Origin: a phage
Reading direction: 5' to 3' (one strand)
Sequence record: PZ445448.1
DNA: 64,000 nucleotides
Shown: positions 1-64,000 of the stretch, one piece after another
Layout of the letters: each line of letters starts with the position of its first letter
Numbering within the stretch: the stretch's first letter is position 1
The notes under the pieces: model-generated
Databases searched by the model: none
What the model saw: the letters and a program-made list of their open reading frames with translations, nothing else
What the model was told of the DNA's origin: nothing
Made by a program: the position numbers and the translations under genes

Positions 1-486
1 GATGCTAAAGGTATACCTCCTTACAAGTTCCAAGTGGTTGTGTTTGGTGGTGCAACGGAGGACATTTGCCAAGCGCTTTACCAAACTATCGCCTGTACGA
101 ACAGGACTTATGGTAATATTTTCTACGATGTCACTACATCTGACGGTCAAACTGAAAGAATTTATTACTCCAAGGCAAATACCTACCGCTTGGATGTAAG
201 AATTACCTACTCCGGTGCTGCGCTTTCCACAACCGAAAAAGATGCCATTGTAGAGGCTCTTTTGCAGGTTGTTAACGGACTGGATGTTGCAGATACGTTA
301 TACAATATCCAATTGGTCGGTGCTGCATCCGCTGCTGTGTCAATAGGCAGATTTAATAGACTGGTAATTCAAGTTAAATCCGTAGGAGCTTCTGATGAAG
401 CTTACACTACAAACGATATTATTGCGAACATGACCGAGGTGTTTGACCTCGACGAAAGTAATATAACTTTCCAACAAACTATTTAA
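1..486 (+). CDS. structural protein, C-terminal fragment (5' end outside window)
   Basis: Frame-1 ORF open from position 1, stop at 484-486; lies directly upstream of tail-fiber module; no motif recognised. Confidence 0.45.
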   Translation, partial: DAKGIPPYKFQVVVFGGATEDICQALYQTIACTNRTYGNIFYDVTTSDGQTERIYYSKANTYRLDVRITYSGAALSTTEKDAIVEALLQVVNGLDVADTLYNIQLVGAASAAVSIGRFNRLVIQVKSVGASDEAYTTNDIIANMTEVFDLDESNITFQQTI

Positions 487-497
487 GGCGGCGAGAT

Positions 498-1184
498 ATG
501 GCAGAGATTAAGTCGGATGTTAACCACATCCACACTCTGCCAGATTTTGTTCAGGGAGGTCTTGACTACCTACCTGGAGATTTTCTGGCTGAGAAGGTTA
601 ATTTAGTCACATTCTTAACCGTATACCTTAAAAGGTTGGAGGATGTTGATAAGATGCTGGTAGGTTTGGCTGAAGGAAGATTGCTTAACAATGCCAGCGG
701 AAGATACCTTGACGAAGTTGGTAATCAGCTTGGTATTCTTAGGAATGGACTTTCAGATGCTGATTTTCGTGCCACACTAATTATTCAGCAGGCTGCAGCA
801 TCAAGGGGCGGGACTCGCGAAGATGTCATCTCCACCTTGCGACAATTGTTCGGAAGAGACAATTTCGATACGTGGAAAGGAGACAACTTCAGGTTTGACA
901 TAAATATTAGAAAAACTTGCTTTGACATATTGCAGTCTATCGATCAGATCTTAGATATGCTACCATTACCTTGTCATTTGCGTCTTACAGAATCGCAAGG
1001 GCAAGCTTTTGGTTTTGAAGGGGACTCTACAGCTCTTGGCTTCGGATCAGTGTGGGAAGAAAGCCAATTCGGAGTTGGTGGGCTGGCTACTTTGCTATAT
1101 GTTCCTGACGTAAGACCTGATTGGGACACCACAACCATTTATTGTGAAAGTATTACAGTAAACGCAACTAGACAGGAGGGTTAA
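498..1184 (+). CDS. hypothetical virion/baseplate-region protein
   Basis: 228 aa ORF, ATG preceded by AAGGCGGCGAG; ATGA overlap with next gene; position in tail module. Confidence 0.5.
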   Translation: MAEIKSDVNHIHTLPDFVQGGLDYLPGDFLAEKVNLVTFLTVYLKRLEDVDKMLVGLAEGRLLNNASGRYLDEVGNQLGILRNGLSDADFRATLIIQQAAASRGGTREDVISTLRQLFGRDNFDTWKGDNFRFDINIRKTCFDILQSIDQILDMLPLPCHLRLTESQGQAFGFEGDSTALGFGSVWEESQFGVGGLATLLYVPDVRPDWDTTTIYCESITVNATRQEG

Positions 1185-3256
1185 TGGCAACAGCTGTTTT
1201 TAAACCTTACCGTGATTACTCTACAATGGCTGCACAGTTTCATTACCGAACAGTTCAGGATACTGCCGTTCCTGGTAGGGATTATAATCATGTTGAGGGC
1301 GATATAACTATCCCAGTTGGGGCAACAAGTATTGAGATCCCCGTGGAAATTGTTGACAAATTACCCAACAGGTTGCCAAGAAGCTTCTTTATGGAGTTTT
1401 CATCAAAATCCCAAGGGGTAATGATTGGAACACAAAGGGCGAAATGTACAATAGTTTCAGATGAGAATCTTGACAGGATATCTTGGGATACTGTTGAGGA
1501 GAGAATGTTTCACCCAAGGTATTGGGTTACAACTACTCAGCAGACTGAAAGTACCTGTATTGTTGCAGATAACAACTGTTGTATTAACCGTTTAGTGTCA
1601 AGAACATATGGAGGTATGGCTGGGTGTATTTGGGAAACAGTTGACAAGTATGACCATTTCGGCATTGGGTTTGATGATCACTATGAGATGAGAAACACCA
1701 AGCTCTGGTTCAGAATGTCAATAACCAACGCCAGCAACTTCTCCACTCCTGAAAAGATGATTATGACTGTAGACCTTGTTGATGGCACAATCATCTATGT
1801 TCCTTTAGCTCAATATGCTGTCAGCATCTCAGAGGATAAGAATGTTGCAGAAATTCATATTGATTTTGAGGACTGCGTCGGGATGGACCAGAACAACAAC
1901 ATGATGGGTGTTGATCCTCGGCAGGTGAGAAGGATTTTAATACCACTCATGCCTAAAGACTGGGTAAGTAATAGCACAGACCCGAGAACGGAAAATGTAG
2001 AGTGTGAGTTGCGCCTAGATCTGCTTCAGCCAGACACAGGCTGGAAAATGATGCAACTTAACAATATTCAGGTTAAAGAGCACGACGTTGGGATCTGCAC
2101 CGCATATGACGATATGTGGAACGTATCTCCTTTAAGGGTGTTGAACAATATCAAGCGTCTGGGCTATACCGGAACCATAAACCATTATGTTGGTATGAGT
2201 CATTATTATGACTACACATGGTCAGGAACCCAATGGTCTATAAACAGAACAGGGGCGCTAAACGCTGCAGCTTATAAATGGCATGATGATTTTATGTACA
2301 ATGCCAAACGACATAACTTCGACGTTATGCAATCTGTAAGTTTTGAGCTTTTCAGCGATGCCTGCCCGTTGGAATGGACCCAAAGAGACTGGAACGATAA
2401 CTACGCTAAAACAGGGTATACACCCTGTAGCTACCTCCTGTCTCCAACCATTGAAGAGGGTATGAATTTCCTTACTGCAGTATTTAAGAATTTTGCATCA
2501 GCCGCTATGAGAAACAACCTGCCAGTGATTATGCAGGTTGGTGAACCGTGGTGGTGGTACAATACCGATACTCGTAGACCTTGTATTTATGATTACCCTA
2601 CAAAACAGGCGTTTTATGATGAGACAGGCGAGTATGCATTAGATATTGGGACTATTGACGATCCTAAAACTGGCGGTGTTTACGATAAGTATGTAGCATT
2701 TTGTCGTGGTAAGCTTGGCGCTCGTATTGCGGCTATTTCAAAGGCAATAAAGGCACACGCTGCATCAGCTCAGATGACAGCTCTGCTGTTTTTCCCAACC
2801 ATTATGGAAACCGAGCTTACGCAAAAGCTTAACCTTGCTGACCAATATAAAAAGGAAGCAGGTGCTCTTGATTTCTTCTGCACCGAGTGCTACGATTGGG
2901 TGATGCAGGGAGGTATTGAAAAGGCAAAAGAGTCTGTAAACATACCTATCGTTAAGTTAGGTTGGCAACCGTCTGAAATACAATACCTTGCAGGGTTCGT
3001 TCCTAGTAAAGAGCTTGCTCCGGTATATGGTTACGACCCAACCAGGAATTACCAAGAATTTTTATGGAGATGTATTTGCGGAAACATGGCAACTATAGAG
3101 TATAGATATCCTGAGGTAAAACAGTATGTGTGGGCATACCCGCAAGTAATGTCTGACAGCATCACTGTTACCGCTAGAGATTCTACCGTGCTTCATATGG
3201 GGCAGGTTGCTCTGAAAGGGTATGTAGAAGATGTTGTCCCGCCAGACTTCTCATAA
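1184..3256 (+). CDS. hypothetical structural protein (690 aa)
   Basis: Long ORF, RBS GACAGGAGGG upstream; coupled to upstream gene; position in tail module. Confidence 0.5.
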   Translation: MATAVFKPYRDYSTMAAQFHYRTVQDTAVPGRDYNHVEGDITIPVGATSIEIPVEIVDKLPNRLPRSFFMEFSSKSQGVMIGTQRAKCTIVSDENLDRISWDTVEERMFHPRYWVTTTQQTESTCIVADNNCCINRLVSRTYGGMAGCIWETVDKYDHFGIGFDDHYEMRNTKLWFRMSITNASNFSTPEKMIMTVDLVDGTIIYVPLAQYAVSISEDKNVAEIHIDFEDCVGMDQNNNMMGVDPRQVRRILIPLMPKDWVSNSTDPRTENVECELRLDLLQPDTGWKMMQLNNIQVKEHDVGICTAYDDMWNVSPLRVLNNIKRLGYTGTINHYVGMSHYYDYTWSGTQWSINRTGALNAAAYKWHDDFMYNAKRHNFDVMQSVSFELFSDACPLEWTQRDWNDNYAKTGYTPCSYLLSPTIEEGMNFLTAVFKNFASAAMRNNLPVIMQVGEPWWWYNTDTRRPCIYDYPTKQAFYDETGEYALDIGTIDDPKTGGVYDKYVAFCRGKLGARIAAISKAIKAHAASAQMTALLFFPTIMETELTQKLNLADQYKKEAGALDFFCTECYDWVMQGGIEKAKESVNIPIVKLGWQPSEIQYLAGFVPSKELAPVYGYDPTRNYQEFLWRCICGNMATIEYRYPEVKQYVWAYPQVMSDSITVTARDSTVLHMGQVALKGYVEDVVPPDFS

Positions 3257-3268
3257 TCAGGAGATAAA

Positions 3269-4309
3269 ATGTCAAAACCTAGTTTTCCATTAGAGATTTG
3301 GGCAGAGGAGGATCAGGTTCTGCCTAACACCCACAGACAGAACAGGCTACGCCCGATTGATGATTTGTGGAGAAAAGGTTGGGATCTTGGTCAAAAGCCC
3401 TCATGTGAAGAACTTAACTATATTTTCAATATGCTCGGGACTTGGGCAAAATACATCGCTGACGAGCAGATTCCCGCTCAAGAAGGCCGTTATCTGGTAC
3501 GTGATAATAACTTGAGTGATCTTTTGAACATTCCTGTTGCCCGTAGAAACCTTGGGATTATTACTAAGGAAGAGGCAGACGCCAGGTATGTAAAAGTTAC
3601 AGGTGATACAATGACAGGCCCATTGGGTTTGCAACGTATCAACTTTAAAGCTGCCGAGTCAGATAAGGCTTGGATAGAGACAACTATTGGCCCAGATAAG
3701 ACAACTCTCGACTTTGGGTTAAGTGATAATACCGGGTCGTTTGATGATGGTGGTACATCTACAGTGGATGCGTTCCGTTGGAGATTCCAGCCAACTCAGC
3801 CGGATATTAATCCAGAGTTCACTTTGATGTACCTTAACGCGATCACGGCTAACCGTGCGCTGTTGAAAGTGGTAGGCAATGTTGAAGTTGTCGATAACAT
3901 GAGGTGCAATAACCTTACTATCAGCAATACAGCGACATTCACCAACTGTAATGTGGCTAGTCAGTTGACGGCTGGGTCAGTGTATGTTAATGGTGGTGCA
4001 AGTTGTGACAGTATGGTTGTAAGAAGCCAGCACTGTGTTGTCGGTAACAGAAATGTGGTTCGCTCTGTGAACGGAGTGACGGCTAACGGTAACGGTGATG
4101 TAACGATCACTATCCCGCAGACAGGTGTGCAAGACATCAGAATCGGTGCAAGACTTGTGGACGGAGTTTCTGAATCTCCAATCCGCAACGGCTACGTTGT
4201 CACAGGCTGGCATTTCGGTGACAAAAAAGAGATGCGTGGTTCAACCTACTGGGCAGGACCTTTACAAAAACTTGTAAATGGTCAATGGATCACTGTTAAT
4301 TATGCATAG
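3269..4309 (+). CDS. tail fiber protein, P2 gpH-like C-terminal domain
   Basis: C-terminus ...YWAGPLQKLVNGQWITVNYA resembles the P2 H fiber end (PIQKYINGTWYNV, recalled from memory); RBS AGGAGATAAA; followed by Tfa-like chaperone. Confidence 0.65.
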   Translation: MSKPSFPLEIWAEEDQVLPNTHRQNRLRPIDDLWRKGWDLGQKPSCEELNYIFNMLGTWAKYIADEQIPAQEGRYLVRDNNLSDLLNIPVARRNLGIITKEEADARYVKVTGDTMTGPLGLQRINFKAAESDKAWIETTIGPDKTTLDFGLSDNTGSFDDGGTSTVDAFRWRFQPTQPDINPEFTLMYLNAITANRALLKVVGNVEVVDNMRCNNLTISNTATFTNCNVASQLTAGSVYVNGGASCDSMVVRSQHCVVGNRNVVRSVNGVTANGNGDVTITIPQTGVQDIRIGARLVDGVSESPIRNGYVVTGWHFGDKKEMRGSTYWAGPLQKLVNGQWITVNYA

Positions 4310-4323
4310 ATCGGAGGACTAGC

Positions 4324-4908
4324 ATGAAAATACTTCAAGAGTTTAAACTTTACCAACCGGGATCTGGCGAATACCGCACCAACAAGGAAACCAAGGAGCT
4401 GACCCCTCAAGAGGTTGAGGATTACACAGCATACACTGGGTATTTTTTACGTAATGATGATGGCGATTGGTATGTGCAGTCACGAACATTACGACAAGAA
4501 AATCCGGGGTGTATCTTCCTACTTGTTGACGAGAAGGGAATTCTTAAGACATCTACAGAAGAACCTGATGCCTTATGGCCTGCTCCAGGTCTTCGTGTGG
4601 TTATCGCCAAAAAAGAAGAGGTACCAGAAAACATTATGCTTCACCACGACGCTTTGCGTTTAGTTGGTGATGAATTTGTCACAGACAATGAATTCTTTGT
4701 TCAACAGGCAGAGGGTGTCATAGAGACAGAACTTGCTTGGGCTACTGCTAGAATTGGTGCCTATCAAGACATGATTGACCTTGAATATGATCTTACTGAT
4801 GACCAGAAACGTAACATCAGAGATTTGAAAATGTACAGGGTAAAACTTCTTGAAATAGATACATCTAAAGCCCCTGACATTTTCTTCCCGGAGCGACCTA
4901 CCCTCTAA
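4324..4908 (+). CDS. tail fiber assembly chaperone (Tfa-like)
   Basis: C-terminal KMYRVKLLEIDTSKAPDIFFPERP matches the conserved Tfa C-terminal signature (YRV..L..VDTS.APDI.WP); RBS GGAGGA. Confidence 0.7.
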   Translation: MKILQEFKLYQPGSGEYRTNKETKELTPQEVEDYTAYTGYFLRNDDGDWYVQSRTLRQENPGCIFLLVDEKGILKTSTEEPDALWPAPGLRVVIAKKEEVPENIMLHHDALRLVGDEFVTDNEFFVQQAEGVIETELAWATARIGAYQDMIDLEYDLTDDQKRNIRDLKMYRVKLLEIDTSKAPDIFFPERPTL

Positions 4909-4919
4909 GAGGAGGTGTT

Positions 4920-5234
4920 GTGGAGTTGGATTTGGCGGCATTGTACGGTATCTGCATGGGTACCGTTGTCCCGATCTGTGTATGGGCTTTCAACCAGTGG
5001 CACACCAAATGGAAAGGCATTTCCAAGAGGTTGGATGAACTGGAGAAAGACCTCATCTTAGTGAAAAACAGTATGGTTACAAAAGATAAACTTGATTCCG
5101 TTATCGAGACCCGGTTAAGTAAGCTAGAGGCCGATATTAACGACCTTAAGCAGGATGTCAGGACAGATGTCTCCGGTATCCGAGCTGATGTACAAAAGAT
5201 TTTGCACATGCTCGTAGAGCATAGTAAAAGGTAA
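4920..5234 (+). CDS. hypothetical protein, N-terminal hydrophobic segment plus coiled coil
   Basis: ORF beginning at GTG 4920 right after AAGAGGAGG; true start uncertain (GTG/TTG/ATG at 4956). Confidence 0.35.
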   Translation: MELDLAALYGICMGTVVPICVWAFNQWHTKWKGISKRLDELEKDLILVKNSMVTKDKLDSVIETRLSKLEADINDLKQDVRTDVSGIRADVQKILHMLVEHSKR

Positions 5235-5243
5235 ACAAAGGTC

Positions 5244-5277
5244 AGAACGGAAAGGACTCCGTTCTTGCATTTTGTTC
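5244..5277 (+). terminator. rho-independent terminator candidate
   Basis: Hairpin GAACGG-aaaggact-CCGTTC followed by TTGCATTTTGTT. Confidence 0.45.
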
Positions 5278-5320
5278 CCTAAAGTGTTAAAATAGTCCTA
5301 AGGAATTTTCTCAGGAGAAC

Positions 5321-6367
5321 GTGATGACTAAACCAGTTATCCCTCTTGATATTTGGGCCAATCAGGATGTTGTGCTTGAAAATACGGGAGAGTTGAATAA
5401 GTCTCAACCAAAAAAAGAAGAGAGATTGAAAGGTTGGGATATGACACAAAGAGTGGCATGTGAAGTTGTTAACTTTGAACTTCACATGCTTTCTGCGTGG
5501 TTAAAGCATTTAACAGAAGATGTTGTCCCGGGATGGGATAATAGATTCTTAAGGGTCACTAATAATCTAGCAGACGTTCCAGACAAAGCTGCTGCACGTC
5601 AAGTTCTCAATGTATACTCGCCTGAAGAAATGGACGATCTGTATGTTGACAAGTCTGGAGACATAATGACTCAGACTCAAACTTTAGGTCTTCAAAGAAT
5701 CGAGTTTGCATCTGCGTCAACAGACAATGCGGCAATATATACCACCATAACTCCAGACAAGACGACGATGGATTTCTGGATTATGGACAACATCGGTGGT
5801 GCTGACGGCACAGACCTTGATGATCCTTCTCACCAAATAGACGGGTTCCGTTGGAGATTTCAACCTTCTGGTGGGCAGCCTGTGTTTTCGGCTATGAAGC
5901 TCAATGCTATAACTGCCAACCGTGCAAGACTGGCTATCCAAGGGAATCTTGAATGCAACGATGCAAAAAGTTCCTCTGCAAATGCCAATGCGGTCACGAT
6001 ACCAAGAGCCACTGTTAATGGACAACAATCCTGCGGAAGCGCTCAAATAGGTGGAAGAGTTGATTGTAACGATGAAACCGTCAGGGGCCAATATGCAACA
6101 GTTGGTGGAAGAAACGTGGTCCGCAGGGTAAATGGTAACGGCGCAGACAGTAGTGGTAACCTTACTATTCCTATGCCTAGCAGAGGGGTTGATGATGTAA
6201 GGATAGCAAACCGTTTTAAAACCACCTACAGAGAGTCAAGAGTCTACCCTGGACATGTGATGTGCTCTGGTAACTACGCTTATAAACACCCTTATCAAGG
6301 TGATTACTGGACAGGTGCTATCCAAAAACTTGTAAATGGTCAATGGATCACTATATCTTATGCTTAA
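5321..6367 (+). CDS. tail fiber protein paralog, P2 gpH-like C-terminal domain
   Basis: Shares N-terminus (PLDIWANQDVVLENT vs PLEIWAEEDQVLPNT) and C-terminus (YWTGAIQKLVNGQWITISYA) with 3269-4309; middle divergent; RBS CAGGAGAA. Confidence 0.65.
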   Translation: MMTKPVIPLDIWANQDVVLENTGELNKSQPKKEERLKGWDMTQRVACEVVNFELHMLSAWLKHLTEDVVPGWDNRFLRVTNNLADVPDKAAARQVLNVYSPEEMDDLYVDKSGDIMTQTQTLGLQRIEFASASTDNAAIYTTITPDKTTMDFWIMDNIGGADGTDLDDPSHQIDGFRWRFQPSGGQPVFSAMKLNAITANRARLAIQGNLECNDAKSSSANANAVTIPRATVNGQQSCGSAQIGGRVDCNDETVRGQYATVGGRNVVRRVNGNGADSSGNLTIPMPSRGVDDVRIANRFKTTYRESRVYPGHVMCSGNYAYKHPYQGDYWTGAIQKLVNGQWITISYA

Positions 6368-6378
6368 AAAGAGGGTAA

Positions 6379-6645
6379 ATGAAACTAACTCAGTTTTTAT
6401 GGGGACTGGTTGCGGCATCTGATGACCCTACGAAAGTGTCCCAATCTAAGCTATGGTCGAACATAGGCATGGCGGTGATGACTGGGGTGTTTATTCATAT
6501 GGGGTATAATGATACGCTTCCTGAATGGTATGCGTGGATATACGCGCCTTCAGTAGCTTGCCCCCAGCTTATTAGCAAATTCATCTCGCTCCGGTGGGGT
6601 TGCCAGCACCCTGACCACGTTAAAAACGAAGAGCAAAAAGCTTAA
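6379..6645 (+). CDS. hypothetical protein (88 aa)
   Basis: ORF with RBS AAAGAGGGTAA directly after second fiber gene; partly hydrophobic. Confidence 0.4.
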   Translation: MKLTQFLWGLVAASDDPTKVSQSKLWSNIGMAVMTGVFIHMGYNDTLPEWYAWIYAPSVACPQLISKFISLRWGCQHPDHVKNEEQKA

Positions 6646-6654
6646 GGAGAAATC

Positions 6655-8400
6655 ATGGCGCAAGACATGACAAGCTTTGAGCAGGCGGTAGATCAAGTAA
6701 TTGTTGATTCTGAACGTTTGCACCTGATTGTCAACGGTAACGCTGTGGATGAAGTTGTCGTAGAGGATGGGACCACCATCCCTACGGTACGAAAAGCCAT
6801 GCTTGACACCCTTTATTTTAAAACGCCACCGATCCCTTGGGCGTATGGTGCATCCACAACAGTTTTTAACCAGCTGTACGAGTTTAAAGGGGACACAGGC
6901 CCTCAGTGGTGGTACGCTCCCGCAGCATCAAAATCTAACCCGGTTAGAATGCCAGCAGATCCTTCACAATCTCCAAACTGGAGATTATATACCGATTCTG
7001 CAGTAATGGCAAAATACTACGCAAAACTTAACAGTCCGAGGTTCGAAGGTGACCCGCGAGTACCTACGCCTCCAATGGACGACAAATCCGAGTCTATAGC
7101 AAACACAGAGTTTGTTGTTGACTATGTGGATAGCATATTTGAAGCCATGGAGGGAATGAAAGTTACTGTAGGGTCTTTGGTGGTAAAAGGTCTTACAGAA
7201 CTTGCTAACACTATAGTTGGTGGCACACTCACCTTACATGGGCCTGTTAATGGAGCAGATTCTACTGCACGCTTCAGGAACCTAATCCTCACGGCAAATA
7301 CTTCTACACTTACTTTTGCGTGGAGTGATCCTAAGCATGCAGACTGGAGAAGCACAGAGCTGCAACCTCATGAAGTGTCCACCTACAGGGTTATAGCTGA
7401 CACTATAACTTCTGGGAAACCAGTGGCTAATAATAACGATGTGCATTTTGATGGTCTAGGTAATAACTTTTTTGACTACGTGTACATTCGTGGTAATGCC
7501 ATGAAGGCAGCAACCGAACCGACATTGCAGGTAGATGGAACCACCAGGGTTAAGAACCTTGAGGTGACAGGCACTGTTACAGGGATAACCTACTCTGTCG
7601 ATGGCACCATGATTTACCCTAGCTATATTGAAAGCACGGGGGACGCATTAATAAATGGTGATTTAGAAGTTGGCGGATCTGTAGTTATTCGAGGTACAGC
7701 CTCTATCCAAAACATAGCTCTGAATACCCTAAGAGTCAATGAGCGTGCAACTTTTGAAGGGGAAGGGCTTACAGCCAACAAAGGTGTAATTACCGAGCTG
7801 ACAACCACTACTTTAACTGCAACAACTGCAAACTCTGAAAACTGCAACGTTACCAGAAACTTGCAGGTAAATGGAGATGTTAGTTTAAACGCAGCAGGGA
7901 CGGGCACCACCTACCTTCACAACCTTGAAATATCCGGCACAGTGACTGGGTGGCTGCCAGACTTCTCTAATGTCAACTTTGTTTGTAATGGCATTAACTC
8001 CAGTGGCAAGATAACCACCTCTCAAGAAATTGAGGCGGGTAAAACCATTACTGCCCCTACTTTCCACGCAGGAAAGGTAGATTTTGATTTAGAGGAGGTT
8101 GACGCGTCCAGTGGGACATGGACACCTAACGGGCAGGCCAGTATGTATGTTGTCCACGCGAAAGGGGATTTTACAATAGGACAATGGCCTGGTACATCAG
8201 CGGAAGATAAACCTTATCCATTCACTGCGGTTATCTATGTCATTCAGGATGCTGTAGGTCACAACGTGACTTTGCACGATAAGTATGCTATCCTGTCGGC
8301 AACGCCTGTTATTAATAACAAGGCTAATAGTGTTACCTTGCTGCAATTAACATATTGTGGTGTTGGTGATATCGTAGACGTAGTAATTGCACAACGTTAA
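6655..8400 (+). CDS. tail fiber/spike-like protein (581 aa)
   Basis: RBS AAGGAGAAA; Thr/Gly/Asn-rich repetitive stretches (TGTVTGITYSVDG, LTTTTLTATTANSENCNVT) typical of fibrous virion proteins. Confidence 0.55.
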   Translation: MAQDMTSFEQAVDQVIVDSERLHLIVNGNAVDEVVVEDGTTIPTVRKAMLDTLYFKTPPIPWAYGASTTVFNQLYEFKGDTGPQWWYAPAASKSNPVRMPADPSQSPNWRLYTDSAVMAKYYAKLNSPRFEGDPRVPTPPMDDKSESIANTEFVVDYVDSIFEAMEGMKVTVGSLVVKGLTELANTIVGGTLTLHGPVNGADSTARFRNLILTANTSTLTFAWSDPKHADWRSTELQPHEVSTYRVIADTITSGKPVANNNDVHFDGLGNNFFDYVYIRGNAMKAATEPTLQVDGTTRVKNLEVTGTVTGITYSVDGTMIYPSYIESTGDALINGDLEVGGSVVIRGTASIQNIALNTLRVNERATFEGEGLTANKGVITELTTTTLTATTANSENCNVTRNLQVNGDVSLNAAGTGTTYLHNLEISGTVTGWLPDFSNVNFVCNGINSSGKITTSQEIEAGKTITAPTFHAGKVDFDLEEVDASSGTWTPNGQASMYVVHAKGDFTIGQWPGTSAEDKPYPFTAVIYVIQDAVGHNVTLHDKYAILSATPVINNKANSVTLLQLTYCGVGDIVDVVIAQR

Positions 8401-8410
8401 TATATATCTA

Positions 8411-8436
8411 ACCGCTCCTGACGGGGCGGTTTTCTT
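8411..8436 (+). terminator. rho-independent terminator candidate
   Basis: Hairpin CCGCTCC-tgac-GGGGCGG followed by TTTTCTT. Confidence 0.4.
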
Positions 8437-8450
8437 ATCTGGAGAACACA

Positions 8451-11400
8451 ATGCTTCCAATCCCTTTGCTAAAACTTGGTCGTCATTTCCTCGATAAGAG
8501 GGGTGGAATTAAGGAACTTGCTGTTCTGTCATACCCAATAGACAACAGTGATGGTACAAGCAACACAGTATCCTATGTAAATAGCTTAGCTATACTTTTT
8601 GATGATGGTCAGCTTAATATTACTGGCTATAATAGGTTCGGAGAGTGTCGGACTGGAGATCTTGATACAATAAACTATCCTAATGAGGCAGCTTGGAACG
8701 TAGACCATGTTTGGAGAGCTGACCGTGCATTTGTAATCCGCACATTCGATAATAAATTTTTCTATATTGGTTGCACAGCTGGTCTTATCGGATCGGAGGC
8801 AGCAGGTGGAAACGATGTTTGTGTCAGAGAGTGGACACCTTTGCCGGAACAGATCGTAACAGGGTTGCATTTGGACACCCATCCTGAGAGACTTGTTGAA
8901 GTAATGGGTGGCGTAAACAATACAGTGTGGGTAATTGCTGCACCAGAGGCTGATGGTATGCTTCACCTGTACGGCTCTGGCAATAATACTTACGGCTCTC
9001 TTCATGTTGACAAAAATCAGCATGCAACCCCTGTAAAGATTGGTGAGACATCGGAAAATCCTGAAACAGGTCCTTGGAAAAACCCAAGCATCAACTGCGA
9101 GGTGCATGACAACTCTGTTATTTTCGGTGGTCCTAGAGGTTTCTGGATTGCTGGATACGACTTTCTGAGAAATAACAGTAGAAACGACCTTGTTTGGCCT
9201 CCTGTGCAGATTACTCGTAACGATTTGAGGGGCATTCCTGCAGATGAGGAGTGGAAAGGGTTTATGTGCGGTCCTAACGGGGCAATAATTGCCACACAGA
9301 GGATGCATAGACCCGATGACCAGCAGCTTGTTAACGTATTTTATGGTCAAAACATTTGGGGAGATGATACATGGCGGGAACTGAATATCACCTACACCCA
9401 TGAGGTAATAATGGCTCGTGGGTACGGCACAAGTGGCATTTTCTTCAATAATGGCACCAAGCAGTATCGTGGATTCTCTCGCAACTTGTGTAATGATATT
9501 GGTGCACAATCTGCAAACAATAGTCCTAGGTCCGATTTTATCCACTATCAAGCTCTTGCTACAGCTAAATATGTTGAGCAACGCCTGCCAGTTAGCTGGA
9601 CAGAGAGTGTTTATTTCCAAGGCATCCATAGAGAAGGTTTCTTAGGGACCTTTACTGTTGTTAATGGTAAACTTTGGTGGTCAGGCATCCCAAGGGGAAG
9701 TTTTGCAGGCTCTAACAACCTGTTTGGAGGCAGACTTAATAGCCAGGGGTTCACAGAGGTTCCTGAGAATTGGTATAAAAATGTCCCGGTAGACAGTTGG
9801 GGTGTTGAGGATATTTTCGACGTTAACGGTGTTAGCAGCGTTAGCAATATTTACATTGGTGACACGGTCAAGATGAAGTTGAAGCCTCAGCCAGAGGGGG
9901 CTACGTTCATTATTGACAAGATTGAACTGGTAAATGCTGCAGGTACGGTTGTTACAGATGCAAATTACCAATTCTCCACCAACTGGAACCACGGCGGGGC
10001 CAACGAAGTTGTTGTTACCCAGTATAACAGAAATGTTAACAGACGTGGCCTGTACTCTGTAAAAATAACCTATCATGACAAGCATGGCACAGGCAGAACC
10101 CATACGACAAGGACTTTGAACTGGAACACCATAGTTCCTGCGTATCCGTCCAACGGCAAGTGGCATACTGTCGGTAGAAACAAACAGTTCCATGTCAACG
10201 ATACTGTATACTTCGGGCTTAACGCAGCTCAACCTGCTGTAGAAGGCGATACATCGTATATAGTACGACTCCATAGAATGGATGCCGGGTCTGTAACCTA
10301 CGATGTGACTCAGGAGATCTACGATCAGAGACGTACCACGTATGACAATGTTGTGAAAACACAAGCCTTGTGGGAGTTCAACCCTAACGGCAGAGGCGGT
10401 AAAATGTTGCAGGTCAACGAGCAAAACGGGACATCGTTGACTGTCCATGAACATCCAGATCCTTGGCCTGATCCTGGAAAACCTAACTCTGGTGCTCGTA
10501 CACTGAAAATTGTTAGCCATGATGCAGGATATTTCGGAATACGCTGGGAAGCCACAGTAAGATATGCCGACGGGACAACAAACAACATAGGGATCACCCT
10601 TGGTGGCACTAGTGAGGATAACTCCCTGAAAATTGCCTACACCCCTAGGGGCATCTCTATTGACAACATAGATGTTGTTCGCAACGGTTACGGCGATGTG
10701 AATGTCAAAGTTACTCTTGGCGAACATCTTGGTGGGGAAAGGATCATCATGTATGCCTTTGATCATGATCCGCGCACCAATGGGACTTATGCAAATCAGG
10801 CATGGAGTTATCTGATAAATGCACCTGAGCCGAATACTAAAGAGTTCTACTACGGTATGAAGCGAGATGTGTGCAAGAAAACAGGAACACATGACTGGAT
10901 TGCTATCTGCGTTAAAGATGAGCGCACAGCTTGGGATGAGCCTGTTAACAGATGGTTCATAGGTATTCCTACCAGAAGTGATAAGTATGTCGCAGAATAT
11001 ATTGTATGCATGGGCGGTACCAACCTAAACATGTGTTGGAACGAAGATGTAAACAAATACTCTGATTATGACTATATGAGGGATTACTCTTGTAATTTGT
11101 GGTTTAACCAAACTACAGGTTACCCTCCGCGTCAGGCAAGGGTAAATCCTGCAATCTTTACAGATACGCAGGTTTTCTTGACAAAACAGGCCAACGAGGT
11201 CCAGACCTTCAAGAACAAATACGACCCTAATAAGTGGTTCTATAACTGCTATGGGGCATTTTTCTGGGGACCTGGAGAATTACCTGGTGGTGGCTCTTGT
11301 TTTGAGGCTGCAACTTACGCCAGTGACAGATTTATGGGCCAGGTCAAGAAATACAAGATAATTCCAGGGCCTGAAACTTTAGGCAACGCTGTCGACCCCT

Positions 11401-14078
11401 ATATCATCATAAGTGATCTAAGATCGAACATGGATGGAACATCCATATCTATGCAAGTTCCGGTAACAAACGGATACAAGCGTGTTGTGATGATCATTAA
11501 GTGCGATCTGATAGGTAAGCAAGTTCTTGCAGAGAACGGAACTTCCACCCACCTATTTGAGACTGCTCTGCACTATCAGTTTGCTGATTCACCTTTTGCA
11601 GGGGATAAGAGAATATCTGACACAGACGCTGTGCGATGCAAGAAATTTATGCTAGGTGGTGGGTGGTGGTGGTATGAATTTGACTTAACAGACAAATTCA
11701 CCGACACGTCTAAAGTAGTGACGGGGCTTCGTCTAGACCTTGGCGAAAACATGCACAAAAGTGTTTGTGATGGCACCTACGGTGACCCAACAATCTACTT
11801 AAAGTATGTCTCTTTTGAGCACCCAGAGGATGTTGTTTATGGTCCAAAACTGAGACTGTTTGGCAATTGGATTGCTAAAGACAGGGTAGGTATGGGCAAG
11901 AAGGTAAGAGGCTTCTTAATGGATGCCGGTACAGAGGACATGCTAGTCAATGCAGTGTGGCCTGAATTACCTGGGACTCAGTGGAACAACTCAGCCAAAT
12001 CTATAAACTGGTTCAATATCCACAGGGCTATGTGGACAACCAACTGTTACCTGTGGAAAGAGCTGAATGACGGCGCTTTCGGGTTCACAGGCGGCAGAAG
12101 AATGGCAATCATTTGCTGGACAACGTTGCAAAGATGTTATGACCATGACTACGAGATTGGAGGTAGGGCATGGAAAAATATTAGGGATAGAATCATAACC
12201 AACTTTGCAGATCCTAACGGTGGTGGAGCGTATGGCTTCGACTGCAGCAGGCTCATCCATTTGAACGGATCCTCTGCCTACAAGAAAGAAGGTTACTCTG
12301 GATCTATGATAGAATGGGGCCTGGTGAAAGATGCTCGCGTGCTGATGGGTCAACAACTTGCTGCTGCAATAGGTCCTAATGCAGTGCAATCTGTTAAACC
12401 TGCGTGGTTTGATATCCCATTGTGGTCATCCGGTACACCAGGAACTGCTGCAATCAACCCTACCACGGGGGATCTGGAAATCTCTTGGGAGGACTTGAAG
12501 CAGGTTGGAGGCTGGGATAAAACAGGGTATCAGGTCCAGTGGTGGAGGGCTGATGGATCTTTAGCCGCTGATGAGTTTGTTAAGGACAATTTCTACACCA
12601 TGTCCTCTGCAAAAGCACAGCAATTATTTGGTCAGGCCACTCCGTCAACGATCACCATGTCTATGTGCTGTAAAGACAACAGGACTGGAGCTTTGGGGCC
12701 AAGGGTTGCTAAGGTTTTCTCAGGTATTAAATGGAATCTCCCTGTTCAAAGTGTTTCATGGAAGCAAATAGGTGATAACAAGCTGCTGGTTACCCCTGCC
12801 TGTCAGTTCAACGCAACTCTTAACGTTGATCCTGCTGTTGCGGCAAACTCAGCTAAAGCTTCTGACTTCTCTGTGTCTAACACTGCTATGGCAGATGTGA
12901 GGAAGATTGACACACTGAACGCCAGAATTACCTGTAAAAACACTTATGGCACATTCCAAATCATCAACAACTTCACAGATGCTGATTCTAAGGTAGTAAG
13001 GACAGCAAGCCAGACTCTGAGTTTAGGAACTCTGGCCTATGCGGCCCTGATCACCGAGCAGTCGGCAACACTCCAAGGAGGTGGTGTAGGCAAGTCCATT
13101 GCAACACCTGTGTGGAAGCCAAATGAGTGGGTTGTGTTTGATTTGACTGTGGACTTCTCCAGCGATAATAACTGGACATGGGTAAGGAATTGTTTGTCAC
13201 AATTGATGGGCGGTCCAAGCTCCGTTAGTGATAGTCACGACTCTACTGACCCGAGTGTGTTCCAGGTAGGTAAAACTCACCCAGAGACTGGAGAAACGTT
13301 GCCTGACAGGAAGTATGCGTTGGTTTGCATCTCTTACGGGAAGGCAGATGTCACATTCTCAGGGACACACACTTATAACGGAACTTACAACTTCTCAAGG
13401 AAGTATAGTCTCAAAGCAGGGAACATTATAGACGAGGTCGGTGTGCTGTATAATCCGGGCAACGGCATAGGGATTGTGGGCGGTAAACTGCAGATGCAGG
13501 AACCTTCTATCACCCCTTCCAACGTATCCGGGATTAGAAAGACTTGGGAAAGTAGTAATACCAACATTGCAACAGTGGATGCCACCACAGGGCTGGTAAC
13601 ATTTAAAGCTGCTGGGAATGTCACCATAAAGTTTGTAGTTAGAGATGATGCAGGCCGCAAAACGTCTTCAACATCGTTTACTGTCAGACAGATGGCACCT
13701 CAGTGGTTTATTTGGGAAGGAAATCCTCTTGACGGGGCTTACCCTAGACCTGCAGGAACGTCCAATATGAGGGTCTTTACCGGTCCGGTCATGAACAATC
13801 CGACCACAACCACCAACCCTACATTTTTTGGTGCTTACATACCTGAAATTATTGGCCTACCAAGGAACCAGATACAACTGCTTTTCGGAGCAGGTGTTGA
13901 TGGTCTAGCCACTTTTGGGTACAGTGACAACATTGATGCAGCCAGAAGCTCGGGTTGGATTGGATTTAAGTTTCAGTGGAACCCTGGTGGTAGAACATTA
14001 GGTGTTGCAAGCATAGGTGTTATGCTACCTGGTAACCAGCAATACCATCTCGAAGCTTATACAAACTTCCCTAGTTAA
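8451..14078 (+). CDS. giant virion protein (1875 aa), putative host-specificity/tail fiber protein
   Basis: 5.6 kb uninterrupted ORF with RBS GGAGAACACA; a C-terminal stretch (residues approx. 1685-1740, EPSITPSNVSG...TSSTSFTV) looks Ig-like by eye; only shadow ORFs on the opposite strand. Confidence 0.5.
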   Translation: MLPIPLLKLGRHFLDKRGGIKELAVLSYPIDNSDGTSNTVSYVNSLAILFDDGQLNITGYNRFGECRTGDLDTINYPNEAAWNVDHVWRADRAFVIRTFDNKFFYIGCTAGLIGSEAAGGNDVCVREWTPLPEQIVTGLHLDTHPERLVEVMGGVNNTVWVIAAPEADGMLHLYGSGNNTYGSLHVDKNQHATPVKIGETSENPETGPWKNPSINCEVHDNSVIFGGPRGFWIAGYDFLRNNSRNDLVWPPVQITRNDLRGIPADEEWKGFMCGPNGAIIATQRMHRPDDQQLVNVFYGQNIWGDDTWRELNITYTHEVIMARGYGTSGIFFNNGTKQYRGFSRNLCNDIGAQSANNSPRSDFIHYQALATAKYVEQRLPVSWTESVYFQGIHREGFLGTFTVVNGKLWWSGIPRGSFAGSNNLFGGRLNSQGFTEVPENWYKNVPVDSWGVEDIFDVNGVSSVSNIYIGDTVKMKLKPQPEGATFIIDKIELVNAAGTVVTDANYQFSTNWNHGGANEVVVTQYNRNVNRRGLYSVKITYHDKHGTGRTHTTRTLNWNTIVPAYPSNGKWHTVGRNKQFHVNDTVYFGLNAAQPAVEGDTSYIVRLHRMDAGSVTYDVTQEIYDQRRTTYDNVVKTQALWEFNPNGRGGKMLQVNEQNGTSLTVHEHPDPWPDPGKPNSGARTLKIVSHDAGYFGIRWEATVRYADGTTNNIGITLGGTSEDNSLKIAYTPRGISIDNIDVVRNGYGDVNVKVTLGEHLGGERIIMYAFDHDPRTNGTYANQAWSYLINAPEPNTKEFYYGMKRDVCKKTGTHDWIAICVKDERTAWDEPVNRWFIGIPTRSDKYVAEYIVCMGGTNLNMCWNEDVNKYSDYDYMRDYSCNLWFNQTTGYPPRQARVNPAIFTDTQVFLTKQANEVQTFKNKYDPNKWFYNCYGAFFWGPGELPGGGSCFEAATYASDRFMGQVKKYKIIPGPETLGNAVDPYIIISDLRSNMDGTSISMQVPVTNGYKRVVMIIKCDLIGKQVLAENGTSTHLFETALHYQFADSPFAGDKRISDTDAVRCKKFMLGGGWWWYEFDLTDKFTDTSKVVTGLRLDLGENMHKSVCDGTYGDPTIYLKYVSFEHPEDVVYGPKLRLFGNWIAKDRVGMGKKVRGFLMDAGTEDMLVNAVWPELPGTQWNNSAKSINWFNIHRAMWTTNCYLWKELNDGAFGFTGGRRMAIICWTTLQRCYDHDYEIGGRAWKNIRDRIITNFADPNGGGAYGFDCSRLIHLNGSSAYKKEGYSGSMIEWGLVKDARVLMGQQLAAAIGPNAVQSVKPAWFDIPLWSSGTPGTAAINPTTGDLEISWEDLKQVGGWDKTGYQVQWWRADGSLAADEFVKDNFYTMSSAKAQQLFGQATPSTITMSMCCKDNRTGALGPRVAKVFSGIKWNLPVQSVSWKQIGDNKLLVTPACQFNATLNVDPAVAANSAKASDFSVSNTAMADVRKIDTLNARITCKNTYGTFQIINNFTDADSKVVRTASQTLSLGTLAYAALITEQSATLQGGGVGKSIATPVWKPNEWVVFDLTVDFSSDNNWTWVRNCLSQLMGGPSSVSDSHDSTDPSVFQVGKTHPETGETLPDRKYALVCISYGKADVTFSGTHTYNGTYNFSRKYSLKAGNIIDEVGVLYNPGNGIGIVGGKLQMQEPSITPSNVSGIRKTWESSNTNIATVDATTGLVTFKAAGNVTIKFVVRDDAGRKTSSTSFTVRQMAPQWFIWEGNPLDGAYPRPAGTSNMRVFTGPVMNNPTTTTNPTFFGAYIPEIIGLPRNQIQLLFGAGVDGLATFGYSDNIDAARSSGWIGFKFQWNPGGRTLGVASIGVMLPGNQQYHLEAYTNFPS

Positions 14079-14110
14079 CAGGAGGCAAATAAAAAGGGGC
14101 CAGACGGCCC
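14078..14110. terminator. bidirectional rho-independent terminator between convergent operons
   Basis: AAAAA-GGGGCC-agac-GGCCCC-TTTCTTTTT: perfect hairpin flanked by an A-run and a T-run. Confidence 0.55.
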
Positions 14111-14124
14111 CTTTCTTTTTATAA

Positions 14125-14325
14125 TTAGTAATATTCCCAACACGACCCATCTTCAGACGGCTGGACACGCTTACCTTCATGATCGACATAGGTGTAACCA
14201 CAGCCTTCACAGATAACAGGGGCCGCATAACCTTCCTTCCACTGGTCCTCTGTGATCAGTCCTTTCAGATCTCCGCAGTCACGACCAAACAACTCTTCAG
14301 AACAATCTTTGCAAAAATCAGCCAT
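14125..14325 (-). CDS. zinc-ribbon protein (66 aa)
   Basis: Two CxxC pairs (FCKDCSEE ... CEGCGY); RBS GAGGA upstream of ATG. Confidence 0.5.
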   Translation of the reverse strand: MADFCKDCSEELFGRDCGDLKGLITEDQWKEGYAAPVICEGCGYTYVDHEGKRVQPSEDGSCWEYY

Positions 14326-14328
14326 TTC

Positions 14329-14736
14329 TCAGTCCTCGCATTTAACAAATTTTTCTACAGATCCACCAAGCACAGCTTGTTGTTTAATGGCACTTTCTTC
14401 ATCATAGTGGATAGATTTATGTTCCGTACCTCCAAACTTACCTGTGTGGAAGGTGTGCACCCAAATCTCTTTAGGAAGGGATTTATTCTCTTCCTCCACC
14501 AACTCCCACATACCCCACAAGTGATCTGCGATATCTCTGATGAAATATCCCTCACCGAGGTTTGTATTCACACTATAAGCTGATTCGTGATCTCCGCAAA
14601 TATAACGGAAGGCAGTGTACTCTTTACCTGGTGTGAAGTGAGTGTCCATTAGTATAGCTGTTAAAGAATAAGGGTCTCGAAAGCCTAAGAACTTTAGTTT
14701 AACAATTTCGACATTTACATCCGCAAGATTATCCAT
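14329..14736 (-). CDS. hypothetical protein
   Basis: Start set at internal ATG preceded by AGAGGAGATCGTC; the longer ORF to 14775 has no RBS. Confidence 0.45.
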   Translation of the reverse strand: MDNLADVNVEIVKLKFLGFRDPYSLTAILMDTHFTPGKEYTAFRYICGDHESAYSVNTNLGEGYFIRDIADHLWGMWELVEEENKSLPKEIWVHTFHTGKFGGTEHKSIHYDEESAIKQQAVLGGSVEKFVKCED

Positions 14737-14900
14737 GACGATCTCCTCTGTTCGGTTGGTGAGATAATCATACATAGATCTGGTGTTGGTGTCAAGTTTA
14801 ATTTTAAGCGATTCTGGGGAGGTATTTTGTTCAGGAGGGTAATCACACAGGGTAGGGCAATTTATGAAGGCACAGGCCTCGTTTGAGGCCTTAAAATAGG

Positions 14901-15281
14901 TTATGACGCTTTGACGTAGCGCTCTGACAAAGCTGGGAAGCCAAAAGCAGTACCTATACTACCGTATGCTACCCACCATTGAAGTTCATCGTGACACCAT
15001 TTTCCGATCAGGAAGGTGCTGGGGTAGCGGGTCAGTATTTTGGCATAAGCTTTAGGGTCTGCATCCTCTGGGATAATGATACTTGGAACATCTTTGTTAT
15101 GACCACAGCAGCAGTTTAGAGTTTTCAATCCTGCCGCCCATAGACTCATGATAGGCTTAGCCATGCACTTATCAAGGCACACACGTTTTTTGCCGTCACG
15201 GAGCTTTTTAGGCACATCAACGATAACATTTTGATGCTTGGCACCTTTCACTTTCCAATTATAGGATTTACACTTGCACAT
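14901..15281 (-). CDS. Cys-rich hypothetical protein (126 aa)
   Basis: ORF with GGAG RBS; multiple Cys clusters (MCKCK, CLDKC, NCCCGH) suggest metal binding. Confidence 0.45.
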   Translation of the reverse strand: MCKCKSYNWKVKGAKHQNVIVDVPKKLRDGKKRVCLDKCMAKPIMSLWAAGLKTLNCCCGHNKDVPSIIIPEDADPKAYAKILTRYPSTFLIGKWCHDELQWWVAYGSIGTAFGFPALSERYVKAS

Positions 15282-15478
15282 TTAATCAGTCTCCATCTAG
15301 AAAGCAATACTTTACTTAAAATCTTTGTCACCTATTACGATTGCACGAATCCACTCATTGTGATGTTCAATGGCGGTAAGGTGTAACATAATGCAGTGAT
15401 TGTCATTACCAAACACGGTGCGGTAAGCTTTAGCAGCACCATGATATAACTTCCACATCAGGTAATGATATCTTCGCC

Positions 15479-15952
15479 TCATGGCTCTTTCTCCGGTTCA
15501 GGATCTGGGTAATCTTCAATAATAAAGGGCCATCCGTTCCGCTTAGCCTCAGACTTGTACTCAATCTCCTTCATTGCAAACTCTAACTGATTTTTAGCCG
15601 GAATACATGCCGGAGAATCATCAACCCAGATATCTGGGTAGATATCAAACTGCGCCAGGTAGGCTGCCTTCTGAACACCGCCAGTATAAAACACACCAAC
15701 ATCGAGCTCCTTGCGCCAATACTCAATGTCCACATTGTCTTGAGTAATGAATCGGAAAGTCACAAGGTACACTGTCCACCCCTCCTTCTTCAGGTCCCTG
15801 ATCAGGCGGGAGAAGATGAAAGGGCTCGCATTAAACGTTCCATCAAAGTCAATGGCAATGATGTGTGTGCCGTGGCGAGTCTCGTATGGATTGCTTGTGG
15901 TAAGATTACTGTAGTTAAAAGGAACTTCTTCCCCGCAGTAGCTGTAGTCCAT
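15479..15952 (-). CDS. HAD-superfamily phosphatase/nucleotidase-like protein
   Basis: IIAIDFDGTF matches HAD motif I (DxDGT); later IWVDD resembles motif IV; start at ATG after GAGAAGG. Confidence 0.5.
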   Translation of the reverse strand: MDYSYCGEEVPFNYSNLTTSNPYETRHGTHIIAIDFDGTFNASPFIFSRLIRDLKKEGWTVYLVTFRFITQDNVDIEYWRKELDVGVFYTGGVQKAAYLAQFDIYPDIWVDDSPACIPAKNQLEFAMKEIEYKSEAKRNGWPFIIEDYPDPEPEKEP

Positions 15953-15954
15953 AT

Positions 15955-16230
15955 TCACACCTTCTCGTTGATAAATTTACGGGCGGTTTGGTGGGTTGTT
16001 TCTGCTGTCTTCAGAATGATATTAATTTTATTGTCAAGATCATTCATCTCTGCAGTTAGTTCAGGAATCTCTCCGGCATGCATAGTGAAATCATACATAG
16101 ACATGCCCAGGATCTCATTAATGCGACGGTTGCATTCTGCAGCACGCTGGTTCATTTTCCAAGCCAACACCAGAGCCTCTTGCGTAGCCTCCAGTGCAAA
16201 GTCTAATACGTCAGCTTCTTCTTTCGTCAT
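15955..16230 (-). CDS. hypothetical protein (91 aa)
   Basis: ORF with RBS AAGAGAGACTGAG; GTGA overlap with downstream gene. Confidence 0.5.
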   Translation of the reverse strand: MTKEEADVLDFALEATQEALVLAWKMNQRAAECNRRINEILGMSMYDFTMHAGEIPELTAEMNDLDNKINIILKTAETTHQTARKFINEKV

Positions 16231-16285
16231 CTCAGTCTCTCTTGTTGTATTGTTAGTAGGTGCATGAACACCTTATATCTCACTT

Positions 16286-16852
16286 TTATTCAAACTGCAA
16301 TAGTAAGTCCACCACCGCGCCAGGTCTGTCAACAAATTCCCCAGGTCCACATGCCCACAGAGGGTATCCGTCCACATACCGCCAAATCCAACCTGCAGTG
16401 TGGAGTTCGAGCAGGGCAGTACCGTCCTTACTGTCAACCACTCTTTCCCACAGTGTTGGGCAGCGAAGCTTGAGAATCGGATCACCTCCCTTATACCCGT
16501 CCATGTAGATACCCATTGCAAAGTTCAGCATCATCTTTTTGTGCACTGATCTCTTACTGAGGGTGCTCATCACTTCCTCTTTGTGAATGTTTGTAAGCTT
16601 CTCTTTGGCTACCCGCAGATCGTTGCAACCATTGTTCAGCAGATCTTCCAGACACTTGATCCGGAGGTCGTGAATGTCTTTGTCGTGTACCGTTGGCACA
16701 GGGTCGTAGCGGTATAGCACTGTTGATACAAGGTTGCTCGGGTGTGGGTCTGACAGCAACCCATAACCCCAATACTCTTCTGTATCTGAAAGGACAAGAC
16801 ACCCAATGTCTCTGTCAAGCTTTCCTGTGTTGTAAGCCACATTGACCGCCAT
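16286..16852 (-). CDS. hypothetical protein (188 aa)
   Basis: ORF with GGAG RBS; no motif recognised. Confidence 0.5.
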   Translation of the reverse strand: MAVNVAYNTGKLDRDIGCLVLSDTEEYWGYGLLSDPHPSNLVSTVLYRYDPVPTVHDKDIHDLRIKCLEDLLNNGCNDLRVAKEKLTNIHKEEVMSTLSKRSVHKKMMLNFAMGIYMDGYKGGDPILKLRCPTLWERVVDSKDGTALLELHTAGWIWRYVDGYPLWACGPGEFVDRPGAVVDLLLQFE

Positions 16853-16854
16853 GA

Positions 16855-17100
16855 CTATAGCTCCACTAGCAAAGTGCTTTCAAAGTGCCGTTCATGCAGA
16901 CCGTTGTAAGGGACCACTTCCACAACACCATCACGGACATACGGGGCCATCATAGTGGTATAATCTCCAAACGGGTTGGTATTGTCACTAACCACAACCA
17001 CCTTCTGCCCTTCCTTGGCAGAGTGCCAAATAGATCTACACTTCATCAGGTGTTCGAGAGCTCCAGGTAAAATTTTGTTACGTTCTTTACGGGTCTTCAT
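16855..17100 (-). CDS. hypothetical protein (81 aa)
   Basis: ATGA overlap with upstream gene (translational coupling). Confidence 0.5.
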   Translation of the reverse strand: MKTRKERNKILPGALEHLMKCRSIWHSAKEGQKVVVVSDNTNPFGDYTTMMAPYVRDGVVEVVPYNGLHERHFESTLLVEL

Positions 17101-17546
17101 AACAGATATAGCTCCTTATGAAAGTGGTCTTTTAATTTCTCACTGAGAAACTTCTTGATACCTTCCTCTAAAGTGTTTTCGATGTAGTCCAGCTTAACTG
17201 CTTCGATGGACATATCATAGATTGCCAGCTCTAAGCTGTCAAGTCCCATCATAGCATGAACCATAAGATTTTCATCTTCAGATACATTCAGAGGACTTCC
17301 TATAACATCTGTAGGTAGGATAGTTTCCCAATTATTCTGGGGGGTGGTTCTCCCGCCATCCACTTTACGGCGCAGTTCGAAGGTGTTCTTAGTGTAGAAC
17401 ACTTCATAAGAAACGATACGACTATCGCTCTCATAATAAACGAAGTTCAGGTAGGAGCCTAGCCGCAGTCGGCAAACTTCTACCCCAAACCATTGTTTCT
17501 TATAAGAATTCAGGCTAATGCTGTCGCATTCACGCTTGCTCAACAC
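17097..17546 (-). CDS. hypothetical protein (149 aa), GTG start
   Basis: GTG start 6 nt after AAAAGGAGATAGCC. Confidence 0.5.
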   Translation of the reverse strand: MLSKRECDSISLNSYKKQWFGVEVCRLRLGSYLNFVYYESDSRIVSYEVFYTKNTFELRRKVDGGRTTPQNNWETILPTDVIGSPLNVSEDENLMVHAMMGLDSLELAIYDMSIEAVKLDYIENTLEEGIKKFLSEKLKDHFHKELYLL

Positions 17547-17562
17547 GGCTATCTCCTTTTTG

Positions 17563-17796
17563 TTAATCTTCGTAAATCAGGATTTCTGCTTTAGGTTTTC
17601 GTGCTTTCAAGTCCAGCTCTATCCAGCGCACCATAGCTGTTTCAAGAAAAACAGCTTGGATGCATCCGTCCTCAGCGTGCCCCACCAACATAACAAGATC
17701 TTCACCTTCGTCATCTGCATCACGAACATACAGAATCTCTCCAGATTCAAAGTCTTTCACAACCTGATTGCTGGATAATTTACGAATTTTTGCCAT
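17563..17796 (-). CDS. hypothetical protein (77 aa)
   Basis: ATG preceded by AGAGGG. Confidence 0.5.
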   Translation of the reverse strand: MAKIRKLSSNQVVKDFESGEILYVRDADDEGEDLVMLVGHAEDGCIQAVFLETAMVRWIELDLKARKPKAEILIYED

Positions 17797-17797
17797 A

Positions 17798-18061
17798 TCA
17801 GAAACCCTCTAAAAAGCTTTTGTAGAAAATAATTTCAGTGTCCACACCTGTCACGATCTTATCGTTTCGGATCTCATCTGTGAGGTAGGTATCGAAACGT
17901 AGTACTTGTGTGGTATTGTCACACATCCACTCAGCTGTGACCATTGCGAAAATCTTAGCATCTTCATTATCTGGTGTGAATGTTACCACCTCGCCGCACT
18001 TAAACTTTTCGATAGGTTGAGTGTTAGCTTTCGGTTCTGCGATAGTGATTTTCGTGGTCAT
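17798..18061 (-). CDS. hypothetical protein (87 aa)
   Basis: ORF whose ATG overlaps the stop of the upstream gene. Confidence 0.5.
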   Translation of the reverse strand: MTTKITIAEPKANTQPIEKFKCGEVVTFTPDNEDAKIFAMVTAEWMCDNTTQVLRFDTYLTDEIRNDKIVTGVDTEIIFYKSFLEGF

Positions 18062-18318
18062 TACTCTTCCTCCATAGTTTCACCAAATACTTCGATACGA
18101 GCATCGAGCTCGGTTGCTTTCAGCTCCCCAACAAAATCTTTTAGTTCTTTCTCGTCCAGATCGTAAGCCCACACACAAGAAGAACATGCAGATTTCACAA
18201 TCAGCAGCGTAGATACACGACCTAACTCTGTGATCATGCTCACAATGGTTCCCACAGGGAACGTGTTGATAGCTTTTTTAACTGGGCGTTCAGCTTTAAT
18301 TACTACCTCTGTTGCCAT
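18061..18318 (-). CDS. hypothetical protein (85 aa)
   Basis: Start set at ATG 18318 (AGAGG 9 nt upstream); the ATG at 18327 has no spacing to its RBS. Confidence 0.45.
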   Translation of the reverse strand: MATEVVIKAERPVKKAINTFPVGTIVSMITELGRVSTLLIVKSACSSCVWAYDLDEKELKDFVGELKATELDARIEVFGETMEEE

Positions 18319-18333
18319 AAATAACATCCTCTC

Positions 18334-19815
18334 TTACTTAGCGTACTCGATTAATTCCACAGTTTTCCCAAAGCTCGGGATATAATTTTTATTATATCCC
18401 TCAGTGAGGACCCATAGAGTATCGTACTTTTTCCACTTGTTGTCAACAGCCTTTTGTTCAAAGTTATGCTCAAAGTATAGGTCGGTCAGGACGATGACAT
18501 CTTTTGCATTTGGTATGTTGGCATCCAGATACTCGAACACGCAAGCAGCTGTTGTGCCCCATGTTGAGTGGACCTCATAGTTGATCATCTCGTCTATGTT
18601 GCCGCGAGTGTATACTTTAACCTCTCCAACCTCAGTTGACCAACAGAACATTGTAACCTTAAACTCTTTATACAGATTGCACAATCCGGTGATTTCATTG
18701 AACATTTTCTTTAAAGTTCTTTGAGAGATCGAGCCAGAAACGTCTAAAGCTACAACAATATCTATGGTGTTTTCCGGATTACGACCAGGAACAATAACGT
18801 GCTGGTTCTTGTTTATAGCCCCAACTTTTCGCATTGTGCTGGTCAAAGACCCAGATCGGCGACCAGGTTTTCTGTAGGTCAGTTCAGCCTTTCGTTTAGA
18901 CAACATGCGTTGCTTAATGATGTCTATATAGTTGATTACAGGCTTACCCCTGTTCTTGACAAACTCACGCACCGCCTCAGGGCAACGACCTCCGGAAGCT
19001 TGCATTGCTGCTTCCAGCATGTCACCAGAGTCTTGCATGGCCTGATCTTTATCAGATTGGCTGATTACAGGTTGTGGCTGATCATACCCCATAGCCTTTC
19101 TAAGATCATCGCTGGTGCCACCGTTCCCGCTCATGTGATCATCGGTTTGTCGCTTATCTCCTTGAGAATTCTCACCTTTGCCGCTCTTACTTTTACCGTT
19201 ATTCTGATCTCTTTGCTTATCAAGAACTGCATAGACGTTCTCAGCAATCCATCCATGAAACTTCATGTCGCAGTAGCAACTAGCTAAGAAGCCAAAAGGC
19301 TTACCTTTTACGAACTCAGTGCTTTTCCCCTTCGGGAAGAAAACACAAGGAGGCTTGCTAAAGTCAACCACAAGACCTGTGTTGATAACGTGATCACAAG
19401 CAATATTGAACAGTTCCGGCTCAAAGCTTTTACCACGGACCAGGTGATCACAGATAATATGCCCCACCTCATGTGACAGAAGGAAGGCCACCTCTTTCAC
19501 AGATTTTGGGGAATAGAAAACTTCAGCCATCTCAAACTGCTCGTCAGTTAGAGAAGCCTTAAGAATAGCCTTGCGTTCATCAGCCAATCCCATAATGAAC
19601 TCAGGACTGTAATAGATGCGTTTATGGTCGGTTGCCATGGTGGAGCACCATGTGTGGTTTTCTACGAACTGCAACCCTGACAGTAGTGTGCCATAAAACG
19701 GCAGCTTTTCAAGGAGATACATACGTGCAGCCTGCAACATTCTCAGGGCATCATCTTTCTGTGAGGCAATGATTTCTGAACTTCTGCTATCCATTAAAAC
19801 TCCAGAAGGGGCCAT
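18334..19815 (-). CDS. VWA-domain protein with N-terminal HExxH metallopeptidase-like domain (DUF2201-type)
   Basis: HExxH motif LLSHEVGHIICDH; C-terminal MIDAS-like IDIVVALDVSGSIS; RBS GGGGG; this architecture typically partners MoxR ATPases. Confidence 0.65.
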   Translation of the reverse strand: MAPSGVLMDSRSSEIIASQKDDALRMLQAARMYLLEKLPFYGTLLSGLQFVENHTWCSTMATDHKRIYYSPEFIMGLADERKAILKASLTDEQFEMAEVFYSPKSVKEVAFLLSHEVGHIICDHLVRGKSFEPELFNIACDHVINTGLVVDFSKPPCVFFPKGKSTEFVKGKPFGFLASCYCDMKFHGWIAENVYAVLDKQRDQNNGKSKSGKGENSQGDKRQTDDHMSGNGGTSDDLRKAMGYDQPQPVISQSDKDQAMQDSGDMLEAAMQASGGRCPEAVREFVKNRGKPVINYIDIIKQRMLSKRKAELTYRKPGRRSGSLTSTMRKVGAINKNQHVIVPGRNPENTIDIVVALDVSGSISQRTLKKMFNEITGLCNLYKEFKVTMFCWSTEVGEVKVYTRGNIDEMINYEVHSTWGTTAACVFEYLDANIPNAKDVIVLTDLYFEHNFEQKAVDNKWKKYDTLWVLTEGYNKNYIPSFGKTVELIEYAK

Positions 19816-19828
19816 TTGCCCCCTGTCA

Positions 19829-20869
19829 TTATTTAACGTGTTTGAAAATACCTGCCAACTCGGTCATTGTCATGCGGGTGGTCTTCATAAGATCTGTCAT
19901 AGCTTTCTCCATAATTGGAGATACTACCATAAAGTTTCCTTTAGTGAAACCTTTATTCCAGTCGGTCACCAACAGTGGTTTAAGTCCAGCTCCGAGACGT
20001 TCACCAGTTAAAGCACAGCATTTGCGAATATACGAACTCTTAAATTGGCTGAACGACAGATCAACTTTCATACCTGCATCGTAGAACGTTTGACAATAGA
20101 AAGTGTAAGCCTTAGCAATCTCAACATCATCAGGCAGTGCAGGAACCTCTTCTGCAATCCCCTCTTCGACCTCCTGAGGCTCTTTTTCCTCTTCAGAGTT
20201 CTGTTCTTCAACTTCTTCTGTCACAGTCTCGTTCACGATGTCTGAAATGTGTTTGTTGGCTGCACGATCAGCCATGAAATTTTTAAAGTCCTGCATTGGT
20301 GACATATCTTCTTCCTCTTCGTCAAATAGTGCTAGTTTATCTTCTTCTGTCCCGTATTGCAAGATGAAATCTTCAAAAGTATAATCACCTTTCAATTTCT
20401 CCATACGCTCTTCGCTCAGGTGGAGCATCATCTGCTGGACAATTTTTCGATCAGTTTTGTCTTTAATCAGGATTGCAGTCTTTTTATCTACCAGACAGTC
20501 TTTCAGAGCATTGCACCTCAACCCTACCACACAACAATTGTCAATTGCGTAAGGACCTTCATCATCTATACGCTCCAAAGATGGGTAGAAAGGATTCCCC
20601 AGCCCGTTTTCATCTGTGTGCATGTCAAAAGGTATAAGGGTATAGTCGCATACTCCATCTCCTAAAAGTTTTTTACCAAATAGGAGGTATTCTTCCCATG
20701 ACAGGTCGAACTCTATATCTCGTTTCCGTGCGTTATTCTGTTTGCGTCTATATTTTTTGAGCAAGCGCTCTAACTCTTCTGGTGTATAATATTTTTCAAG
20801 ATTCATGAGTCGTCTCTCGTGCTCTGTAAGTGAAGAAATCGTATCAATTGTCTCAACAGATGTCAACAT
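19829..20869 (-). CDS. hypothetical protein with acidic central region
   Basis: Start at ATG 20869 (second codon of the TTG-initiated track ORF); long Glu/Asp-rich stretch; first gene of the minus-strand operon. Confidence 0.5.
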   Translation of the reverse strand: MLTSVETIDTISSLTEHERRLMNLEKYYTPEELERLLKKYRRKQNNARKRDIEFDLSWEEYLLFGKKLLGDGVCDYTLIPFDMHTDENGLGNPFYPSLERIDDEGPYAIDNCCVVGLRCNALKDCLVDKKTAILIKDKTDRKIVQQMMLHLSEERMEKLKGDYTFEDFILQYGTEEDKLALFDEEEEDMSPMQDFKNFMADRAANKHISDIVNETVTEEVEEQNSEEEKEPQEVEEGIAEEVPALPDDVEIAKAYTFYCQTFYDAGMKVDLSFSQFKSSYIRKCCALTGERLGAGLKPLLVTDWNKGFTKGNFMVVSPIMEKAMTDLMKTTRMTMTELAGIFKHVK

Positions 20870-20879
20870 CAAAAACGTG

Positions 20880-20908
20880 TTGACTTTACTCTAACTCCAC
20901 AATATAGT
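20880..20908 (+). promoter_or_regulatory. sigma70-type promoter (TTGACT-17-TATAGT)
   Basis: TTGACT at 20880-20885, 17 nt spacer, TATAGT at 20903-20908, upstream of 20949 gene. Confidence 0.5.
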
Positions 20909-20948
20909 GCACCCATTCGAAAGAAAACTAACATAGGAGCACTTACTT

Positions 20949-21848
20949 ATGGCAAATCTTAACAGTTTTAGTACGCGGTGGAAACAGGACATAACAACCA
21001 ATCTTTCAGCTGGGGACATCCTTTCTGCAATTTACGAGGATTTAGATGCTAAAGCTACTTCAAAAGCGGTTTGTACCAACCCACTAATTCCTATAGTGAT
21101 GAAGGTTATTGAGCGTAGATTGGTATCTGGGTCTGATAAGTGGACATATTTAGATAATGAAGGACACACCTATTCCAATGGGTACGTCGATATAAAAGTA
21201 GAATACGCGGTATCATACCGCCGGAGCGGTTCTGTAACTTTCAACTTCTCTGGAGGTTTTCGATCTCTGGCTACCTCACCTTTTGTTTCCTCAGAGGAGA
21301 AGTATGAGCTGCCATTTCTTTGGATGATGGCTAACGCGACAGGAAAAACCCCCGTTAGCATCCGAGTAAAATACAACTACAACGGATCTAGTAAGATCTA
21401 TGCCGAAAGTGTCTCAGCAAGTTTTTATTTTGTGATGGGGGATGGAATCCTCAAACATATAAAGATGTGCGATATGCATGATGTTATAAATGAAGTGACT
21501 GATAAGAATGTTCTAGTGAAAGACCTCAACAATTTTTATACACCCGGAGACTATTACGTCAGCCGTCCACTGTGCATCTTTAATGCCGCACACCCTCTAG
21601 GTGAGTATTTGATCGCCAATAGCGATATTGCCAATAACCGCTTCGAGGTAGCAAGAGTTCAGAATGAGGTATTGACATCTTGCAAGAGCGGTGATAAGTT
21701 TACCGAAGAAGAGATGGGTGTTTTAGAAATGATGGGATATAAGTGTAGCCTTTGGGTAGATGAGGTGTTTAATGATTGCATCTATGGACAGGATATTTAC
21801 CCATTAAAGAAGTATACTGATACAAGTTTAATTTATGCGAGGGTTTGA
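20949..21848 (+). CDS. hypothetical protein (299 aa)
   Basis: ORF after promoter; RBS ACATAGGAGCA. Confidence 0.55.
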   Translation: MANLNSFSTRWKQDITTNLSAGDILSAIYEDLDAKATSKAVCTNPLIPIVMKVIERRLVSGSDKWTYLDNEGHTYSNGYVDIKVEYAVSYRRSGSVTFNFSGGFRSLATSPFVSSEEKYELPFLWMMANATGKTPVSIRVKYNYNGSSKIYAESVSASFYFVMGDGILKHIKMCDMHDVINEVTDKNVLVKDLNNFYTPGDYYVSRPLCIFNAAHPLGEYLIANSDIANNRFEVARVQNEVLTSCKSGDKFTEEEMGVLEMMGYKCSLWVDEVFNDCIYGQDIYPLKKYTDTSLIYARV

Positions 21849-21850
21849 CT

Positions 21851-22123
21851 ATGATGAAGGCATGTGGTAATGTATATTACGTCGGTGAACATGTTCAGGC
21901 AGACAGTGTGTGGAAATCTATTAAGTCCACCACTGACGATGCCTTTCTGAGTGGACTATGTTTCCCCAATCCGGGAGACATCCTCCCTCATCCTGGAGAT
22001 TTTGTTGTCAACAAGATGGACGGTTATACCGTGTGCCTGATGGTTGAAAAAATCTTTTTAGACACTAGACACAATCACCGTCTTGTGTTAAAATTTCAAG
22101 AATGTAAAATGACAATTGCCTAA
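21851..22123 (+). CDS. hypothetical protein (90 aa)
   Basis: ATG 7 nt after GAGGG. Confidence 0.5.
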   Translation: MMKACGNVYYVGEHVQADSVWKSIKSTTDDAFLSGLCFPNPGDILPHPGDFVVNKMDGYTVCLMVEKIFLDTRHNHRLVLKFQECKMTIA

Positions 22124-22136
22124 GGAGACCTTACCG

Positions 22137-22493
22137 ATGTCTAAAGTTACTTATCGTGCAGCTATTTACTGCAATGAACACCCAATCAATAACGATGGTC
22201 ACTGCCTTTTTAAAGAAAATCAGTTGGGATGTATTGTCCTCCCTGATGAAGGGAAAGGTTATCTGATTGCATTGACAGGGTTTGAACCTGAAGCTCTGGA
22301 AGCCAATCTGGACTACCTGGTAGAAGAGGGTGCTGCAGACCTGGTTGCCAATGGCTTCTCCATAAGCCTTGACGAAGTGGAGCGCTTCATGGGCAATTAC
22401 CGTGTAGTGCGTGAGTTTACTATCGAGGTGGAAACTCCAGAGTGGGGTAGCCATGAAACTAATGCCGAAGAAAAAGAAGAGGAGGTAGAATAA
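22137..22493 (+). CDS. hypothetical protein, acidic C-terminus
   Basis: ATG after CTAAGGAGACC. Confidence 0.5.
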   Translation: MSKVTYRAAIYCNEHPINNDGHCLFKENQLGCIVLPDEGKGYLIALTGFEPEALEANLDYLVEEGAADLVANGFSISLDEVERFMGNYRVVREFTIEVETPEWGSHETNAEEKEEEVE

Positions 22494-22750
22494 TGAAAGT
22501 GCAGATCTTGACTAATGCCGAGAAGATGTTTATTGAAGATACACCTTTTGAAGCTGGTGAGCTACAGTTCATTTATTTTGTTGACTTAGATAAGGTGTTC
22601 CCTGCACTGAATCTTGGTCTGGATGAAGTTCCTCATAAGGTTTTGTGCCAAGTTGTTCGTGCATTAGCGGCAGATGGGGAGTTCCACACCCTTGAAGATG
22701 TCCAGACCTACGGGTATCTTGAACTACAACGAGAAGAAGAGGTGGACTGA
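22493..22750 (+). CDS. hypothetical protein (85 aa)
   Basis: ATG after GAGGAGGTAGAATA; overlaps previous stop. Confidence 0.5.
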   Translation: MKVQILTNAEKMFIEDTPFEAGELQFIYFVDLDKVFPALNLGLDEVPHKVLCQVVRALAADGEFHTLEDVQTYGYLELQREEEVD

Positions 22751-22752
22751 TA

Positions 22753-23133
22753 ATGGCCCTGTGGAAGACAACAGTTGACCTTCATGATCAGTGGTTAGGA
22801 CGCATCACTGAAGACGGGAAGCTAGTGGAGTGGGACAATAAGCATGTTAGCGAGTTGGCAAGTATTGTGGCTGGCAAGTTACGCTCCAAGTTCCCTGAAC
22901 AACTGGATCCTGATAGTTCAAAGTTCGATCCTGAGTTGGAGGATGTTGTATACTACTTCGACACCGTTGATGACTACGACGCGTGGTTTGCAGCACAGGA
23001 GCTTTACCCACAAGGCTCTGCTATGCGCCAGATGGAAGAAGATTATCCTCCGTGTGAGCAATTCAACAGTGCAATGACTTGCCTCTATGATTGGGCAGAT
23101 AAGAACCTTGTCTGGATTCGGACCGTATTCTAG
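22753..23133 (+). CDS. hypothetical protein (126 aa)
   Basis: ORF tightly packed after previous gene. Confidence 0.5.
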   Translation: MALWKTTVDLHDQWLGRITEDGKLVEWDNKHVSELASIVAGKLRSKFPEQLDPDSSKFDPELEDVVYYFDTVDDYDAWFAAQELYPQGSAMRQMEEDYPPCEQFNSAMTCLYDWADKNLVWIRTVF

Positions 23134-23148
23134 CAGGTAGTGGCAAGG

Positions 23149-23442
23149 ATGCCACTTAAAAGAGTAATAAACATGTTATACCAGCAATATGAACTTCGTG
23201 CAGAAAAAGAGTTAAATTTTGACAAAGATATTCACAGATATTATTATGGGAAAGTTAGAGGGCAAGCAAGAAAGTGTACTCCAACACTCTTTTATGCCAG
23301 CAGACGACTAGCGCCAGAAGAGGCAACAGCAGAAAGGGTTGCATACAACTGGGAAGTTGTGTACGATATTGACAGATCCGATGTGATATCTGTTTTGGAA
23401 AACTTTGAAAACACTTACACACAAGTAGAGGACTTTTACTAA
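23149..23442 (+). CDS. hypothetical protein
   Basis: Start uncertain (ATG 23149 or 23173); ends in TAATG overlap with the ATPase gene. Confidence 0.4.
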   Translation: MPLKRVINMLYQQYELRAEKELNFDKDIHRYYYGKVRGQARKCTPTLFYASRRLAPEEATAERVAYNWEVVYDIDRSDVISVLENFENTYTQVEDFY

Positions 23443-24626
23443 TGTCAAGAAACGTATTTGAAAGTGGTCAAATCACTGTCCGTGAGTTGCCAGCTATCAT
23501 TCAGTTTGCCCAGCGTCATAACCGATCTGTCCTGATTTTAGGACCAATGGGTGTGGGAAAGAGTCAGGTGATGAAGCAGATCGCTGATAATATGTTCGGT
23601 GAGCGAGATGACAACCTGGTTGACGTGCGGCTGTCAGATAAAGATCCTGCCGACTTATCTGGGCTACCTATCCCTGTAGAAGCGGATGGGACTACACGTA
23701 CAGTGTTTGCAATCCCAGAATTTTGGCCTGCGGATCCTGACTGGAGCGGAATTGTCTTTCTGGATGAGCTCACTCATGCAGATAACTACCTGCAAAAGGT
23801 TGCAATGCAGATTATGCTCGACCACAAGTGCGGCACCTATGCATTCCCTAAGGGCTCTGTTTTTGTAGCTGCAGGTAACCGTTCTACAGATGGTGCTGTT
23901 CTTTCGGCGCTCGAAGCCCCTCTGGCTAACCGCTTTATCATTGTAGAAGTTACAAGCAACGCAGAGGTGTTTATTGAGGACTACGCATTCCTTAATGGGG
24001 TGCACTCCTCTGTAATTGGATATCTGAAAAGAGTTCCATCAGCTATTGATAATTATGAGGCCATGGCTGAGATTAATTGTCCATCTTTTGCCACACCGCG
24101 ATCTTGGGTTGCTGCATCTGATATCTTGCACGATTTTGACAGCGGTATTATTTCTGACGCTATGGCCCGTGTTCTTCTACAAGGTGCTATTGGTCACACT
24201 GCAGCGGTAGAGATCTGGACTTACCACACCAAGAAACGCAACTTACCGGAAATCGGTCGGATTATGGCAGGAGGTTGCAAAGAATACGTAGGCCCTAAAC
24301 AGCCAGACATCTTGTGGATTCTTGGATCTGAAGGTTGTATCGCTATTCGTAATATGATGGAAAATGCAAGTATCTCCGACGAAGATCTTGTTAGCTGTGT
24401 GGCAAACTTCCTCGATTTCCTTTGGGAAAACTTCAAGGACGAGAACCGAGATTTTGTATTCTCAGTCTTTATGGCGATGATGAAACCTAATGCCTTAGGA
24501 AATGCCTTGCTTATCGGTAAAGGGCGTGACAAGATTGTTGCTCAGCTGATCAAAGCATACCCAAACCTGATGAAGATTGTAAAAGAGTTTGGTGAAGAGT
24601 TTAGCGCCATTTTGGCTAAAGCTTAA
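23442..24626 (+). CDS. MoxR-like AAA+ ATPase
   Basis: Walker A ILGPMGVGKSQV; Walker B IVFLDELTHA; size (394 aa) fits the MoxR/CobS class. Confidence 0.7.
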   Translation: MSRNVFESGQITVRELPAIIQFAQRHNRSVLILGPMGVGKSQVMKQIADNMFGERDDNLVDVRLSDKDPADLSGLPIPVEADGTTRTVFAIPEFWPADPDWSGIVFLDELTHADNYLQKVAMQIMLDHKCGTYAFPKGSVFVAAGNRSTDGAVLSALEAPLANRFIIVEVTSNAEVFIEDYAFLNGVHSSVIGYLKRVPSAIDNYEAMAEINCPSFATPRSWVAASDILHDFDSGIISDAMARVLLQGAIGHTAAVEIWTYHTKKRNLPEIGRIMAGGCKEYVGPKQPDILWILGSEGCIAIRNMMENASISDEDLVSCVANFLDFLWENFKDENRDFVFSVFMAMMKPNALGNALLIGKGRDKIVAQLIKAYPNLMKIVKEFGEEFSAILAKA

Positions 24627-24636
24627 GGGGGGTTGT

Positions 24637-25017
24637 ATGGCTAAAGTAGGTAAGCGGGGAAACTACCTGGTGGTATTGACCGAGGAGCCGGAGAAGGAGT
24701 ACGAATGCAGCTCCACTTGCGTGATCGATATCCGAGAAAAAGATGTAGATGAAGTCTGGTTTAAAATATTGGACGCTTGCGATAGCAGTGATTATTTCTT
24801 CATCTATGTCAACGATAAGGCTGGGTTCTTCCATGACGACGGAGAGTTGCCGTATGAAATCTATGAACTTGTAGAGGCTTGCCATCGTGGAGATGCGGAG
24901 TTGTTTGGCTTACGGCTGAAAAGCGGTAAATTCTTCTATCAAGATGAGTGCATGAATCTTCATAACTTTGTAGAGGGAACTTGCAACGATGGAGAGATTT
25001 TGGCACACTACGATTAA
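24637..25017 (+). CDS. hypothetical protein (126 aa)
   Basis: ATG after AAGGGGGG. Confidence 0.5.
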   Translation: MAKVGKRGNYLVVLTEEPEKEYECSSTCVIDIREKDVDEVWFKILDACDSSDYFFIYVNDKAGFFHDDGELPYEIYELVEACHRGDAELFGLRLKSGKFFYQDECMNLHNFVEGTCNDGEILAHYD

Positions 25018-25027
25018 TTTCTAAGAC

Positions 25028-25056
25028 CTCCCCCGCTTCGGCGGGGATTTTCTATT
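25028..25056 (+). terminator. rho-independent terminator
   Basis: CCCCCGC-ttcg-GCGGGG followed by ATTTTCTATTT. Confidence 0.5.
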
Positions 25057-25066
25057 TGGAGTTATT

Positions 25067-25567
25067 GTGAAAATTAAGATCTTTGCTATTATTTTGAGCG
25101 CATTTTTATCGCTGCCTGTTGTTGCAGCACCAAAACAAAAAGTATACCATACTTGCAAGCCATCAGATACTAAGGAAAACATTCTAGCATGCAATATCTA
25201 CAGGGAAGCTAGAGGGGATGGCACGATGGGTATGCTGGCATCTGGGTTTGCCACCCTAAACAGGAAATCTCACCCCAAATACCCAGACACCATAAGAAAG
25301 ATTGTCTACCAACCTAACCAGTTTTCGTGGACAAACCACGGCAAAACTTTTAAGGTGACAGAAAAAGATTCATGGGATCACGCTAAAAGTCTTGCAAAGA
25401 TGCTTCTAAAGGTCTATAATAACAACCATGTTGCATACATGGCTATGGACATAACAGGTGGAGCAACACACTACCATACAACCAAAGTACGACCGAAATG
25501 GGCAAAAAAGATGCAGAGGACAGCTCAATTCGGGAGTCATATCTACTACAAGGAGCGCAATAAATGA
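25067..25567 (+). CDS. secreted SleB-type cell wall hydrolase
   Basis: GTG start; N-terminal signal-peptide-like KIKIFAIILSAFLSLPVVAAP; motif YREARGDG...LNRKSHPKYPDTIRKIVYQPNQFSW typical of the SleB/CwlJ hydrolase family. Confidence 0.65.
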   Translation: MKIKIFAIILSAFLSLPVVAAPKQKVYHTCKPSDTKENILACNIYREARGDGTMGMLASGFATLNRKSHPKYPDTIRKIVYQPNQFSWTNHGKTFKVTEKDSWDHAKSLAKMLLKVYNNNHVAYMAMDITGGATHYHTTKVRPKWAKKMQRTAQFGSHIYYKERNK

Positions 25568-27546
25568 TTGTAAACAGTAATGAAACTAAAGCAGTACTAA
25601 CCGGAAATATGGAGGTCACCAGGGGCTCAATTTCTCTGAACAAAGAGACTTTTGGGCTAATCATTAAAGGGATTTACGAAGATAAGGTGCTGGCAAGCTG
25701 CCGTGAACCAATCTTCAATGCTGTGGACTCTCATGTTGAGTCTGGACGGGGTGATGTACCGATCATCATTCACTCCCCTACAGACCTTGAACCATACTTC
25801 TTTGTGCAGGACGTTGGATTGGGTATGTCAGAAGAGATGGTCCGCAACACTTTCATGAACCTCGGGGAGTCAACCAAGCGCAACAGCAACGCTCTGGTAG
25901 GTAATAAAGGTGTAGGTTCAAAGGCCCCGTTCAGCATGGTGGACACTTTCGATGTGATTAGTGTGCACAACGGTGTTGAAAGCACATATCTATTGTTCTT
26001 GGATCAGGGTATCCCAAACGTTACCAAGATCCGCGAGCGGAAGACTGAAGAGCACAACGGGGTAAAAGTTCAGTTCCATGTTAAGAAAGAGCATGTCCTG
26101 AAATATCGCACTGCTATTGCATCGTGCTTACGCTATGCGAAGTTTCCGTTCATCGTCACCGATCCCATGACCAGTAAGATGTTAGAAGGTGACAAGGTTG
26201 AGGCACAGTATCATTACGAGAAGGATGGCTGGAAAATGACCATCCTGAAAGGTTATACCAGTTCTGATGAGAGCCGTGTTGTGATGGGTCACCAACCTTA
26301 CCGCTCCAAGTTCCTGGAGACATTGACCGATTACCCTGCAATCTGCGTGGAAATTCCTATTGGGGATTGCAATATTAACCCTGGGCGTGAATGGACCATA
26401 GAGGGCCATGACGACGGTGGATTCCAGGATCGCCTGGAGGCATTTGTCAAAGAAGGTATACGTCTTCGCGGGGCAGAAGTTGTTGCAGAACTGGAGACGG
26501 CAAAAACCTCCGCAGAAGCACGTGAAATGATGAAGAATAGTGGAGTGTTCGGACACATCTTCGGCAAGAACTTTATGTGGAACCGTTGGGAAGAAACAGG
26601 GCTTGGCGACTTAGGCGATTGTGAAATTTTCGCTGGCGGCTTAAATAAAGGCCGCATAGGTTATGCTTGTTACGGAAAGTCGGAGTTCTTACGAGGTGTA
26701 TACCTTGTATTTAACGACGGAGACGGCAAATATAACCGGAATAAGTGTAACTACTTAAGCGAGATCACCGGACGCAACGTTTTCTATTGCCGGAACACGG
26801 ATCTGGTGAAAGAGTTTAAAGAGGCGGCACACCATCCGTTCTTTGCAGATACGGTCAAATTGTTATCGGAGCTTCCACGCCGACCTGCGAAGAAAGGTGA
26901 AACCAAAACTCGTTACGAGCCAGGCTACTGGGTTAAGAAGCTTAGAGAGGATGGCTACTTCCATCGTGAGCGCCTCACGAAGGCAGAGTTCAAGAAGATT
27001 AAGCATTGCATCCCTTATGAGGGGGATATCCAACGGGGAAGCTGCTGGCTGGGCCAGATGAGTAACATCTACCAGCAAAATTATGACCGTGTGCGTGCTG
27101 CACTCCAGATTCCTGAAGGTGAAGATCTGTACCTGGTATCAGAATCTCGTCTGCTTTGGACTGATCCTGATTGCCAGTATGTTACAGAGAAGAATGTGGA
27201 ACATTTGTTGAAAGAGGATGCTTGGAAATTCTTACTGACTCGCGCAGCAAATGAAACTTCATATGACAGCCTGTATAGACAATTAGGGAAAATTATCCCC
27301 ATGCAGGATTTTGGAAATTATCGGCCACATTTCCACAAGTGGGAAGGTAACACCGCGTGGAAGCACAGTGAGCTAAATCATCGTGCCAAAATCTTAATCG
27401 CCAACCGGGTTAAGTGCGGGAAGGCCTATATTGCAAGATTGGAAAAGAAATATCCACTTTTGAAACATGTGGGCTTGAAATATTGGGACACTCCTGCTAT
27501 GATTGAATACCGTGAACTGATCGATACAAAGAATAACATCAAATAA
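25564..27546 (+). CDS. GHKL-family (Bergerat fold) ATPase, rIIA-like
   Basis: N box REPIFNAVDSH, G1 box VQDVGLGMS, G2 box GNKGVGSKAPF; 660 aa; phage rIIA proteins carry this fold. Confidence 0.6.
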   Translation: MIVNSNETKAVLTGNMEVTRGSISLNKETFGLIIKGIYEDKVLASCREPIFNAVDSHVESGRGDVPIIIHSPTDLEPYFFVQDVGLGMSEEMVRNTFMNLGESTKRNSNALVGNKGVGSKAPFSMVDTFDVISVHNGVESTYLLFLDQGIPNVTKIRERKTEEHNGVKVQFHVKKEHVLKYRTAIASCLRYAKFPFIVTDPMTSKMLEGDKVEAQYHYEKDGWKMTILKGYTSSDESRVVMGHQPYRSKFLETLTDYPAICVEIPIGDCNINPGREWTIEGHDDGGFQDRLEAFVKEGIRLRGAEVVAELETAKTSAEAREMMKNSGVFGHIFGKNFMWNRWEETGLGDLGDCEIFAGGLNKGRIGYACYGKSEFLRGVYLVFNDGDGKYNRNKCNYLSEITGRNVFYCRNTDLVKEFKEAAHHPFFADTVKLLSELPRRPAKKGETKTRYEPGYWVKKLREDGYFHRERLTKAEFKKIKHCIPYEGDIQRGSCWLGQMSNIYQQNYDRVRAALQIPEGEDLYLVSESRLLWTDPDCQYVTEKNVEHLLKEDAWKFLLTRAANETSYDSLYRQLGKIIPMQDFGNYRPHFHKWEGNTAWKHSELNHRAKILIANRVKCGKAYIARLEKKYPLLKHVGLKYWDTPAMIEYRELIDTKNNIK

Positions 27547-27556
27547 GGAGACCAAG

Positions 27557-28762
27557 ATGATTTTCATCTACGAACATTTCAAAACCCGTAAAGAAGCACG
27601 AGACCGCCGTGCAGAACTTGAGAAGAAGGGTTTCACATGTGCCATTGAGAAAGGCGACACAACCTGGACACTGGCAGTTGGTGCCCCAGAGTTGTTCGAT
27701 CCTGACCGTGACAGCGTCTGCTACACCCGTGAGGATTTTGAAACCCGCGAAGAGGCCCGTTTATTTCGATACGGTCTGGAAGATAACGGTAAGTACGCTA
27801 TGATCTTAGATTTAGGCGAAGGTTCCGTTAAACGTTGGGGCGTGGTATACCCACTGTGTGTTGTTCACGGTGTGGGGTTCACTGGGGTAGCAATCAAGTC
27901 AGAAGAACCTTTAGTAGAAGTCAAAGATCCGGTGCTGGAGGTGGTGAGCAGTGTGTCTCAGCAACAGACTCGAAGCATCGAGCCTTTGGTAGTTATTTGT
28001 GGGGAACTCCTCCAGATCACCTGCAACGAAGGCATTTTTGAAATTCGCCGCAGCGAAAGTGAGGAAGTTTACCAGAAAGTCTTCGACCATATCTCTGTTC
28101 AGGAATATGATGAGGCAATTGGTGAAATCCTTGTCTGGCTGGAACGCAAGAATGAGTTCACCACACTTGCAGACAACCTGATCATGAAAGATGGTAAGCT
28201 CTACTACTACGGTGTAGAGATGCGATCCACCATTGCAAAGAAAATTGAGAAAGATTATGCAGACGGAACGCTGGATGACCGCTATGTGAAATTCCTCGTT
28301 CGCCTGCTACGCAATCCTTCTGCAAAATCTGTAAACATGCTCTACGATTTTATGCAGGCCAACGATATCCAGATTGCAGAAGATGGTCGAATCATTTGCT
28401 ACAAAGGGGTTCAGTTTAACGGCAGCAAGTGGGTAGATTGGCACAGTGGTAAAGTTCCACAATACCAGGGTGCTTTTGTATCCATGCCTCGTAACTTTGT
28501 AGAGGATGATCCGGAAGCTGCGTGCTCCTATGGCTTACACTGCGCCAGCAAAGAGTATGCAAAGAGCTACGGCACTGTAATGACTGTCATGGTTGACCCT
28601 GCAGATGTGGTTAGTGTGCCATACCAACACAATAGCGCCAAGTGCCGTGCATGCCGCTATGAGATTGTGGTAGCTCCGGAAGCACGCAAAGATGGAGACC
28701 CTATTGAATATGTAGTTGATCGTGACGGTAACACTATCGACATTCTTTACGAGGAGGCGTAA
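27557..28762 (+). CDS. hypothetical protein with N-terminal internal repeat (rIIB-like by position only)
   Basis: RBS AAGGAGACC; two repeats FKTRKEARDRRAELEKKG / FETREEARLFRYGLEDNG; directly after GHKL ATPase. Confidence 0.45.
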   Translation: MIFIYEHFKTRKEARDRRAELEKKGFTCAIEKGDTTWTLAVGAPELFDPDRDSVCYTREDFETREEARLFRYGLEDNGKYAMILDLGEGSVKRWGVVYPLCVVHGVGFTGVAIKSEEPLVEVKDPVLEVVSSVSQQQTRSIEPLVVICGELLQITCNEGIFEIRRSESEEVYQKVFDHISVQEYDEAIGEILVWLERKNEFTTLADNLIMKDGKLYYYGVEMRSTIAKKIEKDYADGTLDDRYVKFLVRLLRNPSAKSVNMLYDFMQANDIQIAEDGRIICYKGVQFNGSKWVDWHSGKVPQYQGAFVSMPRNFVEDDPEAACSYGLHCASKEYAKSYGTVMTVMVDPADVVSVPYQHNSAKCRACRYEIVVAPEARKDGDPIEYVVDRDGNTIDILYEEA

Positions 28763-30132
28763 TGGAAAAAGGGCAGTATGATGTAGGCACAGATGCTGCC
28801 CTCGTTGCAATCATGAGCGGTGAGAATGTCTTCGTTTCAGGACCTGCAGGTTGTGGGAAGACGTATCTCATCAACATGATCCAGTCGATGTATGGAGACT
28901 CTTGCATAACGGTTGCCCCGACAGGGGTAGCCGCTTTAAACGTTAATGGAGCAACAGCACACCGAACCTTCGATCTTGCAGCAGGTGTGAGCATGGAGTC
29001 AGACTGGACCGCAATAAGGGCAAAAACAGCAAAGCCTTTGAAAAGCAAGGCATTTACCATCCTAATTATCGATGAAATCTCTATGATCCGTGCTGATAAG
29101 TTTATAGAGATGGATAGGAAACTCCGCTTCCTTCGAAAAAATGACAAACCTTTCGGAGGCATACAGGTCATATTGTTTGGCGATTTTTACCAGGCACCTC
29201 CTGTTGTCTCTTCTATGGAGAAGGAAGCCTACTTCAACTTCTACCATACGGACCTGTGTTGCTATACCGAATCTTGGAAAGAGCTTGACCTCCACAACAT
29301 AGCCCTAATAGATCAGTTCCGACAGGAGTCTATTCGATTTGCTACAATGCTCAACTGTGTTCGTGAGGGTCGTCGCATAAAAGAGGTTGTAGCAGAACTT
29401 AATGCTCGCTGTTACAAAGGAGGTGTACCAACAGACGCTCTCACAATTTGCGCCACCAACAAACAAGCAGAGGAAGTGAACAGAAGGTTCTATGATGCCA
29501 TCAACGCCCCAGAGAAGGTATACACTGGTGAAATGAAGGGTAAGTTTCCCTCCACCCTGCCAGTTGAGCAGGAGATGAAGTTGAAAATTGGCATGAAAGT
29601 TATGATAACCGCCAACGATGTTGACCCGACGCACAAAGTACCTTATTATGTTAACGGAACACGTGCCACAATTGTTAAATTTAAGAACAAGGCGGTGGTG
29701 GTAGAGCTTGAAGATGGAACACAGGTTGACATAGAGCAGAGGTTGTGGGAGAATAACGAGTATAAGCCATCTCAGAGATACAACATTGCAGAAAGGAAGA
29801 TGGAGAAGTTTATAGAGAGGGTAGTGATTGGGTCATACAGGCAACTTCCTCTGAAATCTGGGTACGCCGTAACATCTCATAAAAGTCAAGGACTTACACT
29901 AGATTGTTACAACCTAGACCTTGGAAAGAACGGAGCTTTCTCTCCTGGGATGACGTATGTCGCTTTGAGTAGAGTTAAGACAATACAAGGAATAAACTTG
30001 TTGCGTCCACTAAGAGAAGTTGACATTATTGTTGACCCGCGAGTCGTAGAGTTTTACAATACAACATTCCCTGACTTAGACAAAATTGTCAGGAAAGATT
30101 TTGAAACCAGAGCAGAAGAGGGGGACGTATGA
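28762..30132 (+). CDS. Dda/RecD/Pif1-like SF1 DNA helicase
   Basis: Walker A VSGPAGCGKTYLIN; Walker B LIIDEISM; C-terminal VTSHKSQGLTLD and YVALSRVK motifs. Confidence 0.7.
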   Translation: MEKGQYDVGTDAALVAIMSGENVFVSGPAGCGKTYLINMIQSMYGDSCITVAPTGVAALNVNGATAHRTFDLAAGVSMESDWTAIRAKTAKPLKSKAFTILIIDEISMIRADKFIEMDRKLRFLRKNDKPFGGIQVILFGDFYQAPPVVSSMEKEAYFNFYHTDLCCYTESWKELDLHNIALIDQFRQESIRFATMLNCVREGRRIKEVVAELNARCYKGGVPTDALTICATNKQAEEVNRRFYDAINAPEKVYTGEMKGKFPSTLPVEQEMKLKIGMKVMITANDVDPTHKVPYYVNGTRATIVKFKNKAVVVELEDGTQVDIEQRLWENNEYKPSQRYNIAERKMEKFIERVVIGSYRQLPLKSGYAVTSHKSQGLTLDCYNLDLGKNGAFSPGMTYVALSRVKTIQGINLLRPLREVDIIVDPRVVEFYNTTFPDLDKIVRKDFETRAEEGDV

Positions 30133-30470
30133 GTTTGTGGAGAAATATCGTTAACTACGTGTGCGGCAATCCAACTCCTGAAGAGAAGGATGTTGTGATT
30201 CACGATTTTACTAAAAGATCTCGTGAAAAAGATCTACTGCTAACAAAGGTGACCGATAAAGATCCTGCAGTAGGGGACTGGGCAGGTTTTGCGTTTACAT
30301 CGGACAAATACACCTTTAACAAAGGTGACTACCTTGTTGTGGATTTTAACGAAGACATTGAGGGTGCTGAACCTTACTATCAAACCCTTATTGTTGCAGG
30401 GTGTGTTGATCTCTCTGCAGGCATGCACAGTTTGATTCTTTTTGAGCTTGACTCTGAAGACCTTGAGTAG
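30129..30470 (+). CDS. hypothetical protein (113 aa)
   Basis: ATGA-coupled ORF. Confidence 0.5.
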   Translation: MSLWRNIVNYVCGNPTPEEKDVVIHDFTKRSREKDLLLTKVTDKDPAVGDWAGFAFTSDKYTFNKGDYLVVDFNEDIEGAEPYYQTLIVAGCVDLSAGMHSLILFELDSEDLE

Positions 30471-30530
30471 TAAGATGTGAGCATAAAGGGGAGGCACTCC
30501 TCCCCACAAAAACTAAGGAAGCACTAAACG

Positions 30531-30833
30531 ATGAAACGTTATAAACCATACACTTTTGAAATCGATTTCGAACTTGACGATATGTTTACTGTGGAAGCTC
30601 AGGCAGTTGTCCAGTTGCCAGACTCGGAGTGCCGTGACTCTGATGTTGACTATTACGGGTTTAGACAAATTACCGATGTGCGTGTTTACCACAACGGTGA
30701 AGAGGTGGACTTCCACCAACTGCCAAACGATATGCGCCACTCAATTTACAAACGTGCAGCCCGTGAACTAGAGTCCTATCTGGATGCAGCGACGACAGCA
30801 GCTGCATTTGCTGAAGAAGTGGGAGGTTTCTGA
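30531..30833 (+). CDS. hypothetical protein (100 aa)
   Basis: ATG after CTAAGGAAGC. Confidence 0.5.
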   Translation: MKRYKPYTFEIDFELDDMFTVEAQAVVQLPDSECRDSDVDYYGFRQITDVRVYHNGEEVDFHQLPNDMRHSIYKRAARELESYLDAATTAAAFAEEVGGF

Positions 30834-31228
30834 TGATTACAGGTGTGAAGATTATCCAATACCACTTAACCAAATTGGAAGATGCTGAAAAAGAGCTTGC
30901 AGAAGTTCTGAATAGTGGATATACTTTGCTATCATGCGCCTGCTCAGACACATACGCTGTGTGGACACTTATCCGGAAGGAAGAGCCTGCGGGGATCTTG
31001 GTGCCAAACCCTAAGATCATTAGTGAGGTGGATGACTACGCTCAGGACGGCCTGCCAGAAGGCTGGGAAGTATGGGAAGGTGGTGAAAACCCTGCACCAG
31101 GTAAGTGGGTAAAATACAAACTGCGTAGTGGCGCACAGTACGCTGACTATTCTGATGACCTGGACTGGAGTCATTCTTCACCAGAATCATCTGCAAGTTC
31201 CTATGATATCATAGCTTTTAAGGAATAA
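30833..31228 (+). CDS. hypothetical protein (131 aa)
   Basis: ATG after GGAGG; TGATG overlap. Confidence 0.5.
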   Translation: MITGVKIIQYHLTKLEDAEKELAEVLNSGYTLLSCACSDTYAVWTLIRKEEPAGILVPNPKIISEVDDYAQDGLPEGWEVWEGGENPAPGKWVKYKLRSGAQYADYSDDLDWSHSSPESSASSYDIIAFKE

Positions 31229-31240
31229 GGAGAAGGTGGT

Positions 31241-31723
31241 ATGTCAGATTTTATGTGGAAAGTTGGTTATTCCTCCCCTGAAATGTGTAAGGCCTGTTTT
31301 GTGAAAATAGGTCGCGAGGATATCGACAAAGTGATTCTTAAGTTTCGTGATGTGGCTGTAATCGGCAACCGAGTGCTTAAGCACTTAAAGAATCTGAAGC
31401 TCACCAAAAAGAAGTTCTTTGGACTTTTCGAAGAGAAGGTTGATGCTTGGACCCATTGCATTCAGGAAGCTAAATCTCACTACAGTGCTATCATTACCCC
31501 AGAACGGGTAGCCAAGATGGAAGGATTCATAAACAGCACAGAGTTTGAGTGCCTGAAAGCTGCACTTGATAGTTATCCGAAATGCCTCAAGCACTTGGAC
31601 AAGTATGTAGAAAAGGATGGGGAAATGTACCTAACCCTGGACGCATATTATGAGATGCAAGAAATTTTAAATTTAGATTTGACATTGGTATCCACCGAGT
31701 ATACAATAGGTATCCGGGTTTAA
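31241..31723 (+). CDS. hypothetical protein (160 aa)
   Basis: ATG after AAGGAGAAGGTGG. Confidence 0.5.
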   Translation: MSDFMWKVGYSSPEMCKACFVKIGREDIDKVILKFRDVAVIGNRVLKHLKNLKLTKKKFFGLFEEKVDAWTHCIQEAKSHYSAIITPERVAKMEGFINSTEFECLKAALDSYPKCLKHLDKYVEKDGEMYLTLDAYYEMQEILNLDLTLVSTEYTIGIRV

Positions 31724-31728
31724 CACTA

Positions 31729-31757
31729 GGCCCTGCCCGAAAGGGTGGGGCTTTTTG
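31729..31757 (+). terminator. rho-independent terminator (GNRA-loop hairpin), copy 1
   Basis: GCCCTGCCC-gaaa-GGGTGGGGC plus TTTTT; same hairpin recurs at 42709. Confidence 0.55.
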
Positions 31758-31774
31758 CATTAGGAGACAGCAAA

Positions 31775-32539
31775 TTGAAATTCATCTACAAAGAACACTA
31801 CCACAAAGGTGTTGTGTGGAGTCTATTTGACGGGTCTGGTGGTGCAGTTATTGACTGGGCAAAAGCTGGGTACCTGTGCCTGTGCTTTAATGCAGAAGGT
31901 GCTGACCACGGCAGTTATGCAGAGGTGATAACCGATCATCCTAACATTCACTATGTGGATTATTGGATTGACCCATGGTTCCCTCAGGAAACTTTTTGCA
32001 TGTATCCAGCTCCAGACTTTATTCTTGCATTTCCTCCGTGCACGCATTTAGCGGTATCAGGTGCTGCACATTTTAAGAAAAAGCTGGCTAAGGATCCTTT
32101 GATCCAAATTAATGCTGTAAAGGATGCTCGGGTTGCGGAAGAGTTGGGAGAGATTTACGATTGCCCGTGGCATGTAGAGAATCCTGTAGGGGTTATGTCC
32201 ACACTGTGGCGAAAACCTGATTACCGTTTTCATCCTTCGGATTATGGTGGGTATTTACCGGAGGATGATGTAAACCCCTGGTTTCCTGAATTTATAGCTC
32301 CACGTGATGCCTATCCAAAAATAACTTGCGGCTGGATAGGCAATGGATTTATAATCCCGGCCACAAAACCTGTCCCGCAAATAGTTGACGCGGTTAGCGG
32401 GTATTCCATGCAACACGCCAAGCTGGGTGGAAAGAGTGCAAGAACGAAGATGATCCGAAGCCTCACGCCACGTGGCTGGGCAAAAGCCGTATTCTTAGCA
32501 AACGAGCCTGTAGTAAGGAGCAGAATTAATGGGAAGTAA
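31775..32539 (+). CDS. putative DNA (cytosine-5)-methyltransferase, orphan
   Basis: TTG start after AGGAGACAGC; motif I-like LFDGSGG; PC-motif-like FPPCTHLAVSG; ENV-like HVENP; no adjacent nuclease. Confidence 0.5.
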   Translation: MKFIYKEHYHKGVVWSLFDGSGGAVIDWAKAGYLCLCFNAEGADHGSYAEVITDHPNIHYVDYWIDPWFPQETFCMYPAPDFILAFPPCTHLAVSGAAHFKKKLAKDPLIQINAVKDARVAEELGEIYDCPWHVENPVGVMSTLWRKPDYRFHPSDYGGYLPEDDVNPWFPEFIAPRDAYPKITCGWIGNGFIIPATKPVPQIVDAVSGYSMQHAKLGGKSARTKMIRSLTPRGWAKAVFLANEPVVRSRINGK

Positions 32540-34607
32540 ATTTATGGCATCTGCATACAACCGTTTCGGTGAGCCAAACCCGAAAGCAACTAAGTATAAA
32601 AGTGGGGGAAGTGTGAAACGAGACTATCGTGATGAAAAAGAGGTTGAAACTGTAGAGACTGTTTTAGAAAATACTAAAATTGTCCCTGTCCCACAACAAA
32701 ATATCGGTCTGATGGCTGCACAATATTTTGGTGTGCGATCAGCATTGTCACAAGAAGACGGTGTGACAGTCACTGCAACATATTTCCCATATTACGACCG
32801 CTACGGAAATCTGTCCGGTTTCAAAAAGCGTGACTGGACTATTCCTAAAGAACAAAGGGGCCACTTCTCCGTTGTTGGCATCGTAAAGGCCAACTCCCAG
32901 ATGTTTGGTCAAAAGCTGTGTGCATCTTCCAACAACCGTAAGCAGATTAACGTTTGTGAGGGAGAAGGTGATGTTATTGCAGCATGGCAGGCTGCATATC
33001 AGATACAAGTAAAAGGGATTCTCACCAACGCTAAAGCCCCGGCAAAGGTGAAGCAGTGGGCTAAAGAGGTCCAGGACGGGATCGACGCAGTTATCAACGG
33101 TGGTGATCTGGCAGGAAAACCCTGCCTGCCTTTTGTTGGAATTAACTGTGGATGTGCAAACGCAGTAGATACTTTTGCAAACAATGAGAAGTTTATCCGT
33201 AGCTATGGAACAGTTGTGCTGGCAATGGATAACGATGCAGCTAACGAGGTAGAGAAGCAAAAACACGTCATTAAAGGTGTTGAGGCCACGCACAATATCG
33301 CAGCATTTTTGATGGCTGATAACGTTTACCACGTAGAATACCCTGGTGAAGTAAATGACCCTGACGGGGTAAAAGATATCCGTGACATGCTGAAGGCTAA
33401 AAAGCTGGAAGATATTGTCAACATGTTCCGGCACCCTGTTAAATATGTGCCTGATGCTGTGTCGGATTTAGAAGACTTCTCTATCGAGTCTTTGCGGAAA
33501 AAGACTTCCAACGGGGTAGATATCAGCGCAGAGTTCCCAAAACTGCAAAAAATGCTAAAAGGCTTGCACAAAGGGACACTCGTAATGCTTACAGGGCCAT
33601 CAGGGGGCGGTAAAACAACTGTAGCTAAAAAACTGGAACATTGTATTGCAAGATACCTAATGGACCCGACATGCCCGAAGGCTGATGACTATGAAGAGGA
33701 TGATCGTCTATGTATGATCCATCTTGAGGAGGACCCAGAGGAAGCAATTAACTCCTTGTATGCAAACCAGTTAGGGTTTGATGTTAAAGAGTTTGTTGAA
33801 GATCCTAGCCAGTTTTTAACTGATCAAGAACACGCAGAGATTCACCAATCATGGGCAAAAGCTGGAAAAATCAAAGTGTTCAAACATTTCGGATCTATTC
33901 CGGTGGACGAGTTGATTACCAAGCTTAAGCAAATGGTTTGCCTGTACCATTGCCGTTATATTGTGCTGGATCACCTGTCCATGGTAATTTCAGGGCTTAA
34001 TGTTAAGGATGAGCGAAAAGAACTGGACATGGCTATGACTCAGCTGGCTGCGTTTTGTAAGCAGTTTAACGTGTTTATCTTGGTGATCGCTCACCTCAAA
34101 CGTACAGAGATTGTGCCTCCTAAGGACAAGGATGGTAACCCGTTACCTTTCTGGTATCCTGTGCGAAAAGAGAATTTGCGAGGATCGGCGGGGCTTGAAC
34201 AGTTGAGTTGGGTAGTCATAGGTGTCGAGGCCGAAGAAATGGTGGATCGTTCTCGTGGACGTGTCCGTCTGGTAGGTCTTAAAAACCGTCCAGCAAAAAC
34301 TCTAGGTATTGCTGACACTTTGGTTATGGACCCGCACACAGGTAAGTTCCATGATGCCAGTAATTGGTACTGGGACAAAGAAATGCAAATGTTTACAGAC
34401 GGAGAAGGTGGGGAGGTTGTTTGGAGACCTCAGGCTATGTTTGAGGATCAGGAGCATGCAGTTGTAGAAACACCTATGGGCAAGGTTGTGGCTGATAAGG
34501 TTGTAACTCCTACTGTTAAGCCTGTTGACACGCAGGAAGACCTCCAGTACGATGATCCATCCTCTGACCCGGTCCCTGGTTTTGAGGATGATGAAACGCC
34601 TTTTTAA
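32529..34607 (+). CDS. DNA primase-helicase (TOPRIM plus DnaB-like)
   Basis: TOPRIM-like CEGEGDVIAAW and MDNDAANE; Walker A LTGPSGGGKTTV; RecA-like region IVLDHLSMV. Confidence 0.7.
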   Translation: MGSKFMASAYNRFGEPNPKATKYKSGGSVKRDYRDEKEVETVETVLENTKIVPVPQQNIGLMAAQYFGVRSALSQEDGVTVTATYFPYYDRYGNLSGFKKRDWTIPKEQRGHFSVVGIVKANSQMFGQKLCASSNNRKQINVCEGEGDVIAAWQAAYQIQVKGILTNAKAPAKVKQWAKEVQDGIDAVINGGDLAGKPCLPFVGINCGCANAVDTFANNEKFIRSYGTVVLAMDNDAANEVEKQKHVIKGVEATHNIAAFLMADNVYHVEYPGEVNDPDGVKDIRDMLKAKKLEDIVNMFRHPVKYVPDAVSDLEDFSIESLRKKTSNGVDISAEFPKLQKMLKGLHKGTLVMLTGPSGGGKTTVAKKLEHCIARYLMDPTCPKADDYEEDDRLCMIHLEEDPEEAINSLYANQLGFDVKEFVEDPSQFLTDQEHAEIHQSWAKAGKIKVFKHFGSIPVDELITKLKQMVCLYHCRYIVLDHLSMVISGLNVKDERKELDMAMTQLAAFCKQFNVFILVIAHLKRTEIVPPKDKDGNPLPFWYPVRKENLRGSAGLEQLSWVVIGVEAEEMVDRSRGRVRLVGLKNRPAKTLGIADTLVMDPHTGKFHDASNWYWDKEMQMFTDGEGGEVVWRPQAMFEDQEHAVVETPMGKVVADKVVTPTVKPVDTQEDLQYDDPSSDPVPGFEDDETPF

Positions 34608-34669
34608 TGTTTAACAAAGAGTGGGAGGGGTAGTACAACCGCCTCCCCTTTAAGGAGAACGTTTATACT

Positions 34670-37036
34670 ATGAGTATGTGGAATTTTGACTTTGAGGCCT
34701 CAGGTCTTCTGGACGAGGAAGATCTTTACTACCATTGTGGCCTGTTTAAAGAGTTGAATAAAAATAATTTTATGTTGTTTTTGCCTATCAATGATAGATC
34801 TCATTACAGTGAAGAGGAGGTTGAAAAAGCAAAACAATTTATGCTGGCAAAGCAAGATATCTATCCTAGCTGCTCTGTCCGTATTGCGGATTTCAGCCAG
34901 CTTGAATGGTGGTTAACCGGGAACTCCGATTGGTCACCCACATCATTAAGTTGTCACAACTGTTTTAGTTATGACTTTATCTTGATGGAGAAGCTGTCTG
35001 GTATTCATTTTGATATGTTCCGTGATCCCAAGTGTATGGGGACAATCAATAATCATCAGGTGAACCTGTTCGACACTCTGCCAATGAGTCGTATACTATG
35101 GCCCGACAGACCGTTACCTAAAGGATGCCCTGATTCTGTATACAATCCTGTTACAAAACGTATGCAGCAGGTAGGTCCTCATGGCCTAATGGCGTGGGGG
35201 TACGCTTTAGGAAACCAGAAGGTTAAAATTGATGACTGGAGAAATTTACCTCTGTGGAAGTATGTTGATCGTGTATTCGAGGACGTTATCATCCAGGAGC
35301 TGCTCTGGAAAGAGCTGGTAGCGGAATCAAAAGGTGTATTCTACGGCAAATCTGACATGCAGAACTTTATGTACGATCCAGCCAAAGAGAAGCCGAAAGG
35401 GTTCAAGAAGATTACCTGGAAGAATGCATTACGCCGAGGCATGCTGCAGCATTTCCTGATGGAGCTGCAGGCTCGACAGGGTGTGTATTTCGACATAGAT
35501 GGGGCTATTGCTTTACGTGACCGCTGCGATGCGTGGATGAAAGAGATCGCTGATCGTGTTGAACCACAACTTCCTTTAAAAGAGTTATCAATGTCTCAGC
35601 GGCCTAAGTTCCCTGAAAAGCCGTTTAACCAGGATGGGACAATCTCCAATAATGGTTGGAAATGGTTAAAAGACAAGCTTGGCTACCCTGTGGACATGAG
35701 TGCTTTAGAATTCAAAGCTCCTCCTAAGCGAGCATTTACCTCCACAGGAGATGTCAGTAAGATGGGGATAAAATGGTGTGAAGAGATGGGCTGTAAAGAC
35801 CCTGATAAGATGGCGGATTTCTTGAGGGGCTATATCAAGGGCACCTCCACACCACAACCTTTACCTAAAGAGCTAATGGATCAGGCAATAAGTGATCTAC
35901 AGCAGAAGCGAATGCCTGACTGCAAGATACCTATGAAAATCAGCAATCAGGACGATATTAAGCGATACCTGATCAGTGCTGGTTGGCTTCCGACAATGTG
36001 GAGAACTAAGGATGTAACTAAAGACAGCAAGAAGAAAGCTCTACCTGATGCAGATGTTGATGCACGAGTGTATGCATATATGGACGAGCTTTTAGAGTCA
36101 GAGTATTGTGACCTAATTATCAACTTCTGGAACAAAACTGATGCTAAGTTCCAGACAACCGTGCACAAGTTCCGAAGCTTTCCTAACTCCGAAAGGATTA
36201 AAAAGGAAGTATTCGGGAAAATACGTAGAAAAGCTAGGGCACTTATTACTTCTCCGCAACTGAAAGATACGTTTGGACACCTATGCCCGAATCTTGAAAA
36301 ATTGAACGGAGAGATGGCTAAAGATATCGTCTTGTGGTTATCATTGCGAAACCGCAGATCGGTCCTTGATCCAATCAAGGAGGATAAGGTTGATACTGGT
36401 CTTCTTAATCACCCACGTTTGAAGATTGACCATAAGCTTCCTGCTAAAAGTTCTGGATTAACAAACACTTCCCGACAGAAACATAGTATTTGTGCAAACA
36501 TGCCTAAACCATCTCCTAAAGTGGTTATGGGTAAAGAGATGCGTAGTCTGTGGGGTGTTCCTCCAGGATACTTTGAGATCGGTATTGACGGGTCCAACTT
36601 AGAGCAGCTTATCGGGGCTTGGGGTGCCTTTGAGTTCGACAACGGCCTGTATTACGATGTTGTAAGTAACGGGGACGCACACCAAAACAATGCTGAGGCA
36701 TATACAAAAGTAGCAGGTAGAGAGGTGTCTCGTAACGACGGTAAACCTATCACGTATGGGGTTATGTATGGGGCACAAAAAGATAAAGTTGCAGATATGC
36801 TGGACATCTCTCCAGAGTTGGGACAAAGGGTAATCGATGCACTCTGGGATGCCAACCCTGGTCTTAAGGGGCGTAAAGAAGATCTGGAGAAATTCTGGGA
36901 AGCAACGGGTAAGAAGTTTATCTACTCTTTTGATGGTCATGCTATCTGGACCCGATCTAAACACTCTTTACTTAATGCATACCAACAAAATGGCGGCGCA
37001 TCGTTGTGTGACTTAGTTGGGATACTCATGCACCAT
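34670..37036 (+). CDS. family A DNA polymerase, exon 1
   Basis: Exo I FDFEASGL, motif A IGIDGSNLEQL, motif B RNDGKPITYGVMYGAQ; ORF runs 21 codons into the intron to a stop at 37097-37099; exon end at U37036 inferred. Confidence 0.65.
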
Positions 37037-37935
37037 CAAATGGTGAAGCGTGGGTGGTACGATGAAGGTGTTCGTCGTATTATCTATTACCATAAATAAC
37101 ATTGTGGCTTCGTGCAGTGATGCACGTCGAAAACCTCTTTAATTGACGGGAAGGCTAAGTTGACTTTTACACCTAAACATGGTAAAAGCTCAATATGCTA
37201 ATCCGCAGCGAAGACTAAAGGGGTGTAGTTAAAATGGCTAGATCAGTTGAGTATCACGGATATACCGTGTTTGATGATGGAACAATACCTTTATCGAAAC
37301 GTGATCATACAACAATGTTTTGTTTTGATAATGGTCGAGGTTACCTTTGCGTAACCATGTTCATCGAGGGGAAGCAGTGCACAAAAGGTGTCCACCACTT
37401 GGTTGCTGAATGCTTTGTATCAAACCCTGATCCTGAAAGGCTCACATGGGTGAACCATAAGGACGGAAACAAATACAACAATGCATACTGGAACCTTGAA
37501 TGGACCACCCCTGGTGGAAATATCAAACACGCTTATGATAATGACCTCAGAGTAAGGCCAGTCGGTGAGTATAATGCCAACGCTGTACTGACCGAGGATG
37601 AGGTAACGGAGATTTGCGAACTGTTACAAAGTGGTTTACGACAATGCGAGATTAGGGATCTTGGGTATCCTTATGAGACGGTCAGAGCCATAAAGCAAAG
37701 AAGACAGTGGAAACATATCTCTAAAAACTACACCTGGTAGTAACGTTCAGAGACTATCGAAAGCATAGCGCCAACATAAATTGGTGCGAAGAAGCGAGTA
37801 GAGTAGACCAGCAAGTGCGGTCGAAATGGGAGGTGCCTTGGTAACAAGGTAGTGAGATAGTCCGATCCATACAGGAAACTGTATGGCTGTGCACGTAATG
37901 GTGCGGGGTAGCTTAACGACCTACCTGAACTATTG
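37037..37935 (+). mobile_element. group I intron carrying an HNH homing endonuclease ORF
   Basis: Candidate P1: exon ACCAU with intron GUGGU (37054-37058), U.G at the splice site; P7-like GACUAUC (37753) / GAUAGUC (37846); terminal G at 37935; splicing restores HDE and keeps frame. Confidence 0.55.
37234..37740 (+). CDS. HNH homing endonuclease (intron-encoded)
   Basis: HHLVAECF...WVNHKDGNKYNNAYWNLEW matches HNH_3-type signature; C-terminal helix-turn-helix-like segment. Confidence 0.65.
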   Translation: MARSVEYHGYTVFDDGTIPLSKRDHTTMFCFDNGRGYLCVTMFIEGKQCTKGVHHLVAECFVSNPDPERLTWVNHKDGNKYNNAYWNLEWTTPGGNIKHAYDNDLRVRPVGEYNANAVLTEDEVTEICELLQSGLRQCEIRDLGYPYETVRAIKQRRQWKHISKNYTW

Positions 37936-38289
37936 GATGAGTACCAACTTCAAGTCCCTGACACACCGAAGTATAAGACTGTGTACACCTTCGACACAAT
38001 CGAAGAACTGGAAGCATTTAAGGCAGAGCAGGAGGCCAAACTTCATGTGTTCGACGGTCATAAGTACAAAAAGGCACGCAAGGATGAGGACGGAAACGAA
38101 GTGGTTGACAGAGACGGAAACACGGTGTACGATCCTATCCTGAACGATGACGGAAAGCTTGAACTTATCTGGAGCCCTGTGGGTGAAATGGTGGTGCATT
38201 GCTTCTGGCAAGCTTCTAAAATGATGGGCGTCCCGTTCCAGATCACGGGTGAATACCTGTGTGGTCGTAATTGGGGTGATTGTCACTAA
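37936..38289 (+). CDS. family A DNA polymerase, exon 2 (C-terminal segment)
   Basis: Begins DEYQLQV, completing motif C (..LMHH|DEYQL); ends GRNWGDCH, like the T7/Pol I C-terminus (G.NW..H, recalled from memory); has no own ATG or RBS. Confidence 0.6.
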   Translation, partial: DEYQLQVPDTPKYKTVYTFDTIEELEAFKAEQEAKLHVFDGHKYKKARKDEDGNEVVDRDGNTVYDPILNDDGKLELIWSPVGEMVVHCFWQASKMMGVPFQITGEYLCGRNWGDCH

Positions 38290-38338
38290 TGTAAACTATC
38301 AACACATGGAAGTGTTGTTGAGCAAAGAGGAGACTTTT

Positions 38339-38623
38339 ATGGTAGTAGAACCAACAAAAACATTTACATCCATGACTATCCCTGTTATTATGCAGGTGGA
38401 GTGTGTTCAGGTATCTCAAGTGTGGCCAGGCACTAAAATCCCAACAGGGCCTGATTTCTTTCAGGTTGGGAAAGTGTACAATGTCTGGAAGGCACCAGAT
38501 TGTCACCCTTTCATTAAAGATGACCGTGGGATGCTGTGGTATCTTGGAAATGACTTGACACTGCACCTTGGGAATGCTATTATTGCAGTATTCAGACTTA
38601 ACAAGAAGGAGACCGATCAATGA
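38339..38623 (+). CDS. hypothetical protein (94 aa)
   Basis: ATG after GAGGAGACTTTT. Confidence 0.45.
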   Translation: MVVEPTKTFTSMTIPVIMQVECVQVSQVWPGTKIPTGPDFFQVGKVYNVWKAPDCHPFIKDDRGMLWYLGNDLTLHLGNAIIAVFRLNKKETDQ

Positions 38624-38847
38624 CGACTTTGGTTAAAGCCACCTTTGTAGAAGAAAAGATGACAGACATGTCATTCTTTAAAGAAGGAAAGACCTACGAG
38701 GTTTATTACGATAAAGCTCGTGCAAACAAAATGATTAAAGACGAGGAAGGGGTTGACTGGTATATCTCTCACCTGGCAAACGGTGAGTATCATATCTACG
38801 GAACCACTTTGCTTGCCAAGTTTGTAGTTGTTGAAGAGGACCTATGA
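38620..38847 (+). CDS. hypothetical protein (75 aa)
   Basis: ATGA-coupled ORF. Confidence 0.5.
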   Translation: MTTLVKATFVEEKMTDMSFFKEGKTYEVYYDKARANKMIKDEEGVDWYISHLANGEYHIYGTTLLAKFVVVEEDL

Positions 38848-39038
38848 AAGTAAAGTATCTTGCTGAAGGTATGAATAGGTATTTTACCCTTGGTGAAGAA
38901 TATTGGCCCTTTACAAACAACGGCGATGTCTACGTGAAAGATAATTTCGGCACGCCGTGGTTTCTGCACTCTAATGGGCTGGGATACTCCATTTACTGCG
39001 GTGCAGTGAACAACACAACTCTTGCAGAGTTCGTTTAG
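38844..39038 (+). CDS. hypothetical protein (64 aa)
   Basis: ATGA-coupled ORF. Confidence 0.5.
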   Translation: MKVKYLAEGMNRYFTLGEEYWPFTNNGDVYVKDNFGTPWFLHSNGLGYSIYCGAVNNTTLAEFV

Positions 39039-39048
39039 AGGAGGTAGG

Positions 39049-39420
39049 ATGTTAGTAAAAGGTACCCACACAGTCAAACAACGTATTGAAGTTGAGATTG
39101 ATGATTGTGAGCTGAAGCATATTTTACGGTCATGCTCCAACGTTTTGCTCCTTAGTATTCTTCAGGAGCGAGCGGAGAACGAGTTCTTAAATGCATTGGC
39201 AGGCCGTCCCGGTGACTTCTGTGTGCGTAAGCGTGGTGACAACAAGTCGTGGTTGTGGGAGATCGATGCCGACTGGGATTACCACAAAAATGAGGGTATA
39301 GATGAGCCTATTCGTGAACTGACGGACAAAGAGATTCAGATGTACAATGAAGTTTGTCATTGGGCAACACGCCAACAAATTTACCTAGACCCTGTGTGGC
39401 TGATTGAAAATAGTCGTTGA
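39049..39420 (+). CDS. hypothetical protein (123 aa)
   Basis: ATG after GAGGAGGTAGG. Confidence 0.5.
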   Translation: MLVKGTHTVKQRIEVEIDDCELKHILRSCSNVLLLSILQERAENEFLNALAGRPGDFCVRKRGDNKSWLWEIDADWDYHKNEGIDEPIRELTDKEIQMYNEVCHWATRQQIYLDPVWLIENSR

Positions 39421-39445
39421 CAAGAAGTAAGGTTAGATGTAAGAT
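39417..39445 (+). promoter_or_regulatory. sigma70-type promoter candidate (TTGACA-17-TAAGAT)
   Basis: Hexamers at 39417-39422 and 39440-39445, upstream of 39497 gene. Confidence 0.4.
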
Positions 39446-39496
39446 ACTCCTCACAAACAGAGTATTGATTGTTAAATAATTAAGGAGACCTCTAAG

Positions 39497-39751
39497 ATGA
39501 AAATCATGTTGAAACCAGAATGCGTTGCAAACGACCGAGCTTTTAAAGATTGCACACTTGGCGCTACTTATGAAGCAGAGTTTTGTGAGAACCCTTTGGT
39601 AAAAGCCCTTTTGGAAGAAGGGGCCCCTCTATCACAAGAAGAGCTTGATGAGCTGGAAAACTCAGCACAGTGCCTTACCTTTAAAGATGATGAAGGAGAC
39701 TCTGTCTGGTGCACTGTTAACGAAGTAGTTTTTGTAAAAACTGAACATTAA
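39497..39751 (+). CDS. hypothetical protein (84 aa), paralog of 39815-40075
   Basis: ATG after AAGGAGACC; shares AF(K/R)DCT and D..GD.V(W/F)CT motifs with the next gene. Confidence 0.5.
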   Translation: MKIMLKPECVANDRAFKDCTLGATYEAEFCENPLVKALLEEGAPLSQEELDELENSAQCLTFKDDEGDSVWCTVNEVVFVKTEH

Positions 39752-39754
39752 TAC

Positions 39755-39791
39755 TTGACAACAGCGATAGGACCTAATACAATGGTCCTAT
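39755..39791 (+). promoter_or_regulatory. promoter candidate (TTGACA-17-TACAAT) with dyad ATAGGACC/GGTCCTAT bracketing the -10
   Basis: TTGACA 39755-39760; TACAAT 39778-39783; perfect 8 bp inverted repeat arms 39767-39774 and 39784-39791. Confidence 0.45.
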
Positions 39792-39814
39792 CAAAACGAA
39801 AGGGGACCACAGCA

Positions 39815-40075
39815 ATGACCAAACAATATCAACGAATTAAAGCCAAGGTTAAGCCAGACTATCTAGAGAAGGACTCTGCTTTTCGGGACTGCACAGCTGA
39901 CAAAGTTTACACAGGGGCCGTCCTGTTGAACGATAAACTTGAAGTAGATGTGCTGGGTAAAGAGGCCGTTATCGAGGATGACAACGGTGACTGTGTTTTC
40001 TGCACCACACGAGAGCTAGAAGTCTTAGAATATTTCGGTGAAATCTTCAACTCCTTAGACGACGAGGAAGCGTGA
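39815..40075 (+). CDS. hypothetical protein (86 aa), paralog of 39497-39751
   Basis: ATG after AAAGGGGACC. Confidence 0.5.
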   Translation: MTKQYQRIKAKVKPDYLEKDSAFRDCTADKVYTGAVLLNDKLEVDVLGKEAVIEDDNGDCVFCTTRELEVLEYFGEIFNSLDDEEA

Positions 40076-40464
40076 TGAAAAATATTTGGGATATCGATAT
40101 CTTTGAAGCCTCTAAGCTTGACGGTGCTGATGGAGTGATTATGGTGTCTGATGGCAAGGCAACACTAACTTCCGGAGATATCATCTATGCCTTGGACGAG
40201 CTGGCGCTTCTGAAATCTACCGGTAACACTTTGGAGGAGCGTCTTCAAGGATTCGCTTTCAAAGAAGGTACAAATACAGCCATGATGTGCACCACACGGA
40301 CAGTTCAGGTTGGTAACGGTGTCTATATGATTATTGCTGTGTGTCCTAAATTCAGCAACGTCAACAAAGATGATGCTGACGCGGTCAACGATGTGGTTGT
40401 TCTCTTCGTGGGTGACGCTATGGCAGATCTGATGAATGCAGGAGAAGCAGCAAATGAAGACTGA
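40075..40464 (+). CDS. hypothetical protein (129 aa)
   Basis: ATG overlapping upstream stop (GTGATGA). Confidence 0.5.
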   Translation: MKNIWDIDIFEASKLDGADGVIMVSDGKATLTSGDIIYALDELALLKSTGNTLEERLQGFAFKEGTNTAMMCTTRTVQVGNGVYMIIAVCPKFSNVNKDDADAVNDVVVLFVGDAMADLMNAGEAANED

Positions 40465-40756
40465 AAACATCACCCCAGCAGGGTTCTTAAAAGTATACCG
40501 TGAACTGCTATATACTACAGAGGACAGTGTTCTAGAGTATCCAGAATATCTTTTGCTGTATAAGTATCTGCAGGAGGCTGGTGAAAATCTGCCAGTTAGT
40601 GCAGAAGGTGGTCCAAACTGGATATACAGCGCATGGAGAAAGGTTGACATTCTCCCAGACCCAGGTAAAGATATGGTAGTTTGGCAGCTTATCAACAACA
40701 TCGGGATTCCAATCTTTGATGAAGCTGTTAAAATCTATTTTGAACTTGACGATTAA
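40454..40756 (+). CDS. hypothetical protein (100 aa)
   Basis: ATG after GCAGGAGAAGCAGC. Confidence 0.5.
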   Translation: MKTENITPAGFLKVYRELLYTTEDSVLEYPEYLLLYKYLQEAGENLPVSAEGGPNWIYSAWRKVDILPDPGKDMVVWQLINNIGIPIFDEAVKIYFELDD

Positions 40757-40773
40757 TATCAGGAGACCTTAAG

Positions 40774-41019
40774 ATGACTGAAGCAGTTGCTCGCGCAGGA
40801 CAGAAAGTACGTTGTGTTGAAGTAGGTTTTGGTGGCAAAGGGTGTCAAAACTTGACTCAAGGCAAGGAATATGCTGTTATCTCTGGTGGTGGCGACGAAA
40901 GTATTGTGTTCGAGGGCCACATCCTGGATGCTGAAAACTTTGAAATCTTTGACGACGATGGGGATCCGATCACCTGCCTGCTGGACGGGAATTGGGGAAC
41001 TTTCGAAGTGATTGGCTAA
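40774..41019 (+). CDS. hypothetical protein (81 aa)
   Basis: ATG after CAGGAGACC. Confidence 0.5.
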   Translation: MTEAVARAGQKVRCVEVGFGGKGCQNLTQGKEYAVISGGGDESIVFEGHILDAENFEIFDDDGDPITCLLDGNWGTFEVIG

Positions 41020-41102
41020 CAAATACCTATTGTAATTTACAGAAGGGGATGCTAAAATAGTGTCTCCTTCTATGTTGTTCAAATAAAATCGGAGATTCCA
41101 TA

Positions 41103-41471
41103 ATGGAACAAATGAACGATCAAGAGTCGGTTGCGATGAACGAGCAAGAACAACCTCAAGAATTTTTCTTAGGGTTAAGTAAAGATCAAGTGTCTCTTTT
41201 GCTAGTGCTTTCTTCTTTCATGGGAAGACTTCAGGAGCTCACACAACAACCGGAGGCTGAACAATTATTTCAGGCTCTGCGTGAAGAAGAAAAATATCGT
41301 CGTTTGGACTATGCCTTAGGTTGGGTAGCTCAACAACGAGATATGCTGATGGCCCTCTCTGGGACCACAAGTTTTGCAATGGGCCTGTTGGCTCAAGTTC
41401 AGGACAAATTAATTCAAGCAGGGTTTGCACACACGGCAAACACTAACGAAGAACAAGGAGACAAAGAATGA
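41103..41471 (+). CDS. hypothetical protein (122 aa)
   Basis: ATG after AATCGGAGA. Confidence 0.5.
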   Translation: MEQMNDQESVAMNEQEQPQEFFLGLSKDQVSLLLVLSSFMGRLQELTQQPEAEQLFQALREEEKYRRLDYALGWVAQQRDMLMALSGTTSFAMGLLAQVQDKLIQAGFAHTANTNEEQGDKE

Positions 41472-42694
41472 GCGTTATTCAACAATTCGCTAACCCGATG
41501 AATCCGCGTGAAACTGTTTTACTGGCTCACGGCATGATTAAACGCGTCAGCATCAAGCCTATCAAAGGTGCTGATCCTACAACAGGTATTAAAACCACTG
41601 TGTGGCAAGGTAAGAAAATTGAATCCAGCCACACCATCTCTTTACTGATTTCTGAACTGGATTCCTCTGATAACCTACTTCAAGGTGGTGAAGAAGTTTG
41701 GATCAGTATGGGCGATAAGCTGCTTAAACCGGGTCATCAAGACTCTGTCTCTGTTAAAATTGATGACAAGTGGGAAACCGTAACGCCAGGATGGATCGTA
41801 AATATCCCTTTGAAGGCAAACGAGCATAACGGTAAGACCTACTACAAAGGCTCACTGGCTAAGATGGTTAAGCTGGGTGCAGGAGAGGCTCCAGCAGCGA
41901 CTCAGCAGCAAAAACAGCAACAAGGTGCACAATCACAAGGCCAGAAGCAGAAACCTCAGCAGAATGCCAATCAGGACGTTTTACGCATCTATGGTGATGT
42001 GACTCAGATTGTTGGCAACGTGGTTACTGTAAATGATCACAAGATTGGCGAAGGTGCTATGGTTGTAACTGATGAGCAGCTTAAAGACCTGGTGGTAGGT
42101 GGTCGTGTTGCAGCCATTGTGGACAAAGACACCGGAAACATTATCAGTGGTTTCAAAGCCTACCCACCTAAGGCAGAGAACGGCACTCAAGGCCCTGGTG
42201 GCAAGCGTAAATCCTCTTACGACCCTATTGGTGTGGAGACGGGGCATAGCATCAATGCGTTGCAGATCATCCTGGATCGTGGGTTTAAGGTAGACGACCC
42301 ACTAGGCGTGGCTAAAACACTGCACGTAGTCACCATCGAGCTTAAGAAAGAGTATGCTCAAGCCACCAACCGAACTGAAGATGAAGTAGGTGCCAGTGTC
42401 GGTAATGCGGTGTTGAACGCTTGTCGCCGTATTGACAAGAAAACGAAAGTTGATGATTTTGCAGCGGCAATTACTGCAGAAGCAAAAGATGTCTTGACTA
42501 ATCTGGCTGAGCCGTTGTACGATTGGATCAAGAACGGTGCTGGGTCAACTGACCATCAAGAACCTCAGGCTGCCAAACAGGAAGCAGCTCCACAGCAAAA
42601 CACTGTAGACGCTCCTCCTGTAAATGATGGGGAAGATGACCCGATGGATCAGAATCCAGCACAGTATGACTTCTGTGATGACATACCGTTTTAA
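41468..42694 (+). CDS. SSB-like single-stranded DNA-binding protein
   Basis: C-terminal tip DFCDDIPF resembles the bacterial SSB acidic tail (DDDIPF); Gln-rich linker; N-terminal region plausibly OB-fold. Confidence 0.55.
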   Translation: MSVIQQFANPMNPRETVLLAHGMIKRVSIKPIKGADPTTGIKTTVWQGKKIESSHTISLLISELDSSDNLLQGGEEVWISMGDKLLKPGHQDSVSVKIDDKWETVTPGWIVNIPLKANEHNGKTYYKGSLAKMVKLGAGEAPAATQQQKQQQGAQSQGQKQKPQQNANQDVLRIYGDVTQIVGNVVTVNDHKIGEGAMVVTDEQLKDLVVGGRVAAIVDKDTGNIISGFKAYPPKAENGTQGPGGKRKSSYDPIGVETGHSINALQIILDRGFKVDDPLGVAKTLHVVTIELKKEYAQATNRTEDEVGASVGNAVLNACRRIDKKTKVDDFAAAITAEAKDVLTNLAEPLYDWIKNGAGSTDHQEPQAAKQEAAPQQNTVDAPPVNDGEDDPMDQNPAQYDFCDDIPF

Positions 42695-42708
42695 CAATTA
42701 GTTAACAT

Positions 42709-42737
42709 AGCCCTGCCCGAAAGGGTGGGGCATTTTT
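42709..42737 (+). terminator. rho-independent terminator (GNRA-loop hairpin), copy 2
   Basis: AGCCCTGCCC-gaaa-GGGTGGGGC plus ATTTTTG; same hairpin as 31729. Confidence 0.55.
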
Positions 42738-42756
42738 GTATAAGGAGATCTGAAAA

Positions 42757-43173
42757 ATGACATTAGAAGATATCATTGTTAAACCTGAGAACTATGACCA
42801 ATACAACCTGTCAACTCAATCTGTAGACCTTGGATGCGCCACAGTTAGTGCGTGGCTGGTTAATGGAAAAGAGCTGGACAAGTGCTTAGAAGCTCACATG
42901 TCTGTTAACAAGTTTCTGGATGAAAATACTCACTGGCTTGAGGGTGCTGGAGTATATGCTTCATGGTTGGAGAGCATGGGCTTTGACTATCAATCTGATG
43001 AAGGGTGGTGGAGCTATCTAGCTATCTGTCCAGAAACACTGCAATGCTTCATGAAATACTCTGAAGATCTTGAGTACCGGGCGGTGGTTGATAGTGCTAT
43101 TGCCCGTTATAGCCGTAAACCTTTTTCCCATGACATTAAAACTGTGGAAGAATTTGTTGAAGTTTTCTGTTGA
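42757..43173 (+). CDS. hypothetical protein (138 aa)
   Basis: ATG after TAAGGAGATC. Confidence 0.5.
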   Translation: MTLEDIIVKPENYDQYNLSTQSVDLGCATVSAWLVNGKELDKCLEAHMSVNKFLDENTHWLEGAGVYASWLESMGFDYQSDEGWWSYLAICPETLQCFMKYSEDLEYRAVVDSAIARYSRKPFSHDIKTVEEFVEVFC

Positions 43174-43269
43174 CACAGGTTGAAAGGTGTGCAATTATAA
43201 CTTCATAAAACGGGAGGACGTGATGAACGAAGAAAACTGGGATGTATAACTAACAGGAGGCCACTGCCC

Positions 43270-43467
43270 ATGATTTATCGAATCCGTGTAAGAGAAGATG
43301 CACCAGGCTGTTACTTTGACTGGCGTGGGTGGTGGTTTCTCCACCCAATGGATGGACTCACAGATAGAATGCTGGATGCTGCCCTTTATACAGATACCGA
43401 CATAGAGTATAATCTTTATCTGAAGGATGGTATAGATAACGGCCTGTTTGAAGCAATTCCTGTGTAA
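43270..43467 (+). CDS. hypothetical protein (65 aa)
   Basis: ATG after AACAGGAGGCC. Confidence 0.5.
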   Translation: MIYRIRVREDAPGCYFDWRGWWFLHPMDGLTDRMLDAALYTDTDIEYNLYLKDGIDNGLFEAIPV

Positions 43468-43592
43468 GAGACTGTGATAGCCATGTTTTATGATCTTCCT
43501 GTAGCACCACCTGTTGAACCTGGAGAACTAAGATGATCTATGAAATGCCAAAATTGATCCGTGACGATGCCTAAAACGCTCACACCATTATT

Positions 43593-43958
43593 ATGGGCAA
43601 ACGCATGGATATTATTTGTCATAAAGATTTCTGGGAAGGAAGTTACTTCACAGAATATTTTGGTAAACTGGACAATGGTCTGCTGATCCAGTTCTACACC
43701 GATGCGGAAAACAACATTCACTGGGAGTTCGAAACTGAAGATATCCATAAACTTTTCACCTTCCTCGGTATTAAGGTTGAGGCCAAGTTTGAAGAAGGTG
43801 AGTGCGACGATTGTGGATTCTATGAGGTAACAGATTTCTATCTCCCGAGTGGTGAGAACCTTTACTATGAGAGTCACTTCGGAAACACCAACATGCCTCA
43901 AAGCTGGGAAGAATTTTTCAGTATCGTAGAAGAGGAGCTGGCATACCGTGATTATTGA
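43593..43958 (+). CDS. hypothetical protein (121 aa)
   Basis: No clear RBS; start could be ATG 43605. Confidence 0.4.
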   Translation: MGKRMDIICHKDFWEGSYFTEYFGKLDNGLLIQFYTDAENNIHWEFETEDIHKLFTFLGIKVEAKFEEGECDDCGFYEVTDFYLPSGENLYYESHFGNTNMPQSWEEFFSIVEEELAYRDY

Positions 43959-44406
43959 TACTGTAAAGGGAGATTTAATCTCCCTTTTTAAGAGCGGTGC
44001 TGGTCACCTAATCCACGGTTGTAACTGCTTCCACACAATGGGTAAGGGCATAGCAAAACAGATTGCCCGTGAGTTTCCTCAAGCATTGTCAGCCGACAAA
44101 GAGACCAGACACGGTTGCCTAAGTAAACTGGGTGCGTTCTCCCGATGGGAGCACTTATCTCCGAGAGGTATTGTCTACGGAATCAATCTGTATACTCAGT
44201 TCTACCCAGGGCCTAATGCTGAATATTTCTCAATCCTGAAAGGCTTTGAGCTAGTCAATGAGGTATTCGAGGGATCGACTTTACCATTCTACATCCCTAA
44301 GATCGGGTGCGGCATAGGCGGTTTGAAGTGGGAGCACGTAGAGGACGTTATTAACCTCGCCACTTTTGATATAGATATTATCGTGGTGGAGTACAAAGAG
44401 TGTTGA
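43948..44406 (+). CDS. macro-domain-like protein (candidate ADP-ribose binding/hydrolysing)
   Basis: GTG start; GHLIHGCNCFHTMGKGIAKQIA resembles macro-domain N-x(5)-G-x-G-[VI]-A; later IGCGIGGL glycine-rich segment. Confidence 0.45.
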   Translation: MIIDTVKGDLISLFKSGAGHLIHGCNCFHTMGKGIAKQIAREFPQALSADKETRHGCLSKLGAFSRWEHLSPRGIVYGINLYTQFYPGPNAEYFSILKGFELVNEVFEGSTLPFYIPKIGCGIGGLKWEHVEDVINLATFDIDIIVVEYKEC

Positions 44407-44431
44407 CAGCCGACTTTTGAGATGGTATAGT
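44403..44431 (+). promoter_or_regulatory. sigma70-type promoter (TTGACA-17-TATAGT)
   Basis: TTGACA 44403-44408, TATAGT 44426-44431, upstream of 44463 gene. Confidence 0.5.
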
Positions 44432-44462
44432 CACCACAACGATTGAGAGAGGGAGCACCACT

Positions 44463-44663
44463 ATGGAGACTAAAATCTTAATTCTGGCTGTGATAGATAC
44501 GACCGAAGGGGCCGTGTTCGAATCTGCAGGAGGGTATTTCTACCTGCCCTACGGAAAAATAACTTCCGAACCGAGTAAAGATTCAATCCTTAAAGTGTTC
44601 CCTTGTGCTTTCTGGCTGGAGATTCTAGTAGAAGATTGCAGAGGATTGGGGAGAGAATTATGA
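44463..44663 (+). CDS. hypothetical protein (66 aa)
   Basis: ATG after GAGAGAGGGAGCACC. Confidence 0.5.
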   Translation: METKILILAVIDTTEGAVFESAGGYFYLPYGKITSEPSKDSILKVFPCAFWLEILVEDCRGLGREL

Positions 44664-44854
44664 GAAACAAGAAAGAGCTTTATTCTGGCGAGTGGATCAA
44701 CGATCAACAGGTCGGAGAGGTAACCTGCTTCCGGTGTTTTACTCGGTACAATCTTAAAACTGCACCAAAAAGTGTTCCAAAGACTGACGGTTATTACATA
44801 AAAGAACCTCATTGCCCAAAATGTAAATGCCGATTGTACTGGAGCAATCTATAA
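44660..44854 (+). CDS. zinc-ribbon protein (64 aa)
   Basis: ATGA-coupled; CFRC ... CPKCKC pairs. Confidence 0.5.
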   Translation: MRNKKELYSGEWINDQQVGEVTCFRCFTRYNLKTAPKSVPKTDGYYIKEPHCPKCKCRLYWSNL

Positions 44855-44858
44855 GAGG

Positions 44859-44886
44859 TTGACATCTGAAAACTGCAGTGTATAGT
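44859..44886 (+). promoter_or_regulatory. sigma70-type promoter (TTGACA-16-TATAGT)
   Basis: TTGACA 44859-44864, TATAGT 44881-44886, upstream of 44918 gene. Confidence 0.5.
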
Positions 44887-44917
44887 ATACGCATAAACTA
44901 ACAGAGAGCGATGTATT

Positions 44918-45109
44918 ATGGTAATTTTTAACCGGGATGGTATCATAGTTAGACAGCACCCGTTCCTTGAATACTATCAAATTGAGCAATGGTGCTACGG
45001 GGATTGCAGTCACTCCTATGGGCAAAGTTGGGGATATCGCACAGTTTTTGAATCAACAGACCTTGACAAAGTAAGACAGAAAGTTTTAGAACTTATTAAC
45101 AACAAGTGA
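44918..45109 (+). CDS. hypothetical protein (63 aa)
   Basis: ORF downstream of promoter. Confidence 0.5.
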   Translation: MVIFNRDGIIVRQHPFLEYYQIEQWCYGDCSHSYGQSWGYRTVFESTDLDKVRQKVLELINNK

Positions 45110-45118
45110 GTATGATAT

Positions 45119-45451
45119 ATGGTAACATTAGAAAGACGTAAAGCTATCGCCGCCACACTGGCAGACATCTTTTGGGATTGCAACTTAAAAGATACCAGAA
45201 ATTGTGGCGCATCTGTAGATGTATTATTCCCACGGCCCACCATTGTTGCAATGGGAAACCTGTTAAACGTAGTGTACGGAGCATGGGACAAAGAAGGTGG
45301 ATTCTATATCTGGCAACCTGACTACGGAGCCTGGAAAGAGGTAAGGGGTGCGGATGACTTTGGGCCTACAGTTGCTAAGATGGATGGCTGGGAAATTTAT
45401 GTTGGAAACGACATGAAGCTGAAAGGCGAGATTGTTTACTGGTTACCTTAA
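45119..45451 (+). CDS. hypothetical protein (110 aa)
   Basis: ORF after GAGTATGATAT. Confidence 0.5.
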   Translation: MVTLERRKAIAATLADIFWDCNLKDTRNCGASVDVLFPRPTIVAMGNLLNVVYGAWDKEGGFYIWQPDYGAWKEVRGADDFGPTVAKMDGWEIYVGNDMKLKGEIVYWLP

Positions 45452-45471
45452 GAAAGTGCAGGAGATAAAGT

Positions 45472-45717
45472 ATGAACAAAGGGTGGACATTTGTAGACGG
45501 CGTTAAAAACATGCCTCTAGGAAAGTATATCGTAGCCATGGCTGATGAGGATGGCAATGTAGATTTCGGAGCTTGCGAGGTTGTTCTTGCAGGATCTGGT
45601 AACTATGTGAGTAAAACCGGGATAATTAACGGTCAGTTCTACTTTGATCACAACCCTGTTGTAGCGTATATGGCTATGCCAGAGTTCAAGTTCCCAAAGG
45701 AGGGTGCAGATGTTTAA
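45472..45717 (+). CDS. hypothetical protein (81 aa)
   Basis: ATG after GCAGGAGATAAAGT. Confidence 0.5.
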   Translation: MNKGWTFVDGVKNMPLGKYIVAMADEDGNVDFGACEVVLAGSGNYVSKTGIINGQFYFDHNPVVAYMAMPEFKFPKEGADV

Positions 45718-45907
45718 GCTTAAATCTGCATGGAACATCGCTGTGGGGGACGAGATCCGTATCCCAGGTGGAAAGACCATTATGAAGATATCTCGTATTG
45801 AGTACGAAGGTGACCGTGTATTCCACATCTTCGCAGAAGATGGTCGAGAAATTTATATACAGGCAGGTTCTCACATTTATATCCGTAAGAAAGGGGACGA
45901 CAAATGA
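45710..45907 (+). CDS. hypothetical protein (65 aa)
   Basis: ATG 45710 after AAAGGAGGG; overlaps upstream gene end. Confidence 0.45.
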   Translation: MFKLKSAWNIAVGDEIRIPGGKTIMKISRIEYEGDRVFHIFAEDGREIYIQAGSHIYIRKKGDDK

Positions 45908-46233
45908 CAGAGATCATCATTTCAACTGCAGGGTATGTGTTCCTGACAATCATTGCACTGACTATTTTGGTGACAGTGTATGGGTTTGTTATCCTTCCTA
46001 TCCTTGAGACATTTAGTTTGTGTCGGTGTTGGAGAAAAGCTTACGGTCCACAACCATGGAAGGACTGGCCCCACCTGGTGCGCTTAGCGTTCTCTTATGC
46101 TTACGATCACTCCAGTAGTGCATGCATAACCGGATACCACGCCCACAACTGGAGCTGGGAAGGATTGAGGAAATGGAATGTTACAAAGACCATACCTCTA
46201 CGCATGTACAAACCTAAAAACAAAGACAGCTGA
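45904..46233 (+). CDS. hypothetical membrane protein (109 aa)
   Basis: ATGA-coupled; N-terminal hydrophobic helix IISTAGYVFLTIIALTILVTVYGFVILPIL. Confidence 0.5.
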   Translation: MTEIIISTAGYVFLTIIALTILVTVYGFVILPILETFSLCRCWRKAYGPQPWKDWPHLVRLAFSYAYDHSSSACITGYHAHNWSWEGLRKWNVTKTIPLRMYKPKNKDS

Positions 46234-46269
46234 TACTTGAAAATTCCTGGCATATCAAGTGTAAGGGGG

Positions 46270-46730
46270 ATTTCTAAAATGGATTTCCTCCTTTTGATAT
46301 TTCACCGGGCTGGATATTTTAAAATTCTTAGAAAATCAGAAAATGGATCGAAAACTAAAATGGATTTTTCAGAGTAGGCGCGACAAGCTGAATAACTCAT
46401 CCTATCGTTTGCACCATATTCCAGGCCACCATTATAGATTTCCCACACATGCTAACCTCCCTCTACTAGAACTTCCTCCACTTGCCCTTAACCTTCTATG
46501 GTAACAATCTAACCACTATCTTGAAGTTGCGGTGCAGCTTTCCAAGTACTCGATCTACTTTTCATTTCATGGCTTGGATTTTCTGAAAATTTTTCTCGAT
46601 AAATTTCTCAGTACTCGATCTGTTTTTCGTTTTCTGAATCGGATTTTCTGGAAATCGTTCCGGATCTCGACCTGAAATTTTTGGGGACGAAATCGATTTT
46701 TCGTTTTCAGAAATGGATTTTTAAAATTTC
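46270..46730. repeat. noncoding direct-repeat cluster (AAATGGATTTT / GGATTTTCTG units; GTACTCGATCT x2)
   Basis: At least six copies of the GGATTT-containing unit and a roughly 64 bp tandem duplication beginning AGTACTCGATCT; no ORF with RBS. Confidence 0.5.
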
Positions 46731-46869
46731 TATATGGGAATATTTTATGGGATACTGTTTTATAGGAAATTGTTACGGAGGGTAATTAGCATGCTAATTA
46801 AATTTATTAAATGCGAGGAGTTCTCATTTAGAATTTTGAATGATAATCATTCTCGTTTGCAGAATAACG

Positions 46870-46910
46870 GGCAGGCCCGGTGATTGTCTCCCCCGTCACC
46901 GGTGCCTGCC
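46870..46910. other. long GC-rich hairpin
   Basis: GGCAGGCCCGGTGA ... TCACCGGTGCCTGCC, about 14 bp stem with one bulge and an 11 nt loop. Confidence 0.45.
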
Positions 46911-46935
46911 GTCCTTTCGATAGGTATATTGTGCC

Positions 46936-47074
46936 ACCTGGCGGGGCCGCTGTCAACACTTTTCAAAAAATTTTTCTAACCTGATGCGCTAACCGCTGCA
47001 ACCTGGCGGGGCCAGCCTGGCAGGACCTAACTGACCAGGTAGGAGAGAATGAAGGCTTGTAAACCTGGTGGGCC
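46936..47074. repeat. three ACCTGG(C/T)GGGGCC iterons at 62-65 bp spacing
   Basis: Copies at 46936, 47001, 47063; a further degenerate copy near 47239. Confidence 0.5.
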
Positions 47075-47374
47075 TATGCTATAGGACAGGTAACAATTGA
47101 AGAGGAGGTACAAAAATGAAAGGTAATGTGATCCCCTGGAAAATGTAGCTATTAATGACGCTGAGGCTATCGCCCTGGTTGAAAAGGCCATGGCGGGAGC
47201 GTTGGAACATAAAGAAGAGTACGAAAAAATGATGGTTAACCTGGTAGGGCGGCGGCAGGTGGATTCTATCATAAAAAATAATTTAAAATAATTGTTGACA
47301 ACCGGGGGAGTCCTGCTATTCTTACCCTACAAGGTGAACAACACCGCACTAACTAGTAAAGAGGATAAAAAATC

Positions 47375-47572
47375 ATGAACGCATACGGAATCAAAGTACG
47401 TCGCAACACTCGCCAGGTGGTCACCGATCAAGTGGTTTGCCTGGTGGATGTAACCATCAACAACGGGCAAGGCCTTTATAAATTTCGTCGCGGTCATAGC
47501 TATACCCTGCAACAGCTTAATCGTTGCGCCCTGACAAAAGGTCAGATCAATCACTGGTTTAATAAAAAATAA
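47375..47572 (+). CDS. small-gene block protein (65 aa), unknown function
   Basis: ATG after AAAGAGGATAAAAAATC; promoter-like TTGACA at 47295. Confidence 0.55.
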   Translation: MNAYGIKVRRNTRQVVTDQVVCLVDVTINNGQGLYKFRRGHSYTLQQLNRCALTKGQINHWFNKK

Positions 47573-47575
47573 GTA

Positions 47576-47604
47576 TTGACATACGCCCCGACACAAAATA
47601 TACT
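47576..47604 (+). promoter_or_regulatory. sigma70-type promoter (TTGACA-17-TATACT)
   Basis: Hexamers at 47576-47581 and 47599-47604. Confidence 0.55.
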
Positions 47605-47636
47605 GAAATCACAAAAGACACTAAGAGGATAAAATC

Positions 47637-48035
47637 ATGAAAACCACAACCTTTAATTTTGACAATGCCGACTTCTCTTTTTCTGATGTCAAGAACTGCC
47701 GCCGTGATCGTGGATTTTACAAGGCTTATAATCTGGTTGGCCTGGACGATGATAATAATTTGCACGAAGTAGCGGAGATCCGGTACTATGCCGCCGCCAG
47801 CGGTAACACTAACTACTGCGTTTTTTGGATACACGACAACAAGAACAATAAGTACGGTTATACTGGCGGCAAGGCGAGCGGTCACGGTTATGATAAAGCT
47901 AACGCAGCACTTGAGAGCGCATTAAATGCTATGGGGATCACTGCCAACGGCTGGATCTATGAAGAAGAGTTTTTGTCAGCACTTGCTGCCCACCTGGGGT
48001 ATAAAAAGCACATTGTGACATGCGCCCACGAATAA
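47637..48035 (+). CDS. small-gene block protein (132 aa), unknown function
   Basis: ATG after CTAAGAGGATAAAATC. Confidence 0.6.
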   Translation: MKTTTFNFDNADFSFSDVKNCRRDRGFYKAYNLVGLDDDNNLHEVAEIRYYAAASGNTNYCVFWIHDNKNNKYGYTGGKASGHGYDKANAALESALNAMGITANGWIYEEEFLSALAAHLGYKKHIVTCAHE

Positions 48036-48127
48036 AAAAAAAAAAAATTATTGACACGCTGCAAAATTCAAGTAAACTATACACAAAAGGCGGGAATGTT
48101 TCCCGCCAACACAAAGGAAAAAAGATC

Positions 48128-48523
48128 ATGAATAAGAACGTACGCCGCATCATGAACGAACTGGCAAACGATGAAAAAATTATTGATATGCATTTGGTCA
48201 ACATTTGCCGCCGTTGTGTAACATATAACAACCGCGCCGCAAAAGCGCGTGAGATGAACGCAAAAGGCACCTTAAAGCCCTTTCAGGTGGTTGTAAAATC
48301 TATAACCAGTGCAGCAGGCCAGGCGCATGACCACAACAACGGGAGCACTAATATTGATCCGTCTTACGTAATGAAACGGATCCGGACTTGCAAGAATAAA
48401 GAGCAGGTGTATAACGTCATAGATTGGCTGGACTCCCTGGGCGATGTGGTTTATAATAGGTTTTCTGCAGCTATCGAGATCCAGCTTGACAGACTGGACG
48501 GGAAAGTACTGAAAACTTACTAA
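48128..48523 (+). CDS. small-gene block protein (131 aa), unknown function
   Basis: ATG after AAAGGAAAAAAGATC; leader hairpin GGCGGGAA-tgt-TTCCCGCC; TTGACA at 48043. Confidence 0.6.
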   Translation: MNKNVRRIMNELANDEKIIDMHLVNICRRCVTYNNRAAKAREMNAKGTLKPFQVVVKSITSAAGQAHDHNNGSTNIDPSYVMKRIRTCKNKEQVYNVIDWLDSLGDVVYNRFSAAIEIQLDRLDGKVLKTY

Positions 48524-48525
48524 GT

Positions 48526-48571
48526 TTATTTTTAGATGGCCTTGACGCCAGGGCCATCAATAAAGTAAACT
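48526..48571 (+). promoter_or_regulatory. dyad-embedded promoter-like element, copy 1
   Basis: TTATTTTTA-GATGGCC-TTGACG-CCAG-GGCCATC-AATAAAG-TAAACT; TTGACG sits in the dyad spacer, 18 nt to TAAACT. Confidence 0.45.
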
Positions 48572-48602
48572 AATCCCAGTTAAGCTAAAAGGAGGCTTGA
48601 AG

Positions 48603-48722
48603 ATGAGCACTACACGCCAGCACACAAAGGTAACTATTATCGTTTGCATCATTGGTTATATCCTGGCGCAAATGTTGATGGGTAGCGCCAACGGTGTCGC
48701 AAAATTTTTCTTAAACTTTTAA
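48603..48722 (+). CDS. small hydrophobic peptide (39 aa)
   Basis: ATG after AAAAGGAGGCTTGAAG; predicted single TM helix; below the 60 aa ORF-track cutoff. Confidence 0.5.
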   Translation: MSTTRQHTKVTIIVCIIGYILAQMLMGSANGVAKFFLNF

Positions 48723-48750
48723 TTGACAAGCTAACTTAGATCGGTATACT
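48723..48750 (+). promoter_or_regulatory. sigma70-type promoter (TTGACA-16-TATACT)
   Basis: Hexamers at 48723-48728 and 48745-48750. Confidence 0.55.
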
Positions 48751-48800
48751 AAACACATCAACGGGAAAACTTCCCAGAACACACAAAAGGAGAAAACACC

Positions 48801-49142
48801 ATGACCACTATGACCGCCGCAGAAAAAGCTATTCAGATCGCTGCCCTGAAAAAACAGATCGCAGACCTTGAGAATAAGATCGATAACTTTGAAATCGACG
48901 AGGACAAGTACGACGAAAACTATGATGAATGGTTAGACGAGATCTACGGCGAAATTATGATCGGAAACATTTCTTTTCTTCCGTCGCGTATCCTCAAGGA
49001 GCTAGATCCTATCGCTTACCGCTGCGGATTTAGCGACTACATCGACAGCCTGGATATTGAGGACGATGAAGAATACCAGGAATTACAGACAGAGTTGGAA
49101 GAAGCAAAAGAAGAGCTTGCGGAGCTGGAAGAAAACGAGTAA
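48801..49142 (+). CDS. highly acidic coiled-coil protein (113 aa), unknown function
   Basis: ATG after AAAAGGAGAAAACACC; Asp/Glu-rich throughout (DEDKYDENYDEWLDEIYGE ... ELEEAKEELAELEENE). Confidence 0.6.
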   Translation: MTTMTAAEKAIQIAALKKQIADLENKIDNFEIDEDKYDENYDEWLDEIYGEIMIGNISFLPSRILKELDPIAYRCGFSDYIDSLDIEDDEEYQELQTELEEAKEELAELEENE

Positions 49143-49144
49143 GA

Positions 49145-49190
49145 TTATTTTTAGATGGCCTTGACTCCAGGGCCATCAATAAAGTAAACT
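49145..49190 (+). promoter_or_regulatory. dyad-embedded promoter-like element, copy 2
   Basis: TTATTTTTA-GATGGCC-TTGACT-CCAG-GGCCATC-AATAAAG-TAAACT. Confidence 0.45.
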
Positions 49191-49231
49191 TTATACTGTT
49201 AACACTGAACTAATGCATAGGAGTTAAAACC

Positions 49232-49477
49232 ATGGCAGCACTAATCACTAAATATTACGCCCCTACCAACACCAAAAGCGCCCGTATCATGGTAAAAGGC
49301 TTCGGACGTAAAAAGGTTTACACCTGGGATTATGCCTTAGACACGGAAGACAACTACACCAACGCGATGACAGATTTTATTAATGAGCTGAACACGCGGA
49401 TCTTGACAAATTATAAAATTACCGATATTGCCTATATAGGGGAAGGCGGGATCTGTTTTGTCGGTATCGTCAAATAA
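49232..49477 (+). CDS. small-gene block protein (81 aa), unknown function
   Basis: ATG after TAGGAGTTAAAACC. Confidence 0.6.
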   Translation: MAALITKYYAPTNTKSARIMVKGFGRKKVYTWDYALDTEDNYTNAMTDFINELNTRILTNYKITDIAYIGEGGICFVGIVK

Positions 49478-49553
49478 ACTGTTTTTTCGGTGGTCCTGGT
49501 AGCAGGGCCATCTATAAAGATAGTTTATCAATACAATGAAAGGAGAAAGTAAC

Positions 49554-49907
49554 ATGATCAGTGGGGCAAGTTTTATCATTGGCGCTATTGCTACGGCTTT
49601 AATTGTAAATAAGATCCAGGATAAAAAGGAAAGAGGAAGTACCGCCCTTGCAGAATATCCATTTTGGGCATTCAACGATAACGAAGATTATATTATAAAG
49701 TATAAAAATAAAGAAGGTGACCAAGTAACACCACGACCGATCCCGGCTTACAAAATGCAGGAAACACTATACCGCCTGGAGGCGGGTGGCGCAAAAATTG
49801 TAGACTTTTGGGGATACGACCACACAGATCAGGAAGTTATAAAGCGCCGTATCCGGGCTATTCAGGCCAATATTGAAGTTAGCAAGGGGGGAATATATGA
49901 AAATTAA
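49554..49907 (+). CDS. small-gene block protein (117 aa) with N-terminal hydrophobic segment
   Basis: ATG after AAAGGAGAAAGTAAC; a partial copy of the dyad element lies upstream. Confidence 0.55.
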   Translation: MISGASFIIGAIATALIVNKIQDKKERGSTALAEYPFWAFNDNEDYIIKYKNKEGDQVTPRPIPAYKMQETLYRLEAGGAKIVDFWGYDHTDQEVIKRRIRAIQANIEVSKGGIYEN

Positions 49908-50094
49908 TTTCGAGAAAATTGTAAAGCGCCCTCATGATTCCGAAGAGCTGCCAGAACGCCGCCAGCGTAACAATAAACTGAATAAGCCAAAAAGGTTTGG
50001 GAAGATCTGGCGGAATCATTATGATCGTAAATTGCCGGGCCTACTTTTGGAACGTGAACGACAAGCGGAACGATACCGCCACAAAGACAAATAG
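49897..50094 (+). CDS. small basic protein (65 aa)
   Basis: ATG after AAGGGGGGAATAT; overlaps previous gene by 11 nt; Lys/Arg-rich. Confidence 0.5.
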   Translation: MKINFEKIVKRPHDSEELPERRQRNNKLNKPKRFGKIWRNHYDRKLPGLLLERERQAERYRHKDK

Positions 50095-50101
50095 CAACCA
50101 A

Positions 50102-50128
50102 CGCCCCGCCATTGTGCGGGGCTTTTTA
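50102..50128 (+). terminator. rho-independent terminator
   Basis: GCCCCGCC-attgt-GCGGGGC followed by TTTTTATTT. Confidence 0.55.
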
Positions 50129-50251
50129 TTTCTATCCTACGAATAGCGCCCCTGGTTGGCCCTGTAAGCGCCAAAAAGGCCCCCACCTATGCAATCGCCC
50201 CTTTAACCTGAAAACATCGCCCAGGGCCGTTTTATGGCGTTAAAAATATCA

Positions 50252-50279
50252 TTGACATCGTCAACAGGTTAGCTATACT
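50252..50279 (+). promoter_or_regulatory. sigma70-type promoter (TTGACA-16-TATACT)
   Basis: Hexamers at 50252-50257 and 50274-50279. Confidence 0.55.
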
Positions 50280-50311
50280 AACCACATCAAAGAGAGAAAG
50301 GAGTAAACGCC

Positions 50312-50572
50312 ATGCGTAAATTAAAAAATTTTGATAAAGTTGATGTTATCCTGAATAATTTTTACTACTGCAACAACAAGGCTATTTGGTGGCGTGATAG
50401 TTCCACCGATAAAGTCAAAGCGCGCTTTCTTCAGGGGCACTGGCAAGGCCGCCCAGTGATTAAAATCATGGGGCAATTGGTAGCGTTTAAAAATTGCCGC
50501 CGTGTTGATGACGTTGAGGAGATTTTAAACATTTTGCGCCACAATAATTTAAAAAATAGTGTTGACAAGTAA
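50312..50572 (+). CDS. small-gene block protein (86 aa), unknown function
   Basis: ATG after AAAGGAGTAAACGCC. Confidence 0.6.
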   Translation: MRKLKNFDKVDVILNNFYYCNNKAIWWRDSSTDKVKARFLQGHWQGRPVIKIMGQLVAFKNCRRVDDVEEILNILRHNNLKNSVDK

Positions 50573-50589
50573 ATCTCAATAAGTATAAT
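50562..50589 (+). promoter_or_regulatory. sigma70-type promoter (TTGACA-16-TATAAT)
   Basis: Consensus hexamers at 50562-50567 and 50584-50589. Confidence 0.6.
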
Positions 50590-50599
50590 TAAACACACA

Positions 50600-50618
50600 G
50601 GCGGGAAAACTTCCCGCC
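50600..50618 (+). promoter_or_regulatory. leader stem-loop at predicted 5' end of transcript
   Basis: GGCGGGAA-aac-TTCCCGCC starting about 10 nt after the -10; similar hairpins precede at least ten other genes in the block. Confidence 0.45.
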
Positions 50619-50646
50619 ACTAACAAAGAAAACAGGAGAAAATATC

Positions 50647-51270
50647 ATGACCACCGTTAACATTACCACAGGTTACAATTTAGCTTTCGACGTGCTGACC
50701 GACGAACAAAAAGAAAAAGCCGTTGAAATGGTCCGCGAAAGAGAAGAACACAGCGGGGATAACTTTTTTGCAGAAAGTGTAATTGAAGACTATAAAGAAT
50801 ATATCTTTCCAGAGTATGGCCTTGAAGATACCGAAGTACATTGGTCCGGCTTTTGGTGCCAGGGCGACGGCGCATCAATCAGTGCGGAAAACGTGGATTT
50901 AGAAAAATTCTTGCGTAAAGTCAAGTCTCTGACTAAATTCCGCTCAATTCGTCACTTGTTCGGCACAATGCACGATGGCGAGCTATCCGCAAGTGTTGAG
51001 CGCGATCCATATAGCCGTTATAGTCACGAAAACACTGTAAGCGGGTACATCGATACTACATGGCTAGACCTGACCGCCAAACAAGAAAACAAAGTGGAAG
51101 ACCTGGAAGAACTGATCACCGAGACGGTACGGGAGCTATCCCGCAAGGTTTACGTAGACCTGGAGGAGGCCTATCTAGAACAGTTCACCGCAGAAAACCT
51201 GATCGGCCTTATCGAGGCCAATGATTGGCGGTTTGATGTCGATGAATATGGTGAGATGACTTTTTCATAA
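50647..51270 (+). CDS. acidic protein (207 aa), unknown function
   Basis: ATG after AACAGGAGAAAATATC; Asp/Glu-rich. Confidence 0.6.
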   Translation: MTTVNITTGYNLAFDVLTDEQKEKAVEMVREREEHSGDNFFAESVIEDYKEYIFPEYGLEDTEVHWSGFWCQGDGASISAENVDLEKFLRKVKSLTKFRSIRHLFGTMHDGELSASVERDPYSRYSHENTVSGYIDTTWLDLTAKQENKVEDLEELITETVRELSRKVYVDLEEAYLEQFTAENLIGLIEANDWRFDVDEYGEMTFS

Positions 51271-51360
51271 ATAAAGTGTTGCAATAACCTAAAAACCTGC
51301 TATATTAAAACTCAAGGGGGCAAGACGTTTGCCCCCACACAAAACAAAGAGGAAAACATC

Positions 51361-51741
51361 ATGAAAAACACTACTAAAGCTATTGACACTGTTATGTTTA
51401 ACCTGGTTACATTCCGTGAAGATATGAAAGATCTTCCACGTGAAACAGTGTGCGATCACATTGAAAACTATCGCAAACTAATCAAAGAGTTGCCTTTAAA
51501 ACGTGACCAGTATGCGGCTAACGCTATGCTTAACGCCATGATCAAAAAGATGATTCAGTGTGATTTAACTCTGGCCTATGATTATGCAGGTGGTCGTTTT
51601 GCAGTATACAATCAGCCCGTGCCTGGTATGAGCACCACCGAAGAATTGCACGCGTTAAATCTGAAACAAGATGTATGGGATAACATGCCCCGCGTGGTGG
51701 TGTGGGCAGAAAGCGGAAAGATTTACGGCGATAATTTTTAA
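51361..51741 (+). CDS. small-gene block protein (126 aa), unknown function
   Basis: ATG after AAAGAGGAAAACATC; leader hairpin GGGGGCAA-gacg-TTTGCCCCC. Confidence 0.6.
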   Translation: MKNTTKAIDTVMFNLVTFREDMKDLPRETVCDHIENYRKLIKELPLKRDQYAANAMLNAMIKKMIQCDLTLAYDYAGGRFAVYNQPVPGMSTTEELHALNLKQDVWDNMPRVVVWAESGKIYGDNF

Positions 51742-51750
51742 TCAGGTAAC

Positions 51751-51777
51751 AGGCGGCATATTTGCCGCCTTATTGTT
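51751..51777 (+). terminator. terminator candidate
   Basis: AGGCGGCA-tatt-TGCCGCCT followed by TATTGTT. Confidence 0.4.
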
Positions 51778-51805
51778 AAACAGAACTGCAAAAGAGGTAC
51801 ATAGA

Positions 51806-52177
51806 ATGGAATTTATTATTTTGGCTGTAGTAGTTGCCTTGTTCAACGCCTGGATCGCTGGCAAGATAGGTAGATCCGCTTTTCTATGGTTTGTTATATC
51901 TATTTTCCTGGGAGTGGTTGCAACTATTGTATTGGTTATCCTTGCAATTGTTGACAAGGGCGATAATAGAAAGGGTAAAGTGTTTTCCGACCTGTATGAC
52001 GCACAAACGTTTGTCAACGCCTATTATAGTGATCTTCCAGTCTCCCTACGCTGCAGCCTGGCACAACAGGTTTTTGATGAGGCTAAAACCAGAGACCAAG
52101 CCCATGAGATATGTTTAACTGAAGCGGATCGCCTATTTGAGAGGAATAGAAAATATGTGGACCAGCCGTTTAAATAA
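51806..52177 (+). CDS. membrane protein (123 aa), two predicted TM helices
   Basis: ATG after AAAGAGGTACATAGA; hydrophobic segments FIILAVVVALFNAWIAG and FLWFVISIFLGVVATIVLVILAIV. Confidence 0.55.
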   Translation: MEFIILAVVVALFNAWIAGKIGRSAFLWFVISIFLGVVATIVLVILAIVDKGDNRKGKVFSDLYDAQTFVNAYYSDLPVSLRCSLAQQVFDEAKTRDQAHEICLTEADRLFERNRKYVDQPFK

Positions 52178-52376
52178 CGCCACGTTAATTAATCCCTTTA
52201 GTGAAGATTTGAAGCCAGCCGCCTGGCGTGACGGATTCAATAACGAACGCTTTATTTTCAGGCCTGATCTTGAGGAATTTTATAACAATGGATCGAACAA
52301 CAGCGGAGATAATTTTTCTTGTGGTGTGCGTGGTGATAGGACTCCTGGGGGCCATTGTAAACCACGTCACTACTAA
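52155..52376 (+). CDS. hypothetical protein (73 aa), uncertain
   Basis: ATG 10 nt after GAGAGG; overlaps an alternative-frame membrane ORF (52288-52413). Confidence 0.3.
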   Translation: MWTSRLNNATLINPFSEDLKPAAWRDGFNNERFIFRPDLEEFYNNGSNNSGDNFSCGVRGDRTPGGHCKPRHY

Positions 52377-52413
52377 CAGGAGGGAAGGGGGAGACGATGA
52401 CAACCAAGGATAA
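52288..52413 (+). CDS. small hydrophobic peptide (41 aa), uncertain
   Basis: Single TM-like helix IIFLVVCVVIGLLGAIV; alternative frame to 52155-52376. Confidence 0.3.
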   Translation: MDRTTAEIIFLVVCVVIGLLGAIVNHVTTNRREGGDDDNQG

Positions 52414-52516
52414 GCCATGCGCTGATAAGGTGCGCCGTGTTATGGTATGGCTTGAGATTATCGCCCTTGAAATATTGTTAGGCGTAGGGATGTACTTTAT
52501 CGCTGTAAGTAACTAA
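52397..52516 (+). CDS. small hydrophobic peptide (39 aa)
   Basis: ATG after GGAGGGAAGGGGGAGACG; C-terminal hydrophobic helix; followed by a terminator. Confidence 0.45.
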   Translation: MTTKDKPCADKVRRVMVWLEIIALEILLGVGMYFIAVSN

Positions 52517-52518
52517 GA

Positions 52519-52548
52519 GCGGCCCCCGATCATGGGGGCCTATCTTTT
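52519..52548 (+). terminator. rho-independent terminator
   Basis: GGCCCCC-gatcat-GGGGGCC followed by TATCTTTT. Confidence 0.55.
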
Positions 52549-52654
52549 AAAAAATTTTTCTTCCGGGGTGTTGCAATCCGGTCCGGAATGTGGATAATAA
52601 CAATCAACGGGGAGCTAATCCCCACCACCACAAAAACCAGAAAGGAGAAACAAA

Positions 52655-52855
52655 ATGAGCAACAATATCCGCGTTATTAACTTCAAAAAAGAAGAAAAAA
52701 TTGCCGTGCTGATTGACGGTCAAGAAATCTTCAAGGGCGACTATGAAGATCATCAAACGGCGATTAGTATCACTCGCGTGATTGGTTATCATAATTTCTA
52801 CCCCCAAGGCGCTGAGGCAGCAGTTAAACGAATCAAAGAGATTGTAGGCCTGTAA
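52655..52855 (+). CDS. small-gene block protein (66 aa), unknown function
   Basis: ATG after AAAGGAGAAACAAA; leader hairpin GGGGA-gctaa-TCCCC. Confidence 0.6.
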   Translation: MSNNIRVINFKKEEKIAVLIDGQEIFKGDYEDHQTAISITRVIGYHNFYPQGAEAAVKRIKEIVGL

Positions 52856-52857
52856 AA

Positions 52858-52905
52858 TTTATTTTTAGATGGCCTTGACTTCAGGGCCATCGATAAAGTA
52901 AATTT
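52858..52905 (+). promoter_or_regulatory. dyad-embedded promoter-like element, copy 3
   Basis: TTATTTTTA-GATGGCC-TTGACT-TCAG-GGCCATC-GATAAAG-TAAATT. Confidence 0.45.
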
Positions 52906-52948
52906 AAACCCTGTTAAAATACCACGCAGTTAACAAGGAGTGATAGAC

Positions 52949-53248
52949 ATGTTTATCCAGGCTAATAATCTTTATTTCTTTGATGGTCAGATCGTAGATG
53001 GTGTGGAAGTGGAGATCACCGGGTGCCCTGGCGGTCAGGCTATGACTTTTCGGAATAATGCCTTTGATGATTCTCATATCGTTATGAGAATGGAAGTTAC
53101 GAAGCTGGACGACAAGAAAACACTTATTGACTATTCTGTGAAAGATCATCCAGACTACCGCATGATCCATGGTGATTTGTGCATTGTTGACCGTGACAAG
53201 GTGGGCGGCATTGTGATCGCTATTGTGAACGATGTTTTCTCAAACTAA
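52949..53248 (+). CDS. small-gene block protein (99 aa), unknown function
   Basis: ATG after AAGGAGTGATAGAC. Confidence 0.55.
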   Translation: MFIQANNLYFFDGQIVDGVEVEITGCPGGQAMTFRNNAFDDSHIVMRMEVTKLDDKKTLIDYSVKDHPDYRMIHGDLCIVDRDKVGGIVIAIVNDVFSN

Positions 53249-53265
53249 TTTCAGCAGGCGATTTT

Positions 53266-53616
53266 ATGAAAGTCAAACTATATTACCTTAATGAGCTTAA
53301 CCCCCTTGCCCAGGTCCGCGCCCTAGCTAATACCTTGATTTGTGAGAAATCTGTATATTGTGTTGAGCTTAACGCCATGCGTGAACGTCTCAAAGGTGGT
53401 TACTTTGACATCCATGCTGCAATCAACGGCCTGAATATGGAATTTATACGCTTACGTAACAGCCGCCGGAATCTGGCAAGAATGGAACAAGATCCGGCCC
53501 ACCTTCGTAAGCTGGTTATTGAAAATCATCTGATGTTTAATGCCGAGGGTGATTATTACCATTTTCACCGCAAACGCTGGTACCGTGGCGGCAATACAGG
53601 CAAGAATGCAAAATAA
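53266..53616 (+). CDS. small-gene block protein (116 aa), unknown function
   Basis: ORF closely following previous gene; weak RBS. Confidence 0.5.
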   Translation: MKVKLYYLNELNPLAQVRALANTLICEKSVYCVELNAMRERLKGGYFDIHAAINGLNMEFIRLRNSRRNLARMEQDPAHLRKLVIENHLMFNAEGDYYHFHRKRWYRGGNTGKNAK

Positions 53617-53651
53617 GGCCCCTAGCAGGGCCTGCAGCAATATAATCACAT

Positions 53652-53686
53652 AAAGGCCATGCGGTTGCATGGCCTTTATTATTTTG
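53652..53686 (+). terminator. rho-independent terminator candidate
   Basis: AAAGGCCATGC-ggtt-GCATGGCCTTT followed by ATTATTTT. Confidence 0.45.
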
Positions 53687-53818
53687 GCGTTACAACGGCA
53701 TACGGGGCGCTTAAAAAATTTTTAAAGAAGTACTTGCATCATTCCCGACAATATGGATAATAAGAGTTGTCGAGGGGGAGGCCCCCAATCGTTGACCAGA
53801 TAGATAGGAGTTAAAATC

Positions 53819-54103
53819 ATGGCTATTGTTACCGCTGGCGATGTAGTAGAAATGGAAGCAAAATACTTAAAAGCGGGTATGCACATCCTACGGAATGATC
53901 AAGAGTTATTATTAACGATGGTTGACTATAATCACGGCCAGGATTATCCAAGCATCGACTACTTTTTTGAGTATGTTGATGAAGAGTTGAAAGAGGATGA
54001 GGCCTATTGCGGTGAGTTCTGCAACTTCTTTTGTCCTGATGAGGTTGTAAAGGTTATTTATCAACCTGGCGTAGCTTTCCCGCTGCACGCTATCAATAAA
54101 TAA
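53819..54103 (+). CDS. small-gene block protein (94 aa), unknown function
   Basis: ATG after ATAGGAGTTAAAATC; leader hairpin GGGGG-agg-CCCCC; TTGCAT-17-ATAATA promoter-like at 53728. Confidence 0.6.
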   Translation: MAIVTAGDVVEMEAKYLKAGMHILRNDQELLLTMVDYNHGQDYPSIDYFFEYVDEELKEDEAYCGEFCNFFCPDEVVKVIYQPGVAFPLHAINK

Positions 54104-54158
54104 ACCTGGCGGGGCCGAAAAGGCCCCCAATTATGAAAATAAAGAGAGGCAAATCATC

Positions 54159-54392
54159 ATGATGGAACAAATTAAACGCGCCGAGGCTATTAATGGCAAC
54201 GTGATCTATTTTGTCAGCAAAAACGAAAAAGGCGTACCATATGCGGCAGTAATAGTACAACCTGACGGCGATTATTGGTTTACTGTGTACGGCGCTTATT
54301 CTTTTGGGCGTCCAGTGCATGATAAAATTTTGAAAGTAGCGAACCCTACCGGGAAGAATATCACAGCAGAAAAATTTTTTGAAAATAGTTGA
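54159..54392 (+). CDS. small-gene block protein (77 aa), unknown function
   Basis: ATG after AAAGAGAGGCAAATCATC. Confidence 0.55.
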   Translation: MMEQIKRAEAINGNVIYFVSKNEKGVPYAAVIVQPDGDYWFTVYGAYSFGRPVHDKILKVANPTGKNITAEKFFENS

Positions 54393-54416
54393 CATGACCA
54401 TATAAGACTGTAATAT
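54389..54416 (+). promoter_or_regulatory. sigma70-type promoter (TTGACA-16-TAATAT)
   Basis: Hexamers at 54389-54394 and 54411-54416. Confidence 0.5.
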
Positions 54417-54467
54417 ATAAATCAAAGGGGGCAACTAACCCCACCAACTACAAAGAGGATAAAAATC

Positions 54468-54647
54468 ATGGCTATTATTGCAAAGACTGAGATCGTAGGC
54501 TTAGATTCTATTCTCCTCGCATATGAGGAAGCTATAGAAATGTATGTGGTTTCCTATGGTGAGTATATCCGTGAATATAAATCTATTGATCTGGCTTTTG
54601 AATGTTATATCCGCCAGGTTAATAAAGCGTACGATGATTATCGTTAA
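54468..54647 (+). CDS. small protein (59 aa), unknown function
   Basis: ATG after AAAGAGGATAAAAATC; below the ORF-track length cutoff; own promoter. Confidence 0.5.
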   Translation: MAIIAKTEIVGLDSILLAYEEAIEMYVVSYGEYIREYKSIDLAFECYIRQVNKAYDDYR

Positions 54648-54653
54648 AATAGT

Positions 54654-54682
54654 TTGACAACAGCCATCTTACAAAGCATAAT
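54654..54682 (+). promoter_or_regulatory. sigma70-type promoter (TTGACA-17-CATAAT)
   Basis: Hexamers at 54654-54659 and 54677-54682. Confidence 0.5.
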
Positions 54683-54734
54683 ACATAAGGCGGTGGAATG
54701 GTCCGCCACCTGGAACAAAGAAGAGGTAAACACC

Positions 54735-54980
54735 ATGAAAAGCAATAAAGGTTATAACGGTTACAAAAACAAAACTCATTGGAATGTAAGCCTTTGGATT
54801 AATAACGATGAGTCATTGTACCGGTTGGCCCAAGGCTTTATTAACGCCAATGCTAATCGTAATGATGCGGCGCGGGATATGATGCTTTTTCTGGAGCTAA
54901 CCGGACAAGATAAGACCCCGGACGGCTTCAAGTACAGCACTACGGCGATCCGTGCCGCGATGGTTGGAATGAAACACTAA
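54735..54980 (+). CDS. small-gene block protein (81 aa), unknown function
   Basis: ATG after AAGAAGAGGTAAACACC; leader hairpin GGCGG...CCGCC. Confidence 0.55.
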   Translation: MKSNKGYNGYKNKTHWNVSLWINNDESLYRLAQGFINANANRNDAARDMMLFLELTGQDKTPDGFKYSTTAIRAAMVGMKH

Positions 54981-55057
54981 AAGCACATAGCTGCCTTACC
55001 CTGGGGCTGTGGTAGCGGCCCCATGAATAAGGTTACTAACAGAAGAGAATAAACACC

Positions 55058-55162
55058 ATGAAACAGAAATTAATCGATGCAGTGATCTTGGTTATTGCCC
55101 TGGGTATTGGCCTGATTGCAACCATGTCTAATATGATCTTGTCTTCCAACGGTATCGGGTGA
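55058..55162 (+). CDS. small hydrophobic peptide (34 aa)
   Basis: ATG after AGAAGAGAATAAACACC; sequence MKQKLIDAVILVIALGIGLIATMSNMILSSNGIG. Confidence 0.45.
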   Translation: MKQKLIDAVILVIALGIGLIATMSNMILSSNGIG

Positions 55163-55171
55163 GGTTGGCAA

Positions 55172-55387
55172 ATGATCACTAACAAAACAGGCAAAACGGA
55201 ATTTTTACGCAACTTACAGATCGGCAAGCCTGAGATCTGGTACTGCACTAAAACACCACGTGACGAAATGAAAGACTTCACCGCCACGCTGCAACGGGTA
55301 AAGATATCTATCACGCAGAAAAAGGCCTTACTAGTGGTGGAAGGGGAGATCCCCCAAACCGTTGTTATAGTTGAGCGTACAGCATAG
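55172..55387 (+). CDS. small-gene block protein (71 aa), unknown function
   Basis: ATG after GGTGAGGTTGGCAA. Confidence 0.5.
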   Translation: MITNKTGKTEFLRNLQIGKPEIWYCTKTPRDEMKDFTATLQRVKISITQKKALLVVEGEIPQTVVIVERTA

Positions 55388-55478
55388 TTTAATTTATACA
55401 GATACCTGAAAATTAACCAACAAAGCATAAACAGGCGGTTACCGCCGCCTTAAACGTAGCAGAAAGAGGATAGACACA

Positions 55479-55763
55479 ATGAAAAAGATGATCGCAGTGG
55501 TTACCCTGGTTGTTGGACTTAATGCGCCTGTAATGGCTAAAGAGCTGGCAAAAGAGGTTAATCTAACGGATATTCATGCCGTCAATCAAATCGGGGTTAC
55601 TTATCGCTTATGCCTTGCCGCTAAAACTTTTAAGGACGGCACAACAGAGTACTACGGATTCGAGGGTATCCGGTGCGGTGAGCTTGCTCGCGACCTTAAG
55701 GAAGATCCAGACCTGGAGGATCTGCCCATAACCGTGAACGGAAAAACTTACGTGAACCGTTAA
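55479..55763 (+). CDS. secreted/periplasmic small protein (94 aa)
   Basis: ATG after AAAGAGGATAGACACA; N-terminal signal-peptide-like MKKMIAVVTLVVGLNAPVMA. Confidence 0.55.
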   Translation: MKKMIAVVTLVVGLNAPVMAKELAKEVNLTDIHAVNQIGVTYRLCLAAKTFKDGTTEYYGFEGIRCGELARDLKEDPDLEDLPITVNGKTYVNR

Positions 55764-55765
55764 CC

Positions 55766-55900
55766 ATGAGAAAGATAATTATTACCATGGGGATCGTGGC
55801 GGCAATGTTGGCGATCTTTCCCTTTATGGTTAGGTATGTGCTGATTAATGTTGTCCTGGTAGTCAGCGATCTGGTGTTATATATTAACTCATTGTTTTAG
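55766..55900 (+). CDS. small hydrophobic peptide (44 aa)
   Basis: ATG 2 nt after previous stop; sequence MRKIIITMGIVAAMLAIFPFMVRYVLINVVLVVSDLVLYINSLF. Confidence 0.4.
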   Translation: MRKIIITMGIVAAMLAIFPFMVRYVLINVVLVVSDLVLYINSLF

Positions 55901-55908
55901 GCGCGATA

Positions 55909-56100
55909 ATGACAGCGGAAGAAGTTAAAAAAGTACTGGCGGTACTGCGTTATCATAATCATTGCAAGGTGAAGAATGATCCTGATTATCTTGATTCATC
56001 CCTTGAAGAGGATACACTACAAGCCATAAGCAACATGCAAGAATTGCTTAAGCGTATGACAGAGAAAAACCGACCGGACTACATAGGGGGTAAAATATGA
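55909..56100 (+). CDS. small-gene block protein (63 aa), unknown function
   Basis: ORF coupled to upstream genes; no strong RBS. Confidence 0.45.
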   Translation: MTAEEVKKVLAVLRYHNHCKVKNDPDYLDSSLEEDTLQAISNMQELLKRMTEKNRPDYIGGKI

Positions 56101-56408
56101 TCGCTATTACGCCAACCGTTTTAGATTGGTATCGGCAACGCATAGCGCCTCCGCTGGCTATCTTCAAAGATGCGGAAGCAAAACAACGCCGGATCTCAAT
56201 ACATGAGATCATCAACCTTAACGCTGGAGGCACACCATACCGCCCAGGACCTGGCCGTGAGATGGACAATACATTGGCGATCCTGAAGATACGCCGTAAA
56301 CGGTCCTCCCTTACGCTGGATTCATTACACACAATGCAGTCCCCGTTCCAGGTGACTGGGAAACGGATCGCCAGGTCCTGGACAAAGGCCAATGACCGGA
56401 CCGTATAA
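56097..56408 (+). CDS. small-gene block protein (103 aa), unknown function
   Basis: ATGA-coupled; RBS TAGGGGGTAAAAT. Confidence 0.5.
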   Translation: MIAITPTVLDWYRQRIAPPLAIFKDAEAKQRRISIHEIINLNAGGTPYRPGPGREMDNTLAILKIRRKRSSLTLDSLHTMQSPFQVTGKRIARSWTKANDRTV

Positions 56409-56543
56409 ATAAAAAGTGTTTTGGTACTGATTTTGGGGTTGACTTGTTCGGCCCCTTTTGCTATTCTTATTAAACGGGCGGCACTTGGGAACAGGGGGAG
56501 ACAATCACCAGGCCTGCCTGTCATATAAGAACTATAAAAACCG

Positions 56544-56572
56544 TTGACATCTGCCAGGGGGTGGGGTAACAT
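56544..56572 (+). promoter_or_regulatory. sigma70-type promoter (TTGACA-17-TAACAT)
   Basis: Hexamers at 56544-56549 and 56567-56572. Confidence 0.5.
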
Positions 56573-56626
56573 TTATCTTGAAGGGGCAAAGGTGCCCACA
56601 CAACAACCAGAAGAGAGGAAAACACT

Positions 56627-56899
56627 ATGTCAAGCTGGATTAATCAAGAAGTCGAATCACGTTTTAATGCTATTTGGGATCTCATCGAAAAAGAAGACGG
56701 CACATCAAGCCCCTACCTCAACAATTTGGAATTCCATTTTGTGGAAGCGATGAACGCAGAACATGATCACGAAGGTGGTGCGGACGAGTTCGCTAAAGGG
56801 TATGGCTTCAACAATGCCAACGAAATGATCGAGGCGGTTGTACTCCAGGCTGAGGAAGATTATCAATTAAAAACGCTTGAATTCTGCCGCCGTAAGTAA
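56627..56899 (+). CDS. small-gene block protein (90 aa), unknown function
   Basis: ATG after AAGAGAGGAAAACACT; leader hairpin GGGCA-aagg-TGCCC. Confidence 0.6.
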   Translation: MSSWINQEVESRFNAIWDLIEKEDGTSSPYLNNLEFHFVEAMNAEHDHEGGADEFAKGYGFNNANEMIEAVVLQAEEDYQLKTLEFCRRK

Positions 56900-56959
56900 T
56901 AAGATAATGACACGGGCCGGGAGGCCCACTAATCAGAACCACACAAAGAGGTAAACATC

Positions 56960-57223
56960 ATGAAACGTCTTGATCAGCTTAAACTAGTTCAGTACATGGC
57001 CTACAAAGTTCTTGAAGTCCAAAAAGGTAGCAAAAAAGAGGTTTGCGAGAAAGCATATAAGATCTTTACCCGTAAAAAAGATGATTGGATGTTACGCCAG
57101 ACCAAAAAAGCCGATATCCTGGGATACCTGGAAGAAGAGATCCGACTTGAAGAACAAGAAGAGATCCGCCGTAGTGAGGCAGATTATCAGGCAGCTTGGG
57201 AAAACTGGATGAGCAACAAATAA
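56960..57223 (+). CDS. small-gene block protein (87 aa), unknown function
   Basis: ATG after AAAGAGGTAAACATC; leader hairpin GGGCC-ggga-GGCCC. Confidence 0.6.
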   Translation: MKRLDQLKLVQYMAYKVLEVQKGSKKEVCEKAYKIFTRKKDDWMLRQTKKADILGYLEEEIRLEEQEEIRRSEADYQAAWENWMSNK

Positions 57224-57289
57224 TACAACAAGTTACATGGTCAGGGGCAATAAAGCCCCTTGATCACATAAAAATTATGCTATCCCTGG

Positions 57290-57318
57290 TTGACAGGGAT
57301 CGGCAGTTTTGCTATATT
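57290..57318 (+). promoter_or_regulatory. sigma70-type promoter (TTGACA-17-TATATT)
   Basis: Hexamers at 57290-57295 and 57313-57318. Confidence 0.55.
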
Positions 57319-57367
57319 CTTTTTTGAAGGGAAGTTGTAAGAAAATTAACTAAGAGGTAAAAACACC

Positions 57368-57787
57368 ATGAACATTAAATCTAATAATCCGGCATATAGC
57401 TTTGATAACGCTTTTTGTCACGGTCCGGCGGCGAAAGGATTCGAAATCGATGGTAAACTAATTATTGTCAATGTTGACGGGGAAGAGGTTGCAGTATATC
57501 CGGTGGCAGACGTAAAAAGCCGTTTACAATGCCGCATGGATGTTACCGCCTATCAGCTTGATCCGGTCCGCATAGTTGCCCTGGTCCTGGAAGAAGAAAT
57601 TAAAGCCATGCACCATAGCAACAGATTTATTGGTGACGCGCAGGATAATATGAAAGTATGCCGCCATAAAGTTAATGAAGTGCTTAAAGAGTACGGCTAT
57701 AAAGATCTTATGATCAAACGTGAGGAAAAATTCCGCTACCGTAACGACCTGGCAAATCGGATTTTTGAAATATACGAATCATTATAA
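57368..57787 (+). CDS. small-gene block protein (139 aa), unknown function
   Basis: ATG after CTAAGAGGTAAAAACACC; last gene of the block. Confidence 0.6.
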   Translation: MNIKSNNPAYSFDNAFCHGPAAKGFEIDGKLIIVNVDGEEVAVYPVADVKSRLQCRMDVTAYQLDPVRIVALVLEEEIKAMHHSNRFIGDAQDNMKVCRHKVNEVLKEYGYKDLMIKREEKFRYRNDLANRIFEIYESL

Positions 57788-57805
57788 TTTTTTAACTGAA
57801 TTATC

Positions 57806-57830
57806 AAGGGGCTTAGGCCCCTTTCTTTTT
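57806..57830 (+). terminator. rho-independent terminator closing the plus-strand small-gene block
   Basis: AAGGGGC-ttag-GCCCCTT followed by TCTTTTT. Confidence 0.55.
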
Positions 57831-58435
57831 GTCTGCTCTTCCTCCTACCACAAACGGCCCAGCCTGGCAAGTGGAATAATTGACTAGCCATCAATCCCAC
57901 ACACTGTACAAATATACATGGAAAATAACTATTGCATAATTTTTCATTGTGTGGTAGCAGGTCCATTTTTACCCGTTTTCTCTCTCAAAATTGCACGTAA
58001 TGCCGCTATTGCACAAAATTTAACCTGATGCACATCTTCAATATCTTGTCAACAACTAAAAATCTTTATAAGTCATACACTTACACACTCACAAAAGCGT
58101 GTTCTACGTGAAAAATCGAGTATAACTATAGCCGCCAGATCTCAGAATTTACGTACGCTCACCATTCTATAGTCTGCTAAGTATTTATTCCAACCATGGA
58201 ATAACGGAATAGTCAATACCTGCATAAAATAATTATTCGTGTAAACTGCATAACATAAATCAGCTCAGGTGTCAACATTTTTCGTAAACAGTCCGAAATT
58301 GTCACGGTGAGTTATCATAAACAGAGAAATATTTAGTCGTCTAATGTTTACTGTACATTACTATACTGACTGGAATCATTAGATGACTAAGAGAAAGATA
58401 AGAAATAATTAACAATACAATTATTTTATCTGTAA

Positions 58436-58632
58436 CAATAAGGCAACTATGCAAACGAATGGCATGGCGCGACGGAGTCGCGACATAATATAAAAGCAGT
58501 AACCATCACCCCCGTGATAGTTTGTCTGCAAACTATTAATCAGATCATAGTTGCCTTGTATTTAGTTAATCATGACATAACAAGCAAGGCAACTATAGAT
58601 CTTCTAATAGTTGCCCTGCTTTTATATTATGT
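58436..58632. repeat. nested palindromes: four copies of AAGGCAACTAT (two per orientation) inside an outer 15 bp inverted repeat
   Basis: AAGGCAACTAT at 58438 and 58586 (forward), ATAGTTGCC at 58544 and 58607 (reverse); outer arms ATAATATAAAAGCAG (58484) / CTGCTTTTATATTAT (58615). Confidence 0.5.
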
Positions 58633-58755
58633 CATAGAAACACCCGAAGGGGTGACCAAAGGTCACCTGGCATGGCCAGTGAAAGATTATTAACTTGTTA
58701 ATTGTTAACTTGCTAATTGTTTTCATGCAAACGAATGTCATGGCTTATCCTATCT

Positions 58756-58815
58756 GTGTAAACAGTCAAGGTGTAAACTATCCAGGCGTAAACAATCTAT
58801 ACGTGAACAGTGAAA
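58756..58815. repeat. four tandem 15 bp iterons (GYGTAAAC-type)
   Basis: GTGTAAACAGTCAAG / GTGTAAACTATCCAG / GCGTAAACAATCTAT / ACGTGAACAGTGAAA, head to tail. Confidence 0.5.
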
Positions 58816-59377
58816 CATGAAATAATAACAGTCGTTATTGTGTCGAAAGTGTATAAGGTGTCATAGTATGTCAGACAAGTTTTTCTCCTCTTTGTCAAGT
58901 GCTGCATGAAAAATTTACAAGCTTGTATGGTAGCATTTTTGCTGCCCTGTTTACATTCAGTTGTGTATGTATAACCCTTGTTGTGTGGGCGTTTAGACGT
59001 CTAGACGGTTGGAAGTCCGCAGGTTAATATCTAATCTATTGGCTGCTAACTATATCCCACACAAATAGTAAGAAATATAATTGTTATGTGCGTAAACAGT
59101 AACTCATGTTATCAATCCCTGTATGTATCGCCAGTGGTGCGCATAATGGGTATTATGTTAAATTGCCCGTAATGATAACTATTCTCACAATGATAGGTAT
59201 TCTCATTCACTCCCACAAGATAGGTTGCAAATGTTGTGCCACTGTGTGAACGGCCTCACCTATTAATTTGCCTCACTGCCTCGATATTTGAGAATTGTTA
59301 TAAGAATGAGAAGTATTCCCATTTCGTCCGCCTGGCAGCACTCCAGTCGCTACCGCTCATGACAGGGCAGAACTAGA

Positions 59378-59620
59378 CCCTCTTCAGATATTTCTGGCTG
59401 ACTCTTCAGGCCTGTGTGGGAAAAGCCAACCTCTCCGGCGGCGGGGAGGGGTTTGTCAGGAAAATTGCAGGTCAATTAAAAAATTTACGTGGTATATGAA
59501 GCGCTCTTCAGGTAAGGCATGTATTATGGGATGAAACCCTCTTCAGGCAATGATATTTGTGGGTGTGATATTTGCTGGAAAGCCAGATATGACGGGACTC
59601 CCGGCGGGGCAGGGGTAGTA
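59378..59620. repeat. degenerate tandem repeats with recurring CTCTTCAGG motif
   Basis: CTCTTCAG(G) at 59378, 59402, 59504, 59539 (also 59954 and 60601); related GC-rich units CTCCGGCGGCGGGGAGGGG and CTCCCGGCGGGGCAGGGG. Confidence 0.45.
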
Positions 59621-60311
59621 CAGACAGGGGAAATATGGAGGATGTAGTTGGGGGAGTTGATCAAACAGGTAGAGTATGGAATATGTTACAAGTATGTTAA
59701 ATATGGAGGGTGGATATCTGTAGGATTTATGTGTAAAATCAAAGACTTAAGTGGTGTTGTGGTATTTTCTATAAATAATTCAAGTTTAATAGGTAATATT
59801 TGTCTCTATCCGCTTTGTGTGGTAAACAAATTCAGATGGTGTTGGTTTACAAGTGTATACATAATATACAAATTAAAGATACAAGAAACCCCCCTCCCCC
59901 TTCGGCTACCATTCACCTTTTCCTCTGACTGGTACTTAAACACTTATTCAGACTCTTCAGGTTATCACCCATATATCATATGGCAGTGACTGGTGTCCTC
60001 CGGCCCCTCTTTCGTCACCCGTCCGCTTCGCCATGCTAATGCCATAGCCAATGGTTCGGTTGTTCACCCTGTTCACTCAGGTGTATCTCCATACCCCTTC
60101 AAACCGAAGAGAACAGAAAACCCGAATTACTCGGTAAAAGAAAAGAGAAGAACTTAATTTTATCAGGATAGGCAAGAATGTCAAGGCATGACTGCTCACT
60201 AAACAAGCAAACAGTCATGTGTGGGAGGTAAGTGATTGTGGTGGTAGGAAATTTAGTTGAAAGATGTGTTATAGGTGCTCCCAGCACTTTAGCCGGGTAG
60301 CTAATTGTGTG

Positions 60312-60527
60312 TCAGTCCAGTGGTTCATCACCTACTTCACTGAAATCAATGTTCATGGTCTCCTCCCAACCATCAATCTCAGCACCAGAGTAGAGATCTT
60401 TAGGACTTACTCCCAAAGCATCAGCAACAGAGTCCATATTTAACACCTCTGGCAGGTATGATTTATCGAATTCAAGGTAAATCAGGCCACGAGTATTGTC
60501 AGCTCCACCAAATATTTCTATCTTCAT
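60312..60527 (-). CDS. hypothetical acidic protein (71 aa)
   Basis: ATG after CAGAGGAGATTTC on the minus strand. Confidence 0.55.
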   Translation of the reverse strand: MKIEIFGGADNTRGLIYLEFDKSYLPEVLNMDSVADALGVSPKDLYSGAEIDGWEETMNIDFSEVGDEPLD

Positions 60528-60648
60528 GAAATCTCCTCTGGAAATGAGAGTGTGAACAGGGTTTTATACGTTCCGATGCACAGGAATTATGCACGTTTTC
60601 CTCTTCAGGCCATGCTTTAGCATGAGGAACCTGTGTGGGCTCGGTGCT

Positions 60649-60861
60649 TCATAGTCTACCACCCCTGAACTCTTCGTGCTCAGGCATAATAGAGAACCAG
60701 ATATCTACGATGTCTTCCCACGTTAGGTCATCAGCCTCAGGATCTACCTGGAGCAAAGATGGAGAATCTTCAGAATCGAAGTTTTCCTCTTGCACTGGCT
60801 CAGTCAAGGGACATATAGTCACTCCTTTGGATGTCTCTTCAGATGCATGCGTGTTTATCAT
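60649..60861 (-). CDS. hypothetical acidic protein (70 aa), uncertain
   Basis: Start set at ATG preceded by GGTGGAAC; the longer alternative-start ORF to 61062 has no support. Confidence 0.35.
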   Translation of the reverse strand: MINTHASEETSKGVTICPLTEPVQEENFDSEDSPSLLQVDPEADDLTWEDIVDIWFSIMPEHEEFRGGRL

Positions 60862-61221
60862 GTTCCACCCGTGAGTATTCCGGCAACAGCCGCTATGGAC
60901 GTAATGATCATCAGAATAACCACCAAAACCTCTGACAATGTTTTCATTGTGTATCCCATATTCTCCAAACGATGTGTGGATACTATCACTGGAGCGGCAA
61001 TGTGTCAACAGAAACGCCGCGAGGGTTTGGTTAAAATCCGAGCGTATGGTGATTTGGGTCAAAACGGACGTGCGTTCTCGCTACGCTCGAAATATAGAGT
61101 TGTTTGTAGGAAGCTCTTAAACGCTCTGTAACGAGATTATCTGTCCAAGGTATGCAATCGTGCACCAGATAAAGAAAAGGACGCCACAGAGCGTCCTAGG
61201 TGTCTTAAATTTGATATTTTG

Positions 61222-61521
61222 TTATACCCATGAGGGTTTATCAAGGTTGGAGTAGCTGAAAGGTGTCAAAAGGTGATTGTCAAAATCTCTCAAACTATCC
61301 AGATCTTTCTCCTCGTCCTGACACCATCTGTGCCTACATTTATTGTTGTAGTGCATAGAATGCATAGCGTTCTGCAACTTAACAGGTACAAGTGATTCAG
61401 GAGTAGATAGTATTGTTGGGTATGCCAGAACCACCTCAAACAGTGGAAACACATCGAAACTAAAGTCTACCTCTGCAGAGGTTGATGGCATGTAAGAGTA
61501 TTTAGCCGCCTTTGTAGACAT
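61222..61521 (-). CDS. hypothetical protein (99 aa)
   Basis: ATG after GTGAGGTGGATT. Confidence 0.5.
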   Translation of the reverse strand: MSTKAAKYSYMPSTSAEVDFSFDVFPLFEVVLAYPTILSTPESLVPVKLQNAMHSMHYNNKCRHRWCQDEEKDLDSLRDFDNHLLTPFSYSNLDKPSWV

Positions 61522-61529
61522 AATCCACC

Positions 61530-61856
61530 TCACACAGGTTTGATAATACCTTTACCGAATAATTCTTCGTATCTAATCTTATCCGGATCCCACTCCTGGA
61601 TAATTTCGAAGACAATATCCAACCCAGGGATAATCACTTCTCCAGTGTCAAGTTTGGCAAGAACAAAACCAGAAGGCTGAATGGTTTCCCAGTTGCGCCG
61701 ATTGGAATAGAAGACCTCGAAAATATCGCCGACCTTTATCTGTTGATCAAGATGTTCAAGATTCTCTTTCATATAGACGCAGCGGATTTTTCGTGCAGGC
61801 CATAGACCACCTGCATCACGTTCATTTAGCTCTTTTACAGTAATCGGTATACCCAT
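61530..61856 (-). CDS. hypothetical protein (108 aa)
   Basis: ATG after GAAGGAGATTTGAG. Confidence 0.55.
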   Translation of the reverse strand: MGIPITVKELNERDAGGLWPARKIRCVYMKENLEHLDQQIKVGDIFEVFYSNRRNWETIQPSGFVLAKLDTGEVIIPGLDIVFEIIQEWDPDKIRYEELFGKGIIKPV

Positions 61857-61911
61857 CTCAAATCTCCTTCATAGATAGTAAAAAGAGGGGCCCAAGCCCC
61901 CCTCTTTGTCA

Positions 61912-62217
61912 TTATTCTACAGAGCGTTTGAACAGAATGTCTGCCTCAGACATGTGCTCAACCTCTTCTTCGATTTTAGCGCGACGTTTTTCAGCCTCAT
62001 AGCGAATATCGAACTCGGTAGCCACCAGAGATTTGATGAATTTAGGAGAATACAGGTGATCCTGCTTCTCAACGAGAATGATATCCTTAATGGCATCTTT
62101 CAGATCTTTAATCTGAAGTTGGAGTTCTACCAGTTCTTCGATTGTTTTGCGAAGGCGATCACGCTCTGCAGTGTCAGAAGGAAGAGAGGTGAACAGTTCA
62201 ACTTTAGATTTAGCCAT
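61912..62217 (-). CDS. hypothetical coiled-coil protein (101 aa)
   Basis: ATG after TAAGGAGACTCTTACT. Confidence 0.55.
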   Translation of the reverse strand: MAKSKVELFTSLPSDTAERDRLRKTIEELVELQLQIKDLKDAIKDIILVEKQDHLYSPKFIKSLVATEFDIRYEAEKRRAKIEEEVEHMSEADILFKRSVE

Positions 62218-62245
62218 AGTAAGAGTCTCCTTATGTTGTTTTAAA

Positions 62246-62496
62246 TTAACGTTCTACAAAAATACCGTTCAGTTCAATAACCAGGAATTTCTGGTCTTCA
62301 CTATCGTCTCGTGCCAGCACCTCACAGACGTATCGGTCATCCCCATCATCATCGCAGTCAAATACAAGACTGAGGACTTTATCATGGTAAACCTTCGCAA
62401 CTACCGCCTCGTAAGTATTGCCGATTGTGAATCCAAGATAATCTCCGATGCATTTGACAACAACATGGTCTCCAGCATTTAAGTCAATCTTCGTCA
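62246..62496 (-). CDS. hypothetical protein (83 aa)
   Basis: Start at ATG after AAGGAGCGCAGTA; the longer track ORF uses an unsupported upstream start. Confidence 0.5.
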
Positions 62497-62652
62497 TTAC
62501 TGCGCTCCTTGGGTAATAATACTGTATGTAAAACTTTAACCAGAGATGTGAATAACGCCCCAAAACACACCGATAGCGCTAAAACAGACAAGGCCATCAT
62601 TAAAGCTTCAGTAAAATCAGTCATTCCTCACCTCTTGTTAGTCACTATACTA

Positions 62653-62916
62653 TCATTTATCCTTGTCGTCAAGAACTTTTTTAAATCTTTCAGGGATATC
62701 TCCCGTTCTTAGATAGTTCATGACCTCGCAAGGTTCCCACTTGAATTTCTTACAGAGCAGGGCGGCTGAGATTGTTTCATTGCGAAAAGAAAGGATATTA
62801 ATATCCCACTCTGAGAACCCCAACTTCCGAAGGGTAGCTACAGAAATCCTCACCGCAACCCAGCAGCAAAAACATGCAACAAACGCCACTGCTACAACCC
62901 ACATCAGGATGTTCAT
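62653..62916 (-). CDS. hypothetical protein with N-terminal TM helix (87 aa)
   Basis: Hydrophobic N-terminus ILMWVVAVAFVACFCCWVAV. Confidence 0.5.
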   Translation of the reverse strand: MNILMWVVAVAFVACFCCWVAVRISVATLRKLGFSEWDINILSFRNETISAALLCKKFKWEPCEVMNYLRTGDIPERFKKVLDDKDK

Positions 62917-62925
62917 ATAAGCACC

Positions 62926-63009
62926 TTACTGAAATACAAGACACAGTGTTAAGGTTACTGACCAGCAAATAATTAACAGTGCCGTTGCAACCTTGGCAAG
63001 ATTTATCAT
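62926..63009 (-). CDS. small hydrophobic peptide (27 aa), uncertain
   Basis: ATGA overlap with upstream gene stop; sequence MINLAKVATALLIICWSVTLTLCLVFQ. Confidence 0.3.
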   Translation of the reverse strand: MINLAKVATALLIICWSVTLTLCLVFQ

Positions 63010-63293
63010 AGTGCCTCTAAGATTTCATATCCTTCGGGTCGGAATACAAGCCACTCCGTGGCTCCGTTTGGTCGATACGCTTTATACAGAACAACCTGGT
63101 CTCGGCACATGCACATGGCTACATAGTTTTCATCCACACCTGCAGCCTGCATTGCATCTTCTTCTCCGGCAACTGCTTTGCTTACAACTTCCTTGGTAGG
63201 CAGGTGTGCGATCAGCTCGTCACCATCATTAATTCCAAAATGGCTGAGTTCGCCGTTGGTATCTTTAATCTTAATCTTAACCAGATCTTTCAT
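63006..63293 (-). CDS. hypothetical protein (95 aa)
   Basis: ORF coupled to the flanking minus-strand genes. Confidence 0.5.
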   Translation of the reverse strand: MKDLVKIKIKDTNGELSHFGINDGDELIAHLPTKEVVSKAVAGEEDAMQAAGVDENYVAMCMCRDQVVLYKAYRPNGATEWLVFRPEGYEILEAL

Positions 63294-63622
63294 TAGTCTT
63301 CCCCCAGGTTCAAAGGTCCTAAGATTTCATATGCCAGATTAGAAGTTACAAGAGGGTCTTCTGCGTCTTTAGTATTATACCACCCGTGAATAACCAGAGT
63401 CCCACTTTGTTTCATGTCCAACTGGAACTCTTCTGCCGTTTCCTCATCCAGCTCCAAGATTTCCATAAGGTATTTGATGTTAGGGAGGTATGCAGCTGTT
63501 ACAGTCCCCTCTACCAGACCTTCAGGCCAACCTACATCTGGATGACAAGTAGGAACCAGATTGGTCAGCTTAATGGTGTACGCTTTTTCTGCACGAGCCT
63601 TCAGTAACGGGTCAATCTTCAT
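63293..63622 (-). CDS. hypothetical protein (109 aa)
   Basis: ORF with overlapping start/stop to neighbours. Confidence 0.5.
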   Translation of the reverse strand: MKIDPLLKARAEKAYTIKLTNLVPTCHPDVGWPEGLVEGTVTAAYLPNIKYLMEILELDEETAEEFQLDMKQSGTLVIHGWYNTKDAEDPLVTSNLAYEILGPLNLGED

Positions 63623-63972
63623 TATTCGTCCTCCTCTTCGGTACCTGCTTCCAGTAATAAGTTAAGAATATCTTCTGCACAAGGCTCATAGAACTCTTGG
63701 CCTTCATTATCGATGATTTTGTAGTCATCTCCGCGAATAATCAGAGGATCACTCTCAAAATTATCGAGACCTTTAACAACGACAACACGATCGATTGCCA
63801 TCATTGTAAGAACTTTATCGACATCTTCCTCTGCTACACCATACTGCAGCAGAATGTCTTTGGTAGGAGGAACAGCATCCACCACAACACCGTTACCAAA
63901 ACCTTCCGGTAAGTTAGCTAAAATATCTTCCGGAACCACACTAACATCAAAACCAGTAATTTCTACTTTCAT
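63622..63972 (-). CDS. hypothetical acidic protein (116 aa)
   Basis: ORF ending in acidic tail; TAAATG overlap with the gene beyond. Confidence 0.5.
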   Translation of the reverse strand: MKVEITGFDVSVVPEDILANLPEGFGNGVVVDAVPPTKDILLQYGVAEEDVDKVLTMMAIDRVVVVKGLDNFESDPLIIRGDDYKIIDNEGQEFYEPCAEDILNLLLEAGTEEEDE

Positions 63973-64000
63973 TTACAGCACCTCTTCGTCAACTACTTCA
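63973..64000 (-). CDS. 3' end of a minus-strand gene continuing beyond the window
   Basis: Open frame to the window edge with stop at 63973-63975. Confidence 0.3.

What the first reader, a model, noticed from the sequence alone, without database searches (positions are those of the whole stretch)
3269..6367. Duplicated tail-fiber cassette with conserved ends and divergent middle
Two fiber genes (3269-4309, 5321-6367) share N-terminal and C-terminal blocks (both end ..QKLVNGQWIT(V/I)(N/S)YA, P2 gpH-like) but differ in the central region. Only the first is followed by a recognisable Tfa chaperone. This may reflect two receptor specificities or a recombination-driven host-range cassette.
Basis: seen in the sequence. 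Interest (0 to 1): 0.45.

Follow-up and report, generated by a model that had tools for sequence, protein, structure and literature searches.

The report
Paired short tail fibres of rV5-like phage
The two look-alike fibre genes are the already described pair of short tail fibres (rV5 gp33 and gp30, with one shared assembly chaperone) found in every rV5-like coliphage, so the finding is real but ordinary; the one addition here is that the two copies repeatedly overwrite each other's receptor-binding ends by gene conversion.

Summary
The window is an rV5-like coliphage (Vequintavirus), 99.5% identical to phage JohannBauhin over 3000-6700. The two ORFs are real. A (3269-4309) is the rV5 gp33 ortholog; B (5324-6367, ATG start, not GTG 5321) is gp30. 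They are 43% identical over their full length (E 7e-94).

"Conserved ends, divergent middle" is only partly right. The best-conserved long block is central (residues 111-205, 57%). The troughs lie at 41-100, 206-250 and 296-330.

Only A is followed by a Tfa chaperone (4324-4908, PF02413), and the 64-kb window holds no second Tfa.

The pair is already published. Kropinski 2013 found gp30, gp32 and gp33 in virions and suggested two LPS chemotypes. Maffei 2021 called them two short-tail-fibre paralogs plus a chaperone, Mu GpS/GpU-like.

It is not a hypervariable cassette: A is at least 98.6% and B mostly at least 95% identical across about 115 genomes.

New here: the 3' ends evolve in concert.
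- A 30-nt exact patch (4265-4294 = 6323-6352) sits in otherwise saturated synonymous sites.
- A diverged relative has a different patch sequence, again shared by both of its copies.
- Three more distant two-fibre phages have whole tips homogenised between paralogs, up to 110 nt exact.

Novelty: already known. Interest: low.

The parts
1184..3256 (+). Context: rV5 gp34 ortholog, 690 aa, an N4 gp65-like receptor-binding protein (non-contractile tail sheath TIM barrel plus Calx-beta)
   Evidence: Pfam PF23845 4e-80, PF23844 1e-12, PF03160 7e-6. Synteny with rV5 gp034.
3269..4309 (+). Short tail fibre paralog A (346 aa), ortholog of rV5 gp33
   Evidence: ORF. phrog_4465 2e-171. 99.4% identical to rV5 gp033. 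Annotated 'short tail fiber protein' in JohannBauhin.
3269..3592 (+). N-terminal baseplate-wedge docking domain of A (residues 1-108)
   Evidence: phmmer hit to the phiTE short tail fibre, 9CUY residues 1-111, E 1.4e-19. In phiTE this part binds wedge protein 1 (PMC11972413).
4127..4306 (+). Mu GpS-like C-terminal tip domain of A (residues 287-346)
   Evidence: 5YVQ residues 440-501, E 2e-6. Pairwise 36% identity, E 7e-8. Family profile E 1.8e-10.
4265..4294 (+). 30-nt patch identical to 6323-6352 (encodes QKLVNGQWIT); a gene-conversion footprint
   Evidence: Longest exact A/B match. P(run of at least 10 identical codons) = 5e-5, while synonymous sites are otherwise saturated. The patch co-varies in both paralogs of L015.
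4324..4908 (+). Tail fibre assembly chaperone (Tfa, 194 aa), ortholog of rV5 gp32; the only one in the window
   Evidence: PF02413 8.5e-12 over residues 121-192. phrog_136 2e-36. No paralog by tblastn.
4920..5234 (+). 104-aa protein with an N-terminal transmembrane segment and a coiled coil (rV5 gp31 ortholog); function unknown; syntenic in all relatives
   Evidence: phrog_5345 1e-48. Synteny. tblastn with the Av-05 homolog, E 5e-17.
5244..5275 (+). Terminator-like hairpin plus T-rich tail, in the only sizeable intergenic gap of the locus, just upstream of fibre B
   Evidence: Consensus scan: 8-9 bp stem at 5244-5265, then TGCATTTTGT. Sequence. Pattern match only.
5324..6367 (+). Short tail fibre paralog B (347 aa), ortholog of rV5 gp30; it occupies the slot of a 157-aa membrane-protein gene in single-fibre relatives
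   Evidence: ORF. phrog_4465 4e-166. 99.4% identical to rV5 gp030. Synteny comparison.
6179..6364 (+). Divergent Mu GpS-like tip of B (residues 286-347)
   Evidence: Colinear with Mu GpS 438-502 at 28% identity, pairwise E 0.005. No closer donor among 50,697 phage records; the next best is 43%.
6323..6352 (+). Second copy of the 30-nt identical patch
   Evidence: (family D1).
6379..6645 (+). 88-aa membrane protein (rV5 gp29 ortholog); not Tfa-like
   Evidence: phrog_1322 3e-32. No Pfam or NCBIfam hit. 51% identical to the Av-05 87-aa membrane protein.
6655..8400 (+). Context: 581-aa lateral tail fibre (rV5 gp28 ortholog)
   Evidence: phrog_4549 2e-249. Orthologs carry PF26208/PF26209.

Best explanation
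This is the conserved short-tail-fibre module of rV5-like (Vequintavirus) coliphages.

SHOWN:
- There are two full-length paralogous fibre genes, A (rV5 gp33) and B (gp30). Each has a phiTE/phi92-fibre-III-type N-terminal wedge-docking domain and a Mu-GpS-type C-terminal tip. One Tfa chaperone gene (gp32) lies after A.
- The pair is fixed in every sampled two-fibre lineage. The A clade and the B clade are each monophyletic for the first 287 residues.
- B sits where single-fibre relatives carry a 157-aa membrane-protein gene.
- Both genes are under strong purifying selection. B evolves about three times faster than A.
- The 3' tip regions are repeatedly homogenised between the two paralogs by gene conversion. 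In this window's lineage only the last 30 nt are affected; in three more distant phages the whole tip is.

FROM THE LITERATURE (on rV5, Mu and phi92, not on this sequence):
- gp30, gp32 and gp33 are all virion proteins.
- The homologous phi92 fibre III forms six downward-pointing trimers on the wedge and is proposed to mediate irreversible binding.
- Vequintavirinae need the LPS outer-core glucose.
- Mu-type Tfa stays bound to the fibre tip.

INFERRED:
- Both fibres are made and mounted on the baseplate through their distinct N-terminal domains.
- The single Tfa nucleates trimerisation of both tips. This common dependence keeps the extreme C-terminus alike and tolerates, or favours, tip conversion.
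- In this lineage the two different tips give two LPS-core binding specificities for the irreversible adsorption step.
For: Identity and orthology:
- 99.5% DNA identity to JohannBauhin and gene-for-gene synteny with rV5 gp34-gp28.
- Paralogy: 43% identity, E 7e-94.

Domains:
- phiTE short tail fibre N-terminus: E 1.4e-19 for A and 1.3e-9 for B.
- Mu GpS tip: E 2e-6 for A, profile 1.8e-10, and 0.005 pairwise for B.
- Tfa: PF02413, and the only one in the window.

Selection:
- A at least 98.6% and B mostly at least 95% identical across about 115 genomes.
- 166 variable nt against 12 variable aa in A; 34 variable aa in B.

Synteny: single-fibre genera have fibre, Tfa, 104-aa, 157-aa, 87-aa, then a fibre. 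The 157-aa gene is absent from the window.

Gene conversion:
- Synonymous sites between A and B are saturated (61 identical codons against 63.6 expected), yet one run of 10 identical codons occurs, P 5e-5.
- L015 has a 29-nt A=B patch that differs from the window's at three synonymous sites. The chance of this arising independently is about 6e-5.
- L017 has a 110-nt exact A/B tract, and L014 and L018 reach 76-86% in 60-nt windows, against a background of about 50%.
- Tree incongruence: in the body, the A clade and the B clade each get 100% bootstrap. In the tip, all L014/L017/L018 A and B sequences form one clade at 100%.
- Differences between L014 and L017 co-vary in both paralogs.

Literature: PMC3606486 (virion mass spectrometry, 42.3% identity, two LPS chemotypes); PMC8594841 (paralogs plus chaperone, Mu GpS/GpU, LPS core glucose); PMC13450770 (phi92 gp147 is fibre III); PMC12143355 (short-tail-fibre density in Bas49/Bas54); PMC9608196 (modular Tfa, retained in Mu virions).
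Against: - No experiment assigns a receptor to either paralog.
- In L014/L017/L018 both paralogs carry essentially the same tip. Dual specificity therefore cannot be the general reason for keeping two fibres.
- Low-resolution cryo-EM of two Vequintavirus phages reported three fibre densities near the baseplate and fitted a single short-tail-fibre model. Separate sites for A and B are not demonstrated (PMC12143355).
- B's tip differs from A's over about 40 residues (26% identity), so one Tfa serving both is an assumption.
- Whether the duplication predates the split from single-fibre genera is unresolved.
- The distant two-fibre loci come from metagenomic and SRA assemblies.
Confidence: 0.62

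Rival explanations
1. Positional rather than receptor specialisation. The two paralogs are kept because they dock at different baseplate positions or give different reach or geometry through their distinct N-terminal and shaft parts. They recognise the same or overlapping LPS-core receptor, and tip differences in the rV5 lineage are secondary.
For: N-terminal domains are consistently paralog-specific: A-B 30-48%, A-A' 75-80%, B-B' 60-62%. A-B identity over residues 1-110 (38%) is lower than either paralog's identity to single-copy orthologs (44-56%). In L014/L017/L018 both paralogs carry 93-100% identical tips yet both genes are retained. All tested Vequintavirinae show the same LPS-core dependence (PMC8594841).
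Against: In the window's lineage the tips are strongly different (23-26% over about 40 residues), and that difference is conserved across about 115 genomes and in L015. This argues for selection on a distinct B tip. Published cryo-EM did not report two distinct short-tail-fibre sites (PMC12143355).
Confidence: 0.25
2. Host-range cassette in the reader's sense: a locus that is frequently exchanged between phages by recombination at conserved end blocks, producing many alleles of the middle or tip.
For: Tail-fibre tips are mobile in general. A's tip is 58.6% identical to tips of roughly 52-kb Salmonella phages. Tip and body have different histories in the wider clade.
Against: No allelic diversity: A at least 98.6% and B mostly at least 95% identical in about 115 genomes. 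Residue changes in B are scattered and conservative, not concentrated in the tip. No intermediate or donor for the B tip exists in the phage collection. Only 8 protein clusters were found in the 5.8-billion-protein search, all from the same clade. The detected exchange is between the two copies within a genome, not between phages.
Confidence: 0.07
3. B was not made by duplication of A. It was captured from an unsampled related phage and replaced the 157-aa gene. Shared A/B features are then ancestral or due to later conversion.
For: A is closer to single-copy orthologs (47-51%) than to B (44%). Quartet sites rooted with a phi92-like fibre, body only: A+outgroup 6, A+B 3, B+outgroup 2. B arrives with its own upstream intergenic region and hairpin.
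Against: No donor lineage was found anywhere. B evolves faster than A, which alone can explain the distances. Paralog-specific shared residues cluster in the shaft, where A-B identity (57%) exceeds either paralog's identity to the outgroups. This concerns origin only and does not change the functional reading.
Confidence: 0.25
4. B is a redundant or decaying duplicate that is not expressed or not assembled.
For: It has no adjacent chaperone. A terminator-like hairpin lies just upstream.
Against: The ORF is intact with a good Shine-Dalgarno site in every genome. Purifying selection is strong. The gene is retained across lineages whose synonymous sites are near saturation. gp30 was detected in rV5 virions by mass spectrometry (PMC3606486).
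Confidence: 0.02

Closest known systems
rV5 gp33 / gp32 / gp30 (Vequintavirus short tail fibre paralogs and chaperone; Kropinski 2013 PMC3606486, Maffei 2021 PMC8594841)
   Same: Orthologous gene for gene: 99.4% protein identity for both fibres. Same order gp34-gp33-gp32-gp31-gp30-gp29-gp28 and same 42-43% paralog identity.
   Different: Nothing substantive; this window is a member of that group. The concerted evolution of the 3' ends shown here did not appear in the literature searches I ran.
Phage Mu GpS / GpU tail fibre and Tfa (PDB 5YVQ), with the G-segment inversion switch
   Same: The C-terminal tip of the fibres is homologous to GpS 438-502, including the P-x-QK-x-x-NG-x-W motif. A PF02413 chaperone follows the fibre gene. 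The receptor is the LPS core (literature).
   Different: Mu expresses one of two alternative tips by DNA inversion, each with its own Tfa. Here two complete fibre genes lie in direct orientation with a single Tfa, both are virion proteins in rV5, and no inverted repeats flank the tips. The N-terminal docking domain is of the phiTE type, not the Mu type.
phi92 gp147 (fibre III) and phiTE short tail fibre (PDB 9CUY/9MJN)
   Same: Homologous N-terminal wedge-docking domain, same position after the wedge genes, followed by a Tfa. phi92 gp147 forms six downward-pointing trimers and is proposed to mediate irreversible binding (PMC13450770).
   Different: Those phages have one such fibre, while this phage has two paralogs. 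The phiTE fibre has a long coiled coil and Ig-like domains instead of the short shaft.
T4 gp12 short tail fibre
   Same: Analogous role proposed: LPS-core binding and irreversible adsorption. Kropinski 2013 reported HHpred similarity.
   Different: No sequence-level match to gp12 chains in my PDB searches. The chaperone system differs (gp57A in T4, from general knowledge). T4 has a single gene.

Membership tests
Vequintavirus short-tail-fibre module (rV5 gp33-gp32-gp31-gp30-gp29) | Orthology and synteny with the rV5 locus | tested here: met
   98.5% DNA identity to rV5 over 3269-6645. Both fibres are 99.4% identical in protein, in the same gene order.
Vequintavirus short-tail-fibre module (rV5 gp33-gp32-gp31-gp30-gp29) | Two full-length paralogs about 42-43% identical | tested here: met
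   43% identity, E 7e-94, colinear over 346/347 aa.
Vequintavirus short-tail-fibre module (rV5 gp33-gp32-gp31-gp30-gp29) | Both fibres and the chaperone present in virions | not testable with these tools
   Reported for rV5 by mass spectrometry (PMC3606486). Not measurable on sequence.
Mu GpS/GpU-type fibre plus Tfa | C-terminal tip homologous to GpS | tested here: met
   A: E 2e-6 and 7e-8 pairwise. Family profile 1.8e-10. B alone is weak, E 0.005 pairwise at 28% identity, but colinear.
Mu GpS/GpU-type fibre plus Tfa | Cognate Tfa (PF02413) immediately downstream of each fibre gene | tested here: not met
   Met for A. Not met for B: the downstream 88-aa protein is a membrane protein with no Tfa similarity, and there is no second Tfa in the window.
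Mu GpS/GpU-type fibre plus Tfa | Alternative tips switched by an invertible segment | tested here: not met
   Both genes are complete and on the same strand. No inverted repeats flank the tip regions.
phiTE / phi92 fibre-III-type short tail fibre | N-terminal wedge-docking domain | tested here: met
   9CUY residues 1-111 against A 1-108, E 1.4e-19. B 1-83, E 1.3e-9. Profile 3.7e-29.
T4 gp12-type short tail fibre | Sequence homology to gp12 | tested here: not met
   No gp12 chain among PDB hits at E up to 1 for the single sequences or up to 0.01 for the profile. Only an HHpred similarity is reported in the literature.
Hypervariable host-range cassette (DGR-like or allelic tip exchange) | High allelic diversity of the tip among close relatives, or template/variable repeats | tested here: not met
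   At least 95% protein identity across about 115 genomes. Only 5 of 34 variable residues of B lie in the tip. The only repeats are the homologous A/B blocks.

The most novel reading that the evidence does not exclude
The paired short tail fibres form a self-editing two-slot system. Each paralog has a private baseplate-docking domain, which would give twelve short fibres or two distinct rings. Both depend on one virion-retained Tfa. Intragenomic gene conversion of the Mu-S-like tip repeatedly switches lineages between carrying one receptor specificity on both slots (L014/L017/L018-type) and two specificities (rV5-type). The invariant QKLVNGQWIT-coding patch would serve as the 3' homology anchor.
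Probability: 0.25. Interest if true: 0.45.

Novelty: already known. Interest (0 to 1): 0.2.

Why it matters
rV5-like phages are among the most commonly isolated broad-host-range coliphages and are used for typing and biocontrol of E. coli O157. Their irreversible-adsorption step is assigned to these short fibres. The pair itself is textbook for this group, so the finding adds nothing new.

The incremental point could guide fibre engineering. The bodies are stable and paralog-specific, while the tips are exchanged between the two copies. The natural swap unit is roughly the last 60 residues, together with a compatible Tfa.

It also cautions against assuming that two fibres always mean two receptors.

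Tried and rejected
1. AlphaFold2 monomer of fibre B with a 9-sequence alignment gave mean pLDDT 32.4 and pTM 0.23. It was unusable, so no fold search was run. This is expected for an intertwined trimer.
2. Sequence searches of Pfam and NCBIfam gave nothing for either fibre.
3. A 16-nt exact repeat (3226-3241 and 5515-5530) looked unlikely by chance. It is present in both places only in this window, not even in the 99.5% relative, and both copies encode EDVVP. I judged it a coincidence.
4. A donor search for B's tip in 50,697 phage records found nothing above 43% outside the genus. The 5.8-billion-protein search returned only 8 clusters, all from the same clade.
5. Rooting the duplication with a phi92-like fibre gave too few informative sites (3, 6 and 2) to decide. 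The 100% 'A+B' bootstrap is trivial for three clades in an unrooted tree, and I do not use it.
6. The supplement of the RBPseg paper, which might say which paralog was fitted into the cryo-EM density, is not held.
7. Mu-style inversion and DGR-style diversification were considered and rejected: same strand, no inverted repeats, no variability.
8. The promoter scan gave no more sites than shuffled sequence (15 against 10.7 +/- 3.3) and is not used. The hairpin at 5244-5265 is only a pattern match.
Full report
**What the window is.** The region 3000-6700 matches 116 phage records. 113 of them cover at least 80% of the query in one place, and the best places are 90-99.5% identical. The closest is Escherichia phage JohannBauhin (Vequintavirus) at 99.5%. 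The annotation of that record and of rV5 itself maps the window gene for gene:
- 1184-3256 is gp34, an N4 gp65-like receptor-binding protein (Pfam PF23845 4e-80).
- 3269-4309 is gp33.
- 4324-4908 is gp32.
- 4920-5234 is gp31.
- 5324-6367 is gp30.
- 6379-6645 is gp29.
- 6655-8400 is gp28.
- 8451-14078 is gp27.

**Checking the observation.** Both ORFs exist and are homologous along their whole length: 43% identity, 58% positives, E 7e-94. The quoted C-terminal motif is correct.

The start of the second gene is better placed at ATG 5324. AGGAG at 5313-5317 lies six nt upstream of it, and GTG 5321 is too close. Both public annotations use the ATG.

The description 'conserved ends, divergent middle' does not hold. 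Identity by block is:
- 38% for residues 1-110 (50% in the first 30);
- 57% for 111-205;
- 23% for 206-250;
- 53% for 251-295;
- 26% for 296-330;
- 75% for the last 16.

Only the first fibre is followed by a Tfa (PF02413, E 8.5e-12; phrog_136). tblastn of this Tfa and of Tfa proteins from relatives finds no second copy in the 64-kb window.

**What the proteins are.** Neither fibre hits Pfam or NCBIfam. Both belong to phrog_4465, 'tail fiber protein'.

Against solved structures, the N-terminal ~108 residues match the short tail fibre of Pectobacterium phage phiTE (9CUY/9MJN): E 1.4e-19 for A, 1.3e-9 for B, and 3.7e-29 for a family profile. The C-terminal ~60 residues match the tip of Mu GpS (5YVQ): E 2e-6 for A and 1.8e-10 for the profile. 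B alone gives only 28% identity, pairwise E 0.005, but the match is colinear.

The motif P-x-QK-x-x-NG-x-W-x-T/V is shared with Mu GpS and the phiTE fibre. The 'conserved C-terminal block' is therefore a family-wide structural motif, not in itself a mark of recombination.

Several points come from the literature:
- In phiTE the N-terminal part forms a globular joint on wedge protein 1 (PMC11972413).
- In phi92 the homolog gp147 is 'fibre III': six downward-pointing trimers on wedge protein gp145, proposed to mediate irreversible binding (PMC13450770).
- Mu-type Tfa proteins have a variable fibre-binding N-domain and a conserved trimerising C-domain, and they stay on the mature Mu fibre (PMC9608196, citing North 2019).

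**This is already published.** Kropinski et al. 2013 noted that gp30 and gp33 of rV5 are similarly sized and 42.3% identical, and that both resemble short tail fibres. [quoted passage not shown]

Maffei et al. [quoted passage not shown] They found no considerable allelic variation, a single copy in phi92-like phages and Phapecoctavirus, and dependence of all tested members on the LPS outer-core glucose (PMC8594841).

RBPseg (2025) saw density for this fibre class in two Vequintavirus virions at 7-9 Angstrom resolution (PMC12143355).

**Is it a variable host-range cassette? No.** tblastn gives A at 98.6% identity or better, and B mostly at 95% or better, in about 115 Vequintavirus records. Each record holds both copies, and nothing lies between roughly 60% and 90%.

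In seven genomes reaching down to 90% DNA identity, A has 166 variable nucleotides but only 12 variable residues. B has 34 variable residues across nine genomes. They are scattered and mostly conservative, with 5 in the tip.

**Comparative anatomy.** Single-fibre relatives (Avunavirus Av-05, Seunavirus GAP31 and a Salmonella phage, Mydovirus BIS47, and metagenomic L019) share one gene order. It runs: wedge genes, fibre, Tfa, a 104-aa gene, a 157-aa polytopic membrane gene (PF26221), an ~87-aa membrane gene, then a ~580-600-aa fibre.

In the window, fibre B occupies the slot of the 157-aa gene, which has no homolog in the window. B is preceded by the only sizeable intergenic gap of the locus, which contains a terminator-like hairpin at 5244-5265.

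A is closer to the single-copy orthologs (47-51%) than to B (44%). B is 37-43% identical to them.

**More distant two-fibre phages.** A search of the 5.8-billion-protein collection with B returned only eight clusters. Their contigs show the same two-fibre architecture in more diverged phages: L015/L016, L014, L017 and L018.

Compared with the window, L014 has A at 73%, B at 49%, Tfa at 48% and gp31 at 52%. The flanking proteins are at 63-79%. B and the chaperone are therefore the fastest-evolving parts of the locus.

**Concerted evolution of the 3' ends (the new element).**

1. In the window, synonymous sites between A and B are saturated: 61 identical codons at 152 identical residues, against 63.6 expected from codon usage. 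Yet the ten codons of QKLVNGQWIT are identical, giving 30 nt exact at 4265-4294 = 6323-6352. In simulation, P(longest run of at least 10) = 5e-5.

2. In L015 the synonymous sites against the window are near saturation (41-43% identical codons). There the same patch is again identical between that genome's A and B (29 nt), but it differs from the window's patch at three synonymous positions (CTT/CTG, GTA/GTC, CAA/CAG). The chance of this arising independently is about 6e-5. A fixed nucleotide motif cannot explain this, but gene conversion can.

3. In L014, L017 and L018 the whole Mu-S-like tip is homogenised between paralogs. Protein identity there is 93-100%, against 30-55% elsewhere. L017 has a 110-nt exact tract. 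L014 and L018 reach 76-86% in 60-nt windows, with different boundaries, over a background near 50%. Residues that differ between L014 and L017 (GGM/GSM, RA/RP, KKE/KEE) co-vary in both paralogs.

4. Trees are incongruent. For residues 1-287 the A sequences and the B sequences form separate clades, each with 100% bootstrap. For the tip, all A and B sequences of L014/L017/L018 form one clade (100%), and the window's B tip is a long-branch outlier.

The graded DNA identity, with synonymous differences inside the L014 tract, argues against assembly collapse.

**How it most likely works.** The following is shown: two stably maintained paralogs with private N-terminal docking domains, a single Tfa, purifying selection, and tip conversion.

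The following is inferred:
- Both fibres are mounted on the baseplate. This is supported for rV5 by virion proteomics.
- The one Tfa nucleates trimerisation of both tips. This shared dependence keeps the extreme C-terminus alike and makes tip conversion harmless or favoured.
- In the rV5 lineage the two different tips give two LPS-core specificities at the irreversible step.

The main rival is that the paralogs differ in position or geometry rather than in receptor. Lineages with identical tips on both fibres favour that reading.

Whether A and B occupy separate sites, share six sites or mix is not resolved by published maps.

**Origin of B.** Whether B arose by duplication of A with accelerated divergence, or was captured from an unsampled relative, is open. 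Rooting with a phi92-like fibre gives too few informative sites, and no donor was found.

**Verdict.** One half of the interpretation restates a published hypothesis, and the other half (a variable cassette) is not supported, although intragenomic recombination of the tips is. The feature is an already known, conserved module of a well-studied phage genus, so interest is low. The gene-conversion result is a modest addition that did not turn up in the literature searches I ran.

Noticed in passing
window 3000-6700, against GenBank MG0656xx records: About 16-21 records named 'Campylobacter phage', many with host given as C. jejuni, are about 99% identical to this E. coli rV5-like locus. They are probably coliphage contaminants or mislabelled hosts.
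   Followed up: no
window 4920-5234 and 6379-6645; L002 5449-5922: Small membrane-protein genes are embedded in the fibre locus of all Vequintavirinae: a 104-aa protein with a transmembrane segment and coiled coil, and an 88-aa membrane protein. Single-fibre genera also carry a 157-aa polytopic protein (PF26221) that this phage lacks, and fibre B sits in its place. In L014/L017/L018 the 88-aa gene is 118-126 aa. Functions are unknown.
   Followed up: partly
window 3226-3241 and 5515-5530: A 16-nt exact direct repeat (AGAAGATGTTGTCCCG) lies in the 3' end of the gp34-like gene and inside fibre B, out of register with the A/B homology. The two-place arrangement is unique to this window and absent even from the 99.5% relative, so it is most likely coincidence.
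   Followed up: yes
window 5244-5275: A terminator-like hairpin with a T-rich tail lies between the gp31-like gene and fibre B, in the only sizeable intergenic gap of the locus. It may split the fibre genes into two transcription units. A terminator is annotated under the fibre B match in phage Murica.
   Followed up: no
window 1184-3256: The 690-aa protein just upstream of fibre A combines a Calx-beta domain with N4 gp65-like non-contractile-sheath domains. The literature proposes this protein as the binder of the ECA/'N4 glycan receptor' in Vequintavirinae.
   Followed up: no
window 4127-4306 (tip of fibre A): A's Mu-S-like tip is 58.6% identical to the C-termini of tail fibres of roughly 52-kb Salmonella phages (SE13, birk, brorfarstad, UPF_BP2). 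The tip module therefore occurs in unrelated phage backbones.
   Followed up: no

Follow-up and report, generated by a model that had tools for sequence, protein, structure and literature searches.

Pairs made of a MoxR ATPase and a metallopeptidase-vWA protein are already described in jumbo phages (Iyer et al. 2021, PMC7824862; example accessions ASV44729.1 and ASV44728.2). In phage N4, gp24 and gp25 are encoded by middle-class transcripts, and are two of the 14 core genes of N4-like phages (PMC4193335). The only viral MoxR-VWA couple whose role is supported by experiments is formed by p618 (MoxR) and p892 (VWA) of the Acidianus two-tailed virus (ATV), and concerns extracellular tail development (PMC7159879, PMC7824862). 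NorD offers a mechanistic precedent: its VWA domain sits docked in the ring of NorQ and sends a finger into the pore (PMC13036017). As for rV5, its gene 4 was annotated as "MoxR ATPase" in 2013 (PMC3606486).

The window analyzed here, the whole stretch of 64,000 nucleotides (record PZ445448.1), derives from a Vequintavirus, an rV5-like coliphage, and is 98% identical to published genomes. Phages of this type are non-jumbo myoviruses, with genomes of 136–140 kb. The window holds both halves of a widespread module of two genes, probably for protein remodelling: an AAA+ motor and a two-domain partner. One domain of the partner is zinc-peptidase-like, the other protein-binding. In the ORF list, the ATPase is found at 23442-24626 on the plus strand and the partner at 18334-19815 on the minus strand, with a gap of 3,626 nt, exactly where the initial annotation had placed them. 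These are real genes rather than chance ORFs, both being kept in over 100 genomes of Vequintavirus. The pair had been treated as an open curiosity in that annotation; its type, however, is already published (PMC7824862). The pair is nothing out of the ordinary for this module, which is known but functionally uncharacterized.

The ATPase (394 aa) is the orthologue of rV5 gp4, and belongs to the N4 gp24 family (phrog_1297, E 2e-110). Its motifs are invariant across alignments: Walker A, GPMGVGKS, residues 34–41 (23541-23564); Walker B, D108-E109 (23763-23768); sensor-1, N146 (23877-23879); the Arg finger, R164 (23931-23933); sensor-2, P219-R220 (24096-24101), all on the plus strand. The helix-2-insert region also features invariant residues (P69, D71, G74, A90, P92, P96, P99). 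The MoxR assignment is confirmed, and the AlphaFold2 model (pLDDT 84) agrees with it: the nearest structures are NorQ, CbbQ and CHU_0153, with NorQ and CbbQ as the best matches (Foldseek E about 2e-8, TM about 0.65 on target); NorQ-NorD(VWA) complexes are among the NorQ structures matched. When the profile is compared with PDB sequences, the best match is Midasin (E 5e-10). The window ATPase itself remains below the Pfam gathering scores for AAA_5 (16.4 bits vs 22), bpMoxR (15.8 vs 27) and AAA_3; AAA_3, AAA_5 or bpMoxR are carried by its homologues at about 35% identity.

The partner (493 aa as an ORF) is the orthologue of rV5 gp12/13, in the N4 gp25 family (phrog_1314). Its true start is likely the ATG at 19794, preceded by a GGAG-N5 arrangement; the product would then have 486 aa, the length found in database entries. 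Two Pfam families match it above cut-off: DUF2201_N, "putative metallopeptidase", scores 100.7 bits (E 1.4e-28; cut-off 23.2), and DUF2201, "VWA-like", 44.1 bits (E 2.8e-11; cut-off 26.4). On the minus strand, HExxHxxxxH (H115, E, H119, H124; 19444-19473) and a complete set of MIDAS elements, DxSGS (D358-x-S360-G-S362; 18730-18744), GT (G420-T421; 18553-18558) and TD (T444-D445; 18481-18486), are invariant in 33–34 diverse homologues. A disordered, Gly/acid-rich linker is present at about residues 205–250, and in the AlphaFold2 model (pLDDT 84) residues 209–234 are of low confidence. Structure search identifies the C-terminal domain as a VWA fold, matching the NorD VWA, BatB, integrin I-domains and the Rea1 MIDAS; no pore-entering "finger" was identified in the model. 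VWA matches dominated the list, and for this reason the N-terminal domain was not placed by the search. Weak matches of this domain to M48, SprT-like proteins and minigluzincin MJ1213 fall at the HExxH helix; together with the motif and the Pfam family label, they point to a putative peptidase.

The two genes are closely linked elsewhere. In IMG/VR both are present at all of the 69 informative viral loci, and at 67 of them the ATPase gene is directly followed by the partner gene on the same strand; the remaining two show the split, seen only in the Vequintavirus-type lineage. At cellular loci the partner is found downstream of the ATPase, on the same strand, in 77 cases out of 79, the other two being cut by contig ends. 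The same order is found in N4, where gp24 and gp25 are adjoining and co-oriented (hmmsearch E 8e-61 and 4.5e-83), in Cronobacter phage CR3, from the same subfamily, in cyanophage S-TIM5, in an N4-like roseophage and in Sulfurivermis. In PA5oct both genes lie on one strand, with a homing-endonuclease insertion between them. ATPase and partner occur in the same phage lineages, and tblastn and HMM searches detect both families in Rak2/GAP32/K64-1-like jumbo phages, as well as in PA5oct. Mirror-tree analysis gives r = 0.964 over 140 loci and r = 0.906 when limited to 22 divergent representatives, with a Mantel p <= 0.001; any two genes inherited together by vertical descent would also be expected to correlate in this way. 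Cellular homologues are found in housekeeping, non-prophage settings, sometimes beside Hsp33, Hsp15 or thioredoxin; the only recurrent extra genes near the pair, in phages and bacteria, encode Hsp33 and a protein of about 380 aa, with no Pfam match. This near-obligate adjacent operon, in phages as in bacteria, supports the pairing, and comparative genomics as a whole lends the partnership strong support. The initial annotation had suggested it despite the divergent transcription units; adjacency elsewhere, mirror-trees and predicted folds all argue in its favor.

The split itself is shared with a 50%-diverged lineage (L010), where both genes are intact and keep the catalytic residues; divergence of the two proteins within the split lineage is matched (53% and 48% identity). 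In the window, the two transcription units are separated by back-to-back sigma70-like promoters (20838-20908), located by consensus scan and sequence: leftward, TTGACA-17-TACGAT, with an extended -10 TG (20866-20838, minus strand), and rightward, TTGACT-17-TATAGT (20880-20908, plus strand). Both are consensus matches only, and promoter and terminator matches in the region (18 found vs 13.4 +/- 4.0 expected) do not exceed chance. Both -35 boxes sit within a palindrome, GTCAACA-N9-TGTTGAC (20862-20884), and bidirectional promoters have been reported between rV5 genes 10 and 11 (PMC3606486). The leftward unit is opened by an "anti-sigma factor" gene, rV5 gp11 (19829-20872, minus strand; PMC3606486), directly upstream of the partner gene, with PHROG matches to Srd and to a decoy of sigma70. 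The ATG at 20807 is probably the true start of this gene: the product is 40% identical to its equivalent in the other genome with the split, and the start of that equivalent aligns at residue 22–23 here. This gene is context, not a demonstrated component of the pair. The rightward unit has six genes ahead of the ATPase (rV5 gp10-gp5; 20949-23442, plus strand), which belong to PHROGs of unknown function, have no Pfam matches and are not retained alongside the pair in other genomes. Among them, a 100-aa ORF (23140-23442) overlaps the ATPase start with its stop codon (ATGA); neither L010 nor CR3 has a conserved gp5. One gene past the ATPase, a hairpin resembling an intrinsic terminator, with six G-C pairs and a T tract (25031-25046, plus strand; a consensus match only in the terminator scan), likely closes the promoter-proximal portion of the unit. 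The pair flanks divergent promoters, beside the Srd-like gene and upstream of rIIA, rIIB and helicase.

We consider it probable that ATPase and partner are the subunits of a single binary machine, which is conserved and acts within the infected cell at early or middle times on a phage or host client, and not as a virion component. The machine would consist of a MoxR-type AAA+ ATPase and a dedicated partner, where a zincin-like metallopeptidase domain is fused to a VWA/MIDAS domain; its family is that of N4 gp24/gp25, i.e. DUF2201 with the cognate AAA_5-type ATPase. The ancestral form was probably an operon, with the ATPase first and the partner second; a rearrangement, in the lineage to which Vequintavirus belongs, would have moved the partner gene beyond back-to-back early-type promoters. 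Lying on either side of these promoters, the two genes are probably still co-expressed. By analogy with NorQ-NorD, CbbQ-CbbO and Midasin, we infer that the ATPase assembles as a hexameric ring, onto which the VWA domain of the partner would dock; the MIDAS metal site may then grip an acidic side chain of the putative client, partner and client would be pulled or twisted by ATP hydrolysis, and the fused zinc site (HExxHxxxxH) could cleave the client, or otherwise act on it.

A role in virion assembly, where the pair would help folding and assembly of structural proteins, and their proteolytic processing, during morphogenesis, is unlikely, but is the best of the alternatives. It was published for jumbo-phage pairs of this architecture, on the model of ATV p618/p892 (Iyer et al. 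2021, PMC7824862), a viral precedent, and core-gene status in N4-like phages would fit an essential morphogenetic function; an Hsp20 gene, moreover, adjoins the pair in S-TIM5. The genes, however, lie outside structural modules, in early/middle-type regions with anti-sigma, rII, helicase and nucleotide-metabolism genes; in other phages, too, they sit among genes for nucleotide metabolism and replication, and N4 gp24/25 transcripts are middle class. Neither gp4 nor gp12 is present in the rV5 virion mass spectrometry data (a shallow set of 19 proteins), and homologues of N4 gp24/25 are not among the virion proteins of roseophages RPP1 and RLP1 (PMC4193335). In favor of assembly, the record of the PA5oct ATPase bears an "ESI-MS/MS" note, indicating detection in particle preparations; yet the particle list, 93 products long, includes seven enzymes that its authors call "virion-unrelated". 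The same operon is also abundant in bacterial chromosomes devoid of phage structural genes. Gene position, middle transcription in N4 and absence from the rV5 and roseophage virion proteomes favor an early/middle intracellular role, in remodelling or proteolysis, over virion maturation, which, on available evidence, is the least favored of the three roles initially put forward, the other two being cofactor loading and manipulation of a host complex.

It is quite improbable that the pair is a chaperone loading metal into a phage or host metalloenzyme, with HExxH...H holding the metal for delivery rather than for proteolysis. NorQD (Fe), CobST (Co), BchID (Mg) and CoxDE would be the models, and the nearest solved relatives, NorQ/NorD and CbbQ, belong to a MoxR subgroup for metal insertion or active-site remodelling; invariant His and Asp residues would suit metal binding equally well, and a ferrochelatase gene is found near the operon in Sulfurivermis. 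Against this, the catalytic helix of the N-terminal domain is similar to that of zincin peptidases (M48, SprT, minigluzincin), with an invariant HExxH Glu, no conserved metalloenzyme gene stands beside the pair in phages or bacteria, and nothing among the core genes of N4-like phages is an obvious metalloenzyme client. That ATPase and partner have no functional relation in this phage, acting independently after their separation or with one of them decaying, the MoxR-VWA resemblance being historical, is hardly credible: opposite strands, a 3.6 kb distance and a frameshift within the VWA domain in the rV5 reference record (if real, making the partner dispensable in the laboratory) would suit it, but the frameshift is one extra base in one old record, and both genes are intact, with catalytic residues kept, in the Vequintavirus genomes and in L010, show matched divergence in the split lineage and co-occur at every informative viral locus.

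Among the closest known systems is, by description, the pair of group 2.2 jumbo phages (PMC7824862), which shares the MoxR ATPase and the vWA protein with an N-terminal metallopeptidase domain. Here, in contrast, the phage is a non-jumbo myovirus of 136–140 kb, the genes are split onto opposite strands, and the context evidence does not favor the virion-assembly proposal of that paper. ATV p618/p892, also likened by description, differ in that the virus is archaeal, the VWA protein lacks a peptidase domain and the couple is virion-associated. N4 gp24 (AAA+ ATPase) and gp25 (vWFA protein), Schitoviridae core genes, are homologous to the window proteins, at only about 20–27% identity, and retain HExxHxxxxH and DxSGS; a few genes further downstream, each of the two phages has rIIA-rIIB-helicase. 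In N4, however, the genes are adjoining, co-oriented and served by the phage middle RNA polymerase, while in the window they are split, behind sigma70-like promoters. NorQ-NorD and CbbQ-CbbO, from the CbbQ/GvpN/NorQ subgroup of MoxR proteins, show how VWA partners dock on a MoxR hexamer (PMC13036017); sequence identity is 16–21%. NorD and CbbO, far larger than the window partner, have no zincin domain, and the genes for their clients (NOR, Rubisco) lie close by; window-type pairs have no such client gene alongside. Midasin/Rea1, an AAA_5 ring of eukaryotes that carries its MIDAS domain at the C-terminus, shares the logic of an AAA ring joined to a client-gripping MIDAS domain; its six AAA modules, however, are fused in one giant polypeptide, which has no peptidase domain and acts in ribosome biogenesis. 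FtsH, and Cdc48/p97 with Wss1/SPRTN, where an AAA+ unfoldase or remodeller is coupled to an HExxH metalloprotease, offer a functional analogy, although FtsH and Cdc48/p97 belong to the classical AAA+ clade, not to MoxR, and use no VWA/MIDAS adaptor; the N-terminal domain of the window partner shows weak SprT-like and M48 similarity.

The two genes singled out by the initial annotation, a MoxR-type ATPase and a protein joining an HExxH metallopeptidase-like domain to a C-terminal VWA/MIDAS domain, are found exactly where it placed them, 3.6 kb apart on opposite strands: the ATPase ORF at 23442-24626 on the plus strand (394 aa), its partner at 18334-19815 on the minus strand (493 aa). The 7.1 kb around the pair are matched at 97-98% identity by more than 100 Vequintavirus genomes, among them rV5, FFH2, navn and the BASEL phages JeffSchatz and MaxBurger. 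In the record of phage navn the two ORFs are annotated as "ATPase (MoxR ATPase)" and "metallopeptidase"; the rV5 paper of 2013 lists the ATPase as gene 4, "MoxR - ATPase", and the partner as gene 12, "CHP, PF13203 DUF2201_N" (PMC3606486). Sixteen unannotated "Campylobacter phage" records (MG065646-MG065682; host Campylobacter jejuni) also show 97-98% identity to E. coli Vequintavirus over the 7.1 kb, and their host labels, judged on this similarity, look doubtful.

The partner contains two Pfam domains, in N-to-C order DUF2201_N (PF13203, putative metallopeptidase; 100.7 bits, cut-off 23.2, E 1.4e-28) and DUF2201 (PF09967, VWA-like; 44.1 bits, cut-off 26.4, E 2.8e-11). Both motifs attributed to it are borne out by alignments covering Vequintavirinae, environmental phages, one N4-like phage and bacteria: H115-E116-x-x-H119-x4-H124 and A139-x-D141 are kept, as is the full MIDAS set (D358-x-S360-G361-S362, G420-T421, T444-D445). 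Ten positions (H115, E116, H119, H124, D141, D358, S360, S362, T421, D445) are invariant, while no conserved stretch of 7-10 residues is present in the alignment. A TYxRPxRR segment at residues 314-321 also shows conservation. In the AlphaFold2 model (pLDDT 84) a helical N-domain is followed by a disordered Gly/acid-rich linker (about 205-250) and by a compact C-terminal domain with the Rossmann-like VWA fold. The VWA domain dominated the matches in the structure search, which did not place the N-domain. A single-sequence search against PDB chains gave no match for the partner; its profile gave weak integrin, minigluzincin and M48 matches. Profile searches with the N-domain recurrently produced weak matches to Peptidase_M48, SprT-like proteins, the minigluzincin MJ1213 and BepA/HtpX, located at the HExxH helix; the N-domain looks like a peptidase, and its sequence suggests a putative Zn-dependent one. 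In the rV5 record (DQ832317, 7700-9260) one extra T, relative to the window at about 18546, just past the codon of MIDAS Thr421, divides the partner into two ORFs, ORF12 of 441 aa and ORF13 of 81 aa, while the gene is intact in all other genomes examined: the cause is an old sequencing error, or else the VWA domain is truly truncated in the laboratory strain.

For the ATPase, the Walker A and B motifs noticed initially are confirmed, within a full AAA+ catalytic set. Walker A (G39 K40 S41), Walker B (D108 E109), sensor-1 (N146 R147), the Arg finger (R164) and sensor-2 (P219 R220) are kept in the alignments; G34-S41, D108-E109, N146, R164 and P219-R220 are invariant in 29-30 homologues, and a further run of invariant residues surrounds the helix-2 insert. 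The check proposed with the initial annotation, an HMM search against Pfam, gave a divided result: the DUF2201_N and DUF2201 models score above their cut-offs on the partner, but AAA_5 (16.4 bits, cut-off 22) and bpMoxR (15.8, cut-off 27) remain below theirs on the ATPase itself, which belongs to phrog_1297, "ATPase" (E 2e-110). Assignment to the MoxR group derives instead from three other sources. AAA_3, AAA_5 and bpMoxR matches, some flagged as weak, are found in homologues at about 35% identity (E about 1e-45); the best PDB sequence match of the family profile is Midasin, of AAA_5 type (E 5e-10), a single-sequence search against PDB chains giving P-loop-level matches only; and the AlphaFold2 model (pLDDT 84) has NorQ, CbbQ2, cso-CbbQ and CHU_0153, all MoxR proteins, as top Foldseek PDB matches. 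As the clade predicts, DSSP analysis of the model finds the helix-2 insert as a beta-hairpin (75-90) that separates beta2 from the Walker B strand, and short pre-sensor-1 strands (129-134) ahead of the sensor-1 strand.

That the two proteins form a functional pair, as had been supposed, is well supported by comparative genomics. Related loci were gathered with the ATPase alignment and profile, 80 from IMG/VR and 79 from cellular genomes. In 67 of the 80 IMG/VR loci (67 of the 69 informative ones) the partner lies directly downstream, on the same strand; ten are cut by the contig end and one has a radical-SAM-like gene inserted ahead of its contig end. The split, divergent arrangement is found in two only, this phage type and a 53%-identical relative. 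Among cellular loci the partner is downstream on the same strand in 77 of 79, the other two being cut by contig ends. The locus with the insertion, an environmental phage contig (L036), features right after the ATPase, in the usual place of the partner, a gene of 340 aa bearing a CxxxCxxC radical-SAM-like motif (2961-3983), and stops before any partner gene could appear.

The same adjacency is seen elsewhere: a DUF2201_N+DUF2201 gene immediately follows distant ATPase homologues in metagenomic phage contigs, and the ATPase-then-partner order recurs in the Sulfurivermis fontis chromosome, an N4-like roseophage, cyanophage S-TIM5 and Cronobacter phage CR3, also a member of the Vequintavirinae. 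In phage N4 the pair corresponds to gp24/gp25 (family-profile hmmsearch, E 8.1e-61 and 4.5e-83, respectively). By tblastn, both genes co-occur in Vequintavirinae, Rak2/GAP32-like and other jumbo phages, PA5oct and N4-like phages. Pairwise divergences of ATPase and partner are strongly correlated (r = 0.964 over 140 loci, 0.906 over 22 representatives; Mantel p <= 0.001), a correlation that co-inheritance alone would equally produce.

Since nearly all loci carry the canonical operon, ATPase-then-partner is taken as the ancestral state and the Vequintavirus-type split as derived. The window, lacking the adjacent, co-oriented operon of N4 gp24/gp25 type, holds a rearranged variant of the module, genomically coupled yet split, with both genes present. 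In a comparison aimed at the rearrangement breakpoints, the genes flanking the pair in CR3, where the two are adjacent, showed no similarity to those flanking the window ATPase. PA5oct represents a second, independent break-up of the operon: both genes share a strand, but three small genes and a putative homing endonuclease of 498 aa lie between them (L170, 5079-10265).

In the window the two genes belong to divergent units. The leftward unit begins with an Srd-like "anti-sigma" gene (19829-20872, minus strand), conserved in the other split-lineage genome, and continues with the partner, whose start is probably the ATG at 19794, preceded by GGAG. Between the Srd-like stop and this start lies a G+C-rich hairpin (19807-19824, AGGGGGCAAATGGCCCCT, minus strand), overlapping an upstream in-frame ATG at 19815; it could modulate read-through or translation. 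In the rightward unit the ATPase comes seventh; after it stand a single small gene and a strong terminator-like hairpin (25031-25046, plus strand), and beyond these SleB, rIIA, rIIB and helicase genes are found. Back-to-back sigma70-like promoters separate the two units, with their -35 boxes within a palindrome, and we infer from this layout that ATPase and partner may be co-expressed from the divergent promoter region. The promoter scan overall was not above chance; the arrangement fits a report of bidirectional promoters in rV5, located between genes 10 and 11 (PMC3606486). The palindrome, GTCAACA-N9-TGTTGAC (20862-20884), holds both -35 hexamers, leftward TTGACA and rightward TTGACT, and could be a shared operator or merely reflect symmetric promoters. 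The best regional sigma70 consensus match, TTGACA-17-TATTAT (11/12; 23219-23247), falls inside ORF 23140-23442, some 195 nt ahead of the ATPase start, and could act as an internal promoter for it. This ORF, translationally coupled to the ATPase and labelled "ATPase" in some records, was considered as a third component and rejected, since it is not conserved outside Vequintavirus and is devoid of domain matches. Gene order is shared with N4 (L169, 939-13001): in both N4 and the window (23442-28762 and beyond) the ATPase, in N4 with its partner, precedes rIIA, rIIB, one or two genes and a helicase, which suggests an old early/middle module common to Schitoviridae and Vequintavirinae.

By analogy, the ATPase would form a hexamer with ATPase activity, on which the VWA domain of the partner would dock, as NorD does on NorQ, the docking precedent for a MoxR ring and a VWA domain (PMC13036017); the MIDAS would grip an acidic residue of a client protein, and ATP hydrolysis would remodel this client. 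The invariant HExxHxxxxH, including its catalytic Glu, suggests that the client would then be cleaved at this site, the pair being a candidate two-subunit AAA+ metalloprotease.

Gene context here and in N4, virion lists and the cellular setting of homologues all point to an intracellular role in early or middle infection, rather than to a structural one. The surrounding genes are of early/middle type both in the window and in N4, whose gp24/gp25 are transcribed as middle genes and belong to a core set of 14 (PMC4193335); in other phages the neighbours serve nucleotide metabolism and replication. The MS list of rV5 virion proteins (19 proteins; shallow data) does not include the pair, and gp24/gp25-type homologues are absent from the virion protein lists of RPP1 and RLP1 (PMC4193335). 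Cellular homologues occupy housekeeping contexts, at times beside Hsp33, Hsp15 or thioredoxin. Involvement in virion assembly or processing, proposed for jumbo phages (PMC7824862), finds some favour in the detection of the PA5oct ATPase by ESI-MS/MS in particle preparations, although the same list includes enzymes which its authors consider virion-unrelated, and in the shallowness of the rV5 data; with the early/middle-type context and the rV5 and RPP1/RLP1 lists against it, such involvement is rather unlikely. Insertion of a metal cofactor, in the manner of NorQD or CobST, is improbable: no client metalloenzyme accompanies the pair, and the N-domain is peptidase-like. Functional independence of the two genes after their split is hardly credible, given perfect motif retention and universal co-occurrence.

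Within the intracellular reading, a more specific proposal is offered as a long shot: in large virulent phages (N4-, rV5-, Rak2-like and others) the split AAA+ metalloprotease would, in early to mid infection, capture one specific host protein through its MIDAS and cleave it. The target could then belong to the transcription machinery, or to a defence or stress system. If so, the pair would be a widespread, essential host-takeover device, and this role would be reflected in Vequintavirus by the move of the partner to a place under early promoters, next to the Srd-like anti-sigma gene. NCBIfam and PADLOC scans gave no meaningful family or defence-system match for the pair, and hence no evidence that it is a known anti-phage or anti-defence system.

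The family is large: the partner profile retrieves 33,382 cluster representatives at 50% identity (E <= 1e-3), 14,723 of them at E <= 1e-30. The module is spread over N4-like phages, as core genes, several unrelated groups of large lytic phages and many chemolithoautotrophic bacteria; the retrieved cellular homologues come chiefly from chemolithoautotrophs that oxidise sulfur or iron. In 28 of the 79 cellular loci (among L096-L161) the gene right after the pair, in the same orientation, is a conserved one of about 380 aa without Pfam match (examples: L112, 10089-11243; L005, 7297-8409). With no homologue in the window or in the phage loci, this gene was discarded as a candidate shared client or cofactor. 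In about eight Thiobacillus-type loci Hsp33 takes the place of the third gene, and in Sulfurivermis Hsp15 and thioredoxin precede the pair; in cyanophage S-TIM5 (L008, 4477-7112) an Hsp20 small heat-shock gene is immediately upstream. The S-TIM5 Hsp20 and the bacterial Hsp33/Hsp15 neighbours hint at a proteostasis connection.

Misleading annotations are also corrected. The groups phrog_1314, including the partner (18334-19815), and phrog_3118, including the Srd-like gene (19829-20872), are labelled "HNH endonuclease", a label spread in RefSeq/GenBank to N4 gp25 (L169, 2165-3307), S-TIM5 gp056 (L008, 5964-7112) and PA5oct gp144 (L170, 9081-10265). A Pfam search of the two window proteins found no HNH domain, and the label looks like a propagated misannotation. 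Gene 20949-21848 is a "putative alpha 1-3 fucosyltransferase" in many records; it has no Pfam match, a PHROG of unknown function only and a barely similar equivalent in the 53%-identical relative, and on these comparisons the annotation appears unsupported.

The components were already annotated, and the type of pair is known: in 2021 jumbo phages were reported to encode a MoxR ATPase together with a vWA protein that has a metallopeptidase domain at its N-terminus (PMC7824862), and N4 gp24/gp25 had been listed as core genes (PMC4193335). The window contains a rearranged-order member, and for the window itself little is added beyond this order. New here are the grouping of the pairs from rV5, N4, jumbo phages, a cyanophage and bacteria as one obligate two-gene module, the recognition of the Vequintavirus arrangement as a derived split and the context evidence bearing on the proposed role; a literature search found no paper linking rV5 gp4 with gp12. 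With the bacterial AAA_5-DUF2201 operon and the pairs of jumbo phages, N4 (gp24/gp25) and rV5 (gp4/gp12) recognised as equivalent, results can be carried from one system to another, with N4 and BASEL Vequintavirus isolates, on E. coli K-12, as tractable examples.

Among known systems, ATV p618/p892 represents a type where MoxR/VWA proteins are in the virion or act on it. NorQD and CbbQO feature nor or cbb client genes in the cluster and a large VWA partner without a peptidase domain; in contrast, neither the window nor the related loci have nor/cbb genes near the pair, and the partner carries a zincin domain. The mode of action of NorQD/CbbQO may be shared by the window pair, yet the pair is not a member of that type.

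Follow-up and report, generated by a model that had tools for sequence, protein, structure and literature searches.

A known rIIA/rIIB gene pair in a Vequintavirus genome, with two copies of a small domain at the start of rIIB

The rII pairs closest to the one described here are those of Vequintavirus phages, including EdH4, rV5, Murica, slur16, the BASEL phages EduardKellenberger and DrSchubert, and others. They share the same genes, gene order and neighbours, and many of their records call the pair rIIA/rIIB or "membrane integrity protector". Evidence on function comes from a CRISPRi-ART study. In that study, knock-down of RIIA or RIIB in T4, MM02, EdH4, SUSP1 and N4 left infection of Rex- hosts uninhibited and lowered the EOP on λ RexAB+ E. 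coli (PMC11879866); the outcome is stated there jointly for the five phages, EdH4 among them. RexAB restricts few phages, and wild-type Vequintavirinae do not belong to that group (PMC8594841). On the host side, RexA is a DNA-binding protein that acts with the membrane protein RexB, and exclusion of T4 rII is lost in RexA mutants whether their DNA binding is enhanced, impaired or abolished (PMC11077077), so that the nature of the Rex trigger itself is uncertain. rIIB also triggers the gasdermin/CARD (PMC10312443) and Tmn (PMC13001434) defences, so that its activity in the cell may extend beyond countering Rex.

The window analysed here, a stretch of 64,000 nucleotides from record PZ445448.1, is Vequintavirus DNA, with 99.5% identity to Escherichia phage EduardKellenberger; of 120 matching records, the best 25 lie at 97.4–99.5% DNA identity. 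More than 100 Vequintavirus records carry the same gene pair, many of them labelled rIIA/rIIB, and the proteins encoded here differ from theirs by a few amino-acid substitutions only. In EdH4, the rIIA (EdH4_00063) is identical at 652 of 660 positions (99%) and the rIIB (EdH4_00062) at 391 of 401 (98%). The initial annotation overestimated both the divergence of the pair and how little it had been studied; for EdH4, the plaque assay proposed there is in effect already in the literature. Such a pair belongs to textbook knowledge; it is annotated in more than 100 near-identical phage genomes and has been functionally tested in a phage whose proteins are 98–99% identical. One small point is new: the rIIB of this pair opens with a tiny domain in two copies, at the place where T4 rIIB has a helix-turn-helix (HTH). 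As a separate observation, a 1.33 kb methyltransferase gene that naam and EdH4 carry about 1.8 kb downstream is missing from the window.

The two open reading frames are real and lie exactly where they had been placed, at 25564–27546 (660 aa) and 27557–28762 (401 aa), both on the plus strand. They form the middle of a cluster of four plus-strand genes in the order cell wall hydrolase, rIIA, rIIB and Dda-like helicase, whereas the T4 pair adjoins topoisomerase gene 60 and denB/ndd. The hydrolase (25067–25567, plus strand) is of the SleB/CwlJ type (Pfam Hydrolase_2, E 2.1e-19) with a signal-like N-terminus (hydropathy 2.29 at residues 3–21), and its stop codon and the start of rIIA overlap by 4 nt (ATGA). 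The helicase (28762–30132, plus strand) is Dda/Pif1-like (Pfam PIF1, E 1.1e-32; phrog_325 Dda-like helicase, E 8.5e-112), and its start overlaps the rIIB stop by 1 nt (TAATG). A spacer of 10 nt containing AAGGAG separates rIIA from rIIB, and an AAGGAG Shine-Dalgarno sequence stands 7–8 nt upstream of each of the two genes. The cluster is tightly packed and probably co-transcribed. Upstream of it we identified a terminator-like hairpin (25031–25046, plus strand; CCCCGCTTCGGCGGGG followed by a T-rich tail), and the EdH4 annotation has a putative terminator at the equivalent site. A promoter scan gave 24 hits against a shuffled expectation of 19.7 ± 4.1; because these counts do not exceed expectation, we claim no promoter. 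Within 20–34 kb, an Rfam search returned no RNA family, and DNA repeats were short and chance-like except for the in-frame repeat of rIIB itself. No PADLOC defence-system model matched either rII protein.

The hydrolase neighbour raises the question of whether the rII proteins are literal lysis inhibitors that control holin/endolysin timing, with the secreted hydrolase perhaps in the same lysis cassette. PHROGs places both the rIIA and rIIB families under "lysis", and the hydrolase gene overlaps the rIIA start. However, the "lysis inhibitor" label is historical and goes back to the rapid-lysis plaques that T4 r mutants form. No holin-like gene adjoins the pair, and a relative whose rIIB is approximately 49% identical lacks the hydrolase gene at the syntenic locus, where rIIA, rIIB and the helicase are kept. 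The knock-down phenotype is moreover Rex-dependent (PMC11879866). We consider a role in lysis timing very unlikely.

The 660-aa product of rIIA (75.8 kDa, pI 8.2) is encoded directly upstream of rIIB on the same strand and, judged by its sequence, is a full-length rIIA. Its best PHROG match is phrog_612, "RIIA lysis inhibitor" (E 3.8e-124, residues 1–658 on profile positions 1–724), the family to which T4 rIIA itself belongs (9e-250). The GHKL (Bergerat-fold) ATPase domain corresponds to approximately residues 1–200 (25564–26163, plus strand), as delimited by the alignment with T4 rIIA and by Pfam HATPase_c_3, which matches residues 50–147 with 34.9 bits against a cut-off of 25. All three Bergerat motifs reported in the initial annotation were recovered by regular expression on the translation and aligned with the same residues of T4 rIIA: the N box E48-PIFNAV-D55 (25705–25728, plus strand) with RELITNMID, the G1 box D83-VGLGM88 (25810–25827, plus strand) with DFGPGM, and the G2 box G113-NKGVG118 (25900–25917, plus strand) with GGFGLG. 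T4 rIIA (725 aa) thus shares with this protein the full length of PHROG 612, an N-terminal GHKL domain with the same motif residues and the place immediately upstream of rIIB. It differs in that the protein here is 65 aa shorter and in that pairwise similarity is detectable only over the first ~200 residues (BLASTP, 28% identity, E 3e-21, ATPase domain, T4 residues 1–196). The C-terminal 460 residues (201–660) nevertheless match phrog_612 by themselves (1.4e-34, profile positions 202–724), and this region is homologous to the C-terminal region of T4 rIIA. The protein is predicted to be soluble or peripheral, with its ATP-binding motifs kept. Neither rIIA nor rIIB contains a transmembrane segment (hydropathy maximum of rIIA 0.83), so any membrane association would have to be peripheral.

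Motifs of this kind are common to other GHKL enzymes, and we weighed whether the 660-aa protein might be one of these (MutL, GyrB/topoisomerase, Hsp90, a histidine kinase or a MORC-like protein) that merely resembles rIIA. The Pfam domain is indeed a generic one, and there are marginal matches to the HSP90 family, sacsin and TRAP1. These matches and one to a restriction enzyme have E values of 1e-3 to 0.1 and fall far below their cut-offs, in NCBIfam by hundreds of bits; for its HSP90 family, 17.8 bits compare with a cut-off of 455, and TRAP1, although the best sequence match in the PDB, reaches only E 0.1. In contrast, the rIIA profile covers the full length, including the 460 residues outside the ATPase domain. 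The Pfam search gave neither a transducer or Toprim domain nor a MutL C-terminal or HisKA domain, and families of the MutL, GyrB or histidine-kinase type yielded no match at all. The rIIA-type identity stands, and the chance that this is another GHKL enzyme is negligible. A sequence search of the PDB returned no solved relative of either rIIA or rIIB.

The 401-aa protein (45.8 kDa, pI 4.9) had been called rIIB from its position only. The assignment no longer depends on position, because residues 132–375 match phrog_609 (E 1.3e-61), the PHROG of T4 rIIB (6.6e-111 for T4 rIIB itself), and BLASTP aligns the protein with T4 rIIB residues 107–304 at 37% identity over 200 aa (E 4e-39). In addition, a database protein 100% identical to it (P0001) carries the precomputed Pfam domain PF26926 (Phage_T4_rIIB). 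We identify it as a true rIIB on these homologies. The predicted build is two small β-α-β-β mini-domains, a flexible linker and a conserved rIIB core (residues 142–387; 27980–28717, plus strand). T4 rIIB (312 aa) shares a core of ~200–245 aa (37% identical) together with PHROG 609, PF26926 and the motifs NPSxK, GLH, VxPxDVVSxP and C-x-Y-E. Four other rIIB PHROGs match the 401-aa protein through the core alone, at the C-terminal end of their profiles, and we therefore take the rIIB N-terminus to be variable across the family and not defining.

It is in this N-terminal part that the two architectures diverge. Residues 7–50 of T4 rIIB are HTH-like, with several HTH matches just under their cut-offs; the protein here has in place of the HTH two mini-domains and a disordered linker of ~40 aa, 141 aa in total, and a Pfam search of the 401 residues found no HTH. 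The two-copy F-x-T-R-x-E-A-R...L-E-x-x-G repeat reported at the start of rIIB is genuine. The copies read F8-K-T-R-K-E-A-R15...L21-E-K-K-G25 and F61-E-T-R-E-E-A-R68...L73-E-D-N-G77; their local alignment scores 44, against 20.4 ± 4.0 in 2000 shuffles (0/2000 reached 44), and comparison of the two profiles by hhalign gave a probability of 93.4% (E 2.5e-7). Homologues with as little as ~36% identity still conserve both copies. In the AlphaFold2 model, mini-domain copy 1 (residues 3–42; 27563–27682, plus strand) folds as E3-8, H11-22, E27-32 and E37-42, with invariant residues R11, A14, R15 and W37. Copy 2 (residues 54–102; 27716–27862, plus strand) folds as E54-61, H64-72, E82-85 and E94-102, with invariant F61, R64, E66, A67, R68, F70, D85, R93, W94 and V96. 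The linker (residues 103–141; 27863–27979, plus strand) is predicted to be disordered (pLDDT 25–28 over residues 100–141), is poorly conserved and varies in length and sequence among aligned homologues.

Within the searches made, the repeat module was confined to Vequintavirinae-like rIIB. The motif [FWY]x[ST]RxxAR is absent elsewhere in the six-frame translation of the window, and tblastn of residues 1–173 against 50,697 phage records returned Vequintavirus alone, at ≥95% identity. An exhaustive phmmer search with residues 1–110 against 1.8 billion representatives gave four matches: two from the same rIIB clade, a eukaryote-like repeat protein of low complexity and, marginally, a Gram-positive surface protein. 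Single-unit and tandem profile searches recovered fragments of the same rIIB clade and nothing else; their sensitivity is doubtful because full-length rIIB homologues were unexpectedly not listed again. The N-terminal 104 or 141 residues matched no rIIB PHROG, and the sole PHROGs match of the N-terminus, to phrog_4939 (function unknown), was sub-threshold. One apparent stand-alone copy of the module (P0127) proved to be the first half of an rIIB that a frameshift or an assembly error has broken in two, with the core ORF directly after it.

The repeat resembles de novo EHEE mini-proteins and SPOR, CutA and SirA-like α/β modules in structure only. Among these, SPOR-type peptidoglycan-binding domains would imply that rIIB is directed to the cell wall or septum. 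A SPOR match (PF05036) does appear, for copy 1 alone, with 19.3 bits against a gathering cut-off of 21, but the homologues give no match, and the repeat lacks the ~70-aa β-α-β-β-α-β RNP-like fold in an exported protein by which SPOR is defined. We rejected this identity, which we regard as highly improbable. Tentatively, the tandem mini-domains with the signature [FWY]-x-[ST]-R-x-x-A-R ... R-W-x-V could represent an undescribed, lineage-specific module of Vequintavirinae rIIB that replaces the T4-type HTH. The invariant arginines of such a module might serve to bind an anionic ligand (DNA or phospholipid), or the module might alter the visibility of rIIB to the host sensors that respond to it (gasdermin/CARD, Tmn). 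If this is true, an arms race around the protein would be recorded in the swapping of N-terminal rIIB modules.

By analogy with EdH4, whose proteins are 98–99% identical, the phage would not need rIIA or rIIB on plain E. coli K-12 but would need both to plate normally on cells that express λ RexAB. Given this Rex-conditional need, the pair would be a counter-defence against Rex-type abortive infection. In the mechanism that we propose, rIIA and rIIB would act together at the replication/membrane interface; rIIA would be a GHKL clamp or switch driven by ATP, and the core of rIIB would be its partner. The pair would prevent the activation of RexA by an infection signal (probably a DNA-protein intermediate of the phage), and the RexB channel would then stay closed. 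The N-terminal part of rIIB would serve as a lineage-specific accessory module, HTH-like in T4 and tandem mini-domains here. We place the probability that the locus is the rIIA/rIIB module of a Vequintavirus (an rV5-like E. coli myovirus) with an anti-Rex function exerted in this way at roughly 0.8.

Alternatively, the primary job of the pair could be in phage DNA replication or recombination, with the replisome tethered to the inner membrane and Rex resistance as a side effect. The neighbourhood is one of DNA metabolism, with the overlapping helicase gene immediately downstream and genes for DNA methyltransferases at a greater distance. In the Tmn preprint, RIIB is described as part of the replisome, which it anchors to the membrane (PMC13001434). 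The N-terminus of T4 rIIB is HTH-like, and Iyer et al. class rIIB as a transcription factor (PMC7824862). However, the T4-type HTH is absent from the 401-aa rIIB, and knock-down of rIIA or rIIB in the five phages including EdH4 did not impair Rex- infection (PMC11879866), which makes any replication role dispensable in the laboratory. We consider this explanation rather unlikely.

The locus has modest comparative value, because rIIB of the HTH-core type (T4) and of the tandem mini-domain-linker-core type both overcome λ RexAB. Since both architectures defeat the same system, the rIIB N-terminus would not be what defines anti-Rex activity, and the comparison suggests that work on the rII mechanism should focus on the rIIA GHKL domain and the C-terminal core of rIIB. 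The module at the N-terminus then becomes a candidate determinant of lineage-specific interactions. One rIIB residue, D219 in T2 and S219 in T4, decides activation of Tmn (PMC13001434); in our reading of the alignment, the loop carrying this residue aligns next to a 3-aa insertion in the rIIB described here.

Across positions 25000–29000, identity of the window to Escherichia phage EduardKellenberger was 99.5%, and the best 25 of 120 matching phage records lay at 97.4–99.5%; nearly all matching records were rV5-like E. coli myoviruses of the genus Vequintavirus. The rIIA/rIIB pair in this region is an ordinary feature and no new one: more than 100 genomes have it annotated, under labels such as “RIIA protector from prophage-induced early lysis” with “rIIB protein”, “rIIA/rIIB lysis inhibitor” or “membrane integrity protector”, and its function has been tested in a near-identical phage. 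The initial annotation overstated the divergence of the pair. The sole small addition made here is that the N-terminal tandem mini-domain of rIIB is a real and conserved duplication, confined to one clade, which takes the place of the T4-type helix-turn-helix (HTH). We also identified 16 unannotated GenBank records (MG065635–MG065690) titled “Campylobacter phage”, with Campylobacter jejuni as host. Those among the matches listed for positions 25000–29000 have 97–99% identity to the E. coli Vequintavirus region in the window, which suggests mislabelled or contaminant phage genomes.

The GHKL protein of 660 aa is encoded at exactly 25564–27546 (+), and all three of the Bergerat-fold motifs attributed to it were found, corresponding to the N box (E48-PIFNAV-D55), G1 box (D83-VGLGM-88) and G2 box (G113-NKGVG-118). 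Its reading as an rIIA-type protein is sustained by a match over the whole length to PHROG 612, the RIIA family (E 3.8e-124), of which T4 rIIA itself is a member (9e-250), and by BLASTP alignment of the first ~200 residues with T4 rIIA (28% identity, E 3e-21), in which the motif residues were all aligned. The non-ATPase C-terminal 460 residues matched PHROG 612 on their own (1.4e-34). A GHKL ATPase domain with a variable C-terminal domain after it had previously been described for rIIA orthologues (Iyer et al., PMC7824862). Other GHKL families gave marginal matches: NCBIfam HSP90 scored 17.8 bits where the cut-off is 455, and TRAP1, the top hit among PDB sequences, reached an E of only 0.1. 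Because of this, closer homology to another GHKL family, which had been named as the result that would speak against rIIA, does not apply.

The 401 aa partner is encoded at exactly 27557–28762 (+), and both genes carry an AAGGAG ribosome-binding site 7–8 nt 5' of the ATG. Its assignment as rIIB, at first positional, is now one of homology: residues 132–375 matched PHROG 609, the RIIB family (E 1.3e-61), to which T4 rIIB belongs (6.6e-111); the protein aligned with T4 rIIB residues 107–304 at 37% identity (E 4e-39); and a database protein 100% identical to it carries a precomputed match to Pfam PF26926 (Phage_T4_rIIB). Within the core (window ~28523–28657), residues C323, H328, C363 and C366 were invariant in 16/16 aligned homologues, and pairwise alignment with T4 rIIB retained the first cysteine, the histidine and the last cysteine. 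Judged from this conservation, these residues could form a metal-binding or catalytic site.

The repeat described at the start of rIIB was located as FKTRKEAR...LEKKG (residues 8–25, copy 1) and FETREEAR...LEDNG (residues 61–77, copy 2), and it is no chance match. Local alignment of the two copies scored 44, compared with 20.4 +/- 4.0 in shuffled sequences, none of which reached this value (0/2000). Separately built profiles of copy 1 and copy 2 were also matched to each other by hhalign (probability 93.4%, E 2.5e-7). The signature residues of both copies were kept in homologues down to ~36% identity; R11, A14, R15 and W37 were invariant in copy 1, and F61, R64, E66, A67, R68, F70, D85, R93, W94 and V96 in copy 2. 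A six-frame translation of the window contained no further instance of the motif. In the AlphaFold2 model of rIIB (16 homologues, mean pLDDT 72), each copy was predicted as a beta-alpha-beta-beta module (residues 3–42 and 54–102), followed by a low-confidence, poorly conserved linker (residues ~100–141) and a well-predicted core (residues 144–387, pLDDT mostly 78–94). When the N-terminal 104 residues were modelled alone, the topology was unchanged and the pLDDT was 80.7.

Residues 95–113 (window 27839–27895), straddling the boundary between copy 2 and the linker, form a moderately hydrophobic stretch, GVVYPLCVVHGVGFTGVAI, with a Kyte-Doolittle value of 1.69 over 19 residues. We considered it as a membrane anchor, which is unlikely since the hydrophobicity is not conserved in the clades at 49% and 35% identity.

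The Vequintavirus protein has the tandem mini-domains and linker where T4 rIIB has an HTH-like N-terminus; in the latter, several HTH families scored slightly below their cut-offs over residues 7–50. Four other rIIB PHROGs matched the core of the window protein only, at the C-terminal end of each profile, and gave zero matches to its N-terminus. Based on this, a variable N-terminus joined to a constant core looks like a property of the rIIB family. The tandem module was seen only in rIIB of Vequintavirinae and of related uncultured ~140 kb phages, with at least 95% identity in Vequintavirus, ~49% overall identity in a metagenomic clade and ~35% in Mydovirus and Klebsiella KP12-type phages. Exhaustive and profile searches returned no credible case outside Vequintavirinae-like rIIB.

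Two database sequences depart from the module-core arrangement. In a syntenic metagenomic relative (L005, Logan DRR174583, positions 5001–6217), rIIB is divided between a 146 aa ORF containing both mini-domains and a 260 aa ORF containing the core (PF26926), which overlap by 7 nt; the cause is a frameshift, an assembly error or a natural separation of module from core. In a 498 aa protein (P0005) from a 3.3 kb ENA contig, a TPR-repeat N-terminal region leads at “...QEYDEAIGEILVW” into an rIIB core that shares 99% identity with that of the window. Since only one short contig supports this fusion, a chimera created during assembly is the most likely explanation.

Functional evidence comes from the Vequintavirus EdH4, in which rIIA and rIIB are identical to the window proteins at 652/660 and 391/401 positions, respectively. 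RIIA or RIIB was knocked down by CRISPRi-ART in T4, MM02, EdH4, SUSP1 and N4 (PMC11879866). In the published summary, given jointly for the five phages, knock-down left infection of Rex-free E. coli uninhibited and lowered plating efficiency on lambda RexAB-expressing cells (PMC11879866). As far as this joint summary extends to EdH4, it bears out the proposed role in protection against exclusion, and the plaque experiment suggested by the initial annotation has in essence been done already. Together with homology, these genetics on 98–99% identical proteins show the pair to be a conditionally required counter-defence against lambda RexAB-type abortive infection, within the scope of that summary. 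In other systems rIIB is a sensed trigger, namely the Lysobacter gasdermin/CARD system (PMC10312443) and Tmn (PMC13001434). By alignment with T4 rIIB, the window protein carries an insertion beside the residue that corresponds to D219 of T2 rIIB.

RexA is a DNA-binding protein partnered by the membrane protein RexB (PMC11077077). With its ATP-binding site intact, rIIA would act as an ATP-driven GHKL switch with the rIIB core, and the two may jointly block the infection signal from activating RexA. The same RexAB is defeated by both the T4 architecture (HTH and core) and that of Vequintavirus (tandem mini-domains, linker and core). From this comparison, the anti-Rex activity should reside in the conserved parts, with the N-terminal module being accessory. 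In classical T4 genetics, the r1589 deletion takes out the start of the B cistron and B function survives, which fits an accessory rIIB N-terminus.

The pair lies in a tightly packed cluster, preceded by a terminator-like hairpin (25031–25046) whose EdH4 counterpart is annotated as a putative terminator. The first gene (25067–25567, +) encodes a cell wall hydrolase of the SleB/CwlJ type (Pfam Hydrolase_2, E 2e-19), whose N-terminus is strongly hydrophobic and resembles a signal sequence. Its stop overlaps the rIIA start (ATGA), coupling the two translationally; a 10-nt spacer separates rIIA from rIIB, and the rIIB stop overlaps the start of a Dda/Pif1-like helicase (TAATG), followed by small ORFs and then a DNA methyltransferase. 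The setting of the hydrolase looks like an early/middle replication-gene cluster and not a lysis cassette. L005, from a relative whose rIIB is ~49% identical, shares the order AAA ATPase, small ORF, rIIA, rIIB and helicase, whereas the hydrolase gene is missing, so this enzyme is no obligatory rII partner. No Rfam families and no meaningful DNA repeats were identified in the cluster region.

Adjoining the hairpin on its upstream side, window 23442–24626 (+) encodes a MoxR/CobS-like AAA+ ATPase (phrog_1297, E 2e-110) together with a 126 aa protein that falls in phrog_12370 and has no assigned function. In L005, rIIA is likewise preceded by ORFs of comparable length (397 aa, then 121 aa), for which no Pfam match is recorded. 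Downstream, the helicase C-terminal tail (30097–30116, +) ends with KDFETRAEEGDV; the DNA for its DFETRAE matches that for the copy 2 start, DFETREE, at 17/20 nt and in frame. The tail is unconserved in the ~49% clade, and the match may reflect chance or a lineage-specific micro-duplication. A ~1.33 kb segment of phage naam (L001, 9537–10869), which carries a putative adenine methyltransferase gene between ORFs of 113 aa and 100 aa, is missing from the window at ~30526–30534. The homology flanks overlap by ~9 nt at this junction, and EdH4 has a methylase gene annotated at the same place as in naam.
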